The notes beneath the pieces are model-generated. The model was not told the DNA's origin. It did not search any database and saw nothing but the letters and a program-made list of their open reading frames with translations. The position numbers were made by a program, and so were the translations under genes. DNA of 64,000 nucleotides from assembly GCA_963662795.1 (NCBI GenBank), contig OY759746.1, forward strand, positions 96,001-160,000, given 5' to 3'. Source of the stretch: Spirochaetia bacterium (GTDB taxonomy: Bacteria > Spirochaetota > Spirochaetia > CADAEX01). Shown here in pieces: positions 1 through 64,000 of the stretch (positions are counted from its first letter, which is position 1; each line of letters begins with the position of its first letter).

Positions 1-852
1 CTGATGGGAGACCTGCCGCAGAAAAAAAGACTGTCAATTATAAATAAGGTTAAGGCAGGCGGAGTTGAACTCCTTGTCGCTACAGATGTTGCGGCCAGAG
101 GACTTCATATTAACGACCTGGAAATGGTAATAAATTATGACCTGCCTGAAGATTATGAAAATTACGTGCACAGGATCGGAAGAACAGCCAGAGCTGGAAA
201 AACAGGCAAAGCAGTTTCACTTGCGTGTGAAAAATATGTATATGGTCTTGCTGCCATTGAAAATTACATAAAAATGAAGATTCCTGTTGAATGGGCGGAT
301 GAAACCTTCTACGGTGAAGATAAAAGCGAAGGTATCCGGTTTAATCATGACAAAAATATTGATCGCAGGGGCGGTTCACGCGCCAGCACAACAAGCAGAA
401 TTAAAACGGCCGGAAGGTCTTCTTCCGTTCGAAAGAATCCGGATAAAACACCCTATCAGACAGTGAAAAAACCGGTTCAGCCGTATCAGTCAGATGCTGT
501 AAGAAAAAAACGCTCCCCAAGACCGGGTGTCCAGCCTGCCGCCGCGGCAGCAGCCAGACAGCAGGGCAAACCGGATTATAGAAAAGAAATGATCAAAAAA
601 GAAACTGCAGGGAAAACAGGTGCCCCTTTTGCTGTAAGGAAAGAGAAAAAGGCTAAAGACTCAAGGTCAAATCAGGCAATGCAGGATACAAAAAAAAGGA
701 ACAGGTCTCTTGATGAGAGGCTTAAGTATTACAGGGAAAAATACGGAGAAAAATATACCGCACCTCCAGAAGTAATAGAAGCTGAAAAAAAGGGTAAAAA
801 ATCCGGTAAAAAATCCCTGTTCAAGATAATAGGCTCAATATTTAAAAAATAA
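1..852 (+). CDS. DEAD-box RNA helicase, C-terminal part (5' end outside the window)
   Basis: Helicase motifs V/VI ([25 protein letters not shown]), followed by a long basic low-complexity tail; the frame is open from base 1. Confidence 0.92.
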
Positions 853-2078
853 TGTCCGGCAGTTTGAAAGAGATTGAAACCATAATAATCGGAGCGGGGC
901 CCGCAGGGCTGATGGCAGCATCCGCCCTCCCCGGCTCTGCTTTAGTTCTTGAAAAAAAACCGGAAGCAGGTTTAAAACTGCTTATAAGCGGTTCAGGGCA
1001 ATGCAACCTGACCCATTCAGGGGCAAATGAAGAGCTGTTAACCCATTTTGGCAATAAATCAAGATTTTTAAAATCCTCCATCTATTCATTTTCGAATAGT
1101 GAGGTTTCTGTTTTTTTTGAATCAAAAAATGTTCCTCTTGTTACAAGGGAAGACGGAAAAGTATTTCCAGCAAGCTTCAGCTCCCGGGATATCTTAAACT
1201 GTCTGCTTAATGCCGTAAGGTCAGCCGGAAACAGAATTGAGTATAAAAGCGCGGTAAAGCGGATAAAAAAATCTGATAACTGTTTTTCAGTTGAAACTGA
1301 TTCCGCATCCTATAGATGCAGCAGCCTGATAATCGCAACAGGGGGTAAATCCTGGCCTGATACCGGTTCCTCAGGCGACGGGTATACTCTCGCGGAAAGC
1401 CTCGGCCATCCTGTTGTAAAGCCTGAACCGGCCCTTGCCCCTGTAAAAATTAAAAACCATCGTCTTGCGGGATTAAGCGGTATTTCATTTCAGGACATAA
1501 GCATATCACTCTGGAGAGGCGGGAAAAAAGCTGATGATTTCACCGGAGATATGCTTATTACGCATAACGGTTTATCAGGTCCCGCAATACTTGACAACTC
1601 AAGGTATTTAAGGGCCGGTGATATTCTTAAAATATCATTTTTCAAACTTCCTGAAAACATGGCTGTGTTCAGGGATAGAATCAGGAATGCAGGTAAACAA
1701 TCAGTTAAGAAATTTCTTCAGGGCTTTAATCTGCCGGGAAGGCTTCTTGATCATATAATCAGCATGGCAATGACATCTGCTGATAAAAACTGCGCAGACG
1801 CTGACAGCACAGAGATTAAACAGCTTTTTGCATACATTACTGCTTATCCCGCTGAAATTGCTTCCAAAGGGGGATTTGACACTGCCATGGTTACAGCCGG
1901 CGGAATTGACACCTTATTTGTAGATCCCAGAACAATGGAATCAAAGATCCACAGCGGTCTTTTTTTCGCCGGAGAAGTTCTTGATGTAGACGGAGATTCC
2001 GGAGGATACAATATACAGGCGGCATTCAGCACAGGCTATAAAGCTGCAGAGACAATAAAAAAAGGCAGGCCCCGGTAA
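852..2078 (+). CDS. HI0933/YhiN/BaiN-family NAD(P)/FAD-dependent oxidoreductase
   Basis: GAGPAG FAD motif, KLLISGSGQCNLT, ATGGKSWP..GSSGDGY, VTAGG, GEVLDVDGDSGGYNIQAAFSTG; TAATG overlap with the helicase stop. Confidence 0.93.
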   Translation: MSGSLKEIETIIIGAGPAGLMAASALPGSALVLEKKPEAGLKLLISGSGQCNLTHSGANEELLTHFGNKSRFLKSSIYSFSNSEVSVFFESKNVPLVTREDGKVFPASFSSRDILNCLLNAVRSAGNRIEYKSAVKRIKKSDNCFSVETDSASYRCSSLIIATGGKSWPDTGSSGDGYTLAESLGHPVVKPEPALAPVKIKNHRLAGLSGISFQDISISLWRGGKKADDFTGDMLITHNGLSGPAILDNSRYLRAGDILKISFFKLPENMAVFRDRIRNAGKQSVKKFLQGFNLPGRLLDHIISMAMTSADKNCADADSTEIKQLFAYITAYPAEIASKGGFDTAMVTAGGIDTLFVDPRTMESKIHSGLFFAGEVLDVDGDSGGYNIQAAFSTGYKAAETIKKGRPR

Positions 2079-2121
2079 CACCTGAGCCCGCCTTAAGATG
2101 AGGAAAAATAACAGTAAATAA

Positions 2122-3069
2122 TTATTTAAAAAACTGGAGGTAAATATCAGTTTTTGATGACTGGTCTTTGTTTACAAGTCCTTTATCATAAAGTTTTTTA
2201 TAGATATCCAGGTAATACAGGTCATAGGCTTTCTTGTTTTCAGCGTTTAAATCTTCCGAATTTGCAAATGAAATCTCAATTATTTTCCTTTCATTGTTAC
2301 CTTTCCTGAGAATCCAGTAATCAATTGTAAACTCAACATCCTTCAGAAAAGAATTTTTCGCATCAGCAAATGTACCTTCAAATCTACAGGAATCAGCGAC
2401 TCCAGGAAATGAAGCATCAGCAAGTGAAGGATATTTTTTCTTAAGCATTACAGCTGTTTGACCATTTTCTCCGCTTTCGAACCAGTTCCAGACTTTTTTA
2501 AGCTCAAGGTCGCCTTTGGCTGCGGAAAAATCCTTTTCCGGTGAATAATTAATATCAAATGCTGTATTATAGAGATGTGCTATGCTTTTCCTGTCATTTA
2601 CAGGTTTTCCTTCAGCGCCTGCATCAAACTCATATTCAACACCGTTTACAGATGTAAGATCAAGCGCCCCGAAAGTATTCTGCCTTGATTTTACAGTAAT
2701 CTTGCTTTTTGCCGGTTTCTTCCTGTCTTCTCTTACCCTGAAAATAAGACCTTTATCCCCGAATCCCCCTTTTCTGTCCAGTGCATACAAATAATAATAT
2801 TTTTTCACAGGGCCTTTGTCAGCGGGAAAAAGAATACCCAGATCTGCGAATACCTCCGCAACAGCTGCGGTTAGAACAGGTTCTCCCGAATCACTCACCG
2901 TAAAATCAAAGGCATCCTCATTAAGCACAATTTTGTATTCAATTGCAGGCATTTTTCCTTCTGCAATGCTTTTATCTACATCCTGTGCCGCGACCTGCCC
3001 GGCCGTAATTGTCATAAAAAATACAGCTGATAAAACAAATAATTTTTCTATTGTCCCTTTCACAAGCAA
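2122..3069 (-). CDS. Secreted hypothetical protein, probable CYTH/triphosphate-tunnel fold
   Basis: N-terminal signal peptide (..GQVAA|QD); CYTH-like motif order IEYK, FRVRE, ITVK, EYE, TID, IEIS, SKT. Confidence 0.55.
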   Translation of the reverse strand: MLVKGTIEKLFVLSAVFFMTITAGQVAAQDVDKSIAEGKMPAIEYKIVLNEDAFDFTVSDSGEPVLTAAVAEVFADLGILFPADKGPVKKYYYLYALDRKGGFGDKGLIFRVREDRKKPAKSKITVKSRQNTFGALDLTSVNGVEYEFDAGAEGKPVNDRKSIAHLYNTAFDINYSPEKDFSAAKGDLELKKVWNWFESGENGQTAVMLKKKYPSLADASFPGVADSCRFEGTFADAKNSFLKDVEFTIDYWILRKGNNERKIIEISFANSEDLNAENKKAYDLYYLDIYKKLYDKGLVNKDQSSKTDIYLQFFK

Positions 3070-3267
3070 CTCCTTTCTGAATTCTCATTGATTTTATATC
3101 CGCAATATGAAAGGTGTCCAATAAAAATAATCTATCTGTATTGATAACTTTTTTTGTTCAACAGCCTCTTAAATATTTTAAAAAATTGAGACTGAGGGAG
3201 AAGCTTTTTTACTAAAAAGATTTACATTTTTCTTGAAGTTGCGCGATTTTACAGTTATTATCTATGC

Positions 3268-3630
3268 ATGAAACAGCAATACAAAAACATAATTTCCTAT
3301 GTATGGTCAACCGATATGGAAAGATCCCAACGGTTTTATATCGATATTCTGGGTTTTCAGCAGGGTTCAACATCCGACAGCTGGATAGAGCTTGCAGTCC
3401 CAGGACTTCACACAGTTTATTTTGCCTTAAACAAATGGACACTTGATTCACCGGCACCTCAAAACAACTTCCTGACTCTTGGAGTAGGGAATATTGATGA
3501 ATTCAGAAAACACCTGACCGGCGCTGGTGTAAAACTGAAGGGAGAATCAGAATTTTACGAAGAAGGTATTAAGCTTCTTAAATTCCTGGATCCTGACGGA
3601 AATACAATTACAGCGGCAGAGGTAGTTTAA
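3268..3630 (+). CDS. VOC/glyoxalase family protein
   Basis: 120 aa; D.ERSQRFY.DILGF and F.DPDGN motifs. Confidence 0.85.
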   Translation: MKQQYKNIISYVWSTDMERSQRFYIDILGFQQGSTSDSWIELAVPGLHTVYFALNKWTLDSPAPQNNFLTLGVGNIDEFRKHLTGAGVKLKGESEFYEEGIKLLKFLDPDGNTITAAEVV

Positions 3631-3640
3631 GGTTTTAATC

Positions 3641-4756
3641 TTAATAAGACCCGCGGAGTTCTGAATAGCCATTTTCCCGGAGTATTTTGGCCTCTTCCCT
3701 TTGTATTAAAAGGCCTTTACTCTTTTCGCACTTCCAGAACCAGCTGCGGGCACGGCTCCTGTTGCCAAGGACATCATATAGCTTTCCGGTTTCAAGGGTT
3801 ATCTCTGTATAGGTATAATTGCTGATCTGTTCGAAACTAAGGGCTTTTTCATAATATTCAATTGCTTTTTCATACTCACCTTTTGTATTATGATAATTTC
3901 CACACATCTGGTTGTATCTTGAGATCCATTTTCCGGTAACTCTGCCTGCAGCAATTTCCTTTTCAAATACATCCAGCAGCTTTCCGGCCTGTAAAACATC
4001 TTTTTTTCTTAAGAGAATATCTATTTTATAAAAACGGGCGGATAAATTGCCGGGGAAATTACTTAAAAACTCTTCCGTTGCAGAAAGAGCTTTTTCGTAA
4101 TTTTTTTCTATATAAATGGCTGATGAGATATAGAATATTTTTGCTTCCTGTCTTGTTAAAACCCCATTCTGCATTGCAAGTTCGAGATATTTAAGACCGC
4201 TATCGGGATCCGGACTGAATGAAAATATTTTCATAAGAGGCTGAAGTGTTTCAGGGACAAGGGCGGTTGTATAATCCTGATCCCCGAGGATAAAATACAG
4301 ATCCGGCAGAATATCAATATTTTTTTCAAGTTCTAATGCCGCTTCCCGTGATTTTGAAGCATGTGAAAATGAAGCCAGCCAGTCATTATTAAGGGCATAA
4401 CTTTTCATGTAATAATAATCTGCAAAACATCTGTGGAATCTGTTTTGAACAGTGTCAGCCTGCTTAAGCAGATTATCAATTTTTTTCGAGTAATCATCCA
4501 GATGTTCAAGAATGGTATCAATATTTTTTTCATCCGGATTCTGATTTATGACTAAAAAATCATAAACAATCCTTCCGGCAAGCCCGTCCAGATCTTCAGG
4601 ATTATCAGCAATATACTGATCAATCAGTTCATCAGCCTTTTCAAACTGGAAATTATAGGAATACCTTATTGCACTTACAATTTTATTCTTTTCTTCTGTT
4701 ACAGCAGCGGCAGCCGGAAATACAATTAAAAGCAGTATTGCAATGCTTAATTTCAT
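3641..4756 (-). CDS. Secreted tetratricopeptide-repeat protein
   Basis: Signal peptide MKLSIAILLLIVFPAAA; helical repeats such as GNYHNTKGEYEKAIEYYEKAL. Confidence 0.75.
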   Translation of the reverse strand: MKLSIAILLLIVFPAAAAVTEEKNKIVSAIRYSYNFQFEKADELIDQYIADNPEDLDGLAGRIVYDFLVINQNPDEKNIDTILEHLDDYSKKIDNLLKQADTVQNRFHRCFADYYYMKSYALNNDWLASFSHASKSREAALELEKNIDILPDLYFILGDQDYTTALVPETLQPLMKIFSFSPDPDSGLKYLELAMQNGVLTRQEAKIFYISSAIYIEKNYEKALSATEEFLSNFPGNLSARFYKIDILLRKKDVLQAGKLLDVFEKEIAAGRVTGKWISRYNQMCGNYHNTKGEYEKAIEYYEKALSFEQISNYTYTEITLETGKLYDVLGNRSRARSWFWKCEKSKGLLIQREEAKILRENGYSELRGSY

Positions 4757-4780
4757 ATAAATTCCTTACTTACAGGTAAT

Positions 4781-4809
4781 TTGACATGAAATACGGATTA
4801 ATGTAATAT
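4781..4809 (+). promoter_or_regulatory. Putative sigma70 promoter of the ABC-F gene
   Basis: TTGACA-17 nt-TAATAT, about 50 nt upstream of the ATG at 4859. Confidence 0.5.
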
Positions 4810-4858
4810 GCAGGGTCTTCAAAATAATATTAAATAAAAATTATCAACAGGATATCAA

Positions 4859-6481
4859 ATGATAAATGTCTCAAATCTGAAAGTCAGCTTCGGCGGGCAT
4901 ATTCTTTTTCAAAACAGCGGTTTTATTATCCGTCCCGGAGATAAAATTGGTCTTGTCGGCCCCAACGGTTCGGGGAAAACAACAATTTTCAGAATACTCT
5001 CAGGAGAGGAAAAGCCTGACGAAGGTAGTGTTGCGGTAAATCCAGGAATTGTAACAGGTTATTTTTCACAGGAAACCGGTGAAATGGAAGGAAACAGCGC
5101 TCTGGAAGAAGCTCTCTCAGGTGCCGGCCGGCTGCATGCAATCGGGAATGAGCTTACTGAAATGGAACACATATTATCAGATTCCGCCAGCTCACCCCTG
5201 GCAGAGGAAGAGATGGAAAAAATTATGGACCGGTACGGAGAACTGCAAAGCGAGTATCAGCATCTCGGAGGATATGAACTTGAAACCGGTGCAAAAACAA
5301 TACTCTCGGGACTTGGTATAGGTGAGAAACGATGGGACAATCCTGTAGAGAGTTTCAGCGGCGGCTGGAAGATGAGGATTGCTCTTGCAAAAATTCTTCT
5401 TTTAAATCCTGATGTACTTTTGATAGATGAACCAACAAATCATCTTGATGTTGAATCAATTGTGTGGCTTGAAGGGTGGCTTAAATCATTTAAGGGAGCA
5501 ATTGTAATGACAAGCCACGACAGGGATTTCATGACAAGAATTTGTACAAGAACAATAGAGGCGGCAGACGGTACTATTACCACATACAGCGGGAACTATG
5601 ATTTTTACCTTAAAGAACGGGAAATAAGAAAGGAACAGATTATTGCCGCACACCGCAGGCAGCAGGCAATGCTCGCAAAAGAGGAAGAGTTTATCGCAAA
5701 GTTTGCAGCCCGTGCCTCTCATGCCGCACAGGTACAGTCCCGGGTAAAAACGATAGAAAAGATTGAGAGAATTGTATTGCCTGCAGAACAGAAGGTGATG
5801 AAATTCAAATTTAGCGATGTAAAGAGAAGCGGAGATATTGTTGTAAGCATGGATAACCTTGCAAAGGAGTGGATACTCCCCGACGGGGAAACTTGCCCTG
5901 TTTTCAGCAGCATTACAGGTGTTGTAGGCAGGTGCAACAAGATAGCTGTAACAGGTGTTAACGGTGCCGGAAAGTCTACTCTTCTTAAAGTTATAACCGG
6001 GCAGACAGATGCGACGTCCGGGAGCTGCTCTATTGGCGCGAGTGTCGATACCGGCTATTTCAGCCAGTATTCATGTGACCTGCTTGACCCGGATAAAACT
6101 ATATTTGATGAGGTCTCAGGCCGTATTCCGAAGGAGACAATCGGCTATGTAAAAAACCTGCTGGGAGCTTTTCTCTTTTCCGGCGATGATACAGAAAAAA
6201 AAATAAGCGTTCTTTCGGGCGGGGAAAAAACCAGGGTAATGCTTGCATGCCTTCTTGCACAGCCGGTCAATTTTCTGGTACTTGATGAGCCGACAAATCA
6301 CCTTGATATCGCAAGCCGCGAGGTATTGCTCCAGGCTTTGAAGGAATTTGAAGGAACAGTTATGATTGTAAGCCACGACCGTTATTTTTTGCGCAGTTTT
6401 GTAAACAGGGTTTTTGAGATAGATCACGGGTGTATGAAAATATATGAAGGCGATTATTCTTATTATTTAAGTAAAAAATAA
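4859..6481 (+). CDS. ABC-F family ATP-binding protein (ribosome-associated)
   Basis: Two ABC domains (GPNGSGKT / FSGGW / DEPTNHLD; GVNGAGKST / LSGGE / DEPTNHLD), arm and linker, no TM segments. Confidence 0.95.
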   Translation: MINVSNLKVSFGGHILFQNSGFIIRPGDKIGLVGPNGSGKTTIFRILSGEEKPDEGSVAVNPGIVTGYFSQETGEMEGNSALEEALSGAGRLHAIGNELTEMEHILSDSASSPLAEEEMEKIMDRYGELQSEYQHLGGYELETGAKTILSGLGIGEKRWDNPVESFSGGWKMRIALAKILLLNPDVLLIDEPTNHLDVESIVWLEGWLKSFKGAIVMTSHDRDFMTRICTRTIEAADGTITTYSGNYDFYLKEREIRKEQIIAAHRRQQAMLAKEEEFIAKFAARASHAAQVQSRVKTIEKIERIVLPAEQKVMKFKFSDVKRSGDIVVSMDNLAKEWILPDGETCPVFSSITGVVGRCNKIAVTGVNGAGKSTLLKVITGQTDATSGSCSIGASVDTGYFSQYSCDLLDPDKTIFDEVSGRIPKETIGYVKNLLGAFLFSGDDTEKKISVLSGGEKTRVMLACLLAQPVNFLVLDEPTNHLDIASREVLLQALKEFEGTVMIVSHDRYFLRSFVNRVFEIDHGCMKIYEGDYSYYLSKK

Positions 6482-6546
6482 AAAAATCTCAGACTATATA
6501 CCTTTTTGCAGACTTTTCCGTTAGAATTACATCATGGAGATTAATA

Positions 6547-6921
6547 ATGCACAGCAAGAGAAATTCCGACAGAAGAAAAGTTTTTTTCTATCTTGAAGTT
6601 GAAGACATGGATACAAAACAGATGATTGGCAGGCTGGGAGATATTTCATCTGAAGGGATTATGCTTTTATCATCTAAAGTTCTTCCTCTTGAAAAAACAT
6701 ACAGGATAGCAGTGATACTGCCTAAAAACAGCACTTTCAGCGTGGCAAAACTCGAACTGATAGTTGAAACCCGCTGGCTTAAGCCTGACTTCAATCCTGC
6801 AATCCTTTGCATAGGCTGCTGCTATAAAGAAGCAGCTCCGGATAAGGATTCTGTAACACAGAAGCTGATTGACTACTATGGATTCAGCGACGGCTATAAA
6901 AAGTTCAAGCCTGCGGAATAA
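6547..6921 (+). CDS. Stand-alone PilZ domain protein (c-di-GMP receptor)
   Basis: RxxxR (KRNSDR) and DxSxxG (DISSEG) motifs; RBS GGAG upstream. Confidence 0.85.
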   Translation: MHSKRNSDRRKVFFYLEVEDMDTKQMIGRLGDISSEGIMLLSSKVLPLEKTYRIAVILPKNSTFSVAKLELIVETRWLKPDFNPAILCIGCCYKEAAPDKDSVTQKLIDYYGFSDGYKKFKPAE

Positions 6922-6930
6922 TTAGAAAAT

Positions 6931-8781
6931 CTATTTAAAATCCAGTGTTACTGCCCCGCCCCAGTCTTCCGGCGGCGGATTTGTTTTGAATCCTTCGCAC
7001 CTGTCAACGTACATTTTTGACAGGTAATCACCGGGGGCTCTCTCAAGAACCTTCTTAAAGTATTCTATAGCTGTAACCCAGTTGCCTATTTTATAAAGCT
7101 GAAGCGCTTTTTTGTAGGAGGAATCACTTTCCCCGTCCATCTGTACATCAAGCGCTGTATTTACAGAAAAAAGTGTCGTAGGCTCTTCCTTGCCCTTAAC
7201 CCGGACAGTATCAACCTCGCGCAGCGAAAACTCATCCTTTACCTTTAGCGCAACAACTTCGGAGATTATAATCTGCCTTTTATAATGTTTTGTAATACCC
7301 TCAAGCCTTGAAGCAAGGTTTACGTTATCGCCTATTACCGTATAGTCAAATTTATCCTGGCTTCCGATGTTGCCGACAATTACGCTGCCCTCATGTATCC
7401 CGATCCCTATACGAAATCCGCCGGGCGGCAGATTTATCCCTTCCACAGTAATTTCCGGAAGCTTGTTTATCATGGCGGCAGCTGCCCTGACAGCTCTTGC
7501 CGCATTATCCTCATAGCTGGTAGGGGCGCCAAAAATTGCCAGTATTGCATCGCCTATAAATTTATCGATAACTCCGCCGCTGTTTTTTATCAGGCTTACC
7601 ATGTGCTGAAAATATGAATTAAGAAATGATACTATTTTTTCCGCAGAATTATTCTCTGAAATAACAGTAAAAGATCTGATATCTGAAAAAAGAATTGCAA
7701 CAGATCTTTTCTCACCTACTTTCATTTCAGTATCGCCTTCTGTCTTTTCAAGCAGCTCATTGATAATTTCAGGCGGTACAAATTTTGAAAAAACTCCCCG
7801 TATTTTCTGTTCAATATCATGCACCCGGTTAAAAAGTATGGCATTATCAAGTACCATGCCCGCACCTTTGGCAAATACTGAAACATTATCATTTATAATT
7901 TCTGAAAAATAATTATTGCTTAGATTCCCGACATGCAGTGTCCCGATTATTTCTTCACCCTTTCCTTTTAACGGAAAAAGAGCATAGGAGCTGAGTCTTC
8001 TCTGGTCTGAACGGAGTTTATCAAAATCTTCTCTATCCTCAATTCCAAAAACTACATCCTGAACCTCATCATCTGTCTTGCTGTTTTCCCTGAAATCAGC
8101 AAGACAGATCCCCTTAAAATCATCAAGATCACCCCGGTATATTTTTACAGAAGGAAGCTGGTAAAGAAGCGCTTTTTTACCGAATTTCAATATTATTACA
8201 CCAAGATGAGCTTCGCATATTCTTGTCAGGAGAAGCAGTATCTCAAGGCATGACTGAGGCAGCGAGCTTATAAATCTTTCAACTCCGGCAAGCTCATTAA
8301 GAATTGTAGAACGGAACAGCTCCCTGTCAAACAGGTTTCCAAGAAGCTCCATTGCATTTATTTCATTGATCCCTTCTCCATCTTCCCTGATGAGATCCCG
8401 GTCAAGTTTAGGCGCTTTTGAGATAAGTTCTTTCACCAGGTCGCCTAGATGTTCGAGATTATCAAAATCCTTGGTTACAAAAGCTTCAACTCCTGAAGAC
8501 ATTGCCCAAAATCTGTCCCGGTCCTCAGACAGGCTGGTATGCATGATAATCGGAATATCGCGCACTCCCCGCTTTGATTTCAAAAGCCTGCTGAGCTGAT
8601 ATCCCTGCAGCCTCGGCATCTCAACATCTGAAATTATTATATCAGGGATTTCCCGGTATGCGGCAAGCACCCCGTCAAGTCCGTTTACAGCTCTGACTAC
8701 TTCATATTGAAGCTCGGTAAAAAATTGATCCAGTACGCCGGCAATAACATCTGAATCATCAACAACAAGTATTTTAGCCAT
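6931..8781 (-). CDS. Response regulator receiver - GAF-like - class III adenylate cyclase with C-terminal TPR-like tail
   Basis: REC (VVDDS, SDVEMP); cyclase motifs LFSDIRSFT, KFIGDA, GIGIHEG, DYTVIGDNVNLASRLE. Confidence 0.9.
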   Translation of the reverse strand: MAKILVVDDSDVIAGVLDQFFTELQYEVVRAVNGLDGVLAAYREIPDIIISDVEMPRLQGYQLSRLLKSKRGVRDIPIIMHTSLSEDRDRFWAMSSGVEAFVTKDFDNLEHLGDLVKELISKAPKLDRDLIREDGEGINEINAMELLGNLFDRELFRSTILNELAGVERFISSLPQSCLEILLLLTRICEAHLGVIILKFGKKALLYQLPSVKIYRGDLDDFKGICLADFRENSKTDDEVQDVVFGIEDREDFDKLRSDQRRLSSYALFPLKGKGEEIIGTLHVGNLSNNYFSEIINDNVSVFAKGAGMVLDNAILFNRVHDIEQKIRGVFSKFVPPEIINELLEKTEGDTEMKVGEKRSVAILFSDIRSFTVISENNSAEKIVSFLNSYFQHMVSLIKNSGGVIDKFIGDAILAIFGAPTSYEDNAARAVRAAAAMINKLPEITVEGINLPPGGFRIGIGIHEGSVIVGNIGSQDKFDYTVIGDNVNLASRLEGITKHYKRQIIISEVVALKVKDEFSLREVDTVRVKGKEEPTTLFSVNTALDVQMDGESDSSYKKALQLYKIGNWVTAIEYFKKVLERAPGDYLSKMYVDRCEGFKTNPPPEDWGGAVTLDFK

Positions 8782-8792
8782 GATGCCGCCTC

Positions 8793-10997
8793 CTATGTCA
8801 GCCGCCTGGCAATACCTGCCAGGCTGTTTCTGTCAAATTCTGATTTTATGATATAAGCGCTTGCTCCTGCATTTATAACTTTCTTGCGGTATTCTTCTTC
8901 AGAATGTGAAGAAACAACAACTATCGGGATGTTGCGGAGTCTGTTATCCTTGCGGATATTTTCAATCATTGTTATTCCATCCATCCTCGGCATTTCCAGA
9001 TCAGTAATAATCAGATCTACATGATTGGATTTCAACTGTTCAAGTCCGTCAATTCCGTCAACCGCAGTTATAACCTGAAAATCTTCGAGTTCCAGTATTG
9101 ATTTTTCAATTTCTCTTGTGTTAAGTGAATCATCAACAACCAGAACCTTTTTTGCCTGTTTCTGTTCGGATAATTTACCCCGCAGCAGATCAACTGTTTT
9201 AATGCTCTTGAATGCCTTAATAAGTTCAGGAACAAATAATATATTTATAATGCTGTAAGTTTCATCAAAAACAATACCCTGAATCAGTTTAAGTTTCTGC
9301 AGATTCCTTGGAAGCGGTTTATAGATAAGCTGTACATGCTGAAGTATTGAATCAACAATAATCCCTATTTTATCACCAACAGATTCAACCACTACCACAT
9401 AGATAAAATCATTACGCGATGGAGGGTTGCTGCCCATTATTGAAGAAAGTGTATAAAGCGGTACAATCTTGTCGCCCAGTTTAAATGCAGCCTTGTTAAA
9501 ATAGGTCAGTTTGTCCTTTACTGCCAGACGGACAATTTTATCCACAAAATTACTCGGTATAAGAAATTTATGATCTCCGGACCGGACAAAAAATCCGCTG
9601 ACTGTTGCAAGGGAAAGAGGAAGCGATAAAATAAACTCGGTTCCTATTCCAAGTGTGCTTTTAATTGTAATTTTGCCCTTCACCTTCTGAATATTATGGC
9701 GGACTATATCGAGGCCTACACCGCGTCCTGACAGATCTGTCACCTGCGCCTTTGTTGAAAAGCCGGGAGCAAAAAGAAAACTGTAAACATCACTTTCAGT
9801 AAGCTCATCAAGCTCTTCCTTGGATACAAGGCCCCTTTCTATCGCCTGACGTTTAACCTTGTCGTGGTCAATACCCCGTCCGTCATCAATTATCTTTATT
9901 ATGATATTTCCGCCTTCAGAGAGGCAGCTGATGCGTATATTTCCCTGGGGATTTTTTCCTGTGCTTTTTCTTTCCTCCCGGGTTTCAAGTCCATGATCAA
10001 GAGAGTTTCTGACTATATGAATAATGGGATCATGCAGTTTTTCCAGAATAGCCTTGTCAAGAAGGACATCCATTCCTGACATCTGACAGCTGACATCTTT
10101 TTCAAGCAGTGATGATACTTCTTCAACCATCCTGGGTATTGAGCCGAATATCAGTTCAAGAGGAAGCATTGTAAGACGCATAAGCTGTTCCTGCAGCTCG
10201 TAGGTATTTCGCTCGATAACCGCGATCTGCTCTGAAAAGCTTTTTTTGACAGTCTGTATGCTTTTCTGGAATTCCTGGAATTCCCTGTAAAATCCGGCTG
10301 CCTCTTTCAGTTTTCTGAGGCTTCCCATTTGTTCCTGAAACCTGGAAGCGAACTGGGTTATATCTTCCTGGATCTTCTTGAACTGAAACTGCTTGATGAC
10401 TATCTGGTTCATGGTCTGCATTATCCCGTCGATACTTGCAAGCTTTACCCTGATAGTTTCATATTCAGGGTTTTCACCTCCCTGGGGGAGCGGTGTTGAA
10501 GCATTCAAAGCAGCGTTATCTGTTCGTGCAGATCCGGATGGGGATGCAGTCGGAGAAGAGGCCGCTGTATTCCTGCTCATTATCTCCCTTAGGCTTTCAA
10601 GCTCATAAGGCTCGTTTGCGTAAATCCTTTCAGAAACAGCAGTATAGGCTTCAAGCGGCGGGCTGTCCTGCCTATTATCTTTGATAAATGCAGTTCCTCC
10701 CTTGAGCAGGTCGCAGCCGATAAAAACAACCTGAATAAAAGGAGGAGAAAAAGTATAGCGTTTTTCTCTTATCCCTTTGAAAAGATTTTCCATTGCATGG
10801 GCAGTCTGCTCCATACCGAGGAATTTCAGCATCCGCGAAGATCCTTTAATGGTATGGAGTGATCTTAATACCGCGTTCAGCTCTTCTTCGTTATCCGGAT
10901 CTTTTTTTAGTTTAAGAATTCCGCGTTCTACTGCCTGAATATTTTCTGCAGCTTCTTCAAGGTAGTTTCCTATAAAAGCATCACGGTTAATTGCCAC
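8793..10997 (-). CDS. cheA: Hybrid chemosensory histidine kinase CheA (Hpt-dimer-HATPase-CheW-REC)
   Basis: LHTIKGSS Hpt, HIVRNSLDHG, DDGRG, FAPGFST..SGRGVGLD, CheW domain, C-terminal REC (VVDDS, TDLEMP); GTG start. Confidence 0.95.
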   Translation of the reverse strand: MAINRDAFIGNYLEEAAENIQAVERGILKLKKDPDNEEELNAVLRSLHTIKGSSRMLKFLGMEQTAHAMENLFKGIREKRYTFSPPFIQVVFIGCDLLKGGTAFIKDNRQDSPPLEAYTAVSERIYANEPYELESLREIMSRNTAASSPTASPSGSARTDNAALNASTPLPQGGENPEYETIRVKLASIDGIMQTMNQIVIKQFQFKKIQEDITQFASRFQEQMGSLRKLKEAAGFYREFQEFQKSIQTVKKSFSEQIAVIERNTYELQEQLMRLTMLPLELIFGSIPRMVEEVSSLLEKDVSCQMSGMDVLLDKAILEKLHDPIIHIVRNSLDHGLETREERKSTGKNPQGNIRISCLSEGGNIIIKIIDDGRGIDHDKVKRQAIERGLVSKEELDELTESDVYSFLFAPGFSTKAQVTDLSGRGVGLDIVRHNIQKVKGKITIKSTLGIGTEFILSLPLSLATVSGFFVRSGDHKFLIPSNFVDKIVRLAVKDKLTYFNKAAFKLGDKIVPLYTLSSIMGSNPPSRNDFIYVVVVESVGDKIGIIVDSILQHVQLIYKPLPRNLQKLKLIQGIVFDETYSIINILFVPELIKAFKSIKTVDLLRGKLSEQKQAKKVLVVDDSLNTREIEKSILELEDFQVITAVDGIDGLEQLKSNHVDLIITDLEMPRMDGITMIENIRKDNRLRNIPIVVVSSHSEEEYRKKVINAGASAYIIKSEFDRNSLAGIARRLT

Positions 10998-11009
10998 AGC
11001 TGTCCCCCT

Positions 11010-12401
11010 TTATATTTTGACCCGGTGCAAGGGTTTAATTTTTTCAATCCATTTCCGGCACATATATTTAAAATAGGCCTGATCAAAGTCCTCAAGTAAA
11101 AAAGAAAAAACATTTTTTTCTCCGGATGTTTCATTTTCCAGAATATCAAGACAGTTTCTGAACTCATCTCGTGCTTTAACAGGATTTTTTTCTGTCAGAT
11201 TAAGAGCATAATAAAAGCGGGCAGGCCAGAAATCACTGCGGATGCTGAAAGCGCGCAGGAAATACTCCTCAGCAGTGTTTTTTTCCCCTGTCCAGTACTT
11301 CAGCCTGCCTTCAAGAAAAGCTATCAGGGCAGTTCCCGCGATATCTTTTTTTAAATCAGTGAGTATTTCATCCGCTGCCTTAAAATCAGATTCATTTATT
11401 TTCGATAGAAACAGGCGGATATGCCTGGCTGCCCCGGTATAAAAAGCATCTATACCTTCGCTTAAGCTCTCAGGCGCGGCAAGGCATGTAATAATCATAT
11501 CTTCCGGGCTGACTGAAGATTTTTCCGGTAATTTATTACTCTGAATCTTCTCAACTTCAGGAACAGCCGGAGAAGGATTTGCCGGCTGCTGTTTCTGAAA
11601 ATAATAAACTCCCTGCTTTTCATGAAGGATAAGATTTTCATTTTTAACAAACGGCACTTCACTTGAAGCAAGAAAAAAATATCCGCCTGATGCAAGTTTA
11701 TCTGCAAGCCGGCTGATAAGGTCATCCCTTTTATCCATTGCAAGATAGAGCAGCGTATTCCTGAAAAAAATAAGGTCAGCAGGCTCCGGAAGAAAATCAA
11801 AAGAATCCTGATAGAAGTTAAGCCTCCGGGAGGTGATTTTACCAGGCAGAAGTGAATCAGGCAGGAACTCACTTCCTGTTTTACCGGAAGGCATAAGATG
11901 TTTATCAAGCAGGGGACGAAAACCCAACCCGTCTTTGCGGAACGAATGAGAAGAGAACCGGCCTGATTCAAGAGAGGCAAGCACGTGTGTATTTATATCA
12001 GTTGCAAAAATATGAAAATCACGCGCTGCGTGTTTTTCCTTTTCACTCATGGCAAGAACAGCAAGAGATACAGCTTCCTCGCCGGTTGAACAGGAAACAC
12101 TCCAGATCAGCAGCTTTTGTTTATTAGTAAAAAGCTCCGGTAATATTTCCTCCTGCAGAAGCAGAAACTGTTTCTCCTCCCTGAAAAAATATGTTTCATT
12201 TATTGTTGCTGCATTCAGCAAAGCCTGCTGTGCATCTCCTGCGTTACCCGCAAGAAGCAGAAACTCCTTTCCGCTCAGGTATCTTGATTTAAGTTCTTTC
12301 TCAATTTCCCGGCGGATGTGGTTTCTGTGTGATACAGGAGGCATCATGCCGGTGAGAGATTCAATCAATTTTATATATTCTTCAAATATTTTATCTGTCA
12401 T
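11010..12401 (-). CDS. cheR: CheR methyltransferase with C-terminal TPR region (WspC/FrzF-like architecture)
   Basis: TINETYFFRE, CSTGEE, ATDIN, DLIFFRN; helical repeat C-terminus. Confidence 0.9.
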   Translation of the reverse strand: MTDKIFEEYIKLIESLTGMMPPVSHRNHIRREIEKELKSRYLSGKEFLLLAGNAGDAQQALLNAATINETYFFREEKQFLLLQEEILPELFTNKQKLLIWSVSCSTGEEAVSLAVLAMSEKEKHAARDFHIFATDINTHVLASLESGRFSSHSFRKDGLGFRPLLDKHLMPSGKTGSEFLPDSLLPGKITSRRLNFYQDSFDFLPEPADLIFFRNTLLYLAMDKRDDLISRLADKLASGGYFFLASSEVPFVKNENLILHEKQGVYYFQKQQPANPSPAVPEVEKIQSNKLPEKSSVSPEDMIITCLAAPESLSEGIDAFYTGAARHIRLFLSKINESDFKAADEILTDLKKDIAGTALIAFLEGRLKYWTGEKNTAEEYFLRAFSIRSDFWPARFYYALNLTEKNPVKARDEFRNCLDILENETSGEKNVFSFLLEDFDQAYFKYMCRKWIEKIKPLHRVKI

Positions 12402-13390
12402 TTCTTACCGGCAAGCTGAACCAGATAACTGCTGATTTCAGGAAGAGGCAGTATTTTCACTGCCCCGCCCCTTTCAATAGCAGCTTTCGGCATACCGAAT
12501 ATTGTTGAGGTTGACTCATCCTGAACAATTGTATGCCCGCCCTTTCCCTTTATATAAACACTGCCGTCAGCACCGTCAGTTCCCATTCCAGTCAGAAGAA
12601 CGCTTATAAGACTCTTGCCGAACCAGTCACCTGCTGTTATAAACAGCCGGTCAACGGCAGGCCGCTGGTTAACAACTTTAGGGCTGTTCTCAAGCGCAAG
12701 ACGCCCCTCTTTAACAATAAGGTGGCTGTTTCCCGGCGCTACCCAGAGGGTTCCCGGAATAAATTCCTCCCCTCCTGATGCAAGGCGGACTTTAAGGCTG
12801 GTCTGGCTGTCAAGCCAGGCTGCAAAGCTTTTATCAAATCTGTCTTCAATATGCTGAACAAGCGCAAGGCCGAGAGGGTAATCAGACGGGATACGGCCGA
12901 GAAGCTCCTTAAGCGTAACAGGCCCTCCGGTAGATGCTCCGATTACGACAGCGCTGTAGGCGCTTCCTGCCCTGCCGGCAGATGCAGCATCGCGCTGCCT
13001 TGTAATGTGAGCCCGGCTTAATTCTTTAAGTTTGTTTAGAAACATATTGAGAAACTCAGGTTCATTCATTTTATCTATGTCGGGTTTTCTCACTGCATCA
13101 AGCGCTCCTTTTCCAAGCGCTTTTACGGTAAGGTCACTGTCTACTTCATTTGAAAAAATGCAGATAGGGACAGGGCATTCAGACATAATTCTTCCTGTAG
13201 CTTCAAGCCCGTTCATCACAGGCATGTTTATATCCATAAGCACAAGGTCGGGTTTGAGCGATTTCACCAGATCAAGCCCCTGCAGCCCATTTGAGGCCTC
13301 GCCTGCAAGTTCTATATCATCAGTTTCAGCAAATACTGTTTTAAGTATATTACGGATAAGAGCAGAATCATCAACAATCAGAATTCTCAT
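12398..13390 (-). CDS. cheB: CheB methylesterase (REC + esterase)
   Basis: REC (DDS, MDINMP); GASTGG, VQH, LTGMGTDGA, FGMPKAA. Confidence 0.95.
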   Translation of the reverse strand: MRILIVDDSALIRNILKTVFAETDDIELAGEASNGLQGLDLVKSLKPDLVLMDINMPVMNGLEATGRIMSECPVPICIFSNEVDSDLTVKALGKGALDAVRKPDIDKMNEPEFLNMFLNKLKELSRAHITRQRDAASAGRAGSAYSAVVIGASTGGPVTLKELLGRIPSDYPLGLALVQHIEDRFDKSFAAWLDSQTSLKVRLASGGEEFIPGTLWVAPGNSHLIVKEGRLALENSPKVVNQRPAVDRLFITAGDWFGKSLISVLLTGMGTDGADGSVYIKGKGGHTIVQDESTSTIFGMPKAAIERGGAVKILPLPEISSYLVQLAGKK

Positions 13391-13931
13391 TATTATCCTC
13401 CAAAGCTTTCAGTATTTTTTCCTCAAAAAGGATATCAAGATCTACCATATAACGCATTCTGCCGCCGGCTGGAAATGATACAGCAAGAACTCCCTGCTTC
13501 TCCAGATGCGCGGCAAGAACGGCTGGCTGCAGACAGAGTTCTGTCAGCATCACATCAGTCATAATTGTGGCTGACGCGACACGGAACGCTATCATATCCT
13601 GCCGGACTTCCTCTTCAAGATAGAAATTATCCTCAAGCTTATCAAGTATTTCCAGTATTTCAGATGACAGGGTTTTTTTATCCCGGATCAGGGCAAGGTG
13701 AGCCTCGCCTGAAGGCTGCGCCTGAAAAAAATTCTGAAAGAAAAGATCCAGATTAAAAAGAGGTATAATTTTTTCTTTCAGCCTGAGTCCCTCCTGCAGA
13801 AACATACAGGAAGTTTTTCTCTCTTCAGTTTCCGCAATGTAAACACTTGTTGTACACTGTTCCCTGTTTATCTGGAATTCCACCTTTGAATGAGGGATAG
13901 TCAGTACTTTAATAATATTTTCAGCGCTCAA
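13371..13931 (-). CDS. Hypothetical protein, possibly a divergent CheW-like adaptor
   Basis: TTG start after GGAGAGG, overlapping the cheW stop; IIPLFNLD, IAFRV and YMVDLD segments echo CheW strands; sits at the WspD-like position. Confidence 0.5.
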   Translation of the reverse strand: MSAENIIKVLTIPHSKVEFQINREQCTTSVYIAETEERKTSCMFLQEGLRLKEKIIPLFNLDLFFQNFFQAQPSGEAHLALIRDKKTLSSEILEILDKLEDNFYLEEEVRQDMIAFRVASATIMTDVMLTELCLQPAVLAAHLEKQGVLAVSFPAGGRMRYMVDLDILFEEKILKALEDNNENSDC

Positions 13932-14421
13932 TATCCCTCTCCAGTCTCTCAAGCAGGGCCTGTCCCTTAAGAACAAAAACTTCCTGTCCTTTCAGAGAAA
14001 TTGATTCAAGAAAATAACGGCTGGAATCATCATCGGATGATATTTTATGCACATCGCCGGAAGGAATTTTTATAATCTCATCTACATCGGAAATAAGAAG
14101 ACATGCCTGGTCCTGTAAAAGATTAAGAACCAACAGTGTTGATGATTCAAGTTTTTCATTATGGAACAGCAGATTCAGATCAAAAACTGTATACGGCTGC
14201 CCGTGTCTGTTGGCATATCCCCTTACATAGGGAGGAACAAATGGCACATAATACAGTGAATTGTCAAAAGAAATTTCCTTTACATCAGCTGCAGGCAGGG
14301 CATATCTCCCGTTCCCGAGAGAAAAAACAACATACTTGCACATAACATTATCAGTGCTGCTGTCTGTATTGCTGTTTCCGGCGGGGTTTTTTAGTTTATT
14401 CATTAAATCCTGGTTATTCAT
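13921..14421 (-). CDS. cheW: CheW coupling protein
   Basis: YVVFSLG.GRYAL, VPFVPPYVRG..N.HG..YTVFDL, LLISDV; start moved to ATG 14421 after GAGGAG. Confidence 0.9.
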   Translation of the reverse strand: MNNQDLMNKLKNPAGNSNTDSSTDNVMCKYVVFSLGNGRYALPAADVKEISFDNSLYYVPFVPPYVRGYANRHGQPYTVFDLNLLFHNEKLESSTLLVLNLLQDQACLLISDVDEIIKIPSGDVHKISSDDDSSRYFLESISLKGQEVFVLKGQALLERLERDIER

Positions 14422-14422
14422 T

Positions 14423-16408
14423 TCATTTCTCCTCTGAAACACTGTATCTCGCAACTGATTCATTAAACTGGTCTGCTATCACTTTCAGCTGATCAGATGC
14501 CTCGCTTGTAGATCTGGTTGAGATGACAAAATTGTCAATCCCTTCGGATATCTGTTTCAGGGTAAGAAAAATCTGCTCAAATGATGCTACCTGCATTTTT
14601 ATGGCACGCGCAATATCATTTGCAGATGCTGCTGATATTTCACTGGAACTTAAAACATCTTCAAATACGCCCCGGATATGATGTGAAATATCCCAACCCT
14701 CTTTAATGCGCATTGTCCCCTCTTCAGAAGCTATAATCAGCTTGTCTGATGCATGCTGAATCTCGTTGATTTTGGTTTTAATCTCATTTGTTGAATCAAC
14801 AGTACTGTCCGCGAGACGGCGTATTTCGCTTGCTACTATCTGAAAGTTTCTGCCTGCATCACCGGCGGCAGCTGCTTCCAACTCTGCGTTAAACGCTATT
14901 ATTTTAGTCTGGTCGGCAATACCATTAATAATATTGACTATGTCCCAGATTGAATCAATCTGTCCGCCGAGAGTTTTGATACCGCCGATTGTGTTGGCAT
15001 TTGTTTCCCGTATCTCGCTCATTTTACCCAGACTGTTTTTAATATGGTCAAAACCTTTTTCGACTGTTTCCTTTGTGTTATTAGCTATTTTTACAACTTC
15101 CTGTATTCTTACAGCAACGCCCTGTGATAATTTATCTGAATCCTCCATGGTGCTGAGTATTTCCTTGACAGATGCAGCCTGCTGATTGGCAGTACTTGAA
15201 ACCTCCTGAGTACCTGCGCCAAGGCTGTGTGTGGATTCAATCAGTACTTCAGATGCGTTTTGTATTTTTTTTACAAGTGCAGAAAAAGAATCAATTACAT
15301 TATTAAAAAAAGAAGCAAGTTCTCCCATTTCATCATTCGAAGTAATATTTATCCTGCCTGTTAAATCGCCTGAAGCTGCCATTGTTGAAACTGACTGGAT
15401 ATTTTTCATCGGCAGCAGAATTCTTGACATCAGCGTTTTTATAAATAGTGAAACAATAATCGATGCGGTTATAATTGAAATAAATATAATAAGTCTGAAA
15501 ATTTTTATAACATTCATATATTCCGCGGTGAAATCATTGACTGCAGCATACCATGATGAATCAGGGATTCGCGTAAAATCTGCTATGACTTCTCCATATC
15601 CGGTATTATAAGAGTAACTGCCTTTTTCATTTTTAATCACTTCAGCTGTCATATCTGCAAGATTTTTCAGACCTTCAGCCTCATTACTGTAATTATCAAG
15701 AAACAGCTGTTTGCCTGCAACAACTGAACCTGATTTATCTATCAGCATTAAAAATCCGCGGTTTCCTGCCTTTATATTTTCTATTGATCTGCGGATTTGT
15801 TCATAGTCAAGCAGGGTCTCAAATTCCTCTTTATAGGATGAGGCCCAGACCATGATGTCCCAGGGTTTATAATATGAAAGATAACCTGCCTTTATCCTTG
15901 CTTTCTCTTCCCCTGGATTTTTCCATTCATATTCAAGATAACCGTTTTTCATAGCCATGGCTTTCTTCATGAATTCATGACCGCTTGCATCTGCCCCTTC
16001 AGATTTAGGATGGATTGTTAAAATTCCACTGGTACTTACTCCTGCAAGATAACCGGTAGTGCCGATTCTTCCATAGTCAGGATCAAGCATGATACGCCTT
16101 GCTTCAGCCCGCGCCTGTTCCATGGTAATCCGGTTTTTACTGACCTGCAGATTATAATAAGAAAGAAGTTCGCGGTTCTTTTCTGCTACAGCTCTTAAAT
16201 AATTTTTGACAGCTCCATCTATTTCATTCTGAATCAGTTGAACAGAGATTTTTAAAGTATTTTCCCTGTTCCTCTCAGCAAGATTTGTAAGTTCCTTATC
16301 AAGGCGGTTTGTACTTACAAGTCCCATAACTGCCATAAGAAGAATAAAAGGAATATTGGTTGTTAAACTGATTTTACCGGCAAGATCTTTTCCTATTTTG
16401 AATTTCAT
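14423..16408 (-). CDS. Methyl-accepting chemotaxis protein with periplasmic Cache domain and HAMP
   Basis: TM1, Cache (GY...HP..EG, YEWKNPG, KPWD), TM2, HAMP (GDLT..I..NDEMGEL), MA domain. Confidence 0.92.
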   Translation of the reverse strand: MKFKIGKDLAGKISLTTNIPFILLMAVMGLVSTNRLDKELTNLAERNRENTLKISVQLIQNEIDGAVKNYLRAVAEKNRELLSYYNLQVSKNRITMEQARAEARRIMLDPDYGRIGTTGYLAGVSTSGILTIHPKSEGADASGHEFMKKAMAMKNGYLEYEWKNPGEEKARIKAGYLSYYKPWDIMVWASSYKEEFETLLDYEQIRRSIENIKAGNRGFLMLIDKSGSVVAGKQLFLDNYSNEAEGLKNLADMTAEVIKNEKGSYSYNTGYGEVIADFTRIPDSSWYAAVNDFTAEYMNVIKIFRLIIFISIITASIIVSLFIKTLMSRILLPMKNIQSVSTMAASGDLTGRINITSNDEMGELASFFNNVIDSFSALVKKIQNASEVLIESTHSLGAGTQEVSSTANQQAASVKEILSTMEDSDKLSQGVAVRIQEVVKIANNTKETVEKGFDHIKNSLGKMSEIRETNANTIGGIKTLGGQIDSIWDIVNIINGIADQTKIIAFNAELEAAAAGDAGRNFQIVASEIRRLADSTVDSTNEIKTKINEIQHASDKLIIASEEGTMRIKEGWDISHHIRGVFEDVLSSSEISAASANDIARAIKMQVASFEQIFLTLKQISEGIDNFVISTRSTSEASDQLKVIADQFNESVARYSVSEEK

Positions 16409-16419
16409 GCGTATCTCCC

Positions 16420-18426
16420 CTATCCATTAAACCCGTGTATTTTTGTCACTACATCTTCAAGTTCAGTCAGAGTCTGATTGAAGCTTGCTTCCTGAATATC
16501 TGTTGACTTCTTTATCGTTTTTTCAGTGTTTTCTGAAAAACTTAAAACTTCCTGGAAAATCTCACCAAGTTTTTGCGAAAGCCCCGCACCTGACCGTATT
16601 GATTCTCCTTCCTTTCTTGAGGAGCGTATAAGTGTGTCTGCAGTTTTCTGAATCTCTTCAATTTTCAAACGTATTTTCTTTGTAGAATCAACAGTATTAT
16701 CAGCAAGTCTCCTGATTTCACCCGCAACAATCTCAAAGCTGCGTCCTGTCTCACCTGCCGAGGCAGCTTCAAGTTCCGCATTAAAGGCAATTATTTTGGT
16801 CTGATCTGTAATAGTTGAAATAATTGAAACTATATCCCAGATACTGCCTATCTGTTCAGCCAGTGTTTTTATGCCTTCAAGTGTAACAGTGCTTGAATTC
16901 TCAATATCCTTCATCTGTTCAATACTTTGTTTAAGGAACACAAAACCGGAATTAACATTTTCCTTAATCTGCCTTGTCAGCATTGCAATCTGCTTCATGG
17001 AGACAAGGTCCTCCCCGTTGTTTTTTAAAGAAGCATCTCCGCTCTCTCCTGTAAGCTGACGTAGTGCATCTGTAAGGTGTTCTGTAGATTCCTTCAGCTG
17101 TTCTATAAGAAGTTTTATCATCTCTTTTCTGCTTGCCCTTTCATAATGAAAACAGTTGGATGGTTTATTGAGATTGTTGAATATCGCGGTTGCCATTGAT
17201 TTACAGTTGCCGTATCCGCAAGCGCCACAGTTGAGAAAATCCTCCTGCCGAAACTTGTGCATTTTATGGTAAAGTATTTCAAGCTCCTGATTTGTAGGTG
17301 TTTTTACTGTATTGGTGCCGGACCTGTCTATATATGAGCGGCTGTATATACCCTTGCGCCAGTATCTTGAAAGAATCCGGTTTATTGCCCTCCTTGAGCC
17401 CCGCAGGCTTCCAAGTGCTTTTTTTAAATACCTGCCTGCCGCTTTTTTATTTCTCTCTTCAATATAATATTCAATTTCATCAAGAGGTTTTTCCCTGTTC
17501 AGCGTTCCAGGTCCGCCGTTACACCCCCGCTCGCAGTTAAGACAGTCAATAAGGGGAGGCGCAAACCTTTTATCAATCATTTCAGGAAGTTCCTTGAGAT
17601 AATCGTAAATTATTCCAGGGCCTTCTATCTTGCGCGTACTCCTGGCAAGAGACGGGAGTTCCCTTGCTACAGTCCGCATAAGCCCTCCGGGCGATGAAAA
17701 AAGAACTCCACGCTCGGCGGCAGGATTATGAAAATCAACTTCCGGATATGAATCAGGATTAATATTCTTTTCCTGAAGATAATTGAAAAGCGAGTTATAG
17801 GTTACGTTATATCCTTTTACACCGGTCGCGTCAAACTCCCGCTTCTTCGCGTAGCATGGTGATAAAATCATTACCTTGTGATTTTTATAGGCCGGATAAT
17901 ACTCATGTATCATTTTGACTGTGTGAAGCATGGGAGAATCTGCCGGGGCAAGATAGGGAAGAAGCTTCGGCTGATATATTTCAAGATATGAGACAATCGC
18001 GGGACACGGCTGCGCAATAACAGTCACAGGTTTTAATTCTTTGACTGCTTCCAGGTATGACCTGACTGTAAGTTCAGCGCCAAAGCTTACATCAAAAAAA
18101 GCCTCAACTCCCATTGACTTGAGCCAGCCGTGGATATTCAGGTAATTACCCGGGAAATTCGCAGCTATCGCAGGCGCTGAAATAGCAACCATTGGCTCTT
18201 TTTTTCCCGAAGCTTCAAGCCAGAGCGGGAAATCATCTATTCCGCTTCTTGCCTGGTGTGTACAGGCCGCTATACAGGAACCGCATCCGATACACAGGTC
18301 AGCGCTGACTTCAACATGATCCTCAAGCGCGTTGTTACAGTATTTTACAGGACAGGCCGCGATACAGGCATGACAATTGACACATTTTTCCGCATTAACT
18401 TCAATAACAGGTGCAAGCTGACTCAT
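16420..18426 (-). CDS. Soluble [FeFe]-hydrogenase-like (group C, putative sensory) domain fused to an MCP signalling domain
   Basis: 2x[4Fe-4S] (CVNCHACIAACP, CIGCGSCIAACT); H-cluster-like motifs AQPCP, SPCYAKKRE, CERGCNGGPG; Cx2Cx4Cx16C domain; MA tip DQTKIIAFNAELEAA. Confidence 0.85.
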   Translation of the reverse strand: MSQLAPVIEVNAEKCVNCHACIAACPVKYCNNALEDHVEVSADLCIGCGSCIAACTHQARSGIDDFPLWLEASGKKEPMVAISAPAIAANFPGNYLNIHGWLKSMGVEAFFDVSFGAELTVRSYLEAVKELKPVTVIAQPCPAIVSYLEIYQPKLLPYLAPADSPMLHTVKMIHEYYPAYKNHKVMILSPCYAKKREFDATGVKGYNVTYNSLFNYLQEKNINPDSYPEVDFHNPAAERGVLFSSPGGLMRTVARELPSLARSTRKIEGPGIIYDYLKELPEMIDKRFAPPLIDCLNCERGCNGGPGTLNREKPLDEIEYYIEERNKKAAGRYLKKALGSLRGSRRAINRILSRYWRKGIYSRSYIDRSGTNTVKTPTNQELEILYHKMHKFRQEDFLNCGACGYGNCKSMATAIFNNLNKPSNCFHYERASRKEMIKLLIEQLKESTEHLTDALRQLTGESGDASLKNNGEDLVSMKQIAMLTRQIKENVNSGFVFLKQSIEQMKDIENSSTVTLEGIKTLAEQIGSIWDIVSIISTITDQTKIIAFNAELEAASAGETGRSFEIVAGEIRRLADNTVDSTKKIRLKIEEIQKTADTLIRSSRKEGESIRSGAGLSQKLGEIFQEVLSFSENTEKTIKKSTDIQEASFNQTLTELEDVVTKIHGFNG

Positions 18427-20186
18427 TAACAGGTCTCCTCATTCTTTACTTTATAACTCTCAACTATTCCATTAAGCACACCGGCTGTTTCCTCAAGTGT
18501 GTTTGCGGTATCAGCATTTTCATCTATCGTCTGCGCAAATTCACTGATGCCTTCAGATATCTGTCTGAGAGTAATCAATATCTGTTCAAAAGCGTTCATT
18601 TGCTTATTTACAGATTCCCTTATTTCTTCGGTTGATTCGGCTGAAGTTTCAGATGCCTCCAGAATCCTGGTAAAAAGCCCTTCAATTTTCTGCGACATTT
18701 CCCAGGCTTCCTGAATTTTTTCTGAATCATGCTCAGATGACTGGATTAGCCTGTCTGAAGCCTCTTCAATCTCGCTTATTCTGGATTTTATCTCGCCTGT
18801 GGATGCTACTGTATTATCCGCAAGACGGCGTATTTCACTGGCCACAATCTCGAAGTTCTTTCCTGCCTCGCCGGCGGAAGAGGCTTCAAGTGCAGCGTTA
18901 AACGCTATGATTTTAATCTGCCCTGCGATATTGTTGATTATTTTTACAATTTCCCAGATACTGTTAATATGCTCTCCGAGAGTCTTTATCCCTTCAATTG
19001 TCTGGTCATAGGATAATTTTACCTGATCCATTTTTTCGAGGTTCTGCTGAATTGTTGAAAAGCCGTCCCTGACATTTTCCTTTACAGAGACAGACTGATC
19101 AGCCACAAGCTTTACCTGGGAACCAACCTCTTTTGAGAGAACATCAACATCCTCCATTGTGGAAACAACCTCGGTCGCGGCAGCTGCCTGCTCATTGGAA
19201 TATGCTGCATTCTGCTGACTTGAAGCCGCTACCCTTTTTGTTGATTCAATGATTTTAAAACTGGTTTGATGGATATCGCCAAGCAGCTTGTTAAAATTAT
19301 CAAGAATCGCGTTTACATATTCTGCAATTTCTCCAAGCTCATTAAAGTTGAGTATATTTATTCTTTTATCCAGATCTGAAGACTGCCGTGAAAGATCTCT
19401 GACAAGCTCATGTATTGAGCGTATCTGAAGCGTATATTCATAACGTGCCAGAGCCATAAGCCCTGAGGCTGTCGCAATGCATAAGACGCCAAGTCCGAAG
19501 ACAGAAAAATAAAAATCACCTGACAGCACAAATATTTCCCTGTTGGCATAGTAATAAACCACATATGCAAATGATACTGCAATATAAAAGGATGAAAACA
19601 GGACTACCAGGGTATCACGGGATCTTGAAAATCCGTCATACTCGCCTTCGCGGATTTCCTGTATCATCAGCTCTTTTTTTGCTGATATCAGGCTTAAATT
19701 AATAAGTATGGCTGTGTACATGCCTGCCATAACTCCGACTGATACTTTCAGAAGAATGCCGAAGATGTAGGGGATTCCGCTCTCGACTTTAAAGTGATTC
19801 ATCATATAGTAAGCAGAAGTGCCTAAAAACCATGTGCATACCTGAAAAATAAGGATTGTCCATGGAATTCTTATCGCGGCAATCCGCGCCTGCTGATATT
19901 TTTCCCCTTTTTCAAGATACGTAAACAGAGGACGCAGGAATGCAAGTATAATCATATAAAGAATTACAGAAAAAACTATATAAAGGGCTACTACTGCAGG
20001 CTTGAATGTAAAGACAACTCTCTGCGCAAAACTGAATCCCTGCCTGTCAAGCGCATTGTTGAAAACCGCGTTAAGGAACTCACTTAAAAACAGAAAAAAT
20101 CCGAGTATACCGAAATTAATAATACCCAGACGTATCTTTAAATAAGTGTCGATTTTAGACCGGTTTAATTTGTTTGATTGAATCAT
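18426..20186 (-). CDS. Methyl-accepting chemotaxis protein with multi-pass (about 6 TM) membrane sensor and HAMP
   Basis: Six hydrophobic segments in the first ~250 aa, HAMP (DL.KRI...NELGEI), MA domain. Confidence 0.88.
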   Translation of the reverse strand: MIQSNKLNRSKIDTYLKIRLGIINFGILGFFLFLSEFLNAVFNNALDRQGFSFAQRVVFTFKPAVVALYIVFSVILYMIILAFLRPLFTYLEKGEKYQQARIAAIRIPWTILIFQVCTWFLGTSAYYMMNHFKVESGIPYIFGILLKVSVGVMAGMYTAILINLSLISAKKELMIQEIREGEYDGFSRSRDTLVVLFSSFYIAVSFAYVVYYYANREIFVLSGDFYFSVFGLGVLCIATASGLMALARYEYTLQIRSIHELVRDLSRQSSDLDKRINILNFNELGEIAEYVNAILDNFNKLLGDIHQTSFKIIESTKRVAASSQQNAAYSNEQAAAATEVVSTMEDVDVLSKEVGSQVKLVADQSVSVKENVRDGFSTIQQNLEKMDQVKLSYDQTIEGIKTLGEHINSIWEIVKIINNIAGQIKIIAFNAALEASSAGEAGKNFEIVASEIRRLADNTVASTGEIKSRISEIEEASDRLIQSSEHDSEKIQEAWEMSQKIEGLFTRILEASETSAESTEEIRESVNKQMNAFEQILITLRQISEGISEFAQTIDENADTANTLEETAGVLNGIVESYKVKNEETC

Positions 20187-20313
20187 GAATTATTTCCTTT
20201 TTTAAGAAAGATCACATACAAGTATATCTAAGTATCGCTTTAGCATACTATAAATTCAATTCAGTAAAGTGTATTTTTTTATTATAATAAAAAAAAAATA
20301 TGGAGAGTAAATA

Positions 20314-21180
20314 TTGAATTATACAATTGAAAAACTGCAGACACCTTCCGGAAATGATACTGCAGACATAGAGATGCTGTTTGAAATCTGCAACAATTAC
20401 GATAATACAAATTATTCCTTTGATCCGGATGATGATTTTAAAAAAACGGATGATGCAAATATTTTTTTACTCTATGCGGATGGTTCCCCCGCAGGTGCAG
20501 CTTCAATATTTGCACCTGGAAAAACCGAAGCAGAACTTACAGTTTTAGTAAGCCCTGCATACCGCAGAAATGGAATCTTTACAAAACTGCTGGGAGAAGC
20601 AGAAAAGGAACTAAGAAAACGTGGTATATTTTCAATACTTTTTGTCTGCGACAGGAATTCTGCTTATGGTAAAAAAACTGCTGAAAAAGAGAGCGCGGTA
20701 TTCGAGTTTTCAGAATACATGATGAGGCTTAATAAAAAAATTAAACCGCTTCCCTTGCGGGATAACGGGATTTCACTTGATGAAGCCGCGCCGGAGGATG
20801 CTGCAAAACTGATAGAAATAAACAGCAGTTCTTTTAACAGCGAAAAGGCAGAGACAGAAGAAATTATCATGGAATTTTTCAGCAGCAGCCGCAGAAAACT
20901 CTATGCAATCCGGTATAACGGGGAAACAGCAGGGATGATAGGAATATACAGTGAAAAAACCAGAGCATATATATACGGATTCTGCATTGATAAAAAATAC
21001 CGGGGTATGGGAATAGGAAAAAAAGCTCTTTCAATTACAGTTGAAAAATGCGCAGAACTGTATCCTGGAACAACTGTTGAACTTGAGGTTCAGACTGATA
21101 ATGAAAATGCTCTTCTTCTTTACAGCAAATCAGGTTTTGAAACAGCGGCAGTATTTGATTATTACAGGAAATATATATAA
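20314..21180 (+). CDS. Tandem GNAT acetyltransferase
   Basis: Two acetyl-CoA motifs (VSPAYRRNGI; IDKKYRGMGIG), N..AL.LY.K.GF; TTG start after GGAG. Confidence 0.88.
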   Translation: MNYTIEKLQTPSGNDTADIEMLFEICNNYDNTNYSFDPDDDFKKTDDANIFLLYADGSPAGAASIFAPGKTEAELTVLVSPAYRRNGIFTKLLGEAEKELRKRGIFSILFVCDRNSAYGKKTAEKESAVFEFSEYMMRLNKKIKPLPLRDNGISLDEAAPEDAAKLIEINSSSFNSEKAETEEIIMEFFSSSRRKLYAIRYNGETAGMIGIYSEKTRAYIYGFCIDKKYRGMGIGKKALSITVEKCAELYPGTTVELEVQTDNENALLLYSKSGFETAAVFDYYRKYI

Positions 21181-21210
21181 AAAAGGCTGCCTTACTTAAA
21201 AGACAGCCCT
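21181..21210. terminator. Possible terminator hairpin between convergent GNAT and dctM genes
   Basis: AGGCTGCCTT...AAGACAGCCCT imperfect stem next to an A-run (U-tract on the minus strand). Confidence 0.45.
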
Positions 21211-21219
21211 ATTGACTAT

Positions 21220-22566
21220 TTACCTTACATTGACGATCATTTTTTCGGGGAGCCATGTTATGATTCCGGGAAAAATAACAAGAAGAACAAGAACAAATCC
21301 GACTATTGCTACAAAAGGCAATACCCCGCGTATTATATCCCCCATTTCGAGGTTGTATTCTTTTGGAGCAGTACCTTTGAGAACAAAAATGGACATAGCC
21401 ATCGGAGGTGTCATAAACGCCATCTGAAGGTTAATAACCACCATCATTCCTGCCCAGAGCGGATCAAATCCCAGTTTGGCAAATATTATTGAAAAGATTG
21501 GAACAACGATAAAAACGATTCCTATCCATTCAATAAACATACCCAGCGCAAAGACAATAAGCATGACTACCGCAAAGGATGCCCATTTGCCTCCCGGAAC
21601 CGACAGGATAAGTTCTGCGACAACATCCCCTGCCCCCGCGTTCATAAATATGCCGACAAAGGCATAGGACAGGGCGGCAATCAGGACAACAAACGCGCTG
21701 ACCTTCATCGTTTCAAGACTTGCTGTTTTAAGCATTTTAAAACTGAATTTCCGGTATGCGATTGCGAGGAGAATTGACGCGGTGCACCCGACTGCGGCGG
21801 CTTCTGTCGGAGGAGCTATACCTGAAAATATTGTACCAAGCACTGCGGCAATAAGAAGGACAGGAGGAAGCATGGATTTAAGAAGCTTTAATATTTTTGC
21901 CGGAGTAATAGGCGTCATCTGGTCTGCCGGTATTGCAGGACCAAGTTTTGGATTAATCATGCACCGTATTACAACATAGAGAATATACATGGAAGAAAGG
22001 AGAAGTCCGGGAAATATCGCCCCCATAAACATCTGGCCGATTGAAAGCCCGGCCTGGGGTGCGTAGACAATAAGCATGATACTCGGGGGGATCAGAATTC
22101 CAAGTGTACCCGCGGCTACAATTGAGCCTGAAGCGATACCCCTGTCATACCCCCGGTTAAGCATCGGGCCCAGGGCCATCAGAGTCAGTATTGTAACAGA
22201 TGCGGCGATAACTCCCAGACATGCGGCAAGAATTGTTCCGAAAACTATTGTTACAATGGCAAGCCCGCCTTTAAGCCGCCCGAGAGCGTCATAAAGGTTT
22301 TCATAAAGCTCATTTGTTATCCCTGACTGCTGAAGGATTACACCCATAAAAGTAAAAAGAGGAACAGCAAGGTAAGGGTAATTAAGAGATAGATCGTAAA
22401 ATCTTGTAAACAGGATATGGAATGTAGTGTTTGCTCCGAATACAGCCATACCCACAAGGAATGAGACACTTCCAATTACAAACGCAATTGGAAATCCGGT
22501 TAAAACAAGGACGAATACCCCGCCCAGCATAAGAAGGGCAATAATTTCAGGATTAAGCGTTATCAA
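21220..22566 (-). CDS. TRAP transporter large permease DctM
   Basis: LAVPLFTFMG, GTLGILIPPSI, APPTEAAA, MTPPMA; TTG start 22566 after AGGAGG. Confidence 0.93.
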   Translation of the reverse strand: MITLNPEIIALLMLGGVFVLVLTGFPIAFVIGSVSFLVGMAVFGANTTFHILFTRFYDLSLNYPYLAVPLFTFMGVILQQSGITNELYENLYDALGRLKGGLAIVTIVFGTILAACLGVIAASVTILTLMALGPMLNRGYDRGIASGSIVAAGTLGILIPPSIMLIVYAPQAGLSIGQMFMGAIFPGLLLSSMYILYVVIRCMINPKLGPAIPADQMTPITPAKILKLLKSMLPPVLLIAAVLGTIFSGIAPPTEAAAVGCTASILLAIAYRKFSFKMLKTASLETMKVSAFVVLIAALSYAFVGIFMNAGAGDVVAELILSVPGGKWASFAVVMLIVFALGMFIEWIGIVFIVVPIFSIIFAKLGFDPLWAGMMVVINLQMAFMTPPMAMSIFVLKGTAPKEYNLEMGDIIRGVLPFVAIVGFVLVLLVIFPGIITWLPEKMIVNVR

Positions 22567-23077
22567 TTGGGGTACCTCCTGCAAATAAATAAACATCACG
22601 TATAAATTTTGCCAGTCCCTGCAACACCAGCAGGAACAGGCCGAGGGTAAAAACAGTCCTGTACGGCCCGGCAGGCGGATACCAGAAACTGTTGAACATT
22701 ACCTCATTGATTTTCCAGGCTTTAATGGTCCATTTTAACGAGTACCAGAACATGACAGTCACAAGGGGGAAAAACAGGAAAAGGGAAGAAATCATATCTA
22801 TCAGGGCCCGGTAACGCGGACTGAATCTGCTGTATATCAGATCCACCCGTGTATGAGCGTTATGAAGATAATCATAAGACGCTCCCAGGAGATACAAAGT
22901 ACCTCCCGCCATACTAAGGGTATCATATGCCCAGATTGTCGGCGAACCGAAAACATGTCTTGAAATTGTCTCGAATGTTCCTGCCGCGACAAGCAGAAGG
23001 GCAAACCATTTCCCGACAGATCCTGCTGTTTCACTTAAATTATCTATAAATTTTAAAACCTTTCTTATGAAAGTCAT
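22553..23077 (-). CDS. TRAP transporter small permease DctQ
   Basis: Four TMs, ISRH.F..PTIWA, H.RVD motif; ATG 23077 after AAGGAG. Confidence 0.9.
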   Translation of the reverse strand: MTFIRKVLKFIDNLSETAGSVGKWFALLLVAAGTFETISRHVFGSPTIWAYDTLSMAGGTLYLLGASYDYLHNAHTRVDLIYSRFSPRYRALIDMISSLFLFFPLVTVMFWYSLKWTIKAWKINEVMFNSFWYPPAGPYRTVFTLGLFLLVLQGLAKFIRDVYLFAGGTPIDNA

Positions 23078-23096
23078 GCCTGGCTCCTTGAGTAGT

Positions 23097-24164
23097 TTAC
23101 TGCATAGCCGCGTATGCAATTCCATAAGCTTTCATGGAATTGTATATTTCACCGAAAATTGGCTTTTCCGATGCTGCTTTTTCTGAATAGAATTTATCTG
23201 CTTCTGCCATTATTGCTTTTTCAATATCAGCAGGAACTTTAAGAACCTTGTTTCCGGCTTTCTTGAAGCTTTCAACCGCTTTTATTGATTCTGCAATCAG
23301 GTATTCATGCTGCAGCATTGTATAGTTTGAAATAACATTTTTAACAATTGCCTGAAGATCTGCAGGAAGCGCATTAAAAGCATCCTTGTTTACAAAAAAC
23401 ACCTGGGGATCGCTGGGGGCTCTTGATGAAGAAATATAAACATAATCCGCTACTTCATTGAAGTGCATTGTCCAGTTGGATGCGAGAGTTGAATATTCAA
23501 AAGCGTCAATTGTTCCCCTCTGCATTGCTTCATAAAGTTCACCGCCGGGCATGATAACTGTAGCAGCGCCGAGTCTTTTAAGGATTTCACCGCCGTCGCC
23601 CATACATCTTGCCTTAAGACCCTTTATGTCAGCCATTGATTTGAGTTCTTTTTTAGAGTGGAAAAAAACTTCTGCGGGAAGAGGTGAAAGAGCTCCGGGA
23701 AAAGTCATTACATTATAGCCTTCCATCATTTTGTTCATGAGATCAGCGCCGCCTGCATAATCAAACCATGAGCGGAGAGCCTCTCCTGCAAGAGCGCCCG
23801 GTCTTGAGCTGATAAGACCTGCAGCAGACCATTTGTCAAGGTTATACATCGGACATGTATAGCCCATCTGTAAAACATCTTCATTAATCGCATCCAATTC
23901 TTTGTATGCCGGAACAATAGATCCGCCGACAAAAGGTTTGACCTCAAGACGTCCGCCTGAAGCTTCAGTTATGGCATTGCATACCATATCATGATAAATC
24001 TGGGAAGGATCAGAAGCTGGTCCATGGCCTGATGATTTCCAGACTATTTTCTCGACAGCAGCTGCCTTATCAGCATCTGCACTCTTTCCTGCAGAACAGG
24101 AAGCCAATACTCCGGCAGTCAGGATTAATGCGATTAATCCGGCTGTCAACAAGTACTTTTTCAT
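23097..24164 (-). CDS. TRAP substrate-binding lipoprotein DctP (TakP-like, 2-oxoacid/lactate type)
   Basis: Lipobox LASC; SGGRLEV, KGLK.R, GGELYEAMQRGTIDAFE; RBS AAGGAG. Confidence 0.88.
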   Translation of the reverse strand: MKKYLLTAGLIALILTAGVLASCSAGKSADADKAAAVEKIVWKSSGHGPASDPSQIYHDMVCNAITEASGGRLEVKPFVGGSIVPAYKELDAINEDVLQMGYTCPMYNLDKWSAAGLISSRPGALAGEALRSWFDYAGGADLMNKMMEGYNVMTFPGALSPLPAEVFFHSKKELKSMADIKGLKARCMGDGGEILKRLGAATVIMPGGELYEAMQRGTIDAFEYSTLASNWTMHFNEVADYVYISSSRAPSDPQVFFVNKDAFNALPADLQAIVKNVISNYTMLQHEYLIAESIKAVESFKKAGNKVLKVPADIEKAIMAEADKFYSEKAASEKPIFGEIYNSMKAYGIAYAAMQ

Positions 24165-24232
24165 AATACACTCCTTAATGATATTATATTTATAGTCTGC
24201 ACAAAATAAATACAGACCTGATTGATAACTAA

Positions 24233-25060
24233 TCAGAAAATTGTCAGAGAACTGCCTGTACAGTTATAAAAATAACCTGAACTGGAGTTTTCAAGTAATT
24301 TACCGGCTTTCTCCCCGGTACAATGGGATACACCAATAACCTTAATGTTGTTGTTTATAAGATATTCAACAGAAGCATCAGAGGCTTCCTGTGAAGCTTC
24401 GGCGAGGTGGGTTCCTCCGAGTACCGCATATATCGGCTTTTTTAAGCGTAATTTTACTTCTTCAAGCATGTTGCGCATACCGGGGTGAGAGCAGCCCATA
24501 ATTGCAATTAACCCCGGAGGGGTATCAACTACAATCATTACCTCATCATCAAAATCATCATCCACAAAGCCTTCGTGGGTTAGAAGCTTGAATCTTTTAT
24601 TTATTTTTTCATCAGTGTTAACACGTGGAAAAAATCCCAGGACAAACACTCCCGGTACAAGCTCTCTTACAGGTTCAGTCAATTCACTGTAAAGAATATT
24701 TCTTTTTTTTAAAAACTCAGCTGTAAAATTATTGCCTAGATACTCATGTGCTCCGTTCCTCCCGGCATATTTTTCCCTGAAAAAACCCGGTCCTGTCACC
24801 AGTTCAAAACCGGTTGTTACATTAAGCAATTCCCTGAGTCCGCCTGTATGGTCATAATGCCCATGACTTAATACAACACATTCAAGATCAGTAAGATCAA
24901 TCTGCAGCTGATGAGCGTTGTAAATAAAATCTCCTGATTGTCCTGCGTCAAAAAGTATTTTATTTCTCGGCATTTCAATGCATATTGAAAGTCCATGCTC
25001 ATTCCTTAAAGCAAGATGCTCCCCAATGGAATTCTCAATAAGGGTTGTTATTCTGATCAT
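24233..25060 (-). CDS. Metallo-beta-lactamase-fold hydrolase (COG1237-like)
   Basis: EHGLS, LFDAG, SHGHYDHTGG, GCSHPG, GGTH, HCTG. Confidence 0.88.
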   Translation of the reverse strand: MIRITTLIENSIGEHLALRNEHGLSICIEMPRNKILFDAGQSGDFIYNAHQLQIDLTDLECVVLSHGHYDHTGGLRELLNVTTGFELVTGPGFFREKYAGRNGAHEYLGNNFTAEFLKKRNILYSELTEPVRELVPGVFVLGFFPRVNTDEKINKRFKLLTHEGFVDDDFDDEVMIVVDTPPGLIAIMGCSHPGMRNMLEEVKLRLKKPIYAVLGGTHLAEASQEASDASVEYLINNNIKVIGVSHCTGEKAGKLLENSSSGYFYNCTGSSLTIF

Positions 25061-25764
25061 TGTTTGCCTCCGGATTCAGTGATGTGGCTTCTAATATCCT
25101 TAAGGGCATTTTTAATGTGCTCTTCCATTTTTTTTTCAGCCGCCTTACTGTCATGTGAAATCACGGCATCGACAATAGCGCAATGTTCCTTTATTGTCTT
25201 TTTAATTCTTCCCGGTACATTAAGGCTTGAAATCCACCCCACAGGCAGGGACTGAGTCATTGTTTTCATCATCATATACAGGGTCCGGTTTTTTGCAGCC
25301 TTTGCAAGCTGGAGGTGAAACTTTTCATCAAGATGGATAATTTCAGACGTAGTTCCTGTTTCAGAAAGCAGATTGAATTGTCTGCATATGTCCTTCAATT
25401 TAAGGATATCGTCGTCTTCTGCTTTGGCTGCAGCATATGCTGCAGTCTTGGGATCAATAATCAGCCTTATTTCAAAGTGCTCCTCAAATGAGGCTTCATT
25501 CTTCCGGAGCCAGTCGGCAAAATTCTGATTATTTTTTTCATTCGGGTCAGCAATAAATATCCCTTTCCCATGAATAACATCAACCAGCCCGGAAAGTTCA
25601 AGAATCCGTACTGCTTCGCGGACCGAAGACCGGCTCACACTCAGCAGCCGGGTCAGTTGATTCTCTGAATAGAATTTATCGCCGGTAGAAAAACTTTCTT
25701 CCCTGATCATCTTTTTAATTTCTTCAAACACCTGGTCTGAAAGTCTTGTTTTTGTAATTGCCAG
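25057..25764 (-). CDS. GntR/FadR-family transcriptional regulator
   Basis: wHTH (SE..L...L.VSRSSVREA..L..G.V...HGKG) plus FCD (D..FH..LA....N, EH..I..A); probable CTG start 6 nt after AGGAGG, alternative ATG at 25800. Confidence 0.92.
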   Translation of the reverse strand: MAITKTRLSDQVFEEIKKMIREESFSTGDKFYSENQLTRLLSVSRSSVREAVRILELSGLVDVIHGKGIFIADPNEKNNQNFADWLRKNEASFEEHFEIRLIIDPKTAAYAAAKAEDDDILKLKDICRQFNLLSETGTTSEIIHLDEKFHLQLAKAAKNRTLYMMMKTMTQSLPVGWISSLNVPGRIKKTIKEHCAIVDAVISHDSKAAEKKMEEHIKNALKDIRSHITESGGKQ

Positions 25765-25788
25765 AAAATTCCTCCTAAACACTTTATG

Positions 25789-25807
25789 TTGTCTACTCAT
25801 CAGACAA
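25789..25807. promoter_or_regulatory. Putative FadR/LutR-type operator
   Basis: Inverted repeat TTGTCT-N7-AGACAA at the predicted transcription start of the gntR operon. Confidence 0.6.
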
Positions 25808-25812
25808 GTTAA

Positions 25813-25841
25813 ATTATAAACCCTGTTTTTTAAGCAGTCAA
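25813..25841 (-). promoter_or_regulatory. sigma70 promoter of the gntR-MBL-TRAP operon
   Basis: Minus strand TTGACT-17 nt-TATAAT. Confidence 0.7.
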
Positions 25842-25923
25842 TATTTTTTCCCTGCTGCTTTATGCTTTCAGGATTATATTTTTAAAGCAGAAAAAAGAAC
25901 TATCCGGTCAGTCTCATTAAAAG

Positions 25924-25952
25924 TTGACAGAATCTGATGCCGGGAATAAACT
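25924..25952 (+). promoter_or_regulatory. Putative sigma70 promoter of the CGGC gene
   Basis: TTGACA-17 nt-TAAACT. Confidence 0.55.
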
Positions 25953-26009
25953 TAAAAAAGTTTTTACTTCAACATTCTGCACATCCATCTTCAAACGGGG
26001 AGAGATATA

Positions 26010-26453
26010 ATGAAAAAAATCGGTATCATTATCTGCGGCAGATATAAAAACTGCGGCGGAGGCAAGTGTTTAAGGTCTCTGCGCGAACGGGTCGGCGCTT
26101 TTTCCATCTATCCAAAAGAAGAAGAGGTAGAATTGGTCGGTTATTCCAACTGCGGGGGATGCCCTGGCGGTAATATCGAGTACGTACCTGCCGAAATGAT
26201 CAAAAACGGAGCAGAAGTGATACATCTTGCAACAGGGCTTATAGTAGGATATCCTCCCTGTCCCAGCATCCGCCGCTTTAAATCATTCATTGAAACAGCT
26301 TACGGTATACCAGTTGTGATTGGAACTCACCCGATTCCGCAGAAATATATGGACACCCATGCAAAGCTTTCCATGTGGAAAGATGCAAACATGAAAGAAC
26401 TTGTACAGCCTTTATTTGATGAGGCACAGGATATTAAAATAGCCTATAATTAA
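26010..26453 (+). CDS. CGGC domain protein (putative metal/Fe-S binding)
   Basis: IIIC..Y..CGGGKC, NCGGCPG, IHLA, PPCP, GTH. Confidence 0.88.
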   Translation: MKKIGIIICGRYKNCGGGKCLRSLRERVGAFSIYPKEEEVELVGYSNCGGCPGGNIEYVPAEMIKNGAEVIHLATGLIVGYPPCPSIRRFKSFIETAYGIPVVIGTHPIPQKYMDTHAKLSMWKDANMKELVQPLFDEAQDIKIAYN

Positions 26454-26595
26454 AATCCAGTCTTGTTTCTGTTGAAGAATGAAGATTCTTTTGCTACAAT
26501 CTGAAAGTTCTGCGCTTATACTATGTTCTGGTGCATTCTATTTATAGTAAAAAACGTTTGAATTTTTATCAAATTAATTTTGACAGGGGTTATGG

Positions 26596-27126
26596 ATGAA
26601 ACTTCTTTTGAAAATGAAAACAAAAGACTACGATACACTTGTTTTGTTCTTTCCACTCCTGTTCAGAATATCCATGATCCTTCTTTCAATTTTTATTGCA
26701 GCTTCAATATTCCTTTTTCCCATTGAGAATGGCGAAAGGGGTACTGACTTTATACCTGCACTACTCAGCATAATATGCCTGATATCTGCAACCTATGGTG
26801 AAAAATGGGTATTTGACAGAAAGAAAAACATAATCTTCACACAGACATCATTTTTATTTATTAAAAAGTATAAAATGGTAAAAATGAATCAGATCAGGAA
26901 TATATCTGTTGCAAGATTCATAAAGCGTAAAAATCCCGATTCATCTTTCCTGAAACTGTCGGTTTTTCTTAAAGACCAGACATCCATGGATATTGAAATT
27001 CTCCCGTCACGGGACATTGAGAACGCAAGAAGGAAAGGAGAAGCAATTGCAGAATTCTGTTCATTCCCGTTCAGGGATTCATCAGCTGTCACAGGGGAAC
27101 AGGAAAAACCGCTTATAACAGCATAA
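26596..27126 (+). CDS. Hypothetical membrane protein (2 TM plus soluble domain)
   Basis: 176-aa ORF with two hydrophobic segments; no recognised motif. Confidence 0.6.
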   Translation: MKLLLKMKTKDYDTLVLFFPLLFRISMILLSIFIAASIFLFPIENGERGTDFIPALLSIICLISATYGEKWVFDRKKNIIFTQTSFLFIKKYKMVKMNQIRNISVARFIKRKNPDSSFLKLSVFLKDQTSMDIEILPSRDIENARRKGEAIAEFCSFPFRDSSAVTGEQEKPLITA

Positions 27127-27514
27127 CTATATATCCATTTTTTTTCAGCGTCTCGGGGACCTGCTTCATCTCTCTGTTTACTGTACGTTTTCCCTTTGAC
27201 TGAAAATATAAAAGGGTAAGTTCTTCAGCTATCGGGACAAGTATGTCTGAAGAGACCTCAGGGAACATCCACCCCGGCCAGACTTCAGATGCCGGTGCTT
27301 CAATTAGTGAATCCATTCCCCACTTCTTGTATCTGCTTTCTCCTTCAAGAAGTTTTTCCTTAAGGATTTTATAATCCTCCCTTATACCAGTCATAGCCAT
27401 GATTTTTTCCATGTTGACTTTTCCGTCATCCGCAAGAGGGATCCTGTCGCCGGCCACAACTCCTCCCTGATCAAAATATATTGCCTTGATTTTCTTTACC
27501 GCTGTGTCCTGCAT
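27113..27514 (-). pseudogene. C-terminally truncated HAD-superfamily hydrolase
   Basis: Strong RBS; motif I (IKAIYFDQGG) and cap present; stops at LKKNGYIVMLL just before motif II; motifs III/IV absent. Confidence 0.6.
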
Positions 27515-27634
27515 CTGCTCCCCCTCTGTGTTTTAAAAACATATACCCTATATAGAATTATTTACAATCTGATATTAATTAGGTATTAACAGGCTTTTAA
27601 GGAGGATTCGGCTGAGATTTTTGGGACTGTAAAA

Positions 27635-28870
27635 TCAGAGTTTGCTTTTTTCCTGAAGGAGATGCATGAAACTCTCATACTCTTTTGACTCAGGATCAAG
27701 TCTCAAGGCTTCCTCGCAGTCAAGTCTTGCGGCAAGATAATCTCCGGAATGATAGTAAACCTGTGCCTTTGCAAACCAGAATTCACTCTGATACGGATCA
27801 AGCGCCACTGCCTTTTTTAAATCTTCACGGGCTTCCTGATATTTCTTCATCATCCGGTAGGTTATTCCCCGCAGATACAGGGTCCTGCTGCTTTGCGGAT
27901 TTATGGCAAGGGAATTTGAAAAATCATCAAGTGCTTCCTCATAACGCGATTCAGCAAAGTGAACCATTCCCCTGTGCACATACACAAGGGCTTTTACCTT
28001 CTCATCTTCATGCTCAAGTATTTTTGAATAGATTTTTATTGCTTTCTGATATTGCCCGCTGTTATGGGCAAGCAGTCCCCTTAAAAGCAGATCGTCCAGA
28101 CTCAGTGATGCACTGGTCTGCAAGTCGAAATCGTCATCAGCGCTTTTATTTTTTAAAATTGAAGGACTGCCGTATAAAAGACCTACGGGCATTGTTCTGT
28201 TAGAAACAGTTTCAGAAAAATTCCTTCTCCTCTGGACAAGTTCCCACTGTAGCTGCCTCTGATAATCCCTGATCTCCTGAAAGATTGTATCAGACAGGGT
28301 CAGGTTCGCGTTCAAAGCTGCAAGTTTGCGTTTTAAAGGCTTGTCGAATGGATTGAACTTAGCCTTGTAAACAAGCTCATGTTCGACCTCTGCCCACGCA
28401 TCCTGAAGAATTGTGCGGATCTGGATTTCAGCACATTCAACAGGTATCCCTTCAGGATCAAGCGGCGGAACAGGCAGAGCAATGAGAAGATGGGTTGCCT
28501 CATAGCCGAATTCCTTGTAAGAATGTTTGTCCCCTTTTTTTTCAGTCTCAACAACATGAAAAAGTTCCCTGATTACGTCCTCAACATCGCCTAAAGTTTC
28601 AAGGAAAGGGCACACAATTCTTATCCCCAGCAGATCGGTCAGATATATTTTATCAGATTCCGGGGACTCTCTCAGTTTAAGAAGCATTTTTTTAAAATAA
28701 CTCTCAAATGATTTGACCCTGTATTTTAGCGAAGCACGAATCTTTCTGGCGGAAAGCTCCTGCTCAATCCTTTTTACAACATCGCTTAATATCCTCCGGT
28801 ACGTTTCTTCTCTTGAAATATAATTTTTTTCAAGCGCAGATCTTTCAGTATATGCAGTTTTGTCAGCCAC
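27635..28870 (-). CDS. RelA/SpoT-type (p)ppGpp synthetase domain fused to TPR repeats (small alarmone synthetase)
   Basis: RVKSFES..KK, DLLGIRIV, GYEATH, EIQIRTILQDAWAEVEH..YK; about 4 TPRs; GTG start 28870 after GGAGG. Confidence 0.9.
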   Translation of the reverse strand: MADKTAYTERSALEKNYISREETYRRILSDVVKRIEQELSARKIRASLKYRVKSFESYFKKMLLKLRESPESDKIYLTDLLGIRIVCPFLETLGDVEDVIRELFHVVETEKKGDKHSYKEFGYEATHLLIALPVPPLDPEGIPVECAEIQIRTILQDAWAEVEHELVYKAKFNPFDKPLKRKLAALNANLTLSDTIFQEIRDYQRQLQWELVQRRRNFSETVSNRTMPVGLLYGSPSILKNKSADDDFDLQTSASLSLDDLLLRGLLAHNSGQYQKAIKIYSKILEHEDEKVKALVYVHRGMVHFAESRYEEALDDFSNSLAINPQSSRTLYLRGITYRMMKKYQEAREDLKKAVALDPYQSEFWFAKAQVYYHSGDYLAARLDCEEALRLDPESKEYESFMHLLQEKSKL

Positions 28871-29066
28871 ATAGTCCTCCCGCATTTGAATAAGGATATA
28901 CTGCATCTGCAGTTTTAATTGTATTGCCTGCAGGGCTCTCAGGCTTATCCCGGAATTTTATTTCATGGTCTTTATTTATTCCGATTTTAACAATTATCAT
29001 AAAAACAAATAACAGGGTTATAAAAAAAACATATGCTGCAAAAAGTACTTTATTGCTGTTTCTCAT
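28863..29066 (-). CDS. Small single-TM hypothetical protein
   Basis: RBS GGAG, one TM helix; its stop overlaps the GTG start of the synthetase (GTGGCTGA). Confidence 0.55.
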   Translation of the reverse strand: MRNSNKVLFAAYVFFITLLFVFMIIVKIGINKDHEIKFRDKPESPAGNTIKTADAVYPYSNAGGLCG

Positions 29067-29100
29067 CAATCTCTCCAGTTTTTAGTCCCCGGTCTTCTGT

Positions 29101-29880
29101 TTATATACCATCCCGGACCTGCACCTCTTTAAGTCTGAGATATGAAACAAACCAGAATAATGGAGCAATTAATATAAAATATAACAGGCGCAGTGTTTTT
29201 ACAAATACAGATATTATTCTTTCAAATTCAACGTAAATTAAAGAATAATCCGATAAGTCAAAATTCTTTCCAAATCCATAGCTGAAAAATATACTGATAT
29301 CACTGCTGAAAATAATTCTTGCAAGAACAGAGGCAATTATTACGGTAATCACTGAAAAAACAAACAATGACAACAGGGTTTTAAAGAAATGCATTTTCCG
29401 GAAATACACAGAGCCCAGGAAAAACAGACTTGAGTTTATAATATAAACAGGGAAAGTCCTGAATATTTCCGCTGAAAACGGATTAAAATGCGGAAGTCCG
29501 GCATTAAAAGCATAATTTACGGAAATAACTGCGGCAAAAGAACTGATTGAGTAAAGAACAAGCGAAAACAGTATCCACACAATAGTAGTCGTTAAAAGCC
29601 GGTGTATGAATTTCTCAATAACAGAAGCCGGCAAAAGCAGATAAACGCTGTTTCTGTCGCGCTGATGTATTTCACGAAAACAGGCGGAAGTATAAACAAA
29701 TCCCCCTGTATACAGAAACAACGGATAAAGAGCAGTATGTTCAAAAGCTGATTCATTTATCAGAAAAAAAATAAAAACCGATACCGCAGCAGAAGCAATA
29801 ATCAGGGATTTCAAGTCTTCCCTGAAATCTCTTTTAAAAAGCAGATAGATTCTGTAAGGGTTGATTTTCAGCATTTTCAT
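29101..29880 (-). CDS. ABC-2-type exporter permease
   Basis: About 6 TMs, LLLPAS..EKF motif; overlaps the ATPase stop. Confidence 0.8.
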   Translation of the reverse strand: MKMLKINPYRIYLLFKRDFREDLKSLIIASAAVSVFIFFLINESAFEHTALYPLFLYTGGFVYTSACFREIHQRDRNSVYLLLPASVIEKFIHRLLTTTIVWILFSLVLYSISSFAAVISVNYAFNAGLPHFNPFSAEIFRTFPVYIINSSLFFLGSVYFRKMHFFKTLLSLFVFSVITVIIASVLARIIFSSDISIFFSYGFGKNFDLSDYSLIYVEFERIISVFVKTLRLLYFILIAPLFWFVSYLRLKEVQVRDGI

Positions 29881-30755
29881 CTGCCTGCATCCTCCCTTTC
29901 CAGTATACTTGCAATTAACCCATGCTTTTGAATAACAGCATTGAATAGTACCTCTATATCAATATTCTTACCGTATAATCTGCCATCACTCCCTGTTCCT
30001 CCGCGCTGTTCTCCGTCAATCTCTGAAAGAACGGCCCATCCTCCGGGAACTTTCTCTGCATGAATAATTTTATCTCCGGATGGAGGGAAAGGAGAAAACG
30101 AATAATCAATTTTCTTTGCCACTTCATCCATATTGTAATTAAAAATAATTGAACCGTTATCCACTATGATAACCGGATCAATAAGATCTTCCATATCCCT
30201 GACCTGATGTGTTGAAATTATTATGCAGCTTTCTTCTGTTGCAGCAGATGATACAAGCCTTCTGAACTGGCTTTTTGAAGGGATATCAAGTCCGTTTGTA
30301 GGTTCATCAAGAAGTATTACTCCGGAGCAGGTTGCAAGTCCGAAAGCTATAAGAAACTTTTTTTTCTGGCCGTAGGACAGAGCTGTCAGTTTAATGCTCA
30401 TATCAAGCTCAAAATCCGAAACCAGCAACCTGAATTTGCTTTCATCAAATAAAGGGTAGAAGGGAGCATAAATACCGGCATAGCTGCTGCCTGTTAATGC
30501 GGGTAAATAAAATTCTTCCGGCAGATAAAACAGCCTGGAGAGGAATTCAGGGTCTCCTTTATCCGGGATAAAACCTGATATATTACATTCACCGGCATCC
30601 GGATAAAGGAGACCGGAAAGTATTTTAAGCAGAGTACTTTTCCCTGCGCCGTTTTTTCCAAGCAGTCCGTAAAGCCCTGCTCCCATAGTGAGATTCATAT
30701 CTCTGAAAAGTCTTTTTTTATCATAACCGAATGAAAGGTTATTCACCCCGATCAT
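29877..30755 (-). CDS. ABC transporter ATP-binding protein
   Basis: GKNGAGKST, LSYGQKKK, LLDEPTNGLD, STH. Confidence 0.93.
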   Translation of the reverse strand: MIGVNNLSFGYDKKRLFRDMNLTMGAGLYGLLGKNGAGKSTLLKILSGLLYPDAGECNISGFIPDKGDPEFLSRLFYLPEEFYLPALTGSSYAGIYAPFYPLFDESKFRLLVSDFELDMSIKLTALSYGQKKKFLIAFGLATCSGVILLDEPTNGLDIPSKSQFRRLVSSAATEESCIIISTHQVRDMEDLIDPVIIVDNGSIIFNYNMDEVAKKIDYSFSPFPPSGDKIIHAEKVPGGWAVLSEIDGEQRGGTGSDGRLYGKNIDIEVLFNAVIQKHGLIASILEREDAGR

Positions 30756-30824
30756 TTACAATCCTGCATAAACTTTGCTGTTCTACTCATATCTATAAAT
30801 CTTATCCTGCATTAATCTTATTAT

Positions 30825-30853
30825 ATTTTACTATCATCTTTGATGATATACAA
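30825..30853 (-). promoter_or_regulatory. Putative promoter of the ABC exporter with a palindrome in its spacer
   Basis: Minus strand TTGTAT-17 nt-TAAAAT; TATCATC-N3-GATGATA at 30832-30848. Confidence 0.4.
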
Positions 30854-30946
30854 GGAAATGAGTATCCTGATTCAAACAGATTCATAATTTATCCGGTTTC
30901 AGTAAGCATTCCGCCGGATAAACCGGATACATGGAACAAACACGGG

Positions 30947-32269
30947 TCATACATTAGTATGATTCATATCTCTTTGCATAAAATCATATACATCGGGAAT
31001 AATACCTTTTCCTTCCATATTTTCAGCACTCTCATCCGGGTCAGGTTTATTCCTGATAATACCTGAAGCTGCCAGATAAGCGGTTGAGAAGCACCCCTGA
31101 AGCAGATACCCTCCGGTAGGGGCTTCCCAGTCAGCCATCTCTCCGATAACGTAATACCCGGGGTATTTTTTAAGCATCAGGTTTTCATCAAGCGAAACAA
31201 GACTCACTCCCCCGGAAGTTGAAATTGCCTCTTCAAGCGGTCTCATACCCTGTAATTCAAGAGGAAGAGATTTAAGTATTTCAGGATTACCGTGAATCAG
31301 CTCCTTAAGGCTGCTGTGAGGAATTATTTCCTTAAGAAGGGCGAATTTTATTCCGGTTATGTTAACTGCTTTTCTCAGATAATTTGAAAGCGTATCCCGG
31401 TCCTGATCTTTTTTTAATTTTTTAATTATCTTATCCAGTGTCAGATCAGGAAGAAGATCGATATAAACTACCGCCCTGTCTGACTTAATTATCTCATCCC
31501 TCAGCGCTGCTCCGGAAAAGTATATACCGCCTCCTTCAATTCCATATGGAGTTACAAGAAGCTCCCCGCGGTTTGATTTGTCCTTGAAATTTACCCTGAT
31601 GTTTTTGAGCGGCCGGTCTGCCCATTTTTCAATGAAAGCATCACTCCACTTTTTTTCAAATCCGCAATTTGCAGCCTTAAGGGGAACAACAGCTACTCCT
31701 GCTTTTTTAAAGATATCAACCCACCTCCCGTCTGACCCGGTCGCCGGCCAGCTTGCTCCTCCAAGCGCAAATACGGCACAGTCAGTTTTTACTTCTATTC
31801 TCTCACCTCGGGATTCATAAACAAGAGTTCTGTCCGGCATTATATCTGCGAGACGGTGATTTGTATAAAGCTTAAAAAGACCTGTTCCGTAAAGAATACT
31901 TAACCATTTATCAAGTATTTCACCGCTTCCTTCCGTTTCGGCAAACACCCGTCCGCTGCTTCCAGTAAAAGTTTTTATGCCGATTGCGTTGTACCAAGTT
32001 ACCAGGTCTGACGGTGAAAAAAGGGTAAGAAGTTTTCTGAAAAAAAATTCATCCTTGCCATACCTGGAAGCAAAAAGATCAGTATTTTCGCTGTTTGTTA
32101 TATTAAGGCCGCTCTGTCCGGCGAGTATATATTTTCTGCCGGGCTGATCTTTCTGCTCATAGAGGTTAACTGCTATATTGTTTTTAACCAGGCAGTAGGC
32201 ACAGAAAAGCCCGGAAGGCCCTCCTCCGGTAATTACAACCTTTTTATTGCTGTCGGAATTATTCAGCAT
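30947..32269 (-). CDS. Second HI0933-like flavoprotein (TIGR03862-like subfamily)
   Basis: GGGPSG, GSSGRVF, LGGASWP.TGSDG, GIEGG, EAISTSGGV, GEMADWEAPTGGYLLQ. Confidence 0.88.
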   Translation of the reverse strand: MLNNSDSNKKVVITGGGPSGLFCAYCLVKNNIAVNLYEQKDQPGRKYILAGQSGLNITNSENTDLFASRYGKDEFFFRKLLTLFSPSDLVTWYNAIGIKTFTGSSGRVFAETEGSGEILDKWLSILYGTGLFKLYTNHRLADIMPDRTLVYESRGERIEVKTDCAVFALGGASWPATGSDGRWVDIFKKAGVAVVPLKAANCGFEKKWSDAFIEKWADRPLKNIRVNFKDKSNRGELLVTPYGIEGGGIYFSGAALRDEIIKSDRAVVYIDLLPDLTLDKIIKKLKKDQDRDTLSNYLRKAVNITGIKFALLKEIIPHSSLKELIHGNPEILKSLPLELQGMRPLEEAISTSGGVSLVSLDENLMLKKYPGYYVIGEMADWEAPTGGYLLQGCFSTAYLAASGIIRNKPDPDESAENMEGKGIIPDVYDFMQRDMNHTNV

Positions 32270-32331
32270 CTGACACCTTTTTCATTGGAAAATATTCCGG
32301 AAATTAAAACAGAAAAAGTCCTAAACTATTT

Positions 32332-32374
32332 GAAAGACAGCAGAATAAGAGTTTCTTTCATTCCGCTGTCTTTC
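32332..32374 (-). terminator. Stem-loop downstream of serA
   Basis: GAAAGACAGC ... GCTGTCTTTC 10-bp stem directly after the stop codon; weak U-tract. Confidence 0.5.
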
Positions 32375-32378
32375 CTTA

Positions 32379-33593
32379 TTAACCAATATCATACTGGGAA
32401 GCCGAAAGGATATCCTTGTTTGACTCGATTATCTTTTTTATTGTTTTGCTCTCAAGAGCGGTATCTATCTGGATATTGGCACAGGCGCCTTCAGCACCGT
32501 TGAATATTACATTCTGCATGCTTTCAACATTTGTATTGCTGTCCCTTATTATATCAAGAACACCCGCAAGAACTCCGACCCTGTTAAAATGGTGAACGCA
32601 GAGCATGTATTTTGCCGATGTCTTTTCAAGAAGATTGACACAGTTCCTGACAGAGCCGGTAGCGATATATTCCTTTACAATTTTTACAGCTTCATCTGAT
32701 ATTGCATTCTGTGCCTGCTTTGTTGAGGCTCCTATGTGATGTGTGCAATATACATTTCCAATCCCTGAAAAATCTGATTTAAAATTCCCTGTTCCTGATG
32801 AAGGTTCCCCGCTGAAAACATCCAGACCTGCCCGTATATTTTTTGATGATACGACATTTTTAAGGGCTTCCTCATCAATTACCTCAGCCCTTGAAGTATT
32901 GATAAAGCAGGCTCCTTCTTTCATCGAGTTGAAAAAATCTTTCCCCAAAAAACCGCGCGTATCATTAGTAAGGGCGAGGTGCACACTTATGATATCAGCT
33001 TTCCCTGCAAGAACCTTTACATCCCTGCAGTATTCGATATCCATACTTTCCGCTTTTTCAGGAGTCATCGACCTGCTCCATGCAGCGACTTTAAGCCCGA
33101 ATGCCTTTGCTCTGCTTATTACCTCGGAACCGATCATTCCTGTTCCGATTATTCCGAGCGTTTTACCGAATATCCCGTCTGCTTTTGAATATTTTTCCTT
33201 ATTCCATATCCCAGCCCTGAAATCTGCTACGTTATCAGGTATTTTTCTGTCAAGGCTTAATATCAGACCTAATGCGAGCTCAGCGACAGCAATTGAGTTT
33301 TTCCCCGGACAGTTTGCGACATAAACACTCTGTTCGGAAGCGGTTGCAATATCAATAGTGTTGTAACCGGCTCCTGCCCTGATGATAAGATTAAGCTTCG
33401 GGTTGGCCTCAATTGACTCTTTCCCCACTTTGGTTGATCTTACAATAATGATATCAGGCAGTTCATCACCAACAGCCTTTGTAAGCGAAGCTTCTTTTAG
33501 TCCCGGATCATACACAACTTTACATCCGAGTGATGTAAATTCCTCAATTTTATTTTCCGGGAATTTATCAGCGATCAGAATTTTAAATCCCAT
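32379..33593 (-). CDS. serA: D-3-phosphoglycerate dehydrogenase-like D-2-hydroxyacid dehydrogenase with ACT domain
   Basis: VRSTK, RAGAGYNTID, GIIGTGMIG, INTSR, LDVF..EP, HIGAST, C-terminal ACT domain. Confidence 0.78.
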   Translation of the reverse strand: MGFKILIADKFPENKIEEFTSLGCKVVYDPGLKEASLTKAVGDELPDIIIVRSTKVGKESIEANPKLNLIIRAGAGYNTIDIATASEQSVYVANCPGKNSIAVAELALGLILSLDRKIPDNVADFRAGIWNKEKYSKADGIFGKTLGIIGTGMIGSEVISRAKAFGLKVAAWSRSMTPEKAESMDIEYCRDVKVLAGKADIISVHLALTNDTRGFLGKDFFNSMKEGACFINTSRAEVIDEEALKNVVSSKNIRAGLDVFSGEPSSGTGNFKSDFSGIGNVYCTHHIGASTKQAQNAISDEAVKIVKEYIATGSVRNCVNLLEKTSAKYMLCVHHFNRVGVLAGVLDIIRDSNTNVESMQNVIFNGAEGACANIQIDTALESKTIKKIIESNKDILSASQYDIG

Positions 33594-33647
33594 AACAAAT
33601 CCTCCTTTAAGTTCTCTGATTCATTATAAGCTGATTCTGAAATTATT

Positions 33648-35381
33648 TCATTCCATAATTTTATTTATTGAGGAGATTAACAGGGATGAATTATACGGTT
33701 TCTGCAAAAACCCAAGTATACCTTCATCATAAAGATTCTGCATATCACTCATATCAAGACTGTAGCCGCTTGATATGAGTGCGTTTATTTCAGGATTGAT
33801 TTCCCTCATAAGATTAAACAGTTCACGGCCGTTCATTCCCGGCATGATCATGTCAAGTATTACAATATCGACTGAGTCGTGGTTTTCCCTGTAAAAAGAG
33901 AGGGCATCAGCACCCCTGCTGAATCTGTGATTTTCCCGTTCAGGAGTCACCTTAAGCATGTCACGTACTGCTTCTTCATCATCAACAACAAGAATTGAAT
34001 AGCAATTTTTAAAATGCATATCTGTAATGCCGGGAGATAGGGGGTTCTCGTTTACGGAAGTAACATTCGGGAGAAAGATGCTGAAAACCGTACTTTTTCC
34101 AGATTCGCCTGATAAAGTGATAAATCCGTTATGCTCATTTACGGTACCGTATACCGCAGAAAGACCAAGCCCGGTCCCCCGCCCCATCCCCCTGGTTGTA
34201 AAAAAAGGCTCAAAAATCCTGTTTTTAATATTTTCAGAAATCCCTTCTCCTGTATCAGAGACCGATATTTTTACATATGTTCCGGGAATTATTTTCCTGC
34301 CGGCTTCGAGGATGAACATTTTATCAATACCAGCGTTATCAGAAATATCCATTATAGCAGATGACATTTCAAGTCTGCCTCCGTCGGGCATGGCATCACG
34401 GGCGTTGATTGCAAGATTAAGAATTGCGTTCTGGAGTTGACTTTTAGCACCTTTTACAAATGGATTTTCAGGTCTTAAATTATGTGAAAGAATAATTTTC
34501 CTGTCAATGCTCCGCATGATAATTGTTTCGGTTTCCATGATTAAACTGTTAATATCTACAGGAACTGCATCATGATGCCCCTTCCTCGCAAAAAACAGGA
34601 GCTGCTTTATAAGGTCTGCCGCATTTTTCGAACTGTAAAGAACATTGTCTGCATATCTGATGATCTCCTCATCATCAACACTGTTTTTGATAAGATCCGT
34701 ATACCCGACAATACCTGCGAGCTGGTTATTGAAATCATGGGCAATTCCACTGGCAAGCTGGCCTATGGCATTCATTTTTTCAGACTGCCTGAGCTGAGTT
34801 TCACTTTCCTGCAGCGCATTTTTTGTCTCTATATTGGTTCTGAAAATATAATCACTCAGCTCCTTTTTAAGCAGCTCTGACTGAGCAAGCAGAGTCGTAC
34901 ATTTTCCCATAAGCCGGCTCGACAGCTCTGACGCTTTCAGCCGGTTGTCTTTCCGGATATAAAATTCAAGCAGCAGAATCATCTCTGATGTTATTGAAGT
35001 ATCAGCAATTAGTTCCATTACACGGTAGCTGATCTCTGGGGTCAGGGATTCCCTGTCCATTTTTTCAAGTTTTCGTATAGCACTTTCAAAACTTTCATTG
35101 ATCCTGTACGATGAAGGTTCATATTCATCGATATACCTGTAAAGTTCTGTCCTGGCATTGGCTATATCGGTTGAAATTTCAGAAAGTCTGCCGATAGTCG
35201 GTATAAGAGAATCTGTCAGGCTGCTGAATGTGCTGTTGATTGTAAACCAGCTTATGGCCGATGTGAAAGTAACAATAATAAATATAACAAACATGAAAAA
35301 ATATATTGCAAAGGTTAGTTTACTGTTTTGCTTAAAATCCAATATCACCGGATTTTGCCCTGCGGGACAGCTCTTTCCCAA
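33648..35381 (-). CDS. Hybrid sensor histidine kinase/receiver, apparently with an internal deletion (possible pseudogene)
   Basis: One TM plus helical sensor joined directly to HisKA (GIAHDFNN), HATPase (NARDAM, DTGEG, FEPFFTT, GTGLGL) and REC; second TM missing. Confidence 0.75.
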   Translation of the reverse strand: MGKSCPAGQNPVILDFKQNSKLTFAIYFFMFVIFIIVTFTSAISWFTINSTFSSLTDSLIPTIGRLSEISTDIANARTELYRYIDEYEPSSYRINESFESAIRKLEKMDRESLTPEISYRVMELIADTSITSEMILLLEFYIRKDNRLKASELSSRLMGKCTTLLAQSELLKKELSDYIFRTNIETKNALQESETQLRQSEKMNAIGQLASGIAHDFNNQLAGIVGYTDLIKNSVDDEEIIRYADNVLYSSKNAADLIKQLLFFARKGHHDAVPVDINSLIMETETIIMRSIDRKIILSHNLRPENPFVKGAKSQLQNAILNLAINARDAMPDGGRLEMSSAIMDISDNAGIDKMFILEAGRKIIPGTYVKISVSDTGEGISENIKNRIFEPFFTTRGMGRGTGLGLSAVYGTVNEHNGFITLSGESGKSTVFSIFLPNVTSVNENPLSPGITDMHFKNCYSILVVDDEEAVRDMLKVTPERENHRFSRGADALSFYRENHDSVDIVILDMIMPGMNGRELFNLMREINPEINALISSGYSLDMSDMQNLYDEGILGFLQKPYNSSLLISSINKIME

Positions 35382-36357
35382 ATAGCATTGGTATTACTCC
35401 AGTTTGTCTGATATAATACCGTTTTTTTTCAGATTATCCACAGTTAAAGCTGCCTGCTCAGGTATGTGAAAGCCTAAAGGTATCTCCTTGTATTTTATCA
35501 GCCGGAATATCTCTTTTATCTGGGCCATCTGATGATTTTTTTAAGTGTTCCGGATTTATCGTGTCTGATTACAATATCAACAGCCTCTTCCTGATTCTCC
35601 ATGGCCCATTTCCATCCGCGGAGCGAAGCCCTCACCATCCTTTTGCAGAGGTCCGGATTGTTATCCAGTGTTGATTTTTTTGTAAAAATAATATCCCCGG
35701 GGAAATTCATTCCATAGTCCGCAAAATCAATGATATTGATATCTTCCTTTCTGTATCCGCTTTCAAGCACGCTGAGATATTCATTGTATGTCATCGACTT
35801 GACCGCATCATAAGTATTATCAAGGAAAGGGCGGATACTCCATTTAAGAGGACTGATGCTCATACTGTCAAGTGGAATTTCAAGCTGGCTCATAAGGCTG
35901 TAAAACTCGATTTCATTGCCAAAAAGCCAGATGCCAAGCCTTTTCCCCTTAAAATCGTAAGGGGTTTTAATCCCTGAATCCGCTTTTGCTATCATCACAA
36001 GCCCGTTGCTCTGCAGTATCTGGGCAATTGATATCAGTGAAAGCCCTTTATCTTTTGCAGCCGCAAAATCCGCAAACCACTGTATCCCGAAATCTGAAAC
36101 GCCTGAAGAAACAAGAGACATGGAGTCAATATCAGGAGCACCCGGCCTGATTACAAGGTTTATCCCCTCAGCATTATGAAAACCTTTATCAAAGGCGGCG
36201 TAATAACCTGCGAACTGGCATTGGGTAAGCCATTTAAGGGAGAGTTTAACATTATCCTGTTTCCTGTTCTGGGCCGATAATTCATTAACTCCTGCAAAAA
36301 GGAACAGGGAATTTTAAAGCATAAATTTTCTGCTTTAAAATTCCTTTTTTTCTGCAC
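35345..36357 (-). pseudogene. Frameshifted NMT1/THI5-type ABC substrate-binding protein
   Basis: The frame upstream of ORF 35516-36121 reads VKLSLKWLTQCQFAGYYAAFDKGF..EG; the signal peptide is broken; a further shift at an A7 run near 35536-35542 restores ..HQMAQIKEIF.. Confidence 0.75.
36308..36344. repeat. Perfect 14-bp inverted repeat (terminator-like) after dhaM
   Basis: GGAATTTTAAAGCA-N9-TGCTTTAAAATTCC followed by T7 on the plus strand. Confidence 0.7.
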
Positions 36358-36371
36358 AATAATTTCCTCCA

Positions 36372-38963
36372 TCAGTCAAATCCGCCAGTCCTTCGCACAT
36401 CAGAAGTATCCCTGGCATTTTCAATGATTTCAAGCGCAATTTTTTCTGAATCTTTGATAGAAATACCGGAAATTATATGCTTTATAAGCGGGATCCGGTC
36501 AGGCCCCGCGCTTATTGAACTTATGCCGAGCCCTAAAATGAGGCCAACCGCATCAGGGTCAGCTCCCATTTCCCCGCAGAGGCTAACAGGTATTCCTCTC
36601 TTCTGCCCTGCTTCAGCCGCCATTTTAATAGAACGGAGAACCGCAGGATCAAAAGGGTCGGCCCAGGAAGCCAGATCTGCGCTGCCCCTTTCAGCCGCCA
36701 TAATATACTGTGTAAGATCATTGGTGCCGATGCTGAAAAAATCAGAAACCAAAGCCATTTCTTCCGCCATGACAACTGAGGACGGAGTCTCAATCATTAT
36801 ACCGAGAGGGATTGGCCACAAATGGGGAATATCTCCTTTTTCAAGCTCAGTATGGACATCATTGAGAAAACATCTGAATTTTATCACCTCGCTCTGCTTT
36901 GATACCATAGGCAGCATTAACCGGATATTATGACCGGCACCTGCTTTAAGTATTGCCCTCAGCTGCCTTTTTATTATATCCGGATTTGTATTATACAGCC
37001 TTATTCCCCGTCTTCCGAGATAGGGGTTTTCCTCCAAAGGGATTCCGACAAAGGGGACTCTCTTATCTCCGCCGATATCAAAGGTCCGCACTGTCACGGG
37101 TTTTCCGTTCATGGCAGTAAATATGGAATGAAAATAATTGTACTGCCCGGTCTCCGAAGGCTCTTTTTCCGAATGGATAAAAAGGAATTCACTTCTGATA
37201 ACGCCGATCCCGTCAGCCCCTTTAAGGGATGCTATTTCAGCCTCTTCGGCTGTTGAAATATTAGCATAAACAGGGATATGTATTCCGTCTTTTGTTACAG
37301 CATCTTTTCCCGCGGCATCAAGCAGGTGTGCGGTTACTTCCCGGTGTTTCTCCTTTTTCAGGAGCAGTGAACCTGTAATCTTTTTTAAAGGATTGATAAA
37401 AACCTCTCCGCTGTATCCGTCAACTGCAACCATATCGCCGTTTTTCATTTCATGTATTTTACCGCAATTGCCTATACCCGGGATTCCAAGCGCTCTTGCT
37501 ATAATTGCGGCATGCGACAATGTGCTTCCACGGGAAAGTATAAGCCCTGCCGCTTTTTTATTATAAAGTTTTAAAACAGCCGAAGGAGTGACATCTGAGG
37601 AAACAATGACTGACCCTTCCGGTACAGCATCATACAGGCCGGATAAACCGTCGGACGCCTCTTCGCGATGACTTGGCAGAGCTTCAAGAATACTTAAAAC
37701 CTGATGCGATACATCGCGGACATCCGCTTCCCGCATCCTCATGTAAGGGTCAGCCATTTCCTTATAACGCTTTATGATTTCAACTGCACACTTACTGAAC
37801 GCACAGGAAGGTGAATATTTATTGTCTTTTATCAGGTTGATGCTCTTATCCATAAGGTCCGGATCTCCAATTATCGCAAGGTGGGCATTAAGAATATCAG
37901 CCTCGTCATTTTTCCGGTTCAGGATAAGCTTTTCCATTTTTACCGCTATGCATTTTTTTACTTTTAAAACAGCGCCCTCAAGAAATTCAATTGCTTCTGC
38001 TGTATCATCTGTATACTCAATAGGTACTTCAATGGAAAACTCAGGAAGAACATAGACAGGACCAATTCCAATACCTTCAGAAAAAGCAAATTCTTTTCCC
38101 GATATTCCCGGGTTCTCATATAATGAGCGCGGAGCCCCTTTACCTGATTCCGCCTGTTTTACTCCCGTATTTTCAATTACTCCGCCGGTTCCCGTCCCCT
38201 CGCCGAAATTATTGTCAATTAACACTGAAAGCTCTTTTATAAGTTTTTCAGGATTATTACCTTCGGCAGTGACTGAAATCTCATGTCCTGCAAGGATTTC
38301 AAGGGATGCAAGCTGATTCAGGCTTTTTCCGTTTGCCGGCCCTTTTCCGGTTGTAGTGTTAGTTACTTCAGCAGCACATCCTGATGCACAGACCGCCCTC
38401 ACAAATGCCGATGCCGGCCTGGCATGAAGGCCGTGAATAGTCATAATTATAAAATTCCGGGTAATTTTTTTTTGATTTTGATTTACCTGATTCTCCGCTG
38501 AAGCTGTAAGTACCTTTTTTTCCGCAGCAGGATCACCGGCAGAAGCACCTGCGGATGGAACATATTCATTACCCTTCATGGAAAGGCTCATTTCAGCTTC
38601 GCTCAATGCAAAGTCAGCATCAGAACCGGATGCACACTGCACGGCGGCGCTTAATACCCCTTCAACAAGGGGCGCTTTTGAAATATAGACATGTTCTTTT
38701 TTTTCTTCATCAAGCAGGTCAAGGGCGAATTCTGCGCTTAAAACAGAACTCCCGATATCTGTAAATACAATAACACCTTCAGTTGTATAAACTGATTCTA
38801 TGGCATAGAGGATATCTGTCGCATCAGTACCTGATAAATCTGAACTGCCTCCTGCACCGCCTGAATACGCGACAGGGATTTTCACACTGCTGACTTCCGA
38901 GGCGAGAGAGGCAAGGCTCTCTGCAAGCTTTCTGCTGTGCGAGACAATTACAATTGAAAACAT
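36372..38963 (-). CDS. dhaM: DhaM-type multidomain PTS phosphotransferase: EIIA(Man-like)-HPr-complete Enzyme I
   Basis: VSHS (EIIA His), GLHARPA (HPr His), SHAAIIAR (EI His), RTFDIGGDK, MIETP, SIGTNDL, CGEM. Confidence 0.88.
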   Translation of the reverse strand: MFSIVIVSHSRKLAESLASLASEVSSVKIPVAYSGGAGGSSDLSGTDATDILYAIESVYTTEGVIVFTDIGSSVLSAEFALDLLDEEKKEHVYISKAPLVEGVLSAAVQCASGSDADFALSEAEMSLSMKGNEYVPSAGASAGDPAAEKKVLTASAENQVNQNQKKITRNFIIMTIHGLHARPASAFVRAVCASGCAAEVTNTTTGKGPANGKSLNQLASLEILAGHEISVTAEGNNPEKLIKELSVLIDNNFGEGTGTGGVIENTGVKQAESGKGAPRSLYENPGISGKEFAFSEGIGIGPVYVLPEFSIEVPIEYTDDTAEAIEFLEGAVLKVKKCIAVKMEKLILNRKNDEADILNAHLAIIGDPDLMDKSINLIKDNKYSPSCAFSKCAVEIIKRYKEMADPYMRMREADVRDVSHQVLSILEALPSHREEASDGLSGLYDAVPEGSVIVSSDVTPSAVLKLYNKKAAGLILSRGSTLSHAAIIARALGIPGIGNCGKIHEMKNGDMVAVDGYSGEVFINPLKKITGSLLLKKEKHREVTAHLLDAAGKDAVTKDGIHIPVYANISTAEEAEIASLKGADGIGVIRSEFLFIHSEKEPSETGQYNYFHSIFTAMNGKPVTVRTFDIGGDKRVPFVGIPLEENPYLGRRGIRLYNTNPDIIKRQLRAILKAGAGHNIRLMLPMVSKQSEVIKFRCFLNDVHTELEKGDIPHLWPIPLGIMIETPSSVVMAEEMALVSDFFSIGTNDLTQYIMAAERGSADLASWADPFDPAVLRSIKMAAEAGQKRGIPVSLCGEMGADPDAVGLILGLGISSISAGPDRIPLIKHIISGISIKDSEKIALEIIENARDTSDVRRTGGFD

Positions 38964-38967
38964 CCTG

Positions 38968-39669
38968 TTATCTCAATATTTCCGAGGCAGCTTTTATCAT
39001 CAGATAGCTTGATACCGCACCCGGATCCAGATGGCCTATGCTTCTTTCCCCAAGATAGCTTGCCCTCCCTTTAAGCGCCTTCATGTCCTTCGTAGCGTTC
39101 ATTCCTGCTTCTGCGCTTTTAAGGCCTGCAGAAAGAATTTCGGCAAGACTTCCGCCGGATACAGCTTCAACTTCCATTGCCCGAAGCGCGGGAAGCCAGG
39201 TATCAAGCATGGTCTTATCCCCTTCTTCGGCATGGCCGCGCATTTTTATCCCTTCTACCCCTTTTTCAAGGACAGAAACAAGCTCACGGCTGTCCATCTC
39301 TTTTTCTGATTTCACAGCCTTTGATATTCCAAGGAAAAAAGTTCCGAGCAAGGCTCCTGAGGCTCCCCCTACTGTTTTGATCAATGTCATGGAGACAGAT
39401 TTAAACAGGTAGGAGAAAGAATCAGAGGTCTGCCCTGATGTGCCTGCAAGGACTTCGCTGCCTGCCGCGCCTGCTGCACCTGGGCCGGCGCCGGATGACA
39501 TTCTCTCAATTTCCGCCCTTACAGCGGAAAACCCCCTCTCCAGATTTATCCCGTGATCTGCATCTCCTATCGCTGAATCAAGGTCTGTAAGGTATTCCCT
39601 GTTTTCTGAATAAATATCTGAAAGCACCAATAACCAGTCCTTAACCTTATCAATCGTGACCATATTCAT
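38968..39669 (-). CDS. dhaL: Dihydroxyacetone kinase ADP-binding subunit DhaL
   Basis: [42 protein letters not shown]; start uncertain (39669/39663). Confidence 0.93.
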
Positions 39670-40667
39670 ATTCCCCACCTGAGGGCAGGCGTCAGAACAG
39701 GATCATCCCAAAGCCCGAGCATTTCATCGTCAGCTTTTAATAACGTAATTGAAAAGCCCTGCATCTCAAGCGAGGTAATATAATTGCCTATAAGCTTGCG
39801 GGATATCAAAATACCTTTTGATTTTGTGATTTTAAAGACTTCGCTGTAAAGAAGATACAATTCAATAAGAGGGGTTCCCCCCATACCGTTAAGCATCAGA
39901 ATTACCCTGTCTCCATTTTTATAAGGGAGGTCCGAAGTGATTGCCTCCATCATCATATCAGTAACTTCGGAGGCTTTTTTAAGGGGAAGTCTTTCCCGGC
40001 CGGGCTCGCCGTGAATGCCGATGCCTATTTCCATCTCGTTTTCACTTATCTGAAATGTAGGCTTTCCGGCGGCAGGAACTGTGCAGGAGGTCAGGGCCAT
40101 CCCCATTGAGCGCGAGGCTTCGTTTACTGCCCGGCAGATATCGGCCGTCTTTTTTAAATCGTACCCCCTTTCCGACGCTGCCCCGCATATTTTTTCAGCA
40201 AGTACTGTAGCACCGACTCCGCGCCTGCCTTGAGTATAAAGGCTGTCCTTTACAGCAACATCATCATTAATTACAACACTTTCTGTTTTTATCCCTTCAT
40301 CAGAGGCAAGCTCGGCTGCCATTTCAAAATTCATCACATCGCCTGAATAGTTTTTCACGATGTTCAGGACACCGGCCCCGCCGTCAACCGCTTTTACGGC
40401 AGCAAGTATCTGATCCGGTGCAGGCGACGTAAAAACGTCTCCCGGGCACGCGGCGTGGAGCATCCCGTGCCCGACAAATCCGCCGTGCATCGGCTCGTGT
40501 CCGCTGCCCCCCCCTGAAACCAGAGCTGTCTTTCCTTTAAGAGGCGCGTCTGCCCTGATTATATAATTCGGATCAAAAAAAACTTTCAGAAGATCAGGGT
40601 GGGCTGCCTGCATCCCCTGAAGCGCCTCACTTACAACAAGTCCCGGTAAATTAATTAATTTTTTCAT
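39666..40667 (-). CDS. dhaK: Dihydroxyacetone kinase subunit DhaK
   Basis: [41 protein letters not shown]. Confidence 0.95.
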
Positions 40668-40704
40668 TTCCCCTCCTGGTCAAACTGATAAACAGGATAA
40701 AGAT

Positions 40705-40746
40705 ATTATAGCACGGATTGAACAATCCGGCAGTCATGTATATATT
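40705..40746. promoter_or_regulatory. Divergent promoters of dhaKLM and the aldo-keto reductase with a shared palindrome
   Basis: Minus strand extended -10 TGcTATAAT (40705-40713); plus strand TTGAAC-17-TATATT (40718-40746); palindrome CGGATTG-AA-CAATCCG (40714-40729). Confidence 0.55.
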
Positions 40747-40773
40747 AAATCTTTCATCCAGAAGGAGCAAAAT

Positions 40774-41706
40774 ATGAAGTACAGAATTCTTGGAAAATCA
40801 GGGCTTAAGGTATCGGTCATTTCTCTCGGCACATATCAGTATGGCGGAAGCTGGGGGAAGGAATATATCCAGAAAGATGTAGATTCAATTTTTGCCGCGG
40901 CAGAAGAGTCCGGAATTAATTTTCTTGACACGGCAGAATGCTACGGAGTTGACAACCATGCGGAAAGACTTATCGGCAGGGCTATTGAAGGGAAAAGGGA
41001 CAAATGGCTTGTTGCAACAAAATTCGGGCATGAAAGAAAAGAACCGCAGAAAAACTCACCTGCATGGGAAGTCAGCCGGATTCAGAATCAGCTTGAAACC
41101 TCACTCAGGCTCCTTAAAACAGATTATATAGACCTTTATCAGTTCCATTCCGGCCCGGATGAAATCTTTGATAATGACGAAATATGGACGATGCTGGATA
41201 AGGAAAAAGCAAAAGGGAAAATCCGCCATCTTGGTATTTCACTAAACAGGACAAAAAGCAACAATGAAGACTACCAGACCCTTAACGCATTAAAAGTGGG
41301 GGCTGAGGTTATACAGCTGAAATACAACAGACTTGAAAGGGATGCGGAAAACAAAATACTGCCTGCGGCGGAAAAATCGGGCCTCGGCGTAATAGGAAGG
41401 GTAGCGCTTGCAAGCGGTATGCTCAGCGGGAAATATCAGTCCATTAATGAATTCAGCAGCGCTGAATCAAGAGCGAAGAAATACAAACCGGAACTTATAA
41501 AAAAACTTCAGCTGGAAATTGAGGAAATAATTAAAAACGAACTTCCTGAAAATGTCCTGCTTTCTCAGTATGCGCTTGCCTGGGTATTATCCAATCCCGC
41601 AATAAGCTGTGTAATAGCAGGATGTAAATCAGCTGAACAGGTTAAAATAAACGCGGCAACTGCTGATCTTGAGATAATGAAGAAAAAACACAAGTTTGAT
41701 GTCTGA
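40774..41706 (+). CDS. Aldo/keto reductase
   Basis: LGKSGLKVS.I.LG, GINFLDTAE.YG, ATKFG, SL..LKTDYIDLYQFH, GKIR.LG. Confidence 0.93.
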   Translation: MKYRILGKSGLKVSVISLGTYQYGGSWGKEYIQKDVDSIFAAAEESGINFLDTAECYGVDNHAERLIGRAIEGKRDKWLVATKFGHERKEPQKNSPAWEVSRIQNQLETSLRLLKTDYIDLYQFHSGPDEIFDNDEIWTMLDKEKAKGKIRHLGISLNRTKSNNEDYQTLNALKVGAEVIQLKYNRLERDAENKILPAAEKSGLGVIGRVALASGMLSGKYQSINEFSSAESRAKKYKPELIKKLQLEIEEIIKNELPENVLLSQYALAWVLSNPAISCVIAGCKSAEQVKINAATADLEIMKKKHKFDV

Positions 41707-41865
41707 TAAATTATTAAACCAGCGGGTGATAAAAGCAGCATATAACAGTATTTAAATGAAGAAATTTTCTTCTCTTTCAGATATATTGTCTCATAATATC
41801 GTTTCATGAATTTACATCTGCATGGATTTTATGTATTTTTAATACATGAGCCCAATGGATGATAA

Positions 41866-44520
41866 ATGTTTGCCCTGAATCTTATAAGAAATATATCACT
41901 TATTATCACCTTATCTATAGTTTACCAGATAATAATGAGCTTCAGGATAGAGCCGGGGAAAAGGGAGAAAGTACTTGCAGGGCTGCTGTTCGGCATAATA
42001 GCCATGACCGGAATGATTTCTTCGGTATATTTTGCCCCCGGTCTCTTCTTTGACGGCAGGTCGATAATACTGACTATCGCGGGTTTGTTCGGAGGCCCTT
42101 TACCGGCACTTATATCAGCGGTGATGAGCTCTGCATTCAGATATCACATTGGAGGGGCAGGCACTGCTACAGGGATCCTTACTATAGCAGAATCTGCCGC
42201 AATCGGGACTCTCTTTTATTATCTAAAAAAGAAAAAACCATTTTTCATAACACTTCCCGGGCTTTTTTTTATAGCAGTCCTGGTGCATGTTATTATGCTG
42301 TTTTGCATGCTTGCAATACCTGAAGGATCGGGATTTGCTGTAATGAAGGAGATCGCGTCTCCAGTTCTGCTTGTATATCCTCCGGCAACAGTAATAGTAG
42401 CATTTATATTCCTTAATCAGGAAAAAAGAAGATTTGTTGAAAACTCACTAAAGGTCAGTGAAAAAAAGTACCGGGACTATGTTGAATATTCCCCATACGG
42501 TATTTTTATTACAGACAGTGAAGGAAAATTCATCGAAGTAAACAGAAAGGCCGCTCAAATAACTGGATATAAAAAGAATGAACTGCTGACAATGCGCTTG
42601 TCTGAAATTATAAGTATAGAGGAAAAGAATCGGGTAGAAAGACATTTCAGGGATGCTCTTGAAAAAGGAAACTATTCCGGTGAATTTCCTTTTATAAAAA
42701 AGGAGGGGGATAATTGCTTTATTTCTGTGGATGCGGTTAATCTCGGGAACAATACTGTCATCGGATTTGTGCAGGACATAACTGAACGGAAAAAAACAGA
42801 AGAGAGGCTTAGATACCGGCTCTCCATTGAAATGATAATAACCTCATTTACAACTGCACTTGTAAGCAGCGATTTATACGATGTGGACAGGGAAATTCGG
42901 ACTGCATTAAAATTACTTGGCAATGTTACCGGAACAGACAGGGTATATCTATTTCTCTATAACCGGGAAATTTCAGAATTCTCCAATACACATGAGTGGT
43001 GTGCTGAGGGTATTGCTGCCTACATAGGTAACTTTAAAAATCTTCCTGTTGATTCCTATCCATGGTGGACAGGAAAAATGAAAAATAATTCAGTTGTGAT
43101 CTTTCAGGATATCAATGATATGCCTGATAAGTCTGATAATTTAAAAGGAATATTCATAGAGCATAATATTTTATCTATTGCAGTTATTCCTTTGTTTTAT
43201 GATGGAAAGCTCACCGGATTTATGGGATTTGATTCAATTAAAAAAAGGAAAAAATGGACTGAGGATAATATCGATCTTTTGAAATTGACAGGTAACATAT
43301 TCTGCAGCGCATTAGTCAGAAAAAAGGAACTTGAGGAAAAAAGTAAACTCAATGAGCAGCTTGTTCAGATTCAAAAACTGGAGTCGATCGGGCGTCTTGC
43401 GGGGGGTGTGGCGCACGACTTCAACAACATACTGCAGGTTATTATGGGTTTCGCGGAAATGGCAATGGAAGATATACCGCCCGATTCCGGCACTCTTAAA
43501 AATTATCTTGAAGAAATATACAAAGCGGCAAAACGTTCAGCAGAACTTACCGGACAGCTTCTTGCATTTGCCCGCAGACAGACCGCAAACCCCGAGATTA
43601 TTAATCTTAACGAGGTTATTGAAAACACTATAAAAATGCTTAAAAGGCTGATTGGAGAGAATATCGAGCTTATATGGAACCCTTCAGATAACCTCTGGAA
43701 TACAAGGATTGACATTTCACAGGTAAATCAGCTTATAACAAACCTTTGCATTAACTCACGGGATGCGCTGGAAGGGAAAAGAGGTGGTAAAATAATTATT
43801 GAAACCCGCAATACTGCAGTTGATGAGACATACCGGAAAAAGAATGCTTATTTTGTACCCGGGGAATATGTAATGCTTGCAGTCAGTGACAACGGGAAAG
43901 GGATGGACAGGGAAACAATTTCTCATATCTTTGAACCTTTTTACACAACAAGGGGAAAAGAAGGGACCGGACTCGGGCTTTCTACTGTTTACGGAATTAT
44001 GAAGCAGAACAATGGATATATAAATACCCGCAGCGAAGTTGACGCAGGAACAACTATGGAACTGTACTTTAAAAGATATTCGGAACACATTTCTCCTGCA
44101 TTACAGACAATTCATGAACAGGAAATAAAAATGCTGTCACAAAAGACAATATTAATTGTTGAAGATGAGGCAACAATATTATCACTTGCCTCAGAGATAC
44201 TTAAAAAGGCAGGGTTTAAGGTCCTAACGGCTGAAAACGGAGAAAAAGCTGTTTCTCTTTCCGGCAGAAGCAATAATAAAATTGATCTTCTGATTACGGA
44301 TGTTGTTCTGCCTGAAATGAACGGAAAAAAACTCGCGGAAAAATTTTCAGCGTTAATGCCCGGCATTAAAACACTTTTCATGTCAGGCTACACGGCAAAT
44401 GTTATAGCCCATCAGGGGATACTTGATGAGGGGATAAATTTTATCCAGAAACCTTTTTCAGTAAAGGACCTGTTGACAAAGGTTAATCAGATTCTCACAG
44501 AGGACAGCCAGACTGTTTAA
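41866..44520 (+). CDS. Hybrid histidine kinase: 5TM-5TMR_LYT, PAS, GAF, HisKA, HATPase, REC
   Basis: FDGR...GLFGGP 5TM domain; PAS ending DITERK; GAF (EWCAEG, GFMGFD); GGVAHDFNN; TDVVLP. Confidence 0.92.
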   Translation: MFALNLIRNISLIITLSIVYQIIMSFRIEPGKREKVLAGLLFGIIAMTGMISSVYFAPGLFFDGRSIILTIAGLFGGPLPALISAVMSSAFRYHIGGAGTATGILTIAESAAIGTLFYYLKKKKPFFITLPGLFFIAVLVHVIMLFCMLAIPEGSGFAVMKEIASPVLLVYPPATVIVAFIFLNQEKRRFVENSLKVSEKKYRDYVEYSPYGIFITDSEGKFIEVNRKAAQITGYKKNELLTMRLSEIISIEEKNRVERHFRDALEKGNYSGEFPFIKKEGDNCFISVDAVNLGNNTVIGFVQDITERKKTEERLRYRLSIEMIITSFTTALVSSDLYDVDREIRTALKLLGNVTGTDRVYLFLYNREISEFSNTHEWCAEGIAAYIGNFKNLPVDSYPWWTGKMKNNSVVIFQDINDMPDKSDNLKGIFIEHNILSIAVIPLFYDGKLTGFMGFDSIKKRKKWTEDNIDLLKLTGNIFCSALVRKKELEEKSKLNEQLVQIQKLESIGRLAGGVAHDFNNILQVIMGFAEMAMEDIPPDSGTLKNYLEEIYKAAKRSAELTGQLLAFARRQTANPEIINLNEVIENTIKMLKRLIGENIELIWNPSDNLWNTRIDISQVNQLITNLCINSRDALEGKRGGKIIIETRNTAVDETYRKKNAYFVPGEYVMLAVSDNGKGMDRETISHIFEPFYTTRGKEGTGLGLSTVYGIMKQNNGYINTRSEVDAGTTMELYFKRYSEHISPALQTIHEQEIKMLSQKTILIVEDEATILSLASEILKKAGFKVLTAENGEKAVSLSGRSNNKIDLLITDVVLPEMNGKKLAEKFSALMPGIKTLFMSGYTANVIAHQGILDEGINFIQKPFSVKDLLTKVNQILTEDSQTV

Positions 44521-44593
44521 TCCGGCAATTCTTACTTTGGTTCACCTGCTGCCAAAAAAACAGACAGCTGCTTAATAAACAAAGGTACTGTTT

Positions 44594-45076
44594 TCATTTC
44601 AAACCGTCAAGCAGTTTTACCGCCTCATCAACAGTATCCCATTTTTCGGAAAAGATGCCGCCGCTTTGTCCTTTTATTTTTTTCATTATCATCCGGATGA
44701 AAAAATTATGCTGATCAGGATCGAACCTTCCCCCAATCCAGAGCTTTCCTGCCGCCCTCTCAAGCAGTGCCATAGGAAAGGTATTTTCAAAATACTGCCC
44801 GTATTCCTTTTCCTCAAGCCCGGACAAAACAAGAATAATATTTTCCCTGTCCAGCAGTTGAACGTTAAGTCTGCAGAAATTTTTAAATTTCTTTCCGGCA
44901 GATCCGGCATGGATTGATGAAGCAAGTATAACAGTGTCAACCTGCTCAATTTCACCTGATGGTATTCCTTTTTTCACATCAAAAACTGTAAAACTTTCAC
45001 CATACCTTTTAGCAAGTTTTTCACCCCATTCAGAAACATAACCTTTATCAGAACTGTAAATAAAAACTGTTTTCAT
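44594..45076 (-). CDS. Flavodoxin-domain protein (HemG-like)
   Basis: IYSS..G, D.VILASSIHAG, GGRFD....FF.RM.MK. Confidence 0.75.
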   Translation of the reverse strand: MKTVFIYSSDKGYVSEWGEKLAKRYGESFTVFDVKKGIPSGEIEQVDTVILASSIHAGSAGKKFKNFCRLNVQLLDRENIILVLSGLEEKEYGQYFENTFPMALLERAAGKLWIGGRFDPDQHNFFIRMIMKKIKGQSGGIFSEKWDTVDEAVKLLDGLK

Positions 45077-45094
45077 TACTTATCTCCAATTGTA

Positions 45095-45514
45095 TCAGTT
45101 TGAGGGTTCAAACGGCTCTATCCAGTCATCATCCCCGCCGATAAAAGCAGGTATGCTGATAAGATACACAGGCACACCCGTCTTAAGATGGAATGATTTT
45201 TTAATAATTTTCTCATTACCGTCATCTCCGGGAAATGTTACGGTAATAGCATGACGCTGTCCTGAGACTTCAATTTTTATCCTGTCTTTTTTAAGCAGTT
45301 CCTCTTCATTTCTGCTGCCGATACGTACCTCAACTACATTAAGTTCACGGTAAATTTTTTCCCCTTTTTCTATTGTTTTATTATCTATAAGCAGGGTATG
45401 CGCTTTCCCCCCGAAGAAAAGAAATACGGCAAGTATCAGCATGAATAATATAAATCCGGCCCTTACGAGAGTCCTTCTTGCCCTGATATTTCCGGATATG
45501 GCAAAGTTACTCAA
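45095..45514 (-). CDS. Single-TM hypothetical protein associated with the DUF3798-type ABC system
   Basis: N-terminal TM, GK.HT.LIDNK motif; overlaps the permease stop. Confidence 0.65.
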   Translation of the reverse strand: MSNFAISGNIRARRTLVRAGFILFMLILAVFLFFGGKAHTLLIDNKTIEKGEKIYRELNVVEVRIGSRNEEELLKKDRIKIEVSGQRHAITVTFPGDDGNEKIIKKSFHLKTGVPVYLISIPAFIGGDDDWIEPFEPSN

Positions 45515-46620
45515 TCTCTCACCTCCTGTGCATCAGCGAGGGCAATCCCTGCCCTTGCCTTATCCCTCTGTTTTCTTATGGCATAAAGGACAAGAGAAAT
45601 TGATATTACACCGTATGAGACAAATACCCTGAAATATTCTCCAAGCTGGGCCTGGCCTATAAGGTTTTTACCTGCCATTGGAGAGATTACAAACATAAGA
45701 TGAAAAAGAACCACACCAAGAATTGCGTTGCCTATCTTTGCCCTGTTGACAGATGCACCGCCGACAAGAAGGGCGGCAATCGAAAACATGCCTACCTGCT
45801 CATGAGAATTGTATGTATTCATGGTTCCGATATTCTGAAGGTAGATAACCATTCCAAAACCTGCAAGGACTGTCGATATAATTATTGAGATTATCCTTGT
45901 TCTTGCGACATCAATTCCGGAAGCCTCTGCTACAGCCATGTCCTGCCCTATTGCCCTCATATCCTGCCCCAGTTTTGTTCTTCTGAACCAGATGATAAAA
46001 ACGCACAAGACAGCAATTAACGTAAAAGTTGCGACAGGGATAAGCGTGGTTCCTATTTTAAGGGGAAGCAGTTTGTCCAGAGACTGACGTATTCCTGTAA
46101 GATTTACGGCATTTCGTATGCCGTATCCCCGCGACAGCACAATTGATTCACTGGCAATGGGAATAACACTTCCCATGCCGTAAAGGACAACAAGCTGATA
46201 CACTCCGTTCATGAAAAAACCCAGTATATAACTTGTAACCATCTCCCTCCCCTTTGCCCTGTTAAGGATTTTCCCGCACATCCAGCCGAGAAGAACGGAT
46301 AAAGGGATTGAGAGAATCATCGCCAGAAACATTCCATGAAGACCTGTTATATTCCAGTCAGTTATGAAAATAAGACCGATTTCTCCGGCCATTGCGCCAA
46401 GTACCATTCCGAAGTTAAGCCCCATTCCCGCCATTATGGGAAGGAGAAGAGCCAGGACAAGGAAAAGATTACGGACAAGCCGTACAATAATTTCATTGAA
46501 TAAATATCTGACTGAAAAACCGGAAAGAGGAAGAGCAAATGCGATTATGATTACAAAAAGGATCGGGACAAGGTTTGTTTCAAGGAATTTGATAACAGTA
46601 TCTTTGTCTTTCTTAAGCAT
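45511..46620 (-). CDS. Sugar-type ABC transporter permease
   Basis: GLNFG, TKLGQDMRAIG....A..SGI, IAALLVGGAS. Confidence 0.9.
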   Translation of the reverse strand: MLKKDKDTVIKFLETNLVPILFVIIIAFALPLSGFSVRYLFNEIIVRLVRNLFLVLALLLPIMAGMGLNFGMVLGAMAGEIGLIFITDWNITGLHGMFLAMILSIPLSVLLGWMCGKILNRAKGREMVTSYILGFFMNGVYQLVVLYGMGSVIPIASESIVLSRGYGIRNAVNLTGIRQSLDKLLPLKIGTTLIPVATFTLIAVLCVFIIWFRRTKLGQDMRAIGQDMAVAEASGIDVARTRIISIIISTVLAGFGMVIYLQNIGTMNTYNSHEQVGMFSIAALLVGGASVNRAKIGNAILGVVLFHLMFVISPMAGKNLIGQAQLGEYFRVFVSYGVISISLVLYAIRKQRDKARAGIALADAQEVRD

Positions 46621-47660
46621 CAGTGCGCCCCCTTCTTCACCCTGGTGAGTGCATACAGAATCATGCCGTTAGAGACAATTATGCGGATAACCTCCGACAT
46701 GTCCATCTGGATGATGGAGTTCATTACAGAGGGCGTCATTGTAAGGATACCCTGGAACAGAAATGCCCCGATCAGCACATTCATTATCGAGGCCTTGTTT
46801 ACCGACGCACCGCCGATCAGAATCGCGGCAACAGCCGGAAAAGCCATGTAAAACGGCCCCATATAAAGCTGAATAAATCCGAAGCTCTGCTGATATACAA
46901 TAATTCCCACCGCTCCGAGCCATGTTGAAAGGATAACCGATATTGTTCTCATTCTGTCGATATTTACACCGGAAGCCCTTGCGAAGACAGGATTTGACCC
47001 GACAGCTGTCATTGCTGTTCCGGTTTTTGTATGGAGGAAAGCCCAGACAAGAAAACAGATAAAACCCATAAAGAGAAGCATACCGGTCGGAAGGAGAAAT
47101 GTTCCGATTCTGACAGCAAGAAAATTGCTTAACGCATGCAGATAGAATCCCTCAACCGATATTGTTGTCCGAAGGCCCACTCCTTCATACCCCCAGACCA
47201 TTGTCGGGCTGCTGTAGGGAAGGAGAAGCCACATCATGCACATGAAAGCGACAGATGAAAAACCGACATAGGTCGCGATCATCATTTCATTACCCTTTAC
47301 ACGGTTAAGCAGAGTGCCGTATCCCCAGCCGAAGACAAGAGCGAAAGGGGTTGCGGCAAGAATTGCAATAAATAAAGACGCAGCGCCTATGCCTCCAAGC
47401 TCTATAGTGATAGTTGCTCCAAGAAGCCCGGCAATTATGCCAAGAGGGAGGCCGAAGTTGAGGCCGCATCCTGAATGGATCATTGGGACCAGTGCAAGTA
47501 CCATGATTCCGTTCATCCCGAACCGGATAAGGGTATCGCTTAATGATGTTCCGATTTTTACCTGCGCGAAAGGGGCTGCAATAAACAGGCTGAAAAGAAA
47601 AAATCCAATTATCAGACGCGGCCAGCCGGTTTTTTCAACAATCCTGTCAAGAGTCTTCAT
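46620..47660 (-). CDS. Sugar-type ABC transporter permease
   Basis: GLNFG, TKTGTAM.AVG.NP.FA.ASG, AAILIGGAS. Confidence 0.9.
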   Translation of the reverse strand: MKTLDRIVEKTGWPRLIIGFFLFSLFIAAPFAQVKIGTSLSDTLIRFGMNGIMVLALVPMIHSGCGLNFGLPLGIIAGLLGATITIELGGIGAASLFIAILAATPFALVFGWGYGTLLNRVKGNEMMIATYVGFSSVAFMCMMWLLLPYSSPTMVWGYEGVGLRTTISVEGFYLHALSNFLAVRIGTFLLPTGMLLFMGFICFLVWAFLHTKTGTAMTAVGSNPVFARASGVNIDRMRTISVILSTWLGAVGIIVYQQSFGFIQLYMGPFYMAFPAVAAILIGGASVNKASIMNVLIGAFLFQGILTMTPSVMNSIIQMDMSEVIRIIVSNGMILYALTRVKKGAH

Positions 47661-49255
47661 TTTGCACCCCCTGATACAGATGCTGTACCAAGCATGAGAA
47701 GGCCGAATTCCGCAGCAGGCCTTGTAGCCGGCAGTATCCCGGCGATTTTACCTTCATCTACTATTGCTATCCTGTCGCAGACTGAGCGCAGTTCTTCAAG
47801 TTCTGATGAAATCATGATTATTGTTGTCCCTTTTTCCCTGTTGTTTTTTATAAGCGTATCAAGTACAATCTTTTTTGCGCCCACATCAATACCCCTTGTA
47901 GGTTCTGATACAAAAAGCACACGGGGTTCCACAATAAAAGCTTTGGCAAGGCATATTTTCTGCTGATTTCCACCGGAAAGTTCCTGTGCTTTTTGAGAAT
48001 ATCCTGTGCACTTTATCTCAAGGGCATCTATAAATCCTTTTGCGGCATTCTGAATTGCCTTTTCATCCCGCCACTTTACAAGATTTCCAAACATCGGCTT
48101 TAAAAATTTATTCTGGACCTGCATGGCGGTAAAAGAAATATTCCAGTCAAGAGGCTCATCAAGAAGAAGCCCGACATCACGTCTGTCTTCCGAAACAAAA
48201 GCCATACCGCTGTCCAGCGCTGTACGCGGGCTGTTAAGGCTGATCTTTTTCCCGTCAAGGATTACTTCTCCCCCTCCGGGGAACAACCCCATAATACCGT
48301 TGGGGATACCAAGTTTCCCCTGCCCGGCGAGTCCGCCTATTCCGAATATTTCACCCTCATTTACATTAAAAGAAACATCCCTGACAGTTTCACCCGGCAT
48401 GTTGACCCAGAGCCTGCTTACAGAGAGAAAAGTCTTGTCAAATACTCTTGCATCCTCCCGCTTGGATACTTCCAGTTCCCTTCCGACCATTGCCTCGGCA
48501 ATTTCTGAAATATTGGTTGATGAAGTCGGTTTTTCCTGAATAATCCTTCCGTCCCGCAGGATAAGTATTTTATCTGTTATATTAATAATTTCCCTTAGGC
48601 GGTGTGATATGAATATTATTGAAATCCCATCGCTGGAAAGTTTTTTCATGGATTTTAAAAGTATTTCCGCTTCCGATTCCGTAAGAACCGCTGTCGGCTC
48701 ATCAAGGACAAGAAGCTTAATATTATCTTTTTCAAGTTCTCTCGCAATTTCCGTAAACTGTTTATGCCCTACAGGCATATCGCTTATCAGCATATCTTCG
48801 TGAAGCTGAACCCCGACTTTTCCTATTGCTTTAAGCGCCCTTTTTCTCATGTCCTTTCTGTCGAGGTTTTTCATCCTGTCGCCAAAGAGCTCAGTCATAA
48901 AGTTGTTTTTTGTTGATTCCCTGTTTAAAAGTATGTTTTCTGTTGCTGTAAATCCCGGCAGAAGTGAAAACTCCTGGTGTACCATCCCTATTCCGTCGTC
49001 AAGCGCCTCAAACGGTGTTTTGTATGAAACAGGTTTACCATCAAGAAAAACCTCTCCGCTGTATCCGCCTGTATCACGTATAACAGTCATCCCGAAAAGT
49101 ATTTTCATTAATGTGGTCTTACCTGCACCGTTTTCCCCTACAAGTCCGAGTATTTCCCCTTTTTCAAGCTTGAAGCTTACATTTTTAAGTACGGGATTCC
49201 CGAAGAAATCCTTGCTTATGTTTTTCATTTCAAGAAGAGGGCTTTTATCTTTCAT
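47657..49255 (-). CDS. Sugar-type ABC transporter ATPase (two domains, RbsA/MglA-like)
   Basis: GENGAGKTT, LDEPTA, LSGGNQQK, EPTRGIDVGAK. Confidence 0.94.
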   Translation of the reverse strand: MKDKSPLLEMKNISKDFFGNPVLKNVSFKLEKGEILGLVGENGAGKTTLMKILFGMTVIRDTGGYSGEVFLDGKPVSYKTPFEALDDGIGMVHQEFSLLPGFTATENILLNRESTKNNFMTELFGDRMKNLDRKDMRKRALKAIGKVGVQLHEDMLISDMPVGHKQFTEIARELEKDNIKLLVLDEPTAVLTESEAEILLKSMKKLSSDGISIIFISHRLREIINITDKILILRDGRIIQEKPTSSTNISEIAEAMVGRELEVSKREDARVFDKTFLSVSRLWVNMPGETVRDVSFNVNEGEIFGIGGLAGQGKLGIPNGIMGLFPGGGEVILDGKKISLNSPRTALDSGMAFVSEDRRDVGLLLDEPLDWNISFTAMQVQNKFLKPMFGNLVKWRDEKAIQNAAKGFIDALEIKCTGYSQKAQELSGGNQQKICLAKAFIVEPRVLFVSEPTRGIDVGAKKIVLDTLIKNNREKGTTIIMISSELEELRSVCDRIAIVDEGKIAGILPATRPAAEFGLLMLGTASVSGGAK

Positions 49256-49353
49256 TTATGTACCCCGCTGCCGTGTTTTGCTTATGATATTCCAACAGCA
49301 GGGCAGATTCCGGCTGACCGGGCGTTTCCTGAGCTGCTGATGCATCAACAAAG

Positions 49354-49382
49354 AAAAAGCGGGACTTAAGGCGTCCCGCTTT
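49354..49382 (-). terminator. Stem-loop/terminator after the binding-protein gene
   Basis: AAAGCGGGAC-N7-GTCCCGCTTT with a U-tract on the minus strand. Confidence 0.7.
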
Positions 49383-49397
49383 GTGAAAATTAAATTT

Positions 49398-50627
49398 TTA
49401 TTTTACACTGAAATATTTTTCCGGTACTGTTACATCCGGTGTACCCATATAACCCTTACCCATCATGTATGTATCCTGATAGATAAGAACATGGTTGTTT
49501 GCCCTGACACCTGTTGCAACATCGGTATAAAATCCGCCGTTCCATTTCGCGCCCGGTGTGTATTTGTTATATGCTTTCATAAGATCAGACATTTTGAGAA
49601 GTTCAGCTTCGCCGTTGATAACATTCATGGCATGCTGACCGAGAGCTGCAGTTGTTGTATAGCCGTATGAATAAGCCCATGTACCGAATCTTCCGGCTCC
49701 GCCCTTATCCTTGATTGTTGATTCAACTTTCGCAAGGATGGCAGGGAAATCACCCTTTTCAGCTGAAAGGTCAATTCCGAGAGCTCCCGGATATCCCATC
49801 AATGGAGAAGGAAGATCTGCTTCGATAAAGTACCCGCCGTATTCAATAAGCTGTTTGAGAAGAGGTTCTGTATGTGCGTCATTTGTACAGAAGAAAGCTG
49901 TGTTTTTTCCGTATTTGGCAACCCATGCCGGTACTTTCTCAAGAATAAACTGCTGAGCGCCGGCAACGCCTACATCGCTTGTAGGATCCGGTGCTGTTTC
50001 AAAGACAAACTTGATTCCAAGGTCTTTGCATGCAGCTTCGAAAATTGCCCTTCTTCTTCCAAGTGTCTCATAACTCATGTGTCTCGGGAATGAAATGTGT
50101 ACGAAAGTGTCAACACCGAGTTTTTTCGCAGTATCTATAATAAGAAATCCGCGGGAAACAAAATCGCTGTTTATTGCAAGGTCAGCAGCGCTTTCAATTA
50201 CAAGAGGATCCTCATGCGCTTCACCTGCGATAAGGATAATATCATCTCTCTTTTCCTTGACTCTGCGAAAACCTTCCGTTGTTCCGGGAATTGCCTGGTT
50301 AACAACAATTGCCTTCATCAGCGGATCATCGGCAAGACCTACAATCTGTGAAATGGTTGTTTCCATTTCCTGCATAAAATTGTCAGGATAAGTTACATGC
50401 TGAATCATCCCGCCGTCAGCTACTGAACCGTATTCCTCGATTAATCGTTCTGCTCCACGCAAATCGTCTTCCGACTGGGAAACAGTTCCTGTAACAACAC
50501 CGATGTGATAAGCAGCTCCTGCTTTTTCATCTTTCGGCGCTTCTTTCTTACAGGATATCAGCATTCCTCCGGAGAGTACTGCCATAGCTGTAATAAGAAG
50601 AAAAACCCTAAAAAAACTCTTTTTCAT
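49398..50627 (-). CDS. DUF3798-family substrate-binding lipoprotein
   Basis: Lipobox LISC; TGTVSQSED, H.TYPDNF, SFPRHM, PDP.SD.G, FF.TN, PSP..GYPGA. Confidence 0.8.
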   Translation of the reverse strand: MKKSFFRVFLLITAMAVLSGGMLISCKKEAPKDEKAGAAYHIGVVTGTVSQSEDDLRGAERLIEEYGSVADGGMIQHVTYPDNFMQEMETTISQIVGLADDPLMKAIVVNQAIPGTTEGFRRVKEKRDDIILIAGEAHEDPLVIESAADLAINSDFVSRGFLIIDTAKKLGVDTFVHISFPRHMSYETLGRRRAIFEAACKDLGIKFVFETAPDPTSDVGVAGAQQFILEKVPAWVAKYGKNTAFFCTNDAHTEPLLKQLIEYGGYFIEADLPSPLMGYPGALGIDLSAEKGDFPAILAKVESTIKDKGGAGRFGTWAYSYGYTTTAALGQHAMNVINGEAELLKMSDLMKAYNKYTPGAKWNGGFYTDVATGVRANNHVLIYQDTYMMGKGYMGTPDVTVPEKYFSVK

Positions 50628-50769
50628 TGCTATCTCCTTTTTATGTTCGTATTACTACAACATAGCATTGTACAGTCAGCAACGTGTTTGTTCAACTATT
50701 ATTTTGATTTATTTTCTACTTTATGGAGCAGGCGGATCATCAACACTGCTTTCTGCATCAGGCGGATAT

Positions 50770-53700
50770 TTAATTTCCTCTATCCGCGGTTTCAAGACGC
50801 TGCCTTATATAACATTTTTCGGCAAACATAGCCATTTCCGCTTCAAGGTTTGAAAGCTCTGAATCGCCGAAAACCCCGGTGAGGTAAGGGATAACCCTTT
50901 TTGCCGGATTTTTTTCACTGATTTTTTTTATATCTATCAGCGATTGTATTTTGGATGATGCGACACATTCCTGCATGCAGCCGAAAGGTTCAAGCTGATA
51001 TACCCCGCTTAATCCTTCTGAATTACTGTTTATAAAATCATGGGTTATGCCTATTGAAATTCCAGCCTCTCCCTTGATCCTTACATCAAAAATATTTTCC
51101 CGCCTGAGTTCGTTATAAAGATCAATCGGCCTTCTGAACCTGCGGTGAGCAAGGATACTGCTGAAAGGAAGGGAAAGTCCCTTTTCAACCTTCATCATAT
51201 AAAGCCCTTTTACAAGAGCTCCAAACCACAGGAGATATCTTTTTTCCTTCCAGTAAGCGGCCCTCTGCATCTTGTTGACATATTCAAACATGTCGGCAAG
51301 CAGCCTCGGTACTATCTCAAGTTTGAATGATTCAAGCTTTAATATCGAATTCTCATTTGCCCCGGTATGGCTTCTTACAAATATTTCACCAAACAGGCTT
51401 ACAAGTGGATAGCGCTTTGCTATATTCGCATCAATTTCCCGGCATCTTTCCGAAGCGGTTTTCATAAATGCTGTAAGCTTTTTATAATCGCAGCCCTCCC
51501 CTACAATCTGAAGGAATTCCTTGCGTATTTCCGCGAAAAAGGCCTCTGTTGACCCTTCTACAATTTCGTAAGGTCTGATGCTCAGCTGCGCATTCATCAG
51601 TATGTCAGAGGCTATTGCGGCTTTTGCTATATTCCGCCTTATTATGCTTCTTTCCTTTCTGCTTACGGGAAGATTTTCCCAGTCAAGATAGGCAGCAGGA
51701 TTTACAATGGAAACACGGTCAAACCCGCATTCATCAAGAAACTGTTTTACAATTATGTGATACTGGCCAAGGCGGCACGGGCCGCCGGCCATGGGAACAA
51801 AAACAGCAAGATCATTATTCGGATCAAGACCTTCCCTCTGCTTGGAGTGAACCCACGCGAATACATCTCCGAACAGGATATGCATCGGCAGGCAGTTATT
51901 TGTTATAAGGTATTTTCTTGCCCAGGCTTCCGACTCCTGGGTTTTACTCGGCATTGCCTCTGCCCTGTAGCCTGCGGATTTAAAGACAGCTACCAGCATC
52001 TCAGATGACTCAGTCCCCATATCAGGTATTCCAAGTATTCTTTTTTTAAGATCATCTGTTTCCCTGTATTCCGTTTCAAGGTCCTTTAATGTAATTTTTT
52101 GCGGTATATGGTTTTTAACTACTTCAAAGTTTGCCATTGCCCGGGTTCCGAACTGTGCATTGCTGTTGTGACCGTCAGTCTGAAGGGTAAGGTAGGGTTT
52201 TCCTGTAATGTCAAAAATTCTTCCTTCATGATAGGAGAGCATGGCATCAGGGCCGCAGTTGAAATTTGTTTCCCGTACACCATACAGGTTGGGGTCGAGG
52301 GCCGCAAGAAGGTTGTACCGGGTCATTTCCCGCCCCTGAAACCAGTACATGTGTCTTACTATATCTGTAAAATCATAATCAGGCTGCTCAAGAAAAAAAC
52401 AGGGGATAAAATGGAGGCCGTTCATTATAAACAGCTCGTGAATTTTGGAACTCGCCATATTGTCGAATATTGTATAACCGCGGCCTATGCCGAGGAATAT
52501 TTTTTCATTCTTCTTTTTTAGTTTTTCAACTATTCCGCTGCCTATCCTGTGCATTCTTGCATTAAAATCTTCCTGTGTTTTTAAGGCTTTTTTTACTGCT
52601 GATGCAACTTTCCTGCCGGTTAAAGATTTTGCATATTCTGTTCCGGCAAATGCCCGCTTCAAATCTATAATGATGTCATCCTCAAGCTTGTAGATATCAT
52701 CATTAAAGACAAGAACAGGGAGAAGCACATCGGATGATTCAATCTTCAGCGCGTCTTTTGCCGCAAATCCGGCGCCGGAAACATAGGGGCATGTTTTTGA
52801 CTGGTTCTGGGGAGCTTTTTCCTCTCCGCTTCCCAGGTAGTTTACAAGCAGTATTTTATCTATCCCGTGCCGCATACACTCTTTCAGATAAGCAGTGTGT
52901 CCGTAATGAAGTTTTGAAGGATAACAGGATTCTGAGTGGGAATGGGCGATGCCGAGGGAGGCGATATATTCATCCGATTCAGGCGATACAAAAACGCTGA
53001 ACCCCAGATAATGATAAAGCGATGCGAAAAAAACGCCCCTTTCATTAAGAAAATGGAGAGACCTCGGGATATAGACTGCAGCTGAACCGCCAGTTGCTGC
53101 TTCCTGATCAGTTTTACGCGCAGGAGATGAATATTTTGACAGCTCCTTATCAAGCTCATTTTTATAAAGTGCTATATAATCGGGAGATCTTTTTGAAGAG
53201 CCCTGAGTATTTCCCTTGGGACAAAGTCCTCCTGAAAAAACCATCTCATCCCCGGTTTTATATACCTGAAGCCGGCAGTCCCGCGTCCCGCAGGAATCAG
53301 GAATTACAGCACTGCAGTCAGCGTTTAATTTTTCAAACCCGATATCAGCGACGCCAAATCCCCTGAACCTGCATAAAGGAGATTTCCCCTCCTTCAAAAT
53401 GCTGTTTACCCTGTTAAAAGCAACAAGAGCGGCTCCCATTGCTCCGAACAGCTGCCGGTGGGGAAAAGCATGAATTTCAGCTCCTGTATGAAGGGCAAGC
53501 GCTGCAAGACATTCCAGCCCCTTGAACGGGCCTCCCTGCGCAGAGGCAAGAGAGCCGAATTTTTCGTTACCTACGAATTTATTGGAATATCCTCCCATAA
53601 ATCCGTAAGCGGTAGCGGCAGCGACCTCTTCTATCGGAAATCCGAGCGCAACAAGTTTTAAAATATCGGCTTCAGTGAAAATAGCGCACATTTCATCAGA

Positions 53701-55353
53701 AACAGGGGTCCTTTCCGCAGCAAGGGCATAGTCCCTGAATGTCTTAAAATCAAGACCGAGCATATCAAGCATGTTTTTCATCGACTGTCCGGTTCCTGCC
53801 ATGCAGGAAAGATTCATCTTCGCTTTTTTTACTGTCCCGTCAGGATTGAACACTGTAAACTTTGCATCCTGGCCGCCGCATTCAAAAATTGTATCAACAT
53901 CCCTGTTGAAAAACCGCACCCCCTCTGCATGGCAGGTAATTTCATCCTTTACAATATCAGTTCCGCACCCTGACACATCTCCGCCGCTTTTGGTGAAATC
54001 TGTAAAAAGCCTGTGGTAAAACTGTCCTGATGATCCTGTATATGTTATCCCCTTAATATCAAGTTTATCTTCAAATACATTCTTTATTTCACTGAAAACC
54101 TTCTGGGCTGCTTCAAGGGGCCTGCCGTCTGTGTCAATGCATATTTCAGCCAGTATCTCCATGTCAGCTGAATCCGCAATAAGCGCTTTCGTTGTAGTTG
54201 ATCCTCCGTCAACACCGATTACAACACCTCTTCCGGTATCCGGTTTTTTAAAAACCGTAAGCCCCCCTTCTGTTGTTAAAAGAGGTTTTTCATCTTCATG
54301 GATATGGACAAGATGGAGAGCGCTTGAAAGGGGCGGCGCAAATTTCACCTTTTTAACCTCTGCTTCTTTGGCAGCTTCCAGTTTTTCAATATCAAGAGAA
54401 GATGTTTTCCCCTCTTTAAGCGCAAGAAAGGCAGCTCCTGCCGCACCTATTTTTTCACAATTTTCAGGAAGAGTTATCTCAAGTCCCAGTTCTGCTGCAA
54501 AAACATCAGCCAGAAAACTGTTTAAAAAAATGCCTCCGGTAGCTGCTGTCTTTTTCTTCCTGTCAAGGGTCCTCATTCTGATTACATCACTTCTGTAGTT
54601 GGCAGCAATCCTCCGGTACATACCTTTCAGTATATCCTGTATCTGTTCCCCGCTGTTTTGCATGTGGATCATATCCGACTGGATTATTACGCCGCACCTG
54701 CCCCCTACATTAAGATTCTTGTCAGAAGAGATGACAGCTTCAGCAGCCAGAATATGCATTTTTTCAACCTGGACCTGGAGTTTTTTCCTGTTTTCACTTG
54801 CTTTTTTCCGTTTGTCCTTTGTATCAGCAATTTCAGCAATGTCTGAGCCGGTTCCGGCAGACTCTAATTTCACAGGAGTATAATCAGCAAAAAACCGGCG
54901 TACCTGTTTGTTTATCAGAATACCGCTCCCGCCGCCGCATTTGGTCCCTGTACCATGATCTGAAACAAAAAATTCTTCTGCCTTCTGACCGGTTTTTTCC
55001 CGCTCAAAAAAATAGGGGTCCTTTGATCCGACATGAATAAGATATTCGCAATCGGGGGCAATAAGATCAGCACCGGATGAAATAGCTATTGTATCAAAAT
55101 AAAAAGGATTTGACGTGGTTTCGGCAATCATTCTGCCAAGAGATCCTGTAAACGATACTGACTTAATATATTCGGGTGAAATAAAACTGATGACATTCTC
55201 ATACATCTCGATTATTGCTTCAACAGGATTGCCGAAATGCATAATGGATGAAGGCATATACATGATTGCACCATCATCATCAACAAGAGCACAATGGATT
55301 GTGTCAGAACCTATATCAAGTCCAAGATAACAGGATTTATTTTTTAATATCAT
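50770..55353 (-). CDS. Fused CoA-substrate activase (2x BadF/BadG/BcrA/BcrD) + DUF2229 + 2-hydroxyacyl-CoA dehydratase-like protein; PlsA-type architecture
   Basis: GLDIGS / KCGGGSG / GRCGV; GVDGGSTTTK / GGQDAK / SCMAGTG / MCAIF; ESCYP, TCPY, FNCGPD; NCLP, GPCRLGQY, PFGCM. Confidence 0.82.
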   Translation of the reverse strand: MILKNKSCYLGLDIGSDTIHCALVDDDGAIMYMPSSIMHFGNPVEAIIEMYENVISFISPEYIKSVSFTGSLGRMIAETTSNPFYFDTIAISSGADLIAPDCEYLIHVGSKDPYFFEREKTGQKAEEFFVSDHGTGTKCGGGSGILINKQVRRFFADYTPVKLESAGTGSDIAEIADTKDKRKKASENRKKLQVQVEKMHILAAEAVISSDKNLNVGGRCGVIIQSDMIHMQNSGEQIQDILKGMYRRIAANYRSDVIRMRTLDRKKKTAATGGIFLNSFLADVFAAELGLEITLPENCEKIGAAGAAFLALKEGKTSSLDIEKLEAAKEAEVKKVKFAPPLSSALHLVHIHEDEKPLLTTEGGLTVFKKPDTGRGVVIGVDGGSTTTKALIADSADMEILAEICIDTDGRPLEAAQKVFSEIKNVFEDKLDIKGITYTGSSGQFYHRLFTDFTKSGGDVSGCGTDIVKDEITCHAEGVRFFNRDVDTIFECGGQDAKFTVFNPDGTVKKAKMNLSCMAGTGQSMKNMLDMLGLDFKTFRDYALAAERTPVSDEMCAIFTEADILKLVALGFPIEEVAAATAYGFMGGYSNKFVGNEKFGSLASAQGGPFKGLECLAALALHTGAEIHAFPHRQLFGAMGAALVAFNRVNSILKEGKSPLCRFRGFGVADIGFEKLNADCSAVIPDSCGTRDCRLQVYKTGDEMVFSGGLCPKGNTQGSSKRSPDYIALYKNELDKELSKYSSPARKTDQEAATGGSAAVYIPRSLHFLNERGVFFASLYHYLGFSVFVSPESDEYIASLGIAHSHSESCYPSKLHYGHTAYLKECMRHGIDKILLVNYLGSGEEKAPQNQSKTCPYVSGAGFAAKDALKIESSDVLLPVLVFNDDIYKLEDDIIIDLKRAFAGTEYAKSLTGRKVASAVKKALKTQEDFNARMHRIGSGIVEKLKKKNEKIFLGIGRGYTIFDNMASSKIHELFIMNGLHFIPCFFLEQPDYDFTDIVRHMYWFQGREMTRYNLLAALDPNLYGVRETNFNCGPDAMLSYHEGRIFDITGKPYLTLQTDGHNSNAQFGTRAMANFEVVKNHIPQKITLKDLETEYRETDDLKKRILGIPDMGTESSEMLVAVFKSAGYRAEAMPSKTQESEAWARKYLITNNCLPMHILFGDVFAWVHSKQREGLDPNNDLAVFVPMAGGPCRLGQYHIIVKQFLDECGFDRVSIVNPAAYLDWENLPVSRKERSIIRRNIAKAAIASDILMNAQLSIRPYEIVEGSTEAFFAEIRKEFLQIVGEGCDYKKLTAFMKTASERCREIDANIAKRYPLVSLFGEIFVRSHTGANENSILKLESFKLEIVPRLLADMFEYVNKMQRAAYWKEKRYLLWFGALVKGLYMMKVEKGLSLPFSSILAHRRFRRPIDLYNELRRENIFDVRIKGEAGISIGITHDFINSNSEGLSGVYQLEPFGCMQECVASSKIQSLIDIKKISEKNPAKRVIPYLTGVFGDSELSNLEAEMAMFAEKCYIRQRLETADRGN

Positions 55354-55520
55354 TATTCTTCCTTAAAGTTACATAAACATTGCAGTTACTTAAACATTTA
55401 AATAATTGTATTTCAGAAAAGCAATAAATACTTATCCGAAAAAAATATTTGAAGTGCCTATAATTAATCATAATATGCAATGATACAGGGTAATTGTAAA
55501 AAAACTGTAAAACCTGAAAC

Positions 55521-55559
55521 AAAAAAAGAGCCGGTTAACCTCGCGGGAACCAGCTCTTT
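55521..55559 (-). terminator. Intrinsic terminator of the RRM gene
   Basis: Minus strand GAGCTGGTT...AACCGGCTC followed by T7. Confidence 0.7.
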
Positions 55560-55587
55560 ATCTTTTCCGAACTATATTTAACAAATA

Positions 55588-55863
55588 TTAGTTTCTGTAA
55601 GATCTTTCTCTTGGTGCTCTTTCTCTTGCTTCATTAACAAGAAGTTCGCGGTTGTTGAACTGTTTTCCGTTCAATGCTGCGATAGCTTCAGAAGCTGCTG
55701 TACCATCTTCCATTTCAACAAAACCAAAGCCTTTCGACCTGTTTGTATACCTGTCTATTACGATAGACACATCGAGTACATTGCCGTATTCTGCGAAGAG
55801 ATCGGCAAGCTGATCTTCAGTTGTTGCATAGTTTAGATTTCCAACATAGAGTTTCTTTGACAT
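55588..55863 (-). CDS. RRM (RNP-1) RNA-binding protein
   Basis: KLYVGNL (RNP2), RSKGFGFVEM (RNP1), L.VNEAR. Confidence 0.95.
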   Translation of the reverse strand: MSKKLYVGNLNYATTEDQLADLFAEYGNVLDVSIVIDRYTNRSKGFGFVEMEDGTAASEAIAALNGKQFNNRELLVNEARERAPRERSYRN

Positions 55864-56072
55864 AAAAATCATCCTTTTTCTGTAATCAAACAGAAATAAT
55901 AAAAAAAATTATCGTGGTGCGCGTTTATTGCATTATTTATTTTGTTTAGATTAAATAATTGGCAGGAATATTCAACAGCTTCTTTCGTCAGCATAAAAAC
56001 ATAATCCGGAAATTATAATTCAAAAACAAAAAAATATTCAAAATACGACTGTGCATTCCACAGATTATTGGC

Positions 56073-56101
56073 ATTATACATTTATATTTTAATTGAGTCA
56101 A
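56073..56101 (-). promoter_or_regulatory. sigma70 promoter of the RRM gene, implying a 5' UTR of about 200 nt
   Basis: Minus strand TTGACT-17 nt-TATAAT. Confidence 0.65.
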
Positions 56102-56123
56102 CTGCAGAAATTATTATATTTTT

Positions 56124-57326
56124 TTATTCAAGCCCATTTTTTCGATTTAAATTTGTTCCTGCCGAATCCATTTTTGAATATATATTGAATGATTGCCTGA
56201 CATATGAGTTCTTTTTTTCCGTTGCCTTATAATTTTTCTGAAAATCTTTCATAAAATCATCTATATCGTACTTTTTTCTTAAAGATCCTTTAACAGGTAT
56301 CTGGTCATGATATCTTTTTATTTCCTTGATACGATAAAAAAGCTCTTCATACGTAAAAAAGACATTTCTCATTTTATAAACAACAGGACTGACTTTAATT
56401 TTGTCGGCGATAAGGGCATCCATTTCCATATTTTCATCTGCAATTTCATTTTGTACCGAATTATCTGACTTTTGGAGAATTGAATCATTGTCATAGGGCA
56501 TGGACGGCTCGTCAGGCTCTATAATCAGGTCTTTGTATTTTCTGAATATTTTATCGAATCCCCTGAATTCCTTATAGTAAAGATTATATTTTTCAAGATA
56601 TTCTTCATATTTGATTATAACCGGTTTAGTCAATGAAAAAGATCCGGCCCTGAACATCCTGAGCTTTTCAGCGCTCCACTCTGTTTTATAGAGATCAAAC
56701 ATTTCCGGGCTGATATCAAGTATTTTTATATTCCTGCCCTGAATTATATCCACAACCATTCCTGAAGCAGCTTTTTCGGTTAACGTACTGCCGGATGCGC
56801 TGCCCGGAGCGATACCGCATTCAAGAGATCCTTCATTGCATGTAACAAGTATTGAACCGTCCGGTGCCGTCAGTACATCGAAATCAGCATCATTTACCTT
56901 GATAACTGCATTACCTGCTGCCCTTACTGTCATATTCCGCCCGGAGGATAATTTGCCTGTGTTAACAGTCATACCTCCGGTAAAAAGGATCAATTGCAAA
57001 AAGTCTTCATCCCGGTTTTTGGAGGATTTAAAATATACTGATGTGTTATTCTCAATTTTTACAGATATGCGGTCATATGTGCCATCAGAAATGAAAGCGT
57101 TTATATCAAATTCAGCGTACCCGTCAGTTCCTGTTTCAAGCAGGTCATAATCTTCAAGTTCAAATCCCGGATTGAGGTTTTTCGGCCCTGTTATTTCACC
57201 GTTTTTATGTATTTCAACAGTTCCATCAAGATATACCAATATACCTTTTGCATTTACTGCATGGAGTGCAGTAAAAGATGACAAGAAAAGTAAGCCGGAA
57301 AAAAGTATAAAACCAAGTCTATTCAT
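56124..57326 (-). CDS. Secreted FecR-domain-like protein with helical C-terminus
   Basis: Signal peptide; L.Y.DGTV, D.LETG.DGYAE, ..FDV, ..V.C.EG beta-sandwich pattern. Confidence 0.6.
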   Translation of the reverse strand: MNRLGFILFSGLLFLSSFTALHAVNAKGILVYLDGTVEIHKNGEITGPKNLNPGFELEDYDLLETGTDGYAEFDINAFISDGTYDRISVKIENNTSVYFKSSKNRDEDFLQLILFTGGMTVNTGKLSSGRNMTVRAAGNAVIKVNDADFDVLTAPDGSILVTCNEGSLECGIAPGSASGSTLTEKAASGMVVDIIQGRNIKILDISPEMFDLYKTEWSAEKLRMFRAGSFSLTKPVIIKYEEYLEKYNLYYKEFRGFDKIFRKYKDLIIEPDEPSMPYDNDSILQKSDNSVQNEIADENMEMDALIADKIKVSPVVYKMRNVFFTYEELFYRIKEIKRYHDQIPVKGSLRKKYDIDDFMKDFQKNYKATEKKNSYVRQSFNIYSKMDSAGTNLNRKNGLE

Positions 57327-57447
57327 TCCAAACCCTTTATGGAGCTCTTTTTCAGGGAATATCTTAGCACATCCTGCATAATTTGCACACTAATATAGTT
57401 AAATTATCAGGATTGAATTTTCCCGATTAACCCTTTCCCGCAGACAT

Positions 57448-57493
57448 AAAAAAGCTTCAGCCGGCATGTGAATGGTTCACTGTCCGGTGAAGC
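57448..57493 (-). terminator. Intrinsic terminator after the ydbC-like gene
   Basis: Minus strand GCTTCA-CCGG..GTGAA/TTCAC..CCGG-TGAAGC followed by T6. Confidence 0.6.
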
Positions 57494-57540
57494 CTTGTTT
57501 TTAAATCAAAGATTACAAAAAACTGCCGGTGAATTTCATG

Positions 57541-57762
57541 TTAAAACTCAAGTTCTTTTAAAACATCCTTTAATTTCAGTAATTCCTCTTTCTGGAGAGT
57601 AACCCCTTTTCCCATTTTAGCGTGCTCCGGAGCCCAGTCTCTGATGTCATACTTGGGATCCCTTCCATTCCAGCTTACAAGGTTAAGTTCTTTTGTCCAT
57701 CCGTTTTTGCTTTCAGATAAAACAGTTATATGCTTTATCAGTTCATAGCTGAAGTCACTCAT
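57541..57762 (-). CDS. YdbC/PC4-family ssDNA-binding protein
   Basis: LSES..GWTKELNLVSWNG..PKYDIRDW.PEH.KMGKGVTL. Confidence 0.9.
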   Translation of the reverse strand: MSDFSYELIKHITVLSESKNGWTKELNLVSWNGRDPKYDIRDWAPEHAKMGKGVTLQKEELLKLKDVLKELEF

Positions 57763-57773
57763 GGAGGGAACCG

Positions 57774-57935
57774 TCAATCCTTCCAGTTAACTGTAATTTT
57801 CTCATTTCCTATCTTTTTTTTGATAATTCCCGCAAGTGTAATAAGCTCTTCCTTGCAGCAGTCAACTGTCTTGCCGTTTTCAAGCCTTTTTTTGAGTTCA
57901 TCAGCAAAGTCCGAAATTGTAATTTCTTTTTTCAT
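57774..57935 (-). CDS. Small hypothetical protein (53 aa) with a vicinal CC motif
   Basis: ATG 57935 after GGAG; MKKEITISDFADELKKRLENGKTVDCCKEEL..; stop 11 nt before the ydbC-like start. Confidence 0.6.
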   Translation of the reverse strand: MKKEITISDFADELKKRLENGKTVDCCKEELITLAGIIKKKIGNEKITVNWKD

Positions 57936-58047
57936 TTTTTTAATCTCCAGTTTACTTCTTATTAACAATTTTAACACTAATAACCATGTTTATAAAGAAA
58001 ATATTTTATAAATAGTTCATGGGGAAATACATGATATAATATGTTTA

Positions 58048-59352
58048 ATGTTTAAATTAAATAAAAGCTGGTTGATATATATAATTTCCTCATTGTTTTT
58101 GCTTCTGGCTTTATCAAGTTTATTTCTTATCCCCTCATTTAAAATGATTGAAACAACTACCAGAAAAGCAGAAGAACTTTACAGCATGAGAGAAAACTGG
58201 TTAATTGTAAAAGCTGAATCGATATTATATCTAACCTCGCAGAAAAGTGAACAGGACAGGAAAAGATTTATTTATAGTGTAACTCAATTTGATAAAAAAA
58301 TTGAATATCTTCTTGATGAACAGGTTTTTACCATAATTGAAAAGTATTCCATTGCTGTTAATGAAAATCAGGCTGTTTTTCTTAAAAACTGGCAGGAAAT
58401 CCAGATGAAGCTGGTCCAGGTTGTTAACGGAACAGTCAGTATAGAGGAACTTGCTGATAATGTTTTCTGGATTACAAGCAGTACCATGGATTTTAACATT
58501 GTCATAGATTCTCTTATTAAAGCTTCAAACATATTCAATAAAAACATATTCAAACAATTTCTATTTTATCTTTATATACTAAGCTTTTCATTAATTATAA
58601 TTTTTTTCCTTTTTATTTTAAAAAATGCGGAACTCGTTCATGCAAAAAAGGTAGAAACAAGAATCAGGAATCTTTCACAGTCACTTGACAGCATCAGGGA
58701 CGATGAAAGAAAAAGAATAGCCATTGATCTGCATGATTCATTGATTCATCAGCTTGCATCCATAAAAAACCTTTGTCGGCTTGACAGTGGCAGCACGATT
58801 ATTTCAGATATCTTAAGAAAAGTGACTGATGAAATTGATTTGGCCATCAGGGTTACAAGGGAAATATCTTTCAACCTGAGGCCGGTTGAGCTGAAAAAGG
58901 ATTTTTTTTCAGCTATAAAATTTTTTCTTGCTGATTTTTCAGAAAAAAACAATTTAAAAGTAAATTTTATATATTACGGCTTTAATAACATCAAATTAAA
59001 AGAAGAAATTGAAATCTCCATTTTTCGCATGATACAGGAAATACTTAATAATACTGTCAAGCATGCATGTGCTTCTGATATATTTATAAAACTTATTTAT
59101 TCATTTCCTTATATAATATTGAATACTGAAGATAATGGAATCGGAATTAAAAATCCTGACCTGATCAAAGACAATATTGAAAAAAACCACATGGGTATTA
59201 AAGGAATAATGGACCGGGTTGAATTGCTGAACGGGATAATAAATATTAAAAGCAGGAATAATAATGGATTAAAATTTTACATAAAAATCCCATACTCTGT
59301 AAAAATTAACAAACAAGGAATAACTGATGATAAAGAGCGTTCTGATAGTTGA
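58048..59352 (+). CDS. Membrane sensor histidine kinase (HisKA_3, NarX/DegS type)
   Basis: Two TMs; ERKRIA.DLHD, NLRP, QE.LNN.VKHA, DNG.G, GI.GI..RV. Confidence 0.9.
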   Translation: MFKLNKSWLIYIISSLFLLLALSSLFLIPSFKMIETTTRKAEELYSMRENWLIVKAESILYLTSQKSEQDRKRFIYSVTQFDKKIEYLLDEQVFTIIEKYSIAVNENQAVFLKNWQEIQMKLVQVVNGTVSIEELADNVFWITSSTMDFNIVIDSLIKASNIFNKNIFKQFLFYLYILSFSLIIIFFLFILKNAELVHAKKVETRIRNLSQSLDSIRDDERKRIAIDLHDSLIHQLASIKNLCRLDSGSTIISDILRKVTDEIDLAIRVTREISFNLRPVELKKDFFSAIKFFLADFSEKNNLKVNFIYYGFNNIKLKEEIEISIFRMIQEILNNTVKHACASDIFIKLIYSFPYIILNTEDNGIGIKNPDLIKDNIEKNHMGIKGIMDRVELLNGIINIKSRNNNGLKFYIKIPYSVKINKQGITDDKERSDS

Positions 59353-59980
59353 TGATCATCCGTCAATAAGGGAAGGATTGCGGGCAATGCTTATCAAAAA
59401 CTGTATTGCAGAAACAATAATTGAAGCAGGCAGTTTTGATGAAGCTTATGAGTCTGCTGTCAAAAATATACCAGAATTAATTTTAATGGATATATCACTT
59501 CACGGATTATCAGGGATTGAACTAACAAAAAAAATCATAAAAAAAATACCTGAAATGAGTATTATAATTGTTAGCATGTATTCTAAAACACAATTCATAA
59601 TTGAATCGCTAAATGCCGGTGCCAAAGGTTATATTCTAAAAGAAGCACTGCCTGAAAAACTGATTTCAGGTATAAAAAAAATTATTGCCGGAGATATTTA
59701 TGTTGACAGTCATATCAGCGGCAAAGTAATTAATTCACTGATAAATAAAAATCCCGGAATAGTAGTTAACAATGAAAATTATGAATCATTAAGTTTCCGC
59801 GAACAGGAAGTTCTCAGGATGATTGCAGACGGCATTGATGTAAATGAAATTGCTGATCAACTCTGTATAAGTGTAAAGACTGTAATTAATCACCGGACAA
59901 ACATAATGACAAAACTTAACTGCAGAAATGTTATAGAGCTTGTTAAATACGCAATTCATATTGGCCTTGTTGATATCTGA
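59327..59980 (+). CDS. NarL/LuxR-family response regulator
   Basis: VDDH, MDISL, GAKGYILK, LS.RE.EVL..IA.G...EIA..L.IS.KTV..HR. Confidence 0.94.
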   Translation: MIKSVLIVDDHPSIREGLRAMLIKNCIAETIIEAGSFDEAYESAVKNIPELILMDISLHGLSGIELTKKIIKKIPEMSIIIVSMYSKTQFIIESLNAGAKGYILKEALPEKLISGIKKIIAGDIYVDSHISGKVINSLINKNPGIVVNNENYESLSFREQEVLRMIADGIDVNEIADQLCISVKTVINHRTNIMTKLNCRNVIELVKYAIHIGLVDI

Positions 59981-60087
59981 AACAGGACTAATAGCTGTTT
60001 TATCCAGGAATTTGAGAAATCCTCCCATATACAACTCAAAATAGCTGAAATACAATTTTTTCATTATCTAATTCAAGGGAGGATTAT

Positions 60088-61071
60088 ATGATCAAAAGAT
60101 TTTTACTGTTACTGATGCTTACTGCATTAACAATTTCTCTGGTATTTTCAGGAGGAAAAGGCGAATCATCGGCAGATTCACCTGCGAAACCAGCTGCGAA
60201 ACCCCAGTTTATACAAATTAAGTCTTCATCAATCGGGGGCACATGGTATGCAGGCGGAGCTGCATGGGCAAAACTGATAACAGATAACACAAATTACATA
60301 GCAACCAACAGCTCTTCTCCGGGTCTTGATAATGAAACAATCAGAAGAATTACTGAAGGTAAAGCCGTATTGGGTTTTGTTGGCGGTGCAGGAGCTTATA
60401 TTGCATCCCAGGGCGGCGGATCATGGGAAAAACCACAGGATATAAACGGTCTTTTTACAATCTGGTCAAATGCAGTTTGCGTTGTTGTTCATGACGAATC
60501 AAAATTCAAAACAGTTGCTGATCTAAAAGGTGCCAGTATAGGAACATATGTTGAAGGAGATGTTAACGGAGATCAGGTATTGGAAATGCTGAAATTCCAC
60601 GGGGTTGATGAAAGCAACTCAAAATTTTACAGGATAATGAAAGCAGATGCTACGAGAATGTTTGTCGACAAGACAGTCGATGCCCTGATATATCAGTATT
60701 CACCTGGACATGCAGATTTAAGACAGATTGTAGCCTCAAGAAAAATCAGGTTTCTGCCTCCTGTCAAGGAAAAATTCGACATGTTTGTAAAGGAAAATCC
60801 GTTCTATTATCTTGGAGAATTCGGGGTTGAATTCGGGGTAAAACCTGAACTGCAGCCGATTATTTCCGCTTTTACAACATGTAGTGCAAATGCAGATCCT
60901 GAGATGATTTATCAGTTTGTAAAGGTATGGTTTGAGAACCTGGATTGGCTTACAACAGTACTTCCTTCAAGTATTCCAAATGTCAATACCAAAGATCCTG
61001 TCGCAGGGATTCCTGTAAAAATTCACCCTGGAGCCATGAAATACTACAAGGAAGCAGGAATCTATAAATAA
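60088..61071 (+). CDS. TAXI-family TRAP solute-binding protein
   Basis: GGTWY..G, ..DLKG, P.KIHPGA.KYYKE; RBS GGAGG. Confidence 0.9.
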   Translation: MIKRFLLLLMLTALTISLVFSGGKGESSADSPAKPAAKPQFIQIKSSSIGGTWYAGGAAWAKLITDNTNYIATNSSSPGLDNETIRRITEGKAVLGFVGGAGAYIASQGGGSWEKPQDINGLFTIWSNAVCVVVHDESKFKTVADLKGASIGTYVEGDVNGDQVLEMLKFHGVDESNSKFYRIMKADATRMFVDKTVDALIYQYSPGHADLRQIVASRKIRFLPPVKEKFDMFVKENPFYYLGEFGVEFGVKPELQPIISAFTTCSANADPEMIYQFVKVWFENLDWLTTVLPSSIPNVNTKDPVAGIPVKIHPGAMKYYKEAGIYK

Positions 61072-61096
61072 ATCGCAATCTTAAGGAATAACTTTT

Positions 61097-63043
61097 ATGG
61101 AAACGACTGTAAATGAAAAAGCTATTAGAAAAATTACCGATATTTACCAGGAAGAGGATATAGGCGGTATCAAGTTTAATTTTCCGGCTGTACAGAAAGC
61201 TGCAATCATAATCGGTATAATAGTTACCGGACTTTCGATTTATGAAGTATTTTTTGGTAATTTTGAACCAGCGCTGCAGAGACCGCTGCATATACTTCTA
61301 ATGTGCAGTTTAACTTTTATAACAATGTCATCCAATTTATTTCATAATAAAAAGATTGAAAGCTGGTTTAACATTCTGTTGATTGCATTAACTGTTTCCA
61401 GCTGTATCTGGGCTTCTTTAAACTGGAAAAAACTGTATTTTAATCCTAATCTGGATATTGCAGGTATTTTTTTCGGGGCTGTCTGTATACTGCTTGTACT
61501 TGAGGCAACACGAAGAGCTGTTGGACTTCCTATGACTGTTATAGGACTTTTCTTTGTTTTATACGCACTTCTGGGACCTTATCTGCCTGTTTTTTTTGCA
61601 CATGGGGGATTTTCCATAAAGGATATAATCGTACATTTAGTAGTCGGAACAGAAGGAATGATGGGGCTTCTGCTTAGCATCAGTGTTAACCAGATAATCT
61701 TTTTCATGCTTTTTGCCGCTTTTCTGATTATCTCAAATTCAACTAATCTTTTTATGGAATTCTCCAAAGCAATTGCAGGGCAGTATCACGGCGGACCGGC
61801 CAAGGTAGCAGTTGTCTCAAGCGGTCTTATGGGCATGGTTTCAGGCAGCGCCAGCGGGAATGTGGCAACAACCGGGTCAATAACAATACCGCTGATGATT
61901 TCTATGGGGTTTAAAAACCACGTAGCCGGAGCTATCGAAGCAGTTGCTTCAACCGCAGGGCAATTCATGCCGCCGATTATGGGTGCAGCAGCATTTATTA
62001 TAGCGGAGTACACAGGTAACACGTATGGGAAAATATGTCTTGCAGCATTAATTCCTTCATTGATCTATTTTTTGTCAATGTTTCTTGTTGTAGATCTGCA
62101 GGCGCGTAAAAGAGGACTAAAAGGTCTGCCAAAGGACCAGCTTCCCGGGAAAATGTCTTCATTTAAAAAGATAATTCCGCTGATAATTCCTCTGGTTATT
62201 CTTGTGTTTTATCTTGCCCTGCAGTACAGCGTTCAATTCTCAATTCTTTTGTCCCTGGCCGCACTTATATTAATTGCCATTCCAAGTAAAGTTATAAAAA
62301 TCGGCATCAGGGAAATACTTATGGCATTCTCGCTGGCCGGCAAACTTTTAATACCTATAGCTACTTCCTGCGCAACAGCAGGGATAATTGTCGGTATAAT
62401 GTCGTTAACCGGACTTGGCGAAAAACTTTCATACGGTATCCTGACTGTTGCAAATGGGAATCTATTTATCGGACTTCTATTTACCGCCATGATGTCTATT
62501 ATAATAGGGATGGGACTTCCAACACTGGGTGCATATGTAGTTCTTGCAGCACTTGGAGCTCCTGCCCTTGTACAGCTGGGGTCTTCCCTGCTTGGGGCAC
62601 ATCTGTTTATTTTCTATTTCGCAATTTTGTCTGCCATTACACCGCCGGTTTCTCTTGCAGCTTTCGTCGCAGCCGGGATTGCAAAGGCAAATCCGATGAA
62701 AGTCGGATACACCAGTGTAATACTGGCGCCCTTTATTTATATTATACCGTTCATGTTTGTTTATAATCCCGGCATTCTAATGGAAGGTGACGGGATAACT
62801 ATACTGACCGGCATAACAAAAATATTTTTGATAATTTTCCCGATAGCGTTGCTGTCGAGACTTTTCTGGCTGATCAGATTAAACATCATAGAGATTTTAC
62901 TTGCCGTCGGATCAATAATTTCAATATTGTTTTTCAAAAATACCGGCATATTTGTTTCAATGATTCTGCAATCAGCACTTATAGTCATGCATTTATTGCG
63001 GACTAAAAAAAAGGGGGTAATTAATGAACCGAAGATCAGTTAA
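61097..63043 (+). CDS. TAXI-TRAP fused permease (DctM/Q)
   Basis: LEATRR.VG, GGPAKVAV.SS, EAVASTAGQ.MPP.MG, GMGLPT, HLF.FYF, TPPV. Confidence 0.93.
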   Translation: METTVNEKAIRKITDIYQEEDIGGIKFNFPAVQKAAIIIGIIVTGLSIYEVFFGNFEPALQRPLHILLMCSLTFITMSSNLFHNKKIESWFNILLIALTVSSCIWASLNWKKLYFNPNLDIAGIFFGAVCILLVLEATRRAVGLPMTVIGLFFVLYALLGPYLPVFFAHGGFSIKDIIVHLVVGTEGMMGLLLSISVNQIIFFMLFAAFLIISNSTNLFMEFSKAIAGQYHGGPAKVAVVSSGLMGMVSGSASGNVATTGSITIPLMISMGFKNHVAGAIEAVASTAGQFMPPIMGAAAFIIAEYTGNTYGKICLAALIPSLIYFLSMFLVVDLQARKRGLKGLPKDQLPGKMSSFKKIIPLIIPLVILVFYLALQYSVQFSILLSLAALILIAIPSKVIKIGIREILMAFSLAGKLLIPIATSCATAGIIVGIMSLTGLGEKLSYGILTVANGNLFIGLLFTAMMSIIIGMGLPTLGAYVVLAALGAPALVQLGSSLLGAHLFIFYFAILSAITPPVSLAAFVAAGIAKANPMKVGYTSVILAPFIYIIPFMFVYNPGILMEGDGITILTGITKIFLIIFPIALLSRLFWLIRLNIIEILLAVGSIISILFFKNTGIFVSMILQSALIVMHLLRTKKKGVINEPKIS

Positions 63044-63404
63044 AATGTTTATCATGTGTACAGTGATAATATCTTTTTTTGCAGCCGTACCGGCTTTCTC
63101 ACAGGAACTAAAGCACAATATTACAGACAAGGCAGAGCTGAAAAGTATTTCAATGCAGATTAAAAACATCAGATCTGAATCGAAAGTTAAAATGGTTGTA
63201 TTTGATCTGGTAATAAAAAATATTTCTGATAAACCTTTGCGCTATAATGCAATGATCTATATTCCCGGTCAGGGATCAGGCGCAGATGCAATACCGGAAA
63301 AAGCTGACCAGACTATTCCTCCCGGCGAAGAGATGAAGGGATCTGTTGCAGTTCTTACTGATAACTTTCCTACAGGCTTCTCACTTGAAATAATTGAAGA
63401 ATAA
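63024..63404 (+). CDS. Small secreted hypothetical protein (Ig-like beta sandwich)
   Basis: Signal peptide (..PAFS|Q); .KN.SDK and IPPGE motifs; overlaps the permease end. Confidence 0.6.
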   Translation: MNRRSVKMFIMCTVIISFFAAVPAFSQELKHNITDKAELKSISMQIKNIRSESKVKMVVFDLVIKNISDKPLRYNAMIYIPGQGSGADAIPEKADQTIPPGEEMKGSVAVLTDNFPTGFSLEIIEE

Positions 63405-63422
63405 TTGGTTTACACAAGTTTT

Positions 63423-63447
63423 CTGCAGGTACAGGCTGTACCTGCAG
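63423..63447. repeat. Perfect 11-bp hairpin upstream of the deacylase
   Basis: CTGCAGGTACA-GGC-TGTACCTGCAG, no U-tract. Confidence 0.6.
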
Positions 63448-63464
63448 TATTATCGGGAGACAAC

Positions 63465-64000
63465 ATGGATTCACAACTGGAAAGAATAATACTTTATATT
63501 GAAAATAATAAAACTGAATTTATAAATAAACTTCAGAATCTTGTCAGATGTCCAAGCCTGACAGGAGAGGAAAAAGTCGGACAGGTATTTATCAGGAATT
63601 GGATGGAAGAATTGGACCTTAAAATTGATGAATGGGAACCTGATGTAAAGGAGCTTTTTGACAAATTCGGCGGCATGGCTCAATACCCGTCCAGCTGGAA
63701 ACCAGAACTCGACCTGCCGCTTCAGTTTGAAGACTCAGCAACATGGAAGCAGCTGAGTGAATCGGAATATAAAGATAAACTTAATTATAAAAACAGACCT
63801 AATCTGGCCGGAATACTATCAGGAAGCGGAGGCGGCAGGTCTGTAATTCTTAATGGCCATATTGATGTTGTAACAGTTGAACCGGTCAGTCTATGGGAGC
63901 ATGATCCTTTCGGAGGAGAAATAGACGGTGATAAAATGTTCGGCCGGGGAACCAGCGATATGAAGGGCGGTGTTGCAGCAATGCTGGCAGCAGTTCAGGC
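63465..64000 (+). CDS. ArgE/DapE (M20) family deacylase, N-terminal part (runs off the window; absent from the ORF track)
   Basis: ATG after GGGAG; my translation gives LVRCPS.TGEE, RPNL, LNGHIDVV, W.HDPF, GRGTSDMKGG. Confidence 0.9.
   Translation, partial: MDSQLERIILYIENNKTEFINKLQNLVRCPSLTGEEKVGQVFIRNWMEELDLKIDEWEPDVKELFDKFGGMAQYPSSWKPELDLPLQFEDSATWKQLSESEYKDKLNYKNRPNLAGILSGSGGGRSVILNGHIDVVTVEPVSLWEHDPFGGEIDGDKMFGRGTSDMKGGVAAMLAAVQ

Follow-up and report, generated by a model that had tools for sequence, protein, structure and literature searches.

The window, a 64,000-nucleotide stretch of DNA from a single-contig, 98%-complete spirochaete genome, contains nine minus-strand open reading frames (ORFs) between positions 6931 and 20186 (Table 1). 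They are arranged in the order multi-TM MCP, [FeFe]-hydrogenase-like MCP, Cache-MCP, CheW, divergent CheW-fold protein, CheB, CheR, CheA-REC and REC-GAF-like class III adenylate cyclase. The junctions from receptor 1 to the cyclase measure -1, +11, -41, -56, -20, -4, +12 and +11 nt when longest-ORF starts are used. The ORF coordinates, Pfam matches and junction lengths bear out the original prediction of nine co-oriented, tightly packed genes, and none of the nine is a CheY, CheX, CheD or flagellar gene, again as predicted. The operon is flanked by a GNAT gene, a TRAP transporter, a PilZ-like ORF and an ABC-F gene.

Table 1. Genes of the chemosensory operon, with their positions in the window and the evidence for each assignment.
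Feature	Coordinates	Strand	Evidence
Receptor 1: multi-pass membrane MCP, 586 aa	18426..20186	-	Pfam MCPsignal E 2.8e-26
Receptor 2: cytoplasmic sensory [FeFe]-hydrogenase-like MCP, 668 aa	16420..18426	-	Pfam, cysteine list, alignment
Receptor 3: transmembrane Cache-HAMP MCP, 661 aa	14423..16408	-	Cache_3-Cache_2 E 1.9e-19, HAMP, MCPsignal E 1.1e-27
CheW, 180 aa by longest ORF	13921..14463	-	Pfam CheW E 7.2e-17
Second, highly divergent CheW-fold protein, 201 aa by longest ORF	13371..13976	-	AlphaFold + Foldseek
CheB methylesterase with REC	12398..13390	-	CheB_methylest E 6.8e-54, Response_reg E 2.8e-22
CheR methyltransferase with ~190-aa C-terminal extension	11010..12401	-	Pfam CheR E 5.2e-30
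CheA-REC hybrid kinase, 734 aa	8793..10997	-	Pfam Hpt, dimerisation domain, HATPase, CheW (P5), REC
REC-GAF-like-class III adenylate cyclase	6931..8781	-	Pfam REC, Guanylate_cyc PF00211 E 3.4e-29

The ORF located between CheW and CheB has no match in Pfam or NCBIfam, the CheW profile included, and its alignment with the CheW proteins of the cluster is collinear but weak (hhalign, Prob 4%, E 0.01). As modelled by AlphaFold (pLDDT 83, pTM 0.80), the protein has the two-subdomain beta-barrel CheW/P5 fold. A Foldseek search of the PDB returned CheW or CheA-P5 structures for all of the top 17 matches (E 1e-7 to 2e-5, target TM-score up to 0.76). The fold thus supports the CheW-like label given to this ORF, on which sequence profiles are silent. 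Its true start probably lies further downstream, and each of the 19 aligned loci has an ORF of 139–236 aa in the equivalent place. The methyltransferase part of the gene previously designated CheR-TPR is clear. Its extension is weakly TPR-like, matching the NCBIfam TPR-protein model TIGR02917 (E 2.5e-7, aa 323–424), whereas a Pfam search of aa 270–463 gave no TPR at E≤0.05. CheA-REC displays an HTIKG phospho-histidine motif, as read from the translation, and no P2 domain was found in it using Pfam.

The output cyclase and its pairing with CheA

The cyclase (AlphaFold model, pLDDT 86) comprises a REC domain (aa 3–122), a GAF-like domain (approximately aa 140–290), a long helix (aa 294–331), the cyclase domain (aa 356–540) and a TPR-like tail (aa 550–600); the tail went unmentioned in the original prediction. 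The REC and cyclase domains of the REC-GAF-cyclase described there are recovered by Pfam. The GAF assignment is below threshold by sequence (GAF_2, E 0.005 in the cyclase of the window; 9 of the 22 orthologues at E≤1), and is backed by protein-language-model features (Atlas GAF 0.95, GAF clusters) and the predicted topology. No GGDEF domain was found in the output protein with Pfam.

PDB matches of the cyclase include Cya2, CyaC and CyaB. Residues D367, K407, D411, N488 and R492 are invariant in the 22 orthologues, and T481 is nearly so. K407 aligns with the Lys of adenylate-converted Cya2 (6fht), a position occupied by Glu in native Cya2 (2w01), and T481 aligns with the Thr of CyaB. A Thr in place of the substrate-defining Asp marks class IIIb cyclases. 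The protein has the two metal-binding Asp, the substrate-defining Lys together with Thr (for Asp), and the transition-state Asn and Arg of this subclass, a residue pattern that points to a putative class IIIb adenylate cyclase as the output.

The receiver of the cyclase presents a complete signature in its translation (D8/D9, D52, T82, K104). The acceptor Asp is replaced in three of the four distant treponeme-like orthologues (L085, L086 and L088); the receiver therefore cannot act there by canonical phosphorylation, which weakens the generality of the mechanism. When the REC of the window was used as BLAST query against the 31 metagenome cyclases located after CheA, no receiver was detected in 14 of them (12 with the label mid-CYC and 2 with the label CYC).

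Synteny of the cyclase with the che cluster in relatives had been set beforehand as a test of the prediction, and it is found in two samples. The first consists of 22 spirochaete loci (20 neighbourhoods selected because their cyclases are 34–55% similar over the full length, plus L035 and L038), all of which encode CheA-REC directly upstream of the cyclase. The second was assembled independently of the cyclase: the receptor signature described below served to retrieve 74 metagenome loci. CheA is present in 36 of these loci, and the cyclase follows it in 31; the remaining five have less than 1.9 kb after CheA, so that none has room for a cyclase and lacks one. The adjacency of the two genes holds throughout a range of 34–66% protein identity, and the core running from CheW to CheA-REC and the cyclase is conserved.

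The host genome contains four other CheA-sized genes with CheW domains, and motility control is therefore considered independent of the operon. These additional Che systems, together with the degenerate acceptor residues in distant orthologues, might be taken to mean that the cyclase is a mere co-transcribed neighbour, with CheA acting on motility or another target via the REC it carries or via a distant CheY, and the cyclase REC being a pseudo-receiver or the substrate of another kinase. Such an arrangement is, however, quite improbable in view of the invariant CheA-cyclase adjacency, the lack of a CheY in the operon, the intact receiver signature in the window and a receptor class that is private to the pathway.

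Receptors, their signalling tip and the hydrogenase-like sensor

Receptor 1 contains 5–6 hydrophobic segments by hydropathy (aa 16–248) without a known sensor domain, and homologues of its N-terminal region were found in the L070, L071 and L079 clusters. Receptor 3 has two transmembrane segments by hydropathy, and receptor 2 has no hydrophobic segment and is therefore cytoplasmic. The signalling domain of receptor 3 and the signalling hairpin of receptor 2 (aa ~440–668) belong to the cluster class, and in the alignment receptor 1 shows a variant form of this signature at its tip: QIKIIAFNAALEASSAG. Among the 18 different MCP sequences aligned from the host genome (20 PF00015 ORFs with two near-identical pairs), the signature is common to the three operon MCPs only. 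It is absent from the second hydrogenase-like MCP of the same genome and from 28/28 other spirochaete hydrogenase-like MCPs examined. In a tree of signalling domains, all cluster MCPs fall in a single clade of 34 rows (SH-aLRT 99, stem 1.68) that leaves out both this paralogue and the other 28 proteins. The existence of a cluster-specific signalling domain lends independent support to the proposal that the hydrogenase-like receptor feeds into the cyclase and not into the motor. The link between receptors and cyclase is thus drawn from receptor class in addition to position.

Receptor 2 matches two Fer4 domains, Fe_hyd_lg_C (E 2.4e-28, aa 78–306), the PF04060 FeS domain (E 1.6e-6, aa 398–425) and MCPsignal (E 5.3e-23) in Pfam. 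Its cysteine list predicts five clusters, which include two ferredoxin-type four-cysteine motifs (C15–C25 and C45–C55) and a C-terminal CxxCx4Cx16C motif (C400–C425). Four cysteines, C141, C191, C298 and C302, are candidate H-cluster ligands: they line up with the coordinating cysteines in [FeFe]-hydrogenases of solved structure and are invariant, as is K194, across 30 subfamily members; 32 of the best 120 database relatives belong to this subfamily with the cluster-specific signalling domain. Receptor 2 contains AQPCP, SPC and LNC where the aligned solved hydrogenase has TSCCP, MPC and MAC, and the equivalents of C299, M353 and M497 (CpI numbering, mapped by motif) would accordingly be Pro, Ser and Leu. 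Changes at these three non-ligand positions are described for sensory [FeFe]-hydrogenases in PMC10055695. With four ligand cysteines in an H-domain fused to an MCP signalling domain, receptor 2 appears to fit HydDB group C2 by its domain and residue features.

HydE (327.8 bits) and HydF (470.3 bits) score over their curated cut-offs in the host genome, which also has three hydrogenase genes that score as prototypical. HydG, the third maturase of the set, was not found in this genome by three approaches; the [2Fe] subcluster may therefore not be made, and receptor 2 may lack a complete H-cluster. Neither HydG nor HydF was found in MAG G401, which carries the same operon and may be partial. HydG is also missing from 19 of the 61 spirochaete genomes that encode such a sensor (lists overlapped by hand), 15 of these 19 being at least 97% complete.

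Two accounts of the input at receptor 2, both within the same pathway, were weighed. In the first, a complete H-cluster binds or oxidizes H2, and the resulting redox shift is relayed via the C-terminal [4Fe-4S] cluster to the MCP hairpin. The invariance of the ligands and K194, the Pro-Ser-Leu pattern, the presence of HydE, HydF and the three hydrogenase genes, and the HydDB definition of group C2, namely putative H2 sensors that signal by way of MCPs, agree with this account, as does the C-terminal four-cysteine cluster, a feature of HydS-type sensors in PMC13104023. It is nonetheless somewhat doubtful given the HydG results in the host and related genomes. Moreover, receptor 2 has the Leu of M497L, a variant of the prototypical enzyme that lacks a properly integrated [2Fe] cluster according to PMC10055695, and no characterised group C2 protein was found in the literature searched. 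In the second account, which we advance tentatively, there is no [2Fe] subcluster and the protein reports the reduction of ferredoxin or the cytoplasm, O2 or iron-sulfur damage, but not H2. The absence of HydG here and from many genomes with such receptors would then be expected, five cysteine clusters would suit electron exchange, and the proton-relay Cys is replaced by Pro. Strict conservation of the four H-cluster ligands and the nearby Lys, which a plain [4Fe-4S] site would not need, and the retention of HydE and HydF speak against it. On balance, an iron-sulfur or redox signal is at least as likely as H2, and H2, one of the inputs first proposed, is not established as the signal.

The hydrogenase-like receptor was found in only 2 of the 22 spirochaete genome loci. 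It is an accessory component that is absent from most related clusters, and not a defining part of the system. According to the sensor-domain and signalling-domain trees, the pathway seems to have recruited hydrogenase sensors at least twice.

A proposed route to cAMP and its relation to known systems

We favour as probable the reading of the operon as a non-motility chemosensory pathway with cAMP synthesis as its output. The three receptors, among them the periplasmic Cache MCP, would assemble with CheW, the divergent CheW-fold protein and CheA-REC, and CheA would autophosphorylate on the Hpt histidine. The phosphoryl group would then pass to the receiver of the cyclase, a transfer that we infer because the two genes are adjacent; the REC domains of CheA and CheB are also acceptors and would compete for the phosphate. 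By way of the GAF-like domain and the connecting long helix, the receiver would change how active the cyclase dimer is. We likewise infer the sign of this regulation, what the signals are and which targets lie downstream. CheR would methylate and CheB demethylate the receptors, and cAMP would therefore track changes of the signal, not its absolute level. Receptor 2 would provide a cytoplasmic input, H2 if the H-cluster is made and otherwise the redox state of the iron-sulfur clusters. The cAMP would be read by many cNMP-binding proteins encoded elsewhere in the genome, where 18 matches score over the cut-off; no conserved cAMP effector adjoins the cyclase gene. It is rather unlikely that the system is an adapting H2-to-cAMP converter, in which a true H-cluster receptor drives a dedicated chemosensory array with adenylate cyclase output. 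Such a converter would provide spirochaetes with a temporal H2 signal, filtered by methylation and passed into a second messenger, and, if HydG is truly absent, would need a non-canonical cofactor route.

Known outputs of non-motility chemosensory systems include c-di-GMP (Wsp), gene regulation and development. The present system is common: the cyclase has 1168 relatives in the database at E≤1e-60, and the receptor signature has more than 635 matches in metagenomes. The operon provides a defined route, open to testing, by which environmental and cytoplasmic cues would reach cAMP in spirochaetes, and a class of receptors in which pathway membership can be predicted from the tip sequence. What group C2 hydrogenase-like receptors sense is a question of long standing, for which the operon is a natural test bed.

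The layout agrees with the predicted alternative-function (ACF) arrangement with an enzymatic response regulator. CheA has a C-terminal receiver and lacks P2, and the output is a multi-domain regulator other than CheY in a cluster devoid of motility genes, a situation kept in 22/22 genome loci. CheY-like domains are found chiefly in the F3, F5, ACF and Tfp classes, according to PMC10782961, whose MiST-based Table S2 gives the label cheaACF to three spirochaete CheAs with this architecture. The operon would thus be ACF-like by architecture and by the labels of similar spirochaete CheAs. Munoz-Martinez et al. 2012 (PMC3447774, Table S2 row 107, D8FCI6) list one cheR-TPR cluster with a REC-CHD 'mononucleotidyl cyclase' regulator, and the combination of a Che cluster with a REC-cyclase has therefore been catalogued once. 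That entry is a single row with no analysis and no receptor information, and Spirochaeta or Treponema have 0 occurrences in the supplements of PMC3447774. No characterised Che pathway whose response regulator is itself an adenylate cyclase was found in the literature searched, in which the operon, as a variant of alternative-function chemosensory systems, has no characterised precedent.

A comparison with the Pil-Chp system of Pseudomonas aeruginosa reveals another chemosensory system that raises or lowers cAMP from a class IIIb-type cyclase, CyaB, whose structure (3r5g) is among the closest solved catalytic domains to the operon cyclase. Pil-Chp controls CyaB indirectly via single-domain response regulators, and CyaB is not a response regulator. 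By contrast, the operon cyclase itself bears a receiver, and its gene adjoins that of CheA. Receptor 2 shares with group C2 and HydS proteins the two Fer4 domains, the H-domain with its H-cluster cysteines kept, the C-terminal four-cysteine cluster and the changes at C299, M353 and M497, and with group C2 as defined in HydDB the fusion to an MCP signalling domain. HydS proteins, however, have PAS at the C-terminal end and a link to kinases or phosphatases, and group C2 was proposed to serve chemotaxis, whereas the subfamily of receptor 2 has a signalling domain specific to the cyclase-output pathway and its host differs in that HydG was not found in the genome.

The Pseudomonas Wsp system is an ACF-class pathway whose output, WspR, is a REC-GGDEF diguanylate cyclase. 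As judged for Wsp by layout only, the two systems share a hybrid CheA-REC without P2, two CheW-type proteins, CheB, CheR with a C-terminal extension, the lack of CheY and, encoded at the operon end, an output composed of a receiver fused to a nucleotide cyclase. In the spirochaete operon, a class III adenylate cyclase with a GAF-like linker takes the place of GGDEF, and the messenger would therefore be cAMP instead of c-di-GMP. There are, in addition, three receptors instead of one, including the cytoplasmic iron-sulfur receptor, and they carry a distinct signalling-tip signature. The operon would work like Wsp but, having an output other than REC-GGDEF, is not a member of the Wsp system.

Operon layout and assignment of its products

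The nine-gene chemosensory layout of the original prediction was confirmed, Pfam searches placing domains on all but the fifth of nine minus-strand ORFs with junctions of -1, +11, -41, -56, -20, -4, +12 and +11 nt. The genome is a single contig of 3.93 Mb, of which the window covers positions 96,001-160,000, and sequence-based relatives come from spirochaete MAGs that bear the labels Spirochaeta, Sediminispirochaeta, Spirochaetaceae and Rectinemataceae. The flanks of the operon are unrelated to it: upstream lie GNAT and TRAP transporter genes, downstream an ABC-F gene and a PilZ-like ORF of convergent orientation. Terminator-like sites numbered 14 (11.6 +/- 3.5 in shuffles), and the scan revealed no convincing internal terminator on the minus strand; promoter-like sites numbered 45 (30.3 +/- 6.0 in shuffles), and neither set offered anything usable. 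The PilZ match of the convergent ORF is sub-threshold (E 0.005; 17.5 bits, cut-off 22.5), and its product is a possible c-di-GMP-binding protein encoded beside a cAMP cyclase.

Table. Coordinates of the operon genes and of other loci discussed in the text
Feature	Location	Strand	Content
Operon	window 6931-20186	minus	nine ORFs, numbered in transcription order
Gene 1	window 18426-20186	minus	MCP; 5-6 hydrophobic segments within the N-terminal 250 aa (Pfam, hydropathy)
Gene 2	window 16420-18426	minus	soluble; two ferredoxin-type motifs, Fe_hyd_lg_C (E 2.4e-28), PF04060 4-Cys motif, MCPsignal (Pfam)
Gene 3	window 14423-16408	minus	Cache-HAMP MCP (Pfam)
Gene 4		minus	CheW (Pfam)
Gene 5 (ORF5)	window 13371-13976	minus	201-aa ORF, no Pfam match
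Gene 6		minus	CheB (Pfam)
Gene 7		minus	CheR (Pfam)
Gene 8		minus	CheA: Hpt, dimerisation, HATPase, CheW, REC domains (Pfam)
Gene 9		minus	REC + Guanylate_cyc, E 3.4e-29 (Pfam)
Convergent ORF	window 6547-6921	plus	PilZ-like
HydE-HydF cluster	own genome, G000:C1 ~1,018,759-1,022,325		HydE, HydF, aspartate-ammonia-lyase-like gene between
First che set	own genome, G000:C1 ~2,264,700-2,269,000		MCP, CheW, 417-aa MCP-like ORF, CheA
Second hydrogenase-like MCP	own genome 2,716,413-2,718,527		
Second che set	own genome, G000:C1 ~3,601,000-3,605,300		MCP, CheW, 417-aa MCP-like ORF, CheA
Cytolysin-family ORF and second cyclase copy	L071 (genome G281) 16480-19559		
GAF + HD-domain protein	L084 (genome G347) 18770-19900		
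Second-clade hydrogenase-like MCP	metagenome locus L125 250-3570		

Within the class III cyclases, Lys together with Thr marks the subclass IIIb adenylate cyclases. In 22 orthologues of the operon cyclase, D367, K407, D411, N488 and R492 never vary and T481 hardly does. In alignments with PDB structures, K407 coincides with the Lys of the engineered, adenylate-forming Cya2 (6fht) and T481 with the Thr of Pseudomonas aeruginosa CyaB. A guanylate cyclase identity was rejected because the Lys sits where native Cya2 (2w01) has Glu. As read from the translations, the cyclase receiver contains the acidic pair, D52, T82 and K104, and CheA carries the HTIKG phospho-histidine motif.

The remaining labels are less clear-cut. 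An ORF of 139-236 aa occupies the ORF5 position in all 19 loci aligned. Its profile is collinear with the CheW alignment of the clusters but matches it weakly (probability 4%, E 0.01), and a profile search of PDB sequences gave no matches. The AlphaFold model from the 19-sequence alignment (pLDDT 83, pTM 0.80) retrieved by Foldseek against the PDB a top 17 consisting entirely of CheW or CheA P5 domains (E 1e-7 to 2e-5), which makes ORF5 a divergent CheW-fold protein. The GAF label of the cyclase middle region (residues ~125-335) is upheld by language-model features, which fall among GAF clusters (0.95, 0.93, 0.92), and by the predicted topology (model pLDDT 86), in which helices accompany a five-strand sheet that has a helix inserted in it, and a long helix leads out into the cyclase, but not by sequence: GAF_2 is sub-threshold (E 0.005 in the window; E<=1 in nine of the 22 orthologues). 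The profile of the region matched PDB entries only at E 0.2-1.3, some of them GAF domains, and these matches are not counted towards the label. The best whole-chain structural match of the cyclase is the phytochrome-cyclase fusion 6fht (508 columns). We refer to the region as GAF-like. For the protein announced as CheR-TPR, the CheR part stands, and the C-terminal extension appears only weakly TPR-like.

The CheA-cyclase pair and the receptor signature

A search of 401 spirochaete genomes for the cyclase, with full-length matches spanning residues ~3-616, yielded two tiers: 50-55% identity in 13 genomes and 35-42% in about nine more. Twenty neighbourhoods, together with loci L035 and L038, constitute the 22 loci compared; second copies in G296, G326 and G362, genomes G320 and G368, and partial matches in G373, G365, G341 and G350 were excluded. 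CheA-REC lies directly upstream of the cyclase in 22/22 loci, bearing out the expected synteny of the cyclase with the che cluster in relatives. CheR, CheB, the small ORF and CheW precede the pair as far as the contigs extend, with MCP genes between CheR and CheA in three loci (L082-L084). The 13 downstream ORFs scanned, which include an ABC-F protein, an ammonium transporter, an aldehyde dehydrogenase, TetR, Dam and a transketolase, contain no conserved cAMP effector gene. The cyclase family is large, with 1168 of the 8000 scored database proteins at E<=1e-60. The best 120 of these 1168 are at least 47% identical and mostly 613-625 aa long, with three shorter ones of 500-599 aa, and, one Chlamydiales-labelled MAG excepted, the named organisms among them are spirochaetal.

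Three of the four distant, treponeme-like orthologues (L085, L086 and L088, in G305, G326 and G362; 34-36% identical) have lost the acceptor Asp of the receiver to Ser, Asn or Tyr while keeping the CheA-cyclase adjacency, and their receivers may be pseudo-receivers. Two loci show additions downstream of the cyclase. In L071, an ORF of the thiol-activated-cytolysin family (Pfam E 6.6e-36) is followed by a second GAF-cyclase copy without receiver. In L084, the cyclase is directly followed by a GAF + HD-domain protein, a candidate phosphohydrolase binding cyclic nucleotides, through which a cAMP loop could be closed in that lineage.

The genome encodes about 20 MCPs, and their alignment shows that the three operon receptors share a non-canonical signalling tip, QTKIIAFNAELEA..AG followed by NF.IVA.EIRRLAD.TV, with the variant QIKIIAFNAALEA in the first receptor; the remaining MCPs carry the canonical tip, QTNLLAMNAAIEAAHAG...GFAVVA. 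This signature was found in none of 28 hydrogenase-like MCPs of other spirochaete genomes, and it occurs in exactly the top 32 of the best 120 database relatives of the hydrogenase-like receptor. The second hydrogenase-like MCP of the genome, 54% identical in its sensor domain, has the canonical tip.

Metagenome contigs were scanned with the signature itself as search pattern; a sample chosen in this way, by receptor rather than by cyclase, tests their link independently. CheA is present in 36 of the 74 loci retrieved. The GAF-cyclase is the next gene after CheA in 31 of the 36, and the other five have <1.9 kb past CheA; none of the 36 has room after CheA and lacks the cyclase. When 84 signalling domains were placed in a quick maximum-likelihood tree, all cluster receptors formed one 34-row clade (SH-aLRT 99, stem length 1.68), outside which lay the own-genome paralogue and the 28 other hydrogenase-like MCPs. 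Taken from sequence, the receptors appear to define the pathway.

The signalling domains of the operon receptors differ in length. A 14-residue insertion is found in two of the three, those of genes 1 and 3, and is missing from the hydrogenase-like receptor. The latter also ends ~35 residues sooner past the hairpin tip (112 residues, against 147-149 in the other two), so its coiled-coil hairpin is shorter than those of its array partners.

Input and distribution of the hydrogenase-like receptor

H2 had been proposed as a signal of the pathway. Alignment with solved [FeFe]-hydrogenases shows that the receptor keeps the ligand cysteines C141, C191, C298 and C302, with AQPCP, SPC and LNC in place of the TSCCP, MPC and MAC of the solved enzyme. 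By motif, the three altered positions correspond to C299, M353 and M497 in CpI numbering, which PMC10055695 describes as altered in sensory hydrogenases, Ser being common at the second. PMC13104023 describes an atypical cluster in sensory enzymes that the C-terminal 4-Cys motif of the receptor matches, and group C2 of HydDB comprises, by definition, putative H2 sensors that work through MCPs. Cysteines and sensory-type substitutions speak for H2, but HydG was not found by any of three approaches: the family model over the whole genome, its BATS domain, and inspection of the ORFs that have both a radical-SAM motif and a suitable length, five in all (KamA, a SPASM maturase, MiaB, RimO and HemW). 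The same model exceeds its cut-off in 139 of the 401 spirochaete genomes. HydE (327.8 bits) and HydF (470.3 bits) are present, and the genome has three prototypical-scoring [FeFe]-hydrogenase genes even though HydG was not found; HydE and HydF share one cluster. A hand overlap of two genome lists gave 19 genomes without HydG among 61 with a strong sensor-domain match, 15 of the 19 being at least 97% complete. Neither HydG nor HydF was found in G401, a MAG of unknown completeness with the same operon. We therefore consider H2 sensing through an H-cluster and plain iron-sulfur or redox sensing without the [2Fe] unit to have similar odds.

The hydrogenase-like receptor is an accessory one. Among the 22 genome loci it occurs only in the window and L038; the others have Cache_3-Cache_2, dCache, 4HB or multi-TM receptors. 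The ~700-aa MCPs of related clusters were considered as diverged hydrogenase receptors and rejected, being Cache_3-Cache_2, dCache or 4HB proteins. The window-type operon including this receptor recurs in metagenome loci L119 and L123, the latter probably from the same organism as L038 since their hydrogenase-like receptors are identical. Related loci L121 and L122 have the receptor without downstream che genes. Signature-bearing hydrogenase-like MCPs of a second, more distant group stand on their own (L125-L131, 43-46% identity). In L125, such an MCP directly follows a GAF-cyclase-like ORF, a further hydrogenase-like ORF comes after it, and che genes are absent from the vicinity. A FastTree of sensor domains places the two signature-bearing groups in separate clades, and its starred branches force at least two changes, so that the sensor and the cyclase-class signalling module would have been joined on more than one occasion, or joined a single time with one loss.

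Proposed pathway and relation to known systems

In the proposed mechanism, the three receptors, CheW and the CheW-fold protein would scaffold CheA-REC, and phosphorylated CheA would transfer its phosphate to the cyclase receiver, in competition with the receivers of CheA itself and of CheB. The receiver would then reset the cyclase dimer via the GAF-like domain and the long helix. CheR and CheB would provide adaptation. A search for the methylation-site consensus, too crude for interpretation, hit the Cache MCP once and neither of the other receptors. With four other CheA-sized proteins, ten class III cyclase matches and 18 cNMP-binding matches over the cut-off in the genome, the operon appears to feed a rich cAMP network as one of its inputs, and would not be needed for motility control. 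Two further che sets in the genome have identical or near-identical scores and sequences; they represent a large duplication, although an assembly artefact is possible, and could account for the "contamination" value of 5.7%.

A MiST-based table (PMC10782961) labels spirochaete CheAs of the same architecture ACF, and by likeness to these the operon CheA would be ACF too. As the original prediction had it, the combination has no characterised precedent that we could find: full-text searches of openly available literature yielded no characterised Che to REC-cyclase pathway, and a 2012 catalogue tabulates, without comment, one REC-cyclase regulator in a cheR-TPR cluster (PMC3447774). The Che pathway with a REC-cyclase output would work like Wsp, but the GGDEF output that defines Wsp is absent, and its end product is all that it shares with Pil-Chp/CyaB.
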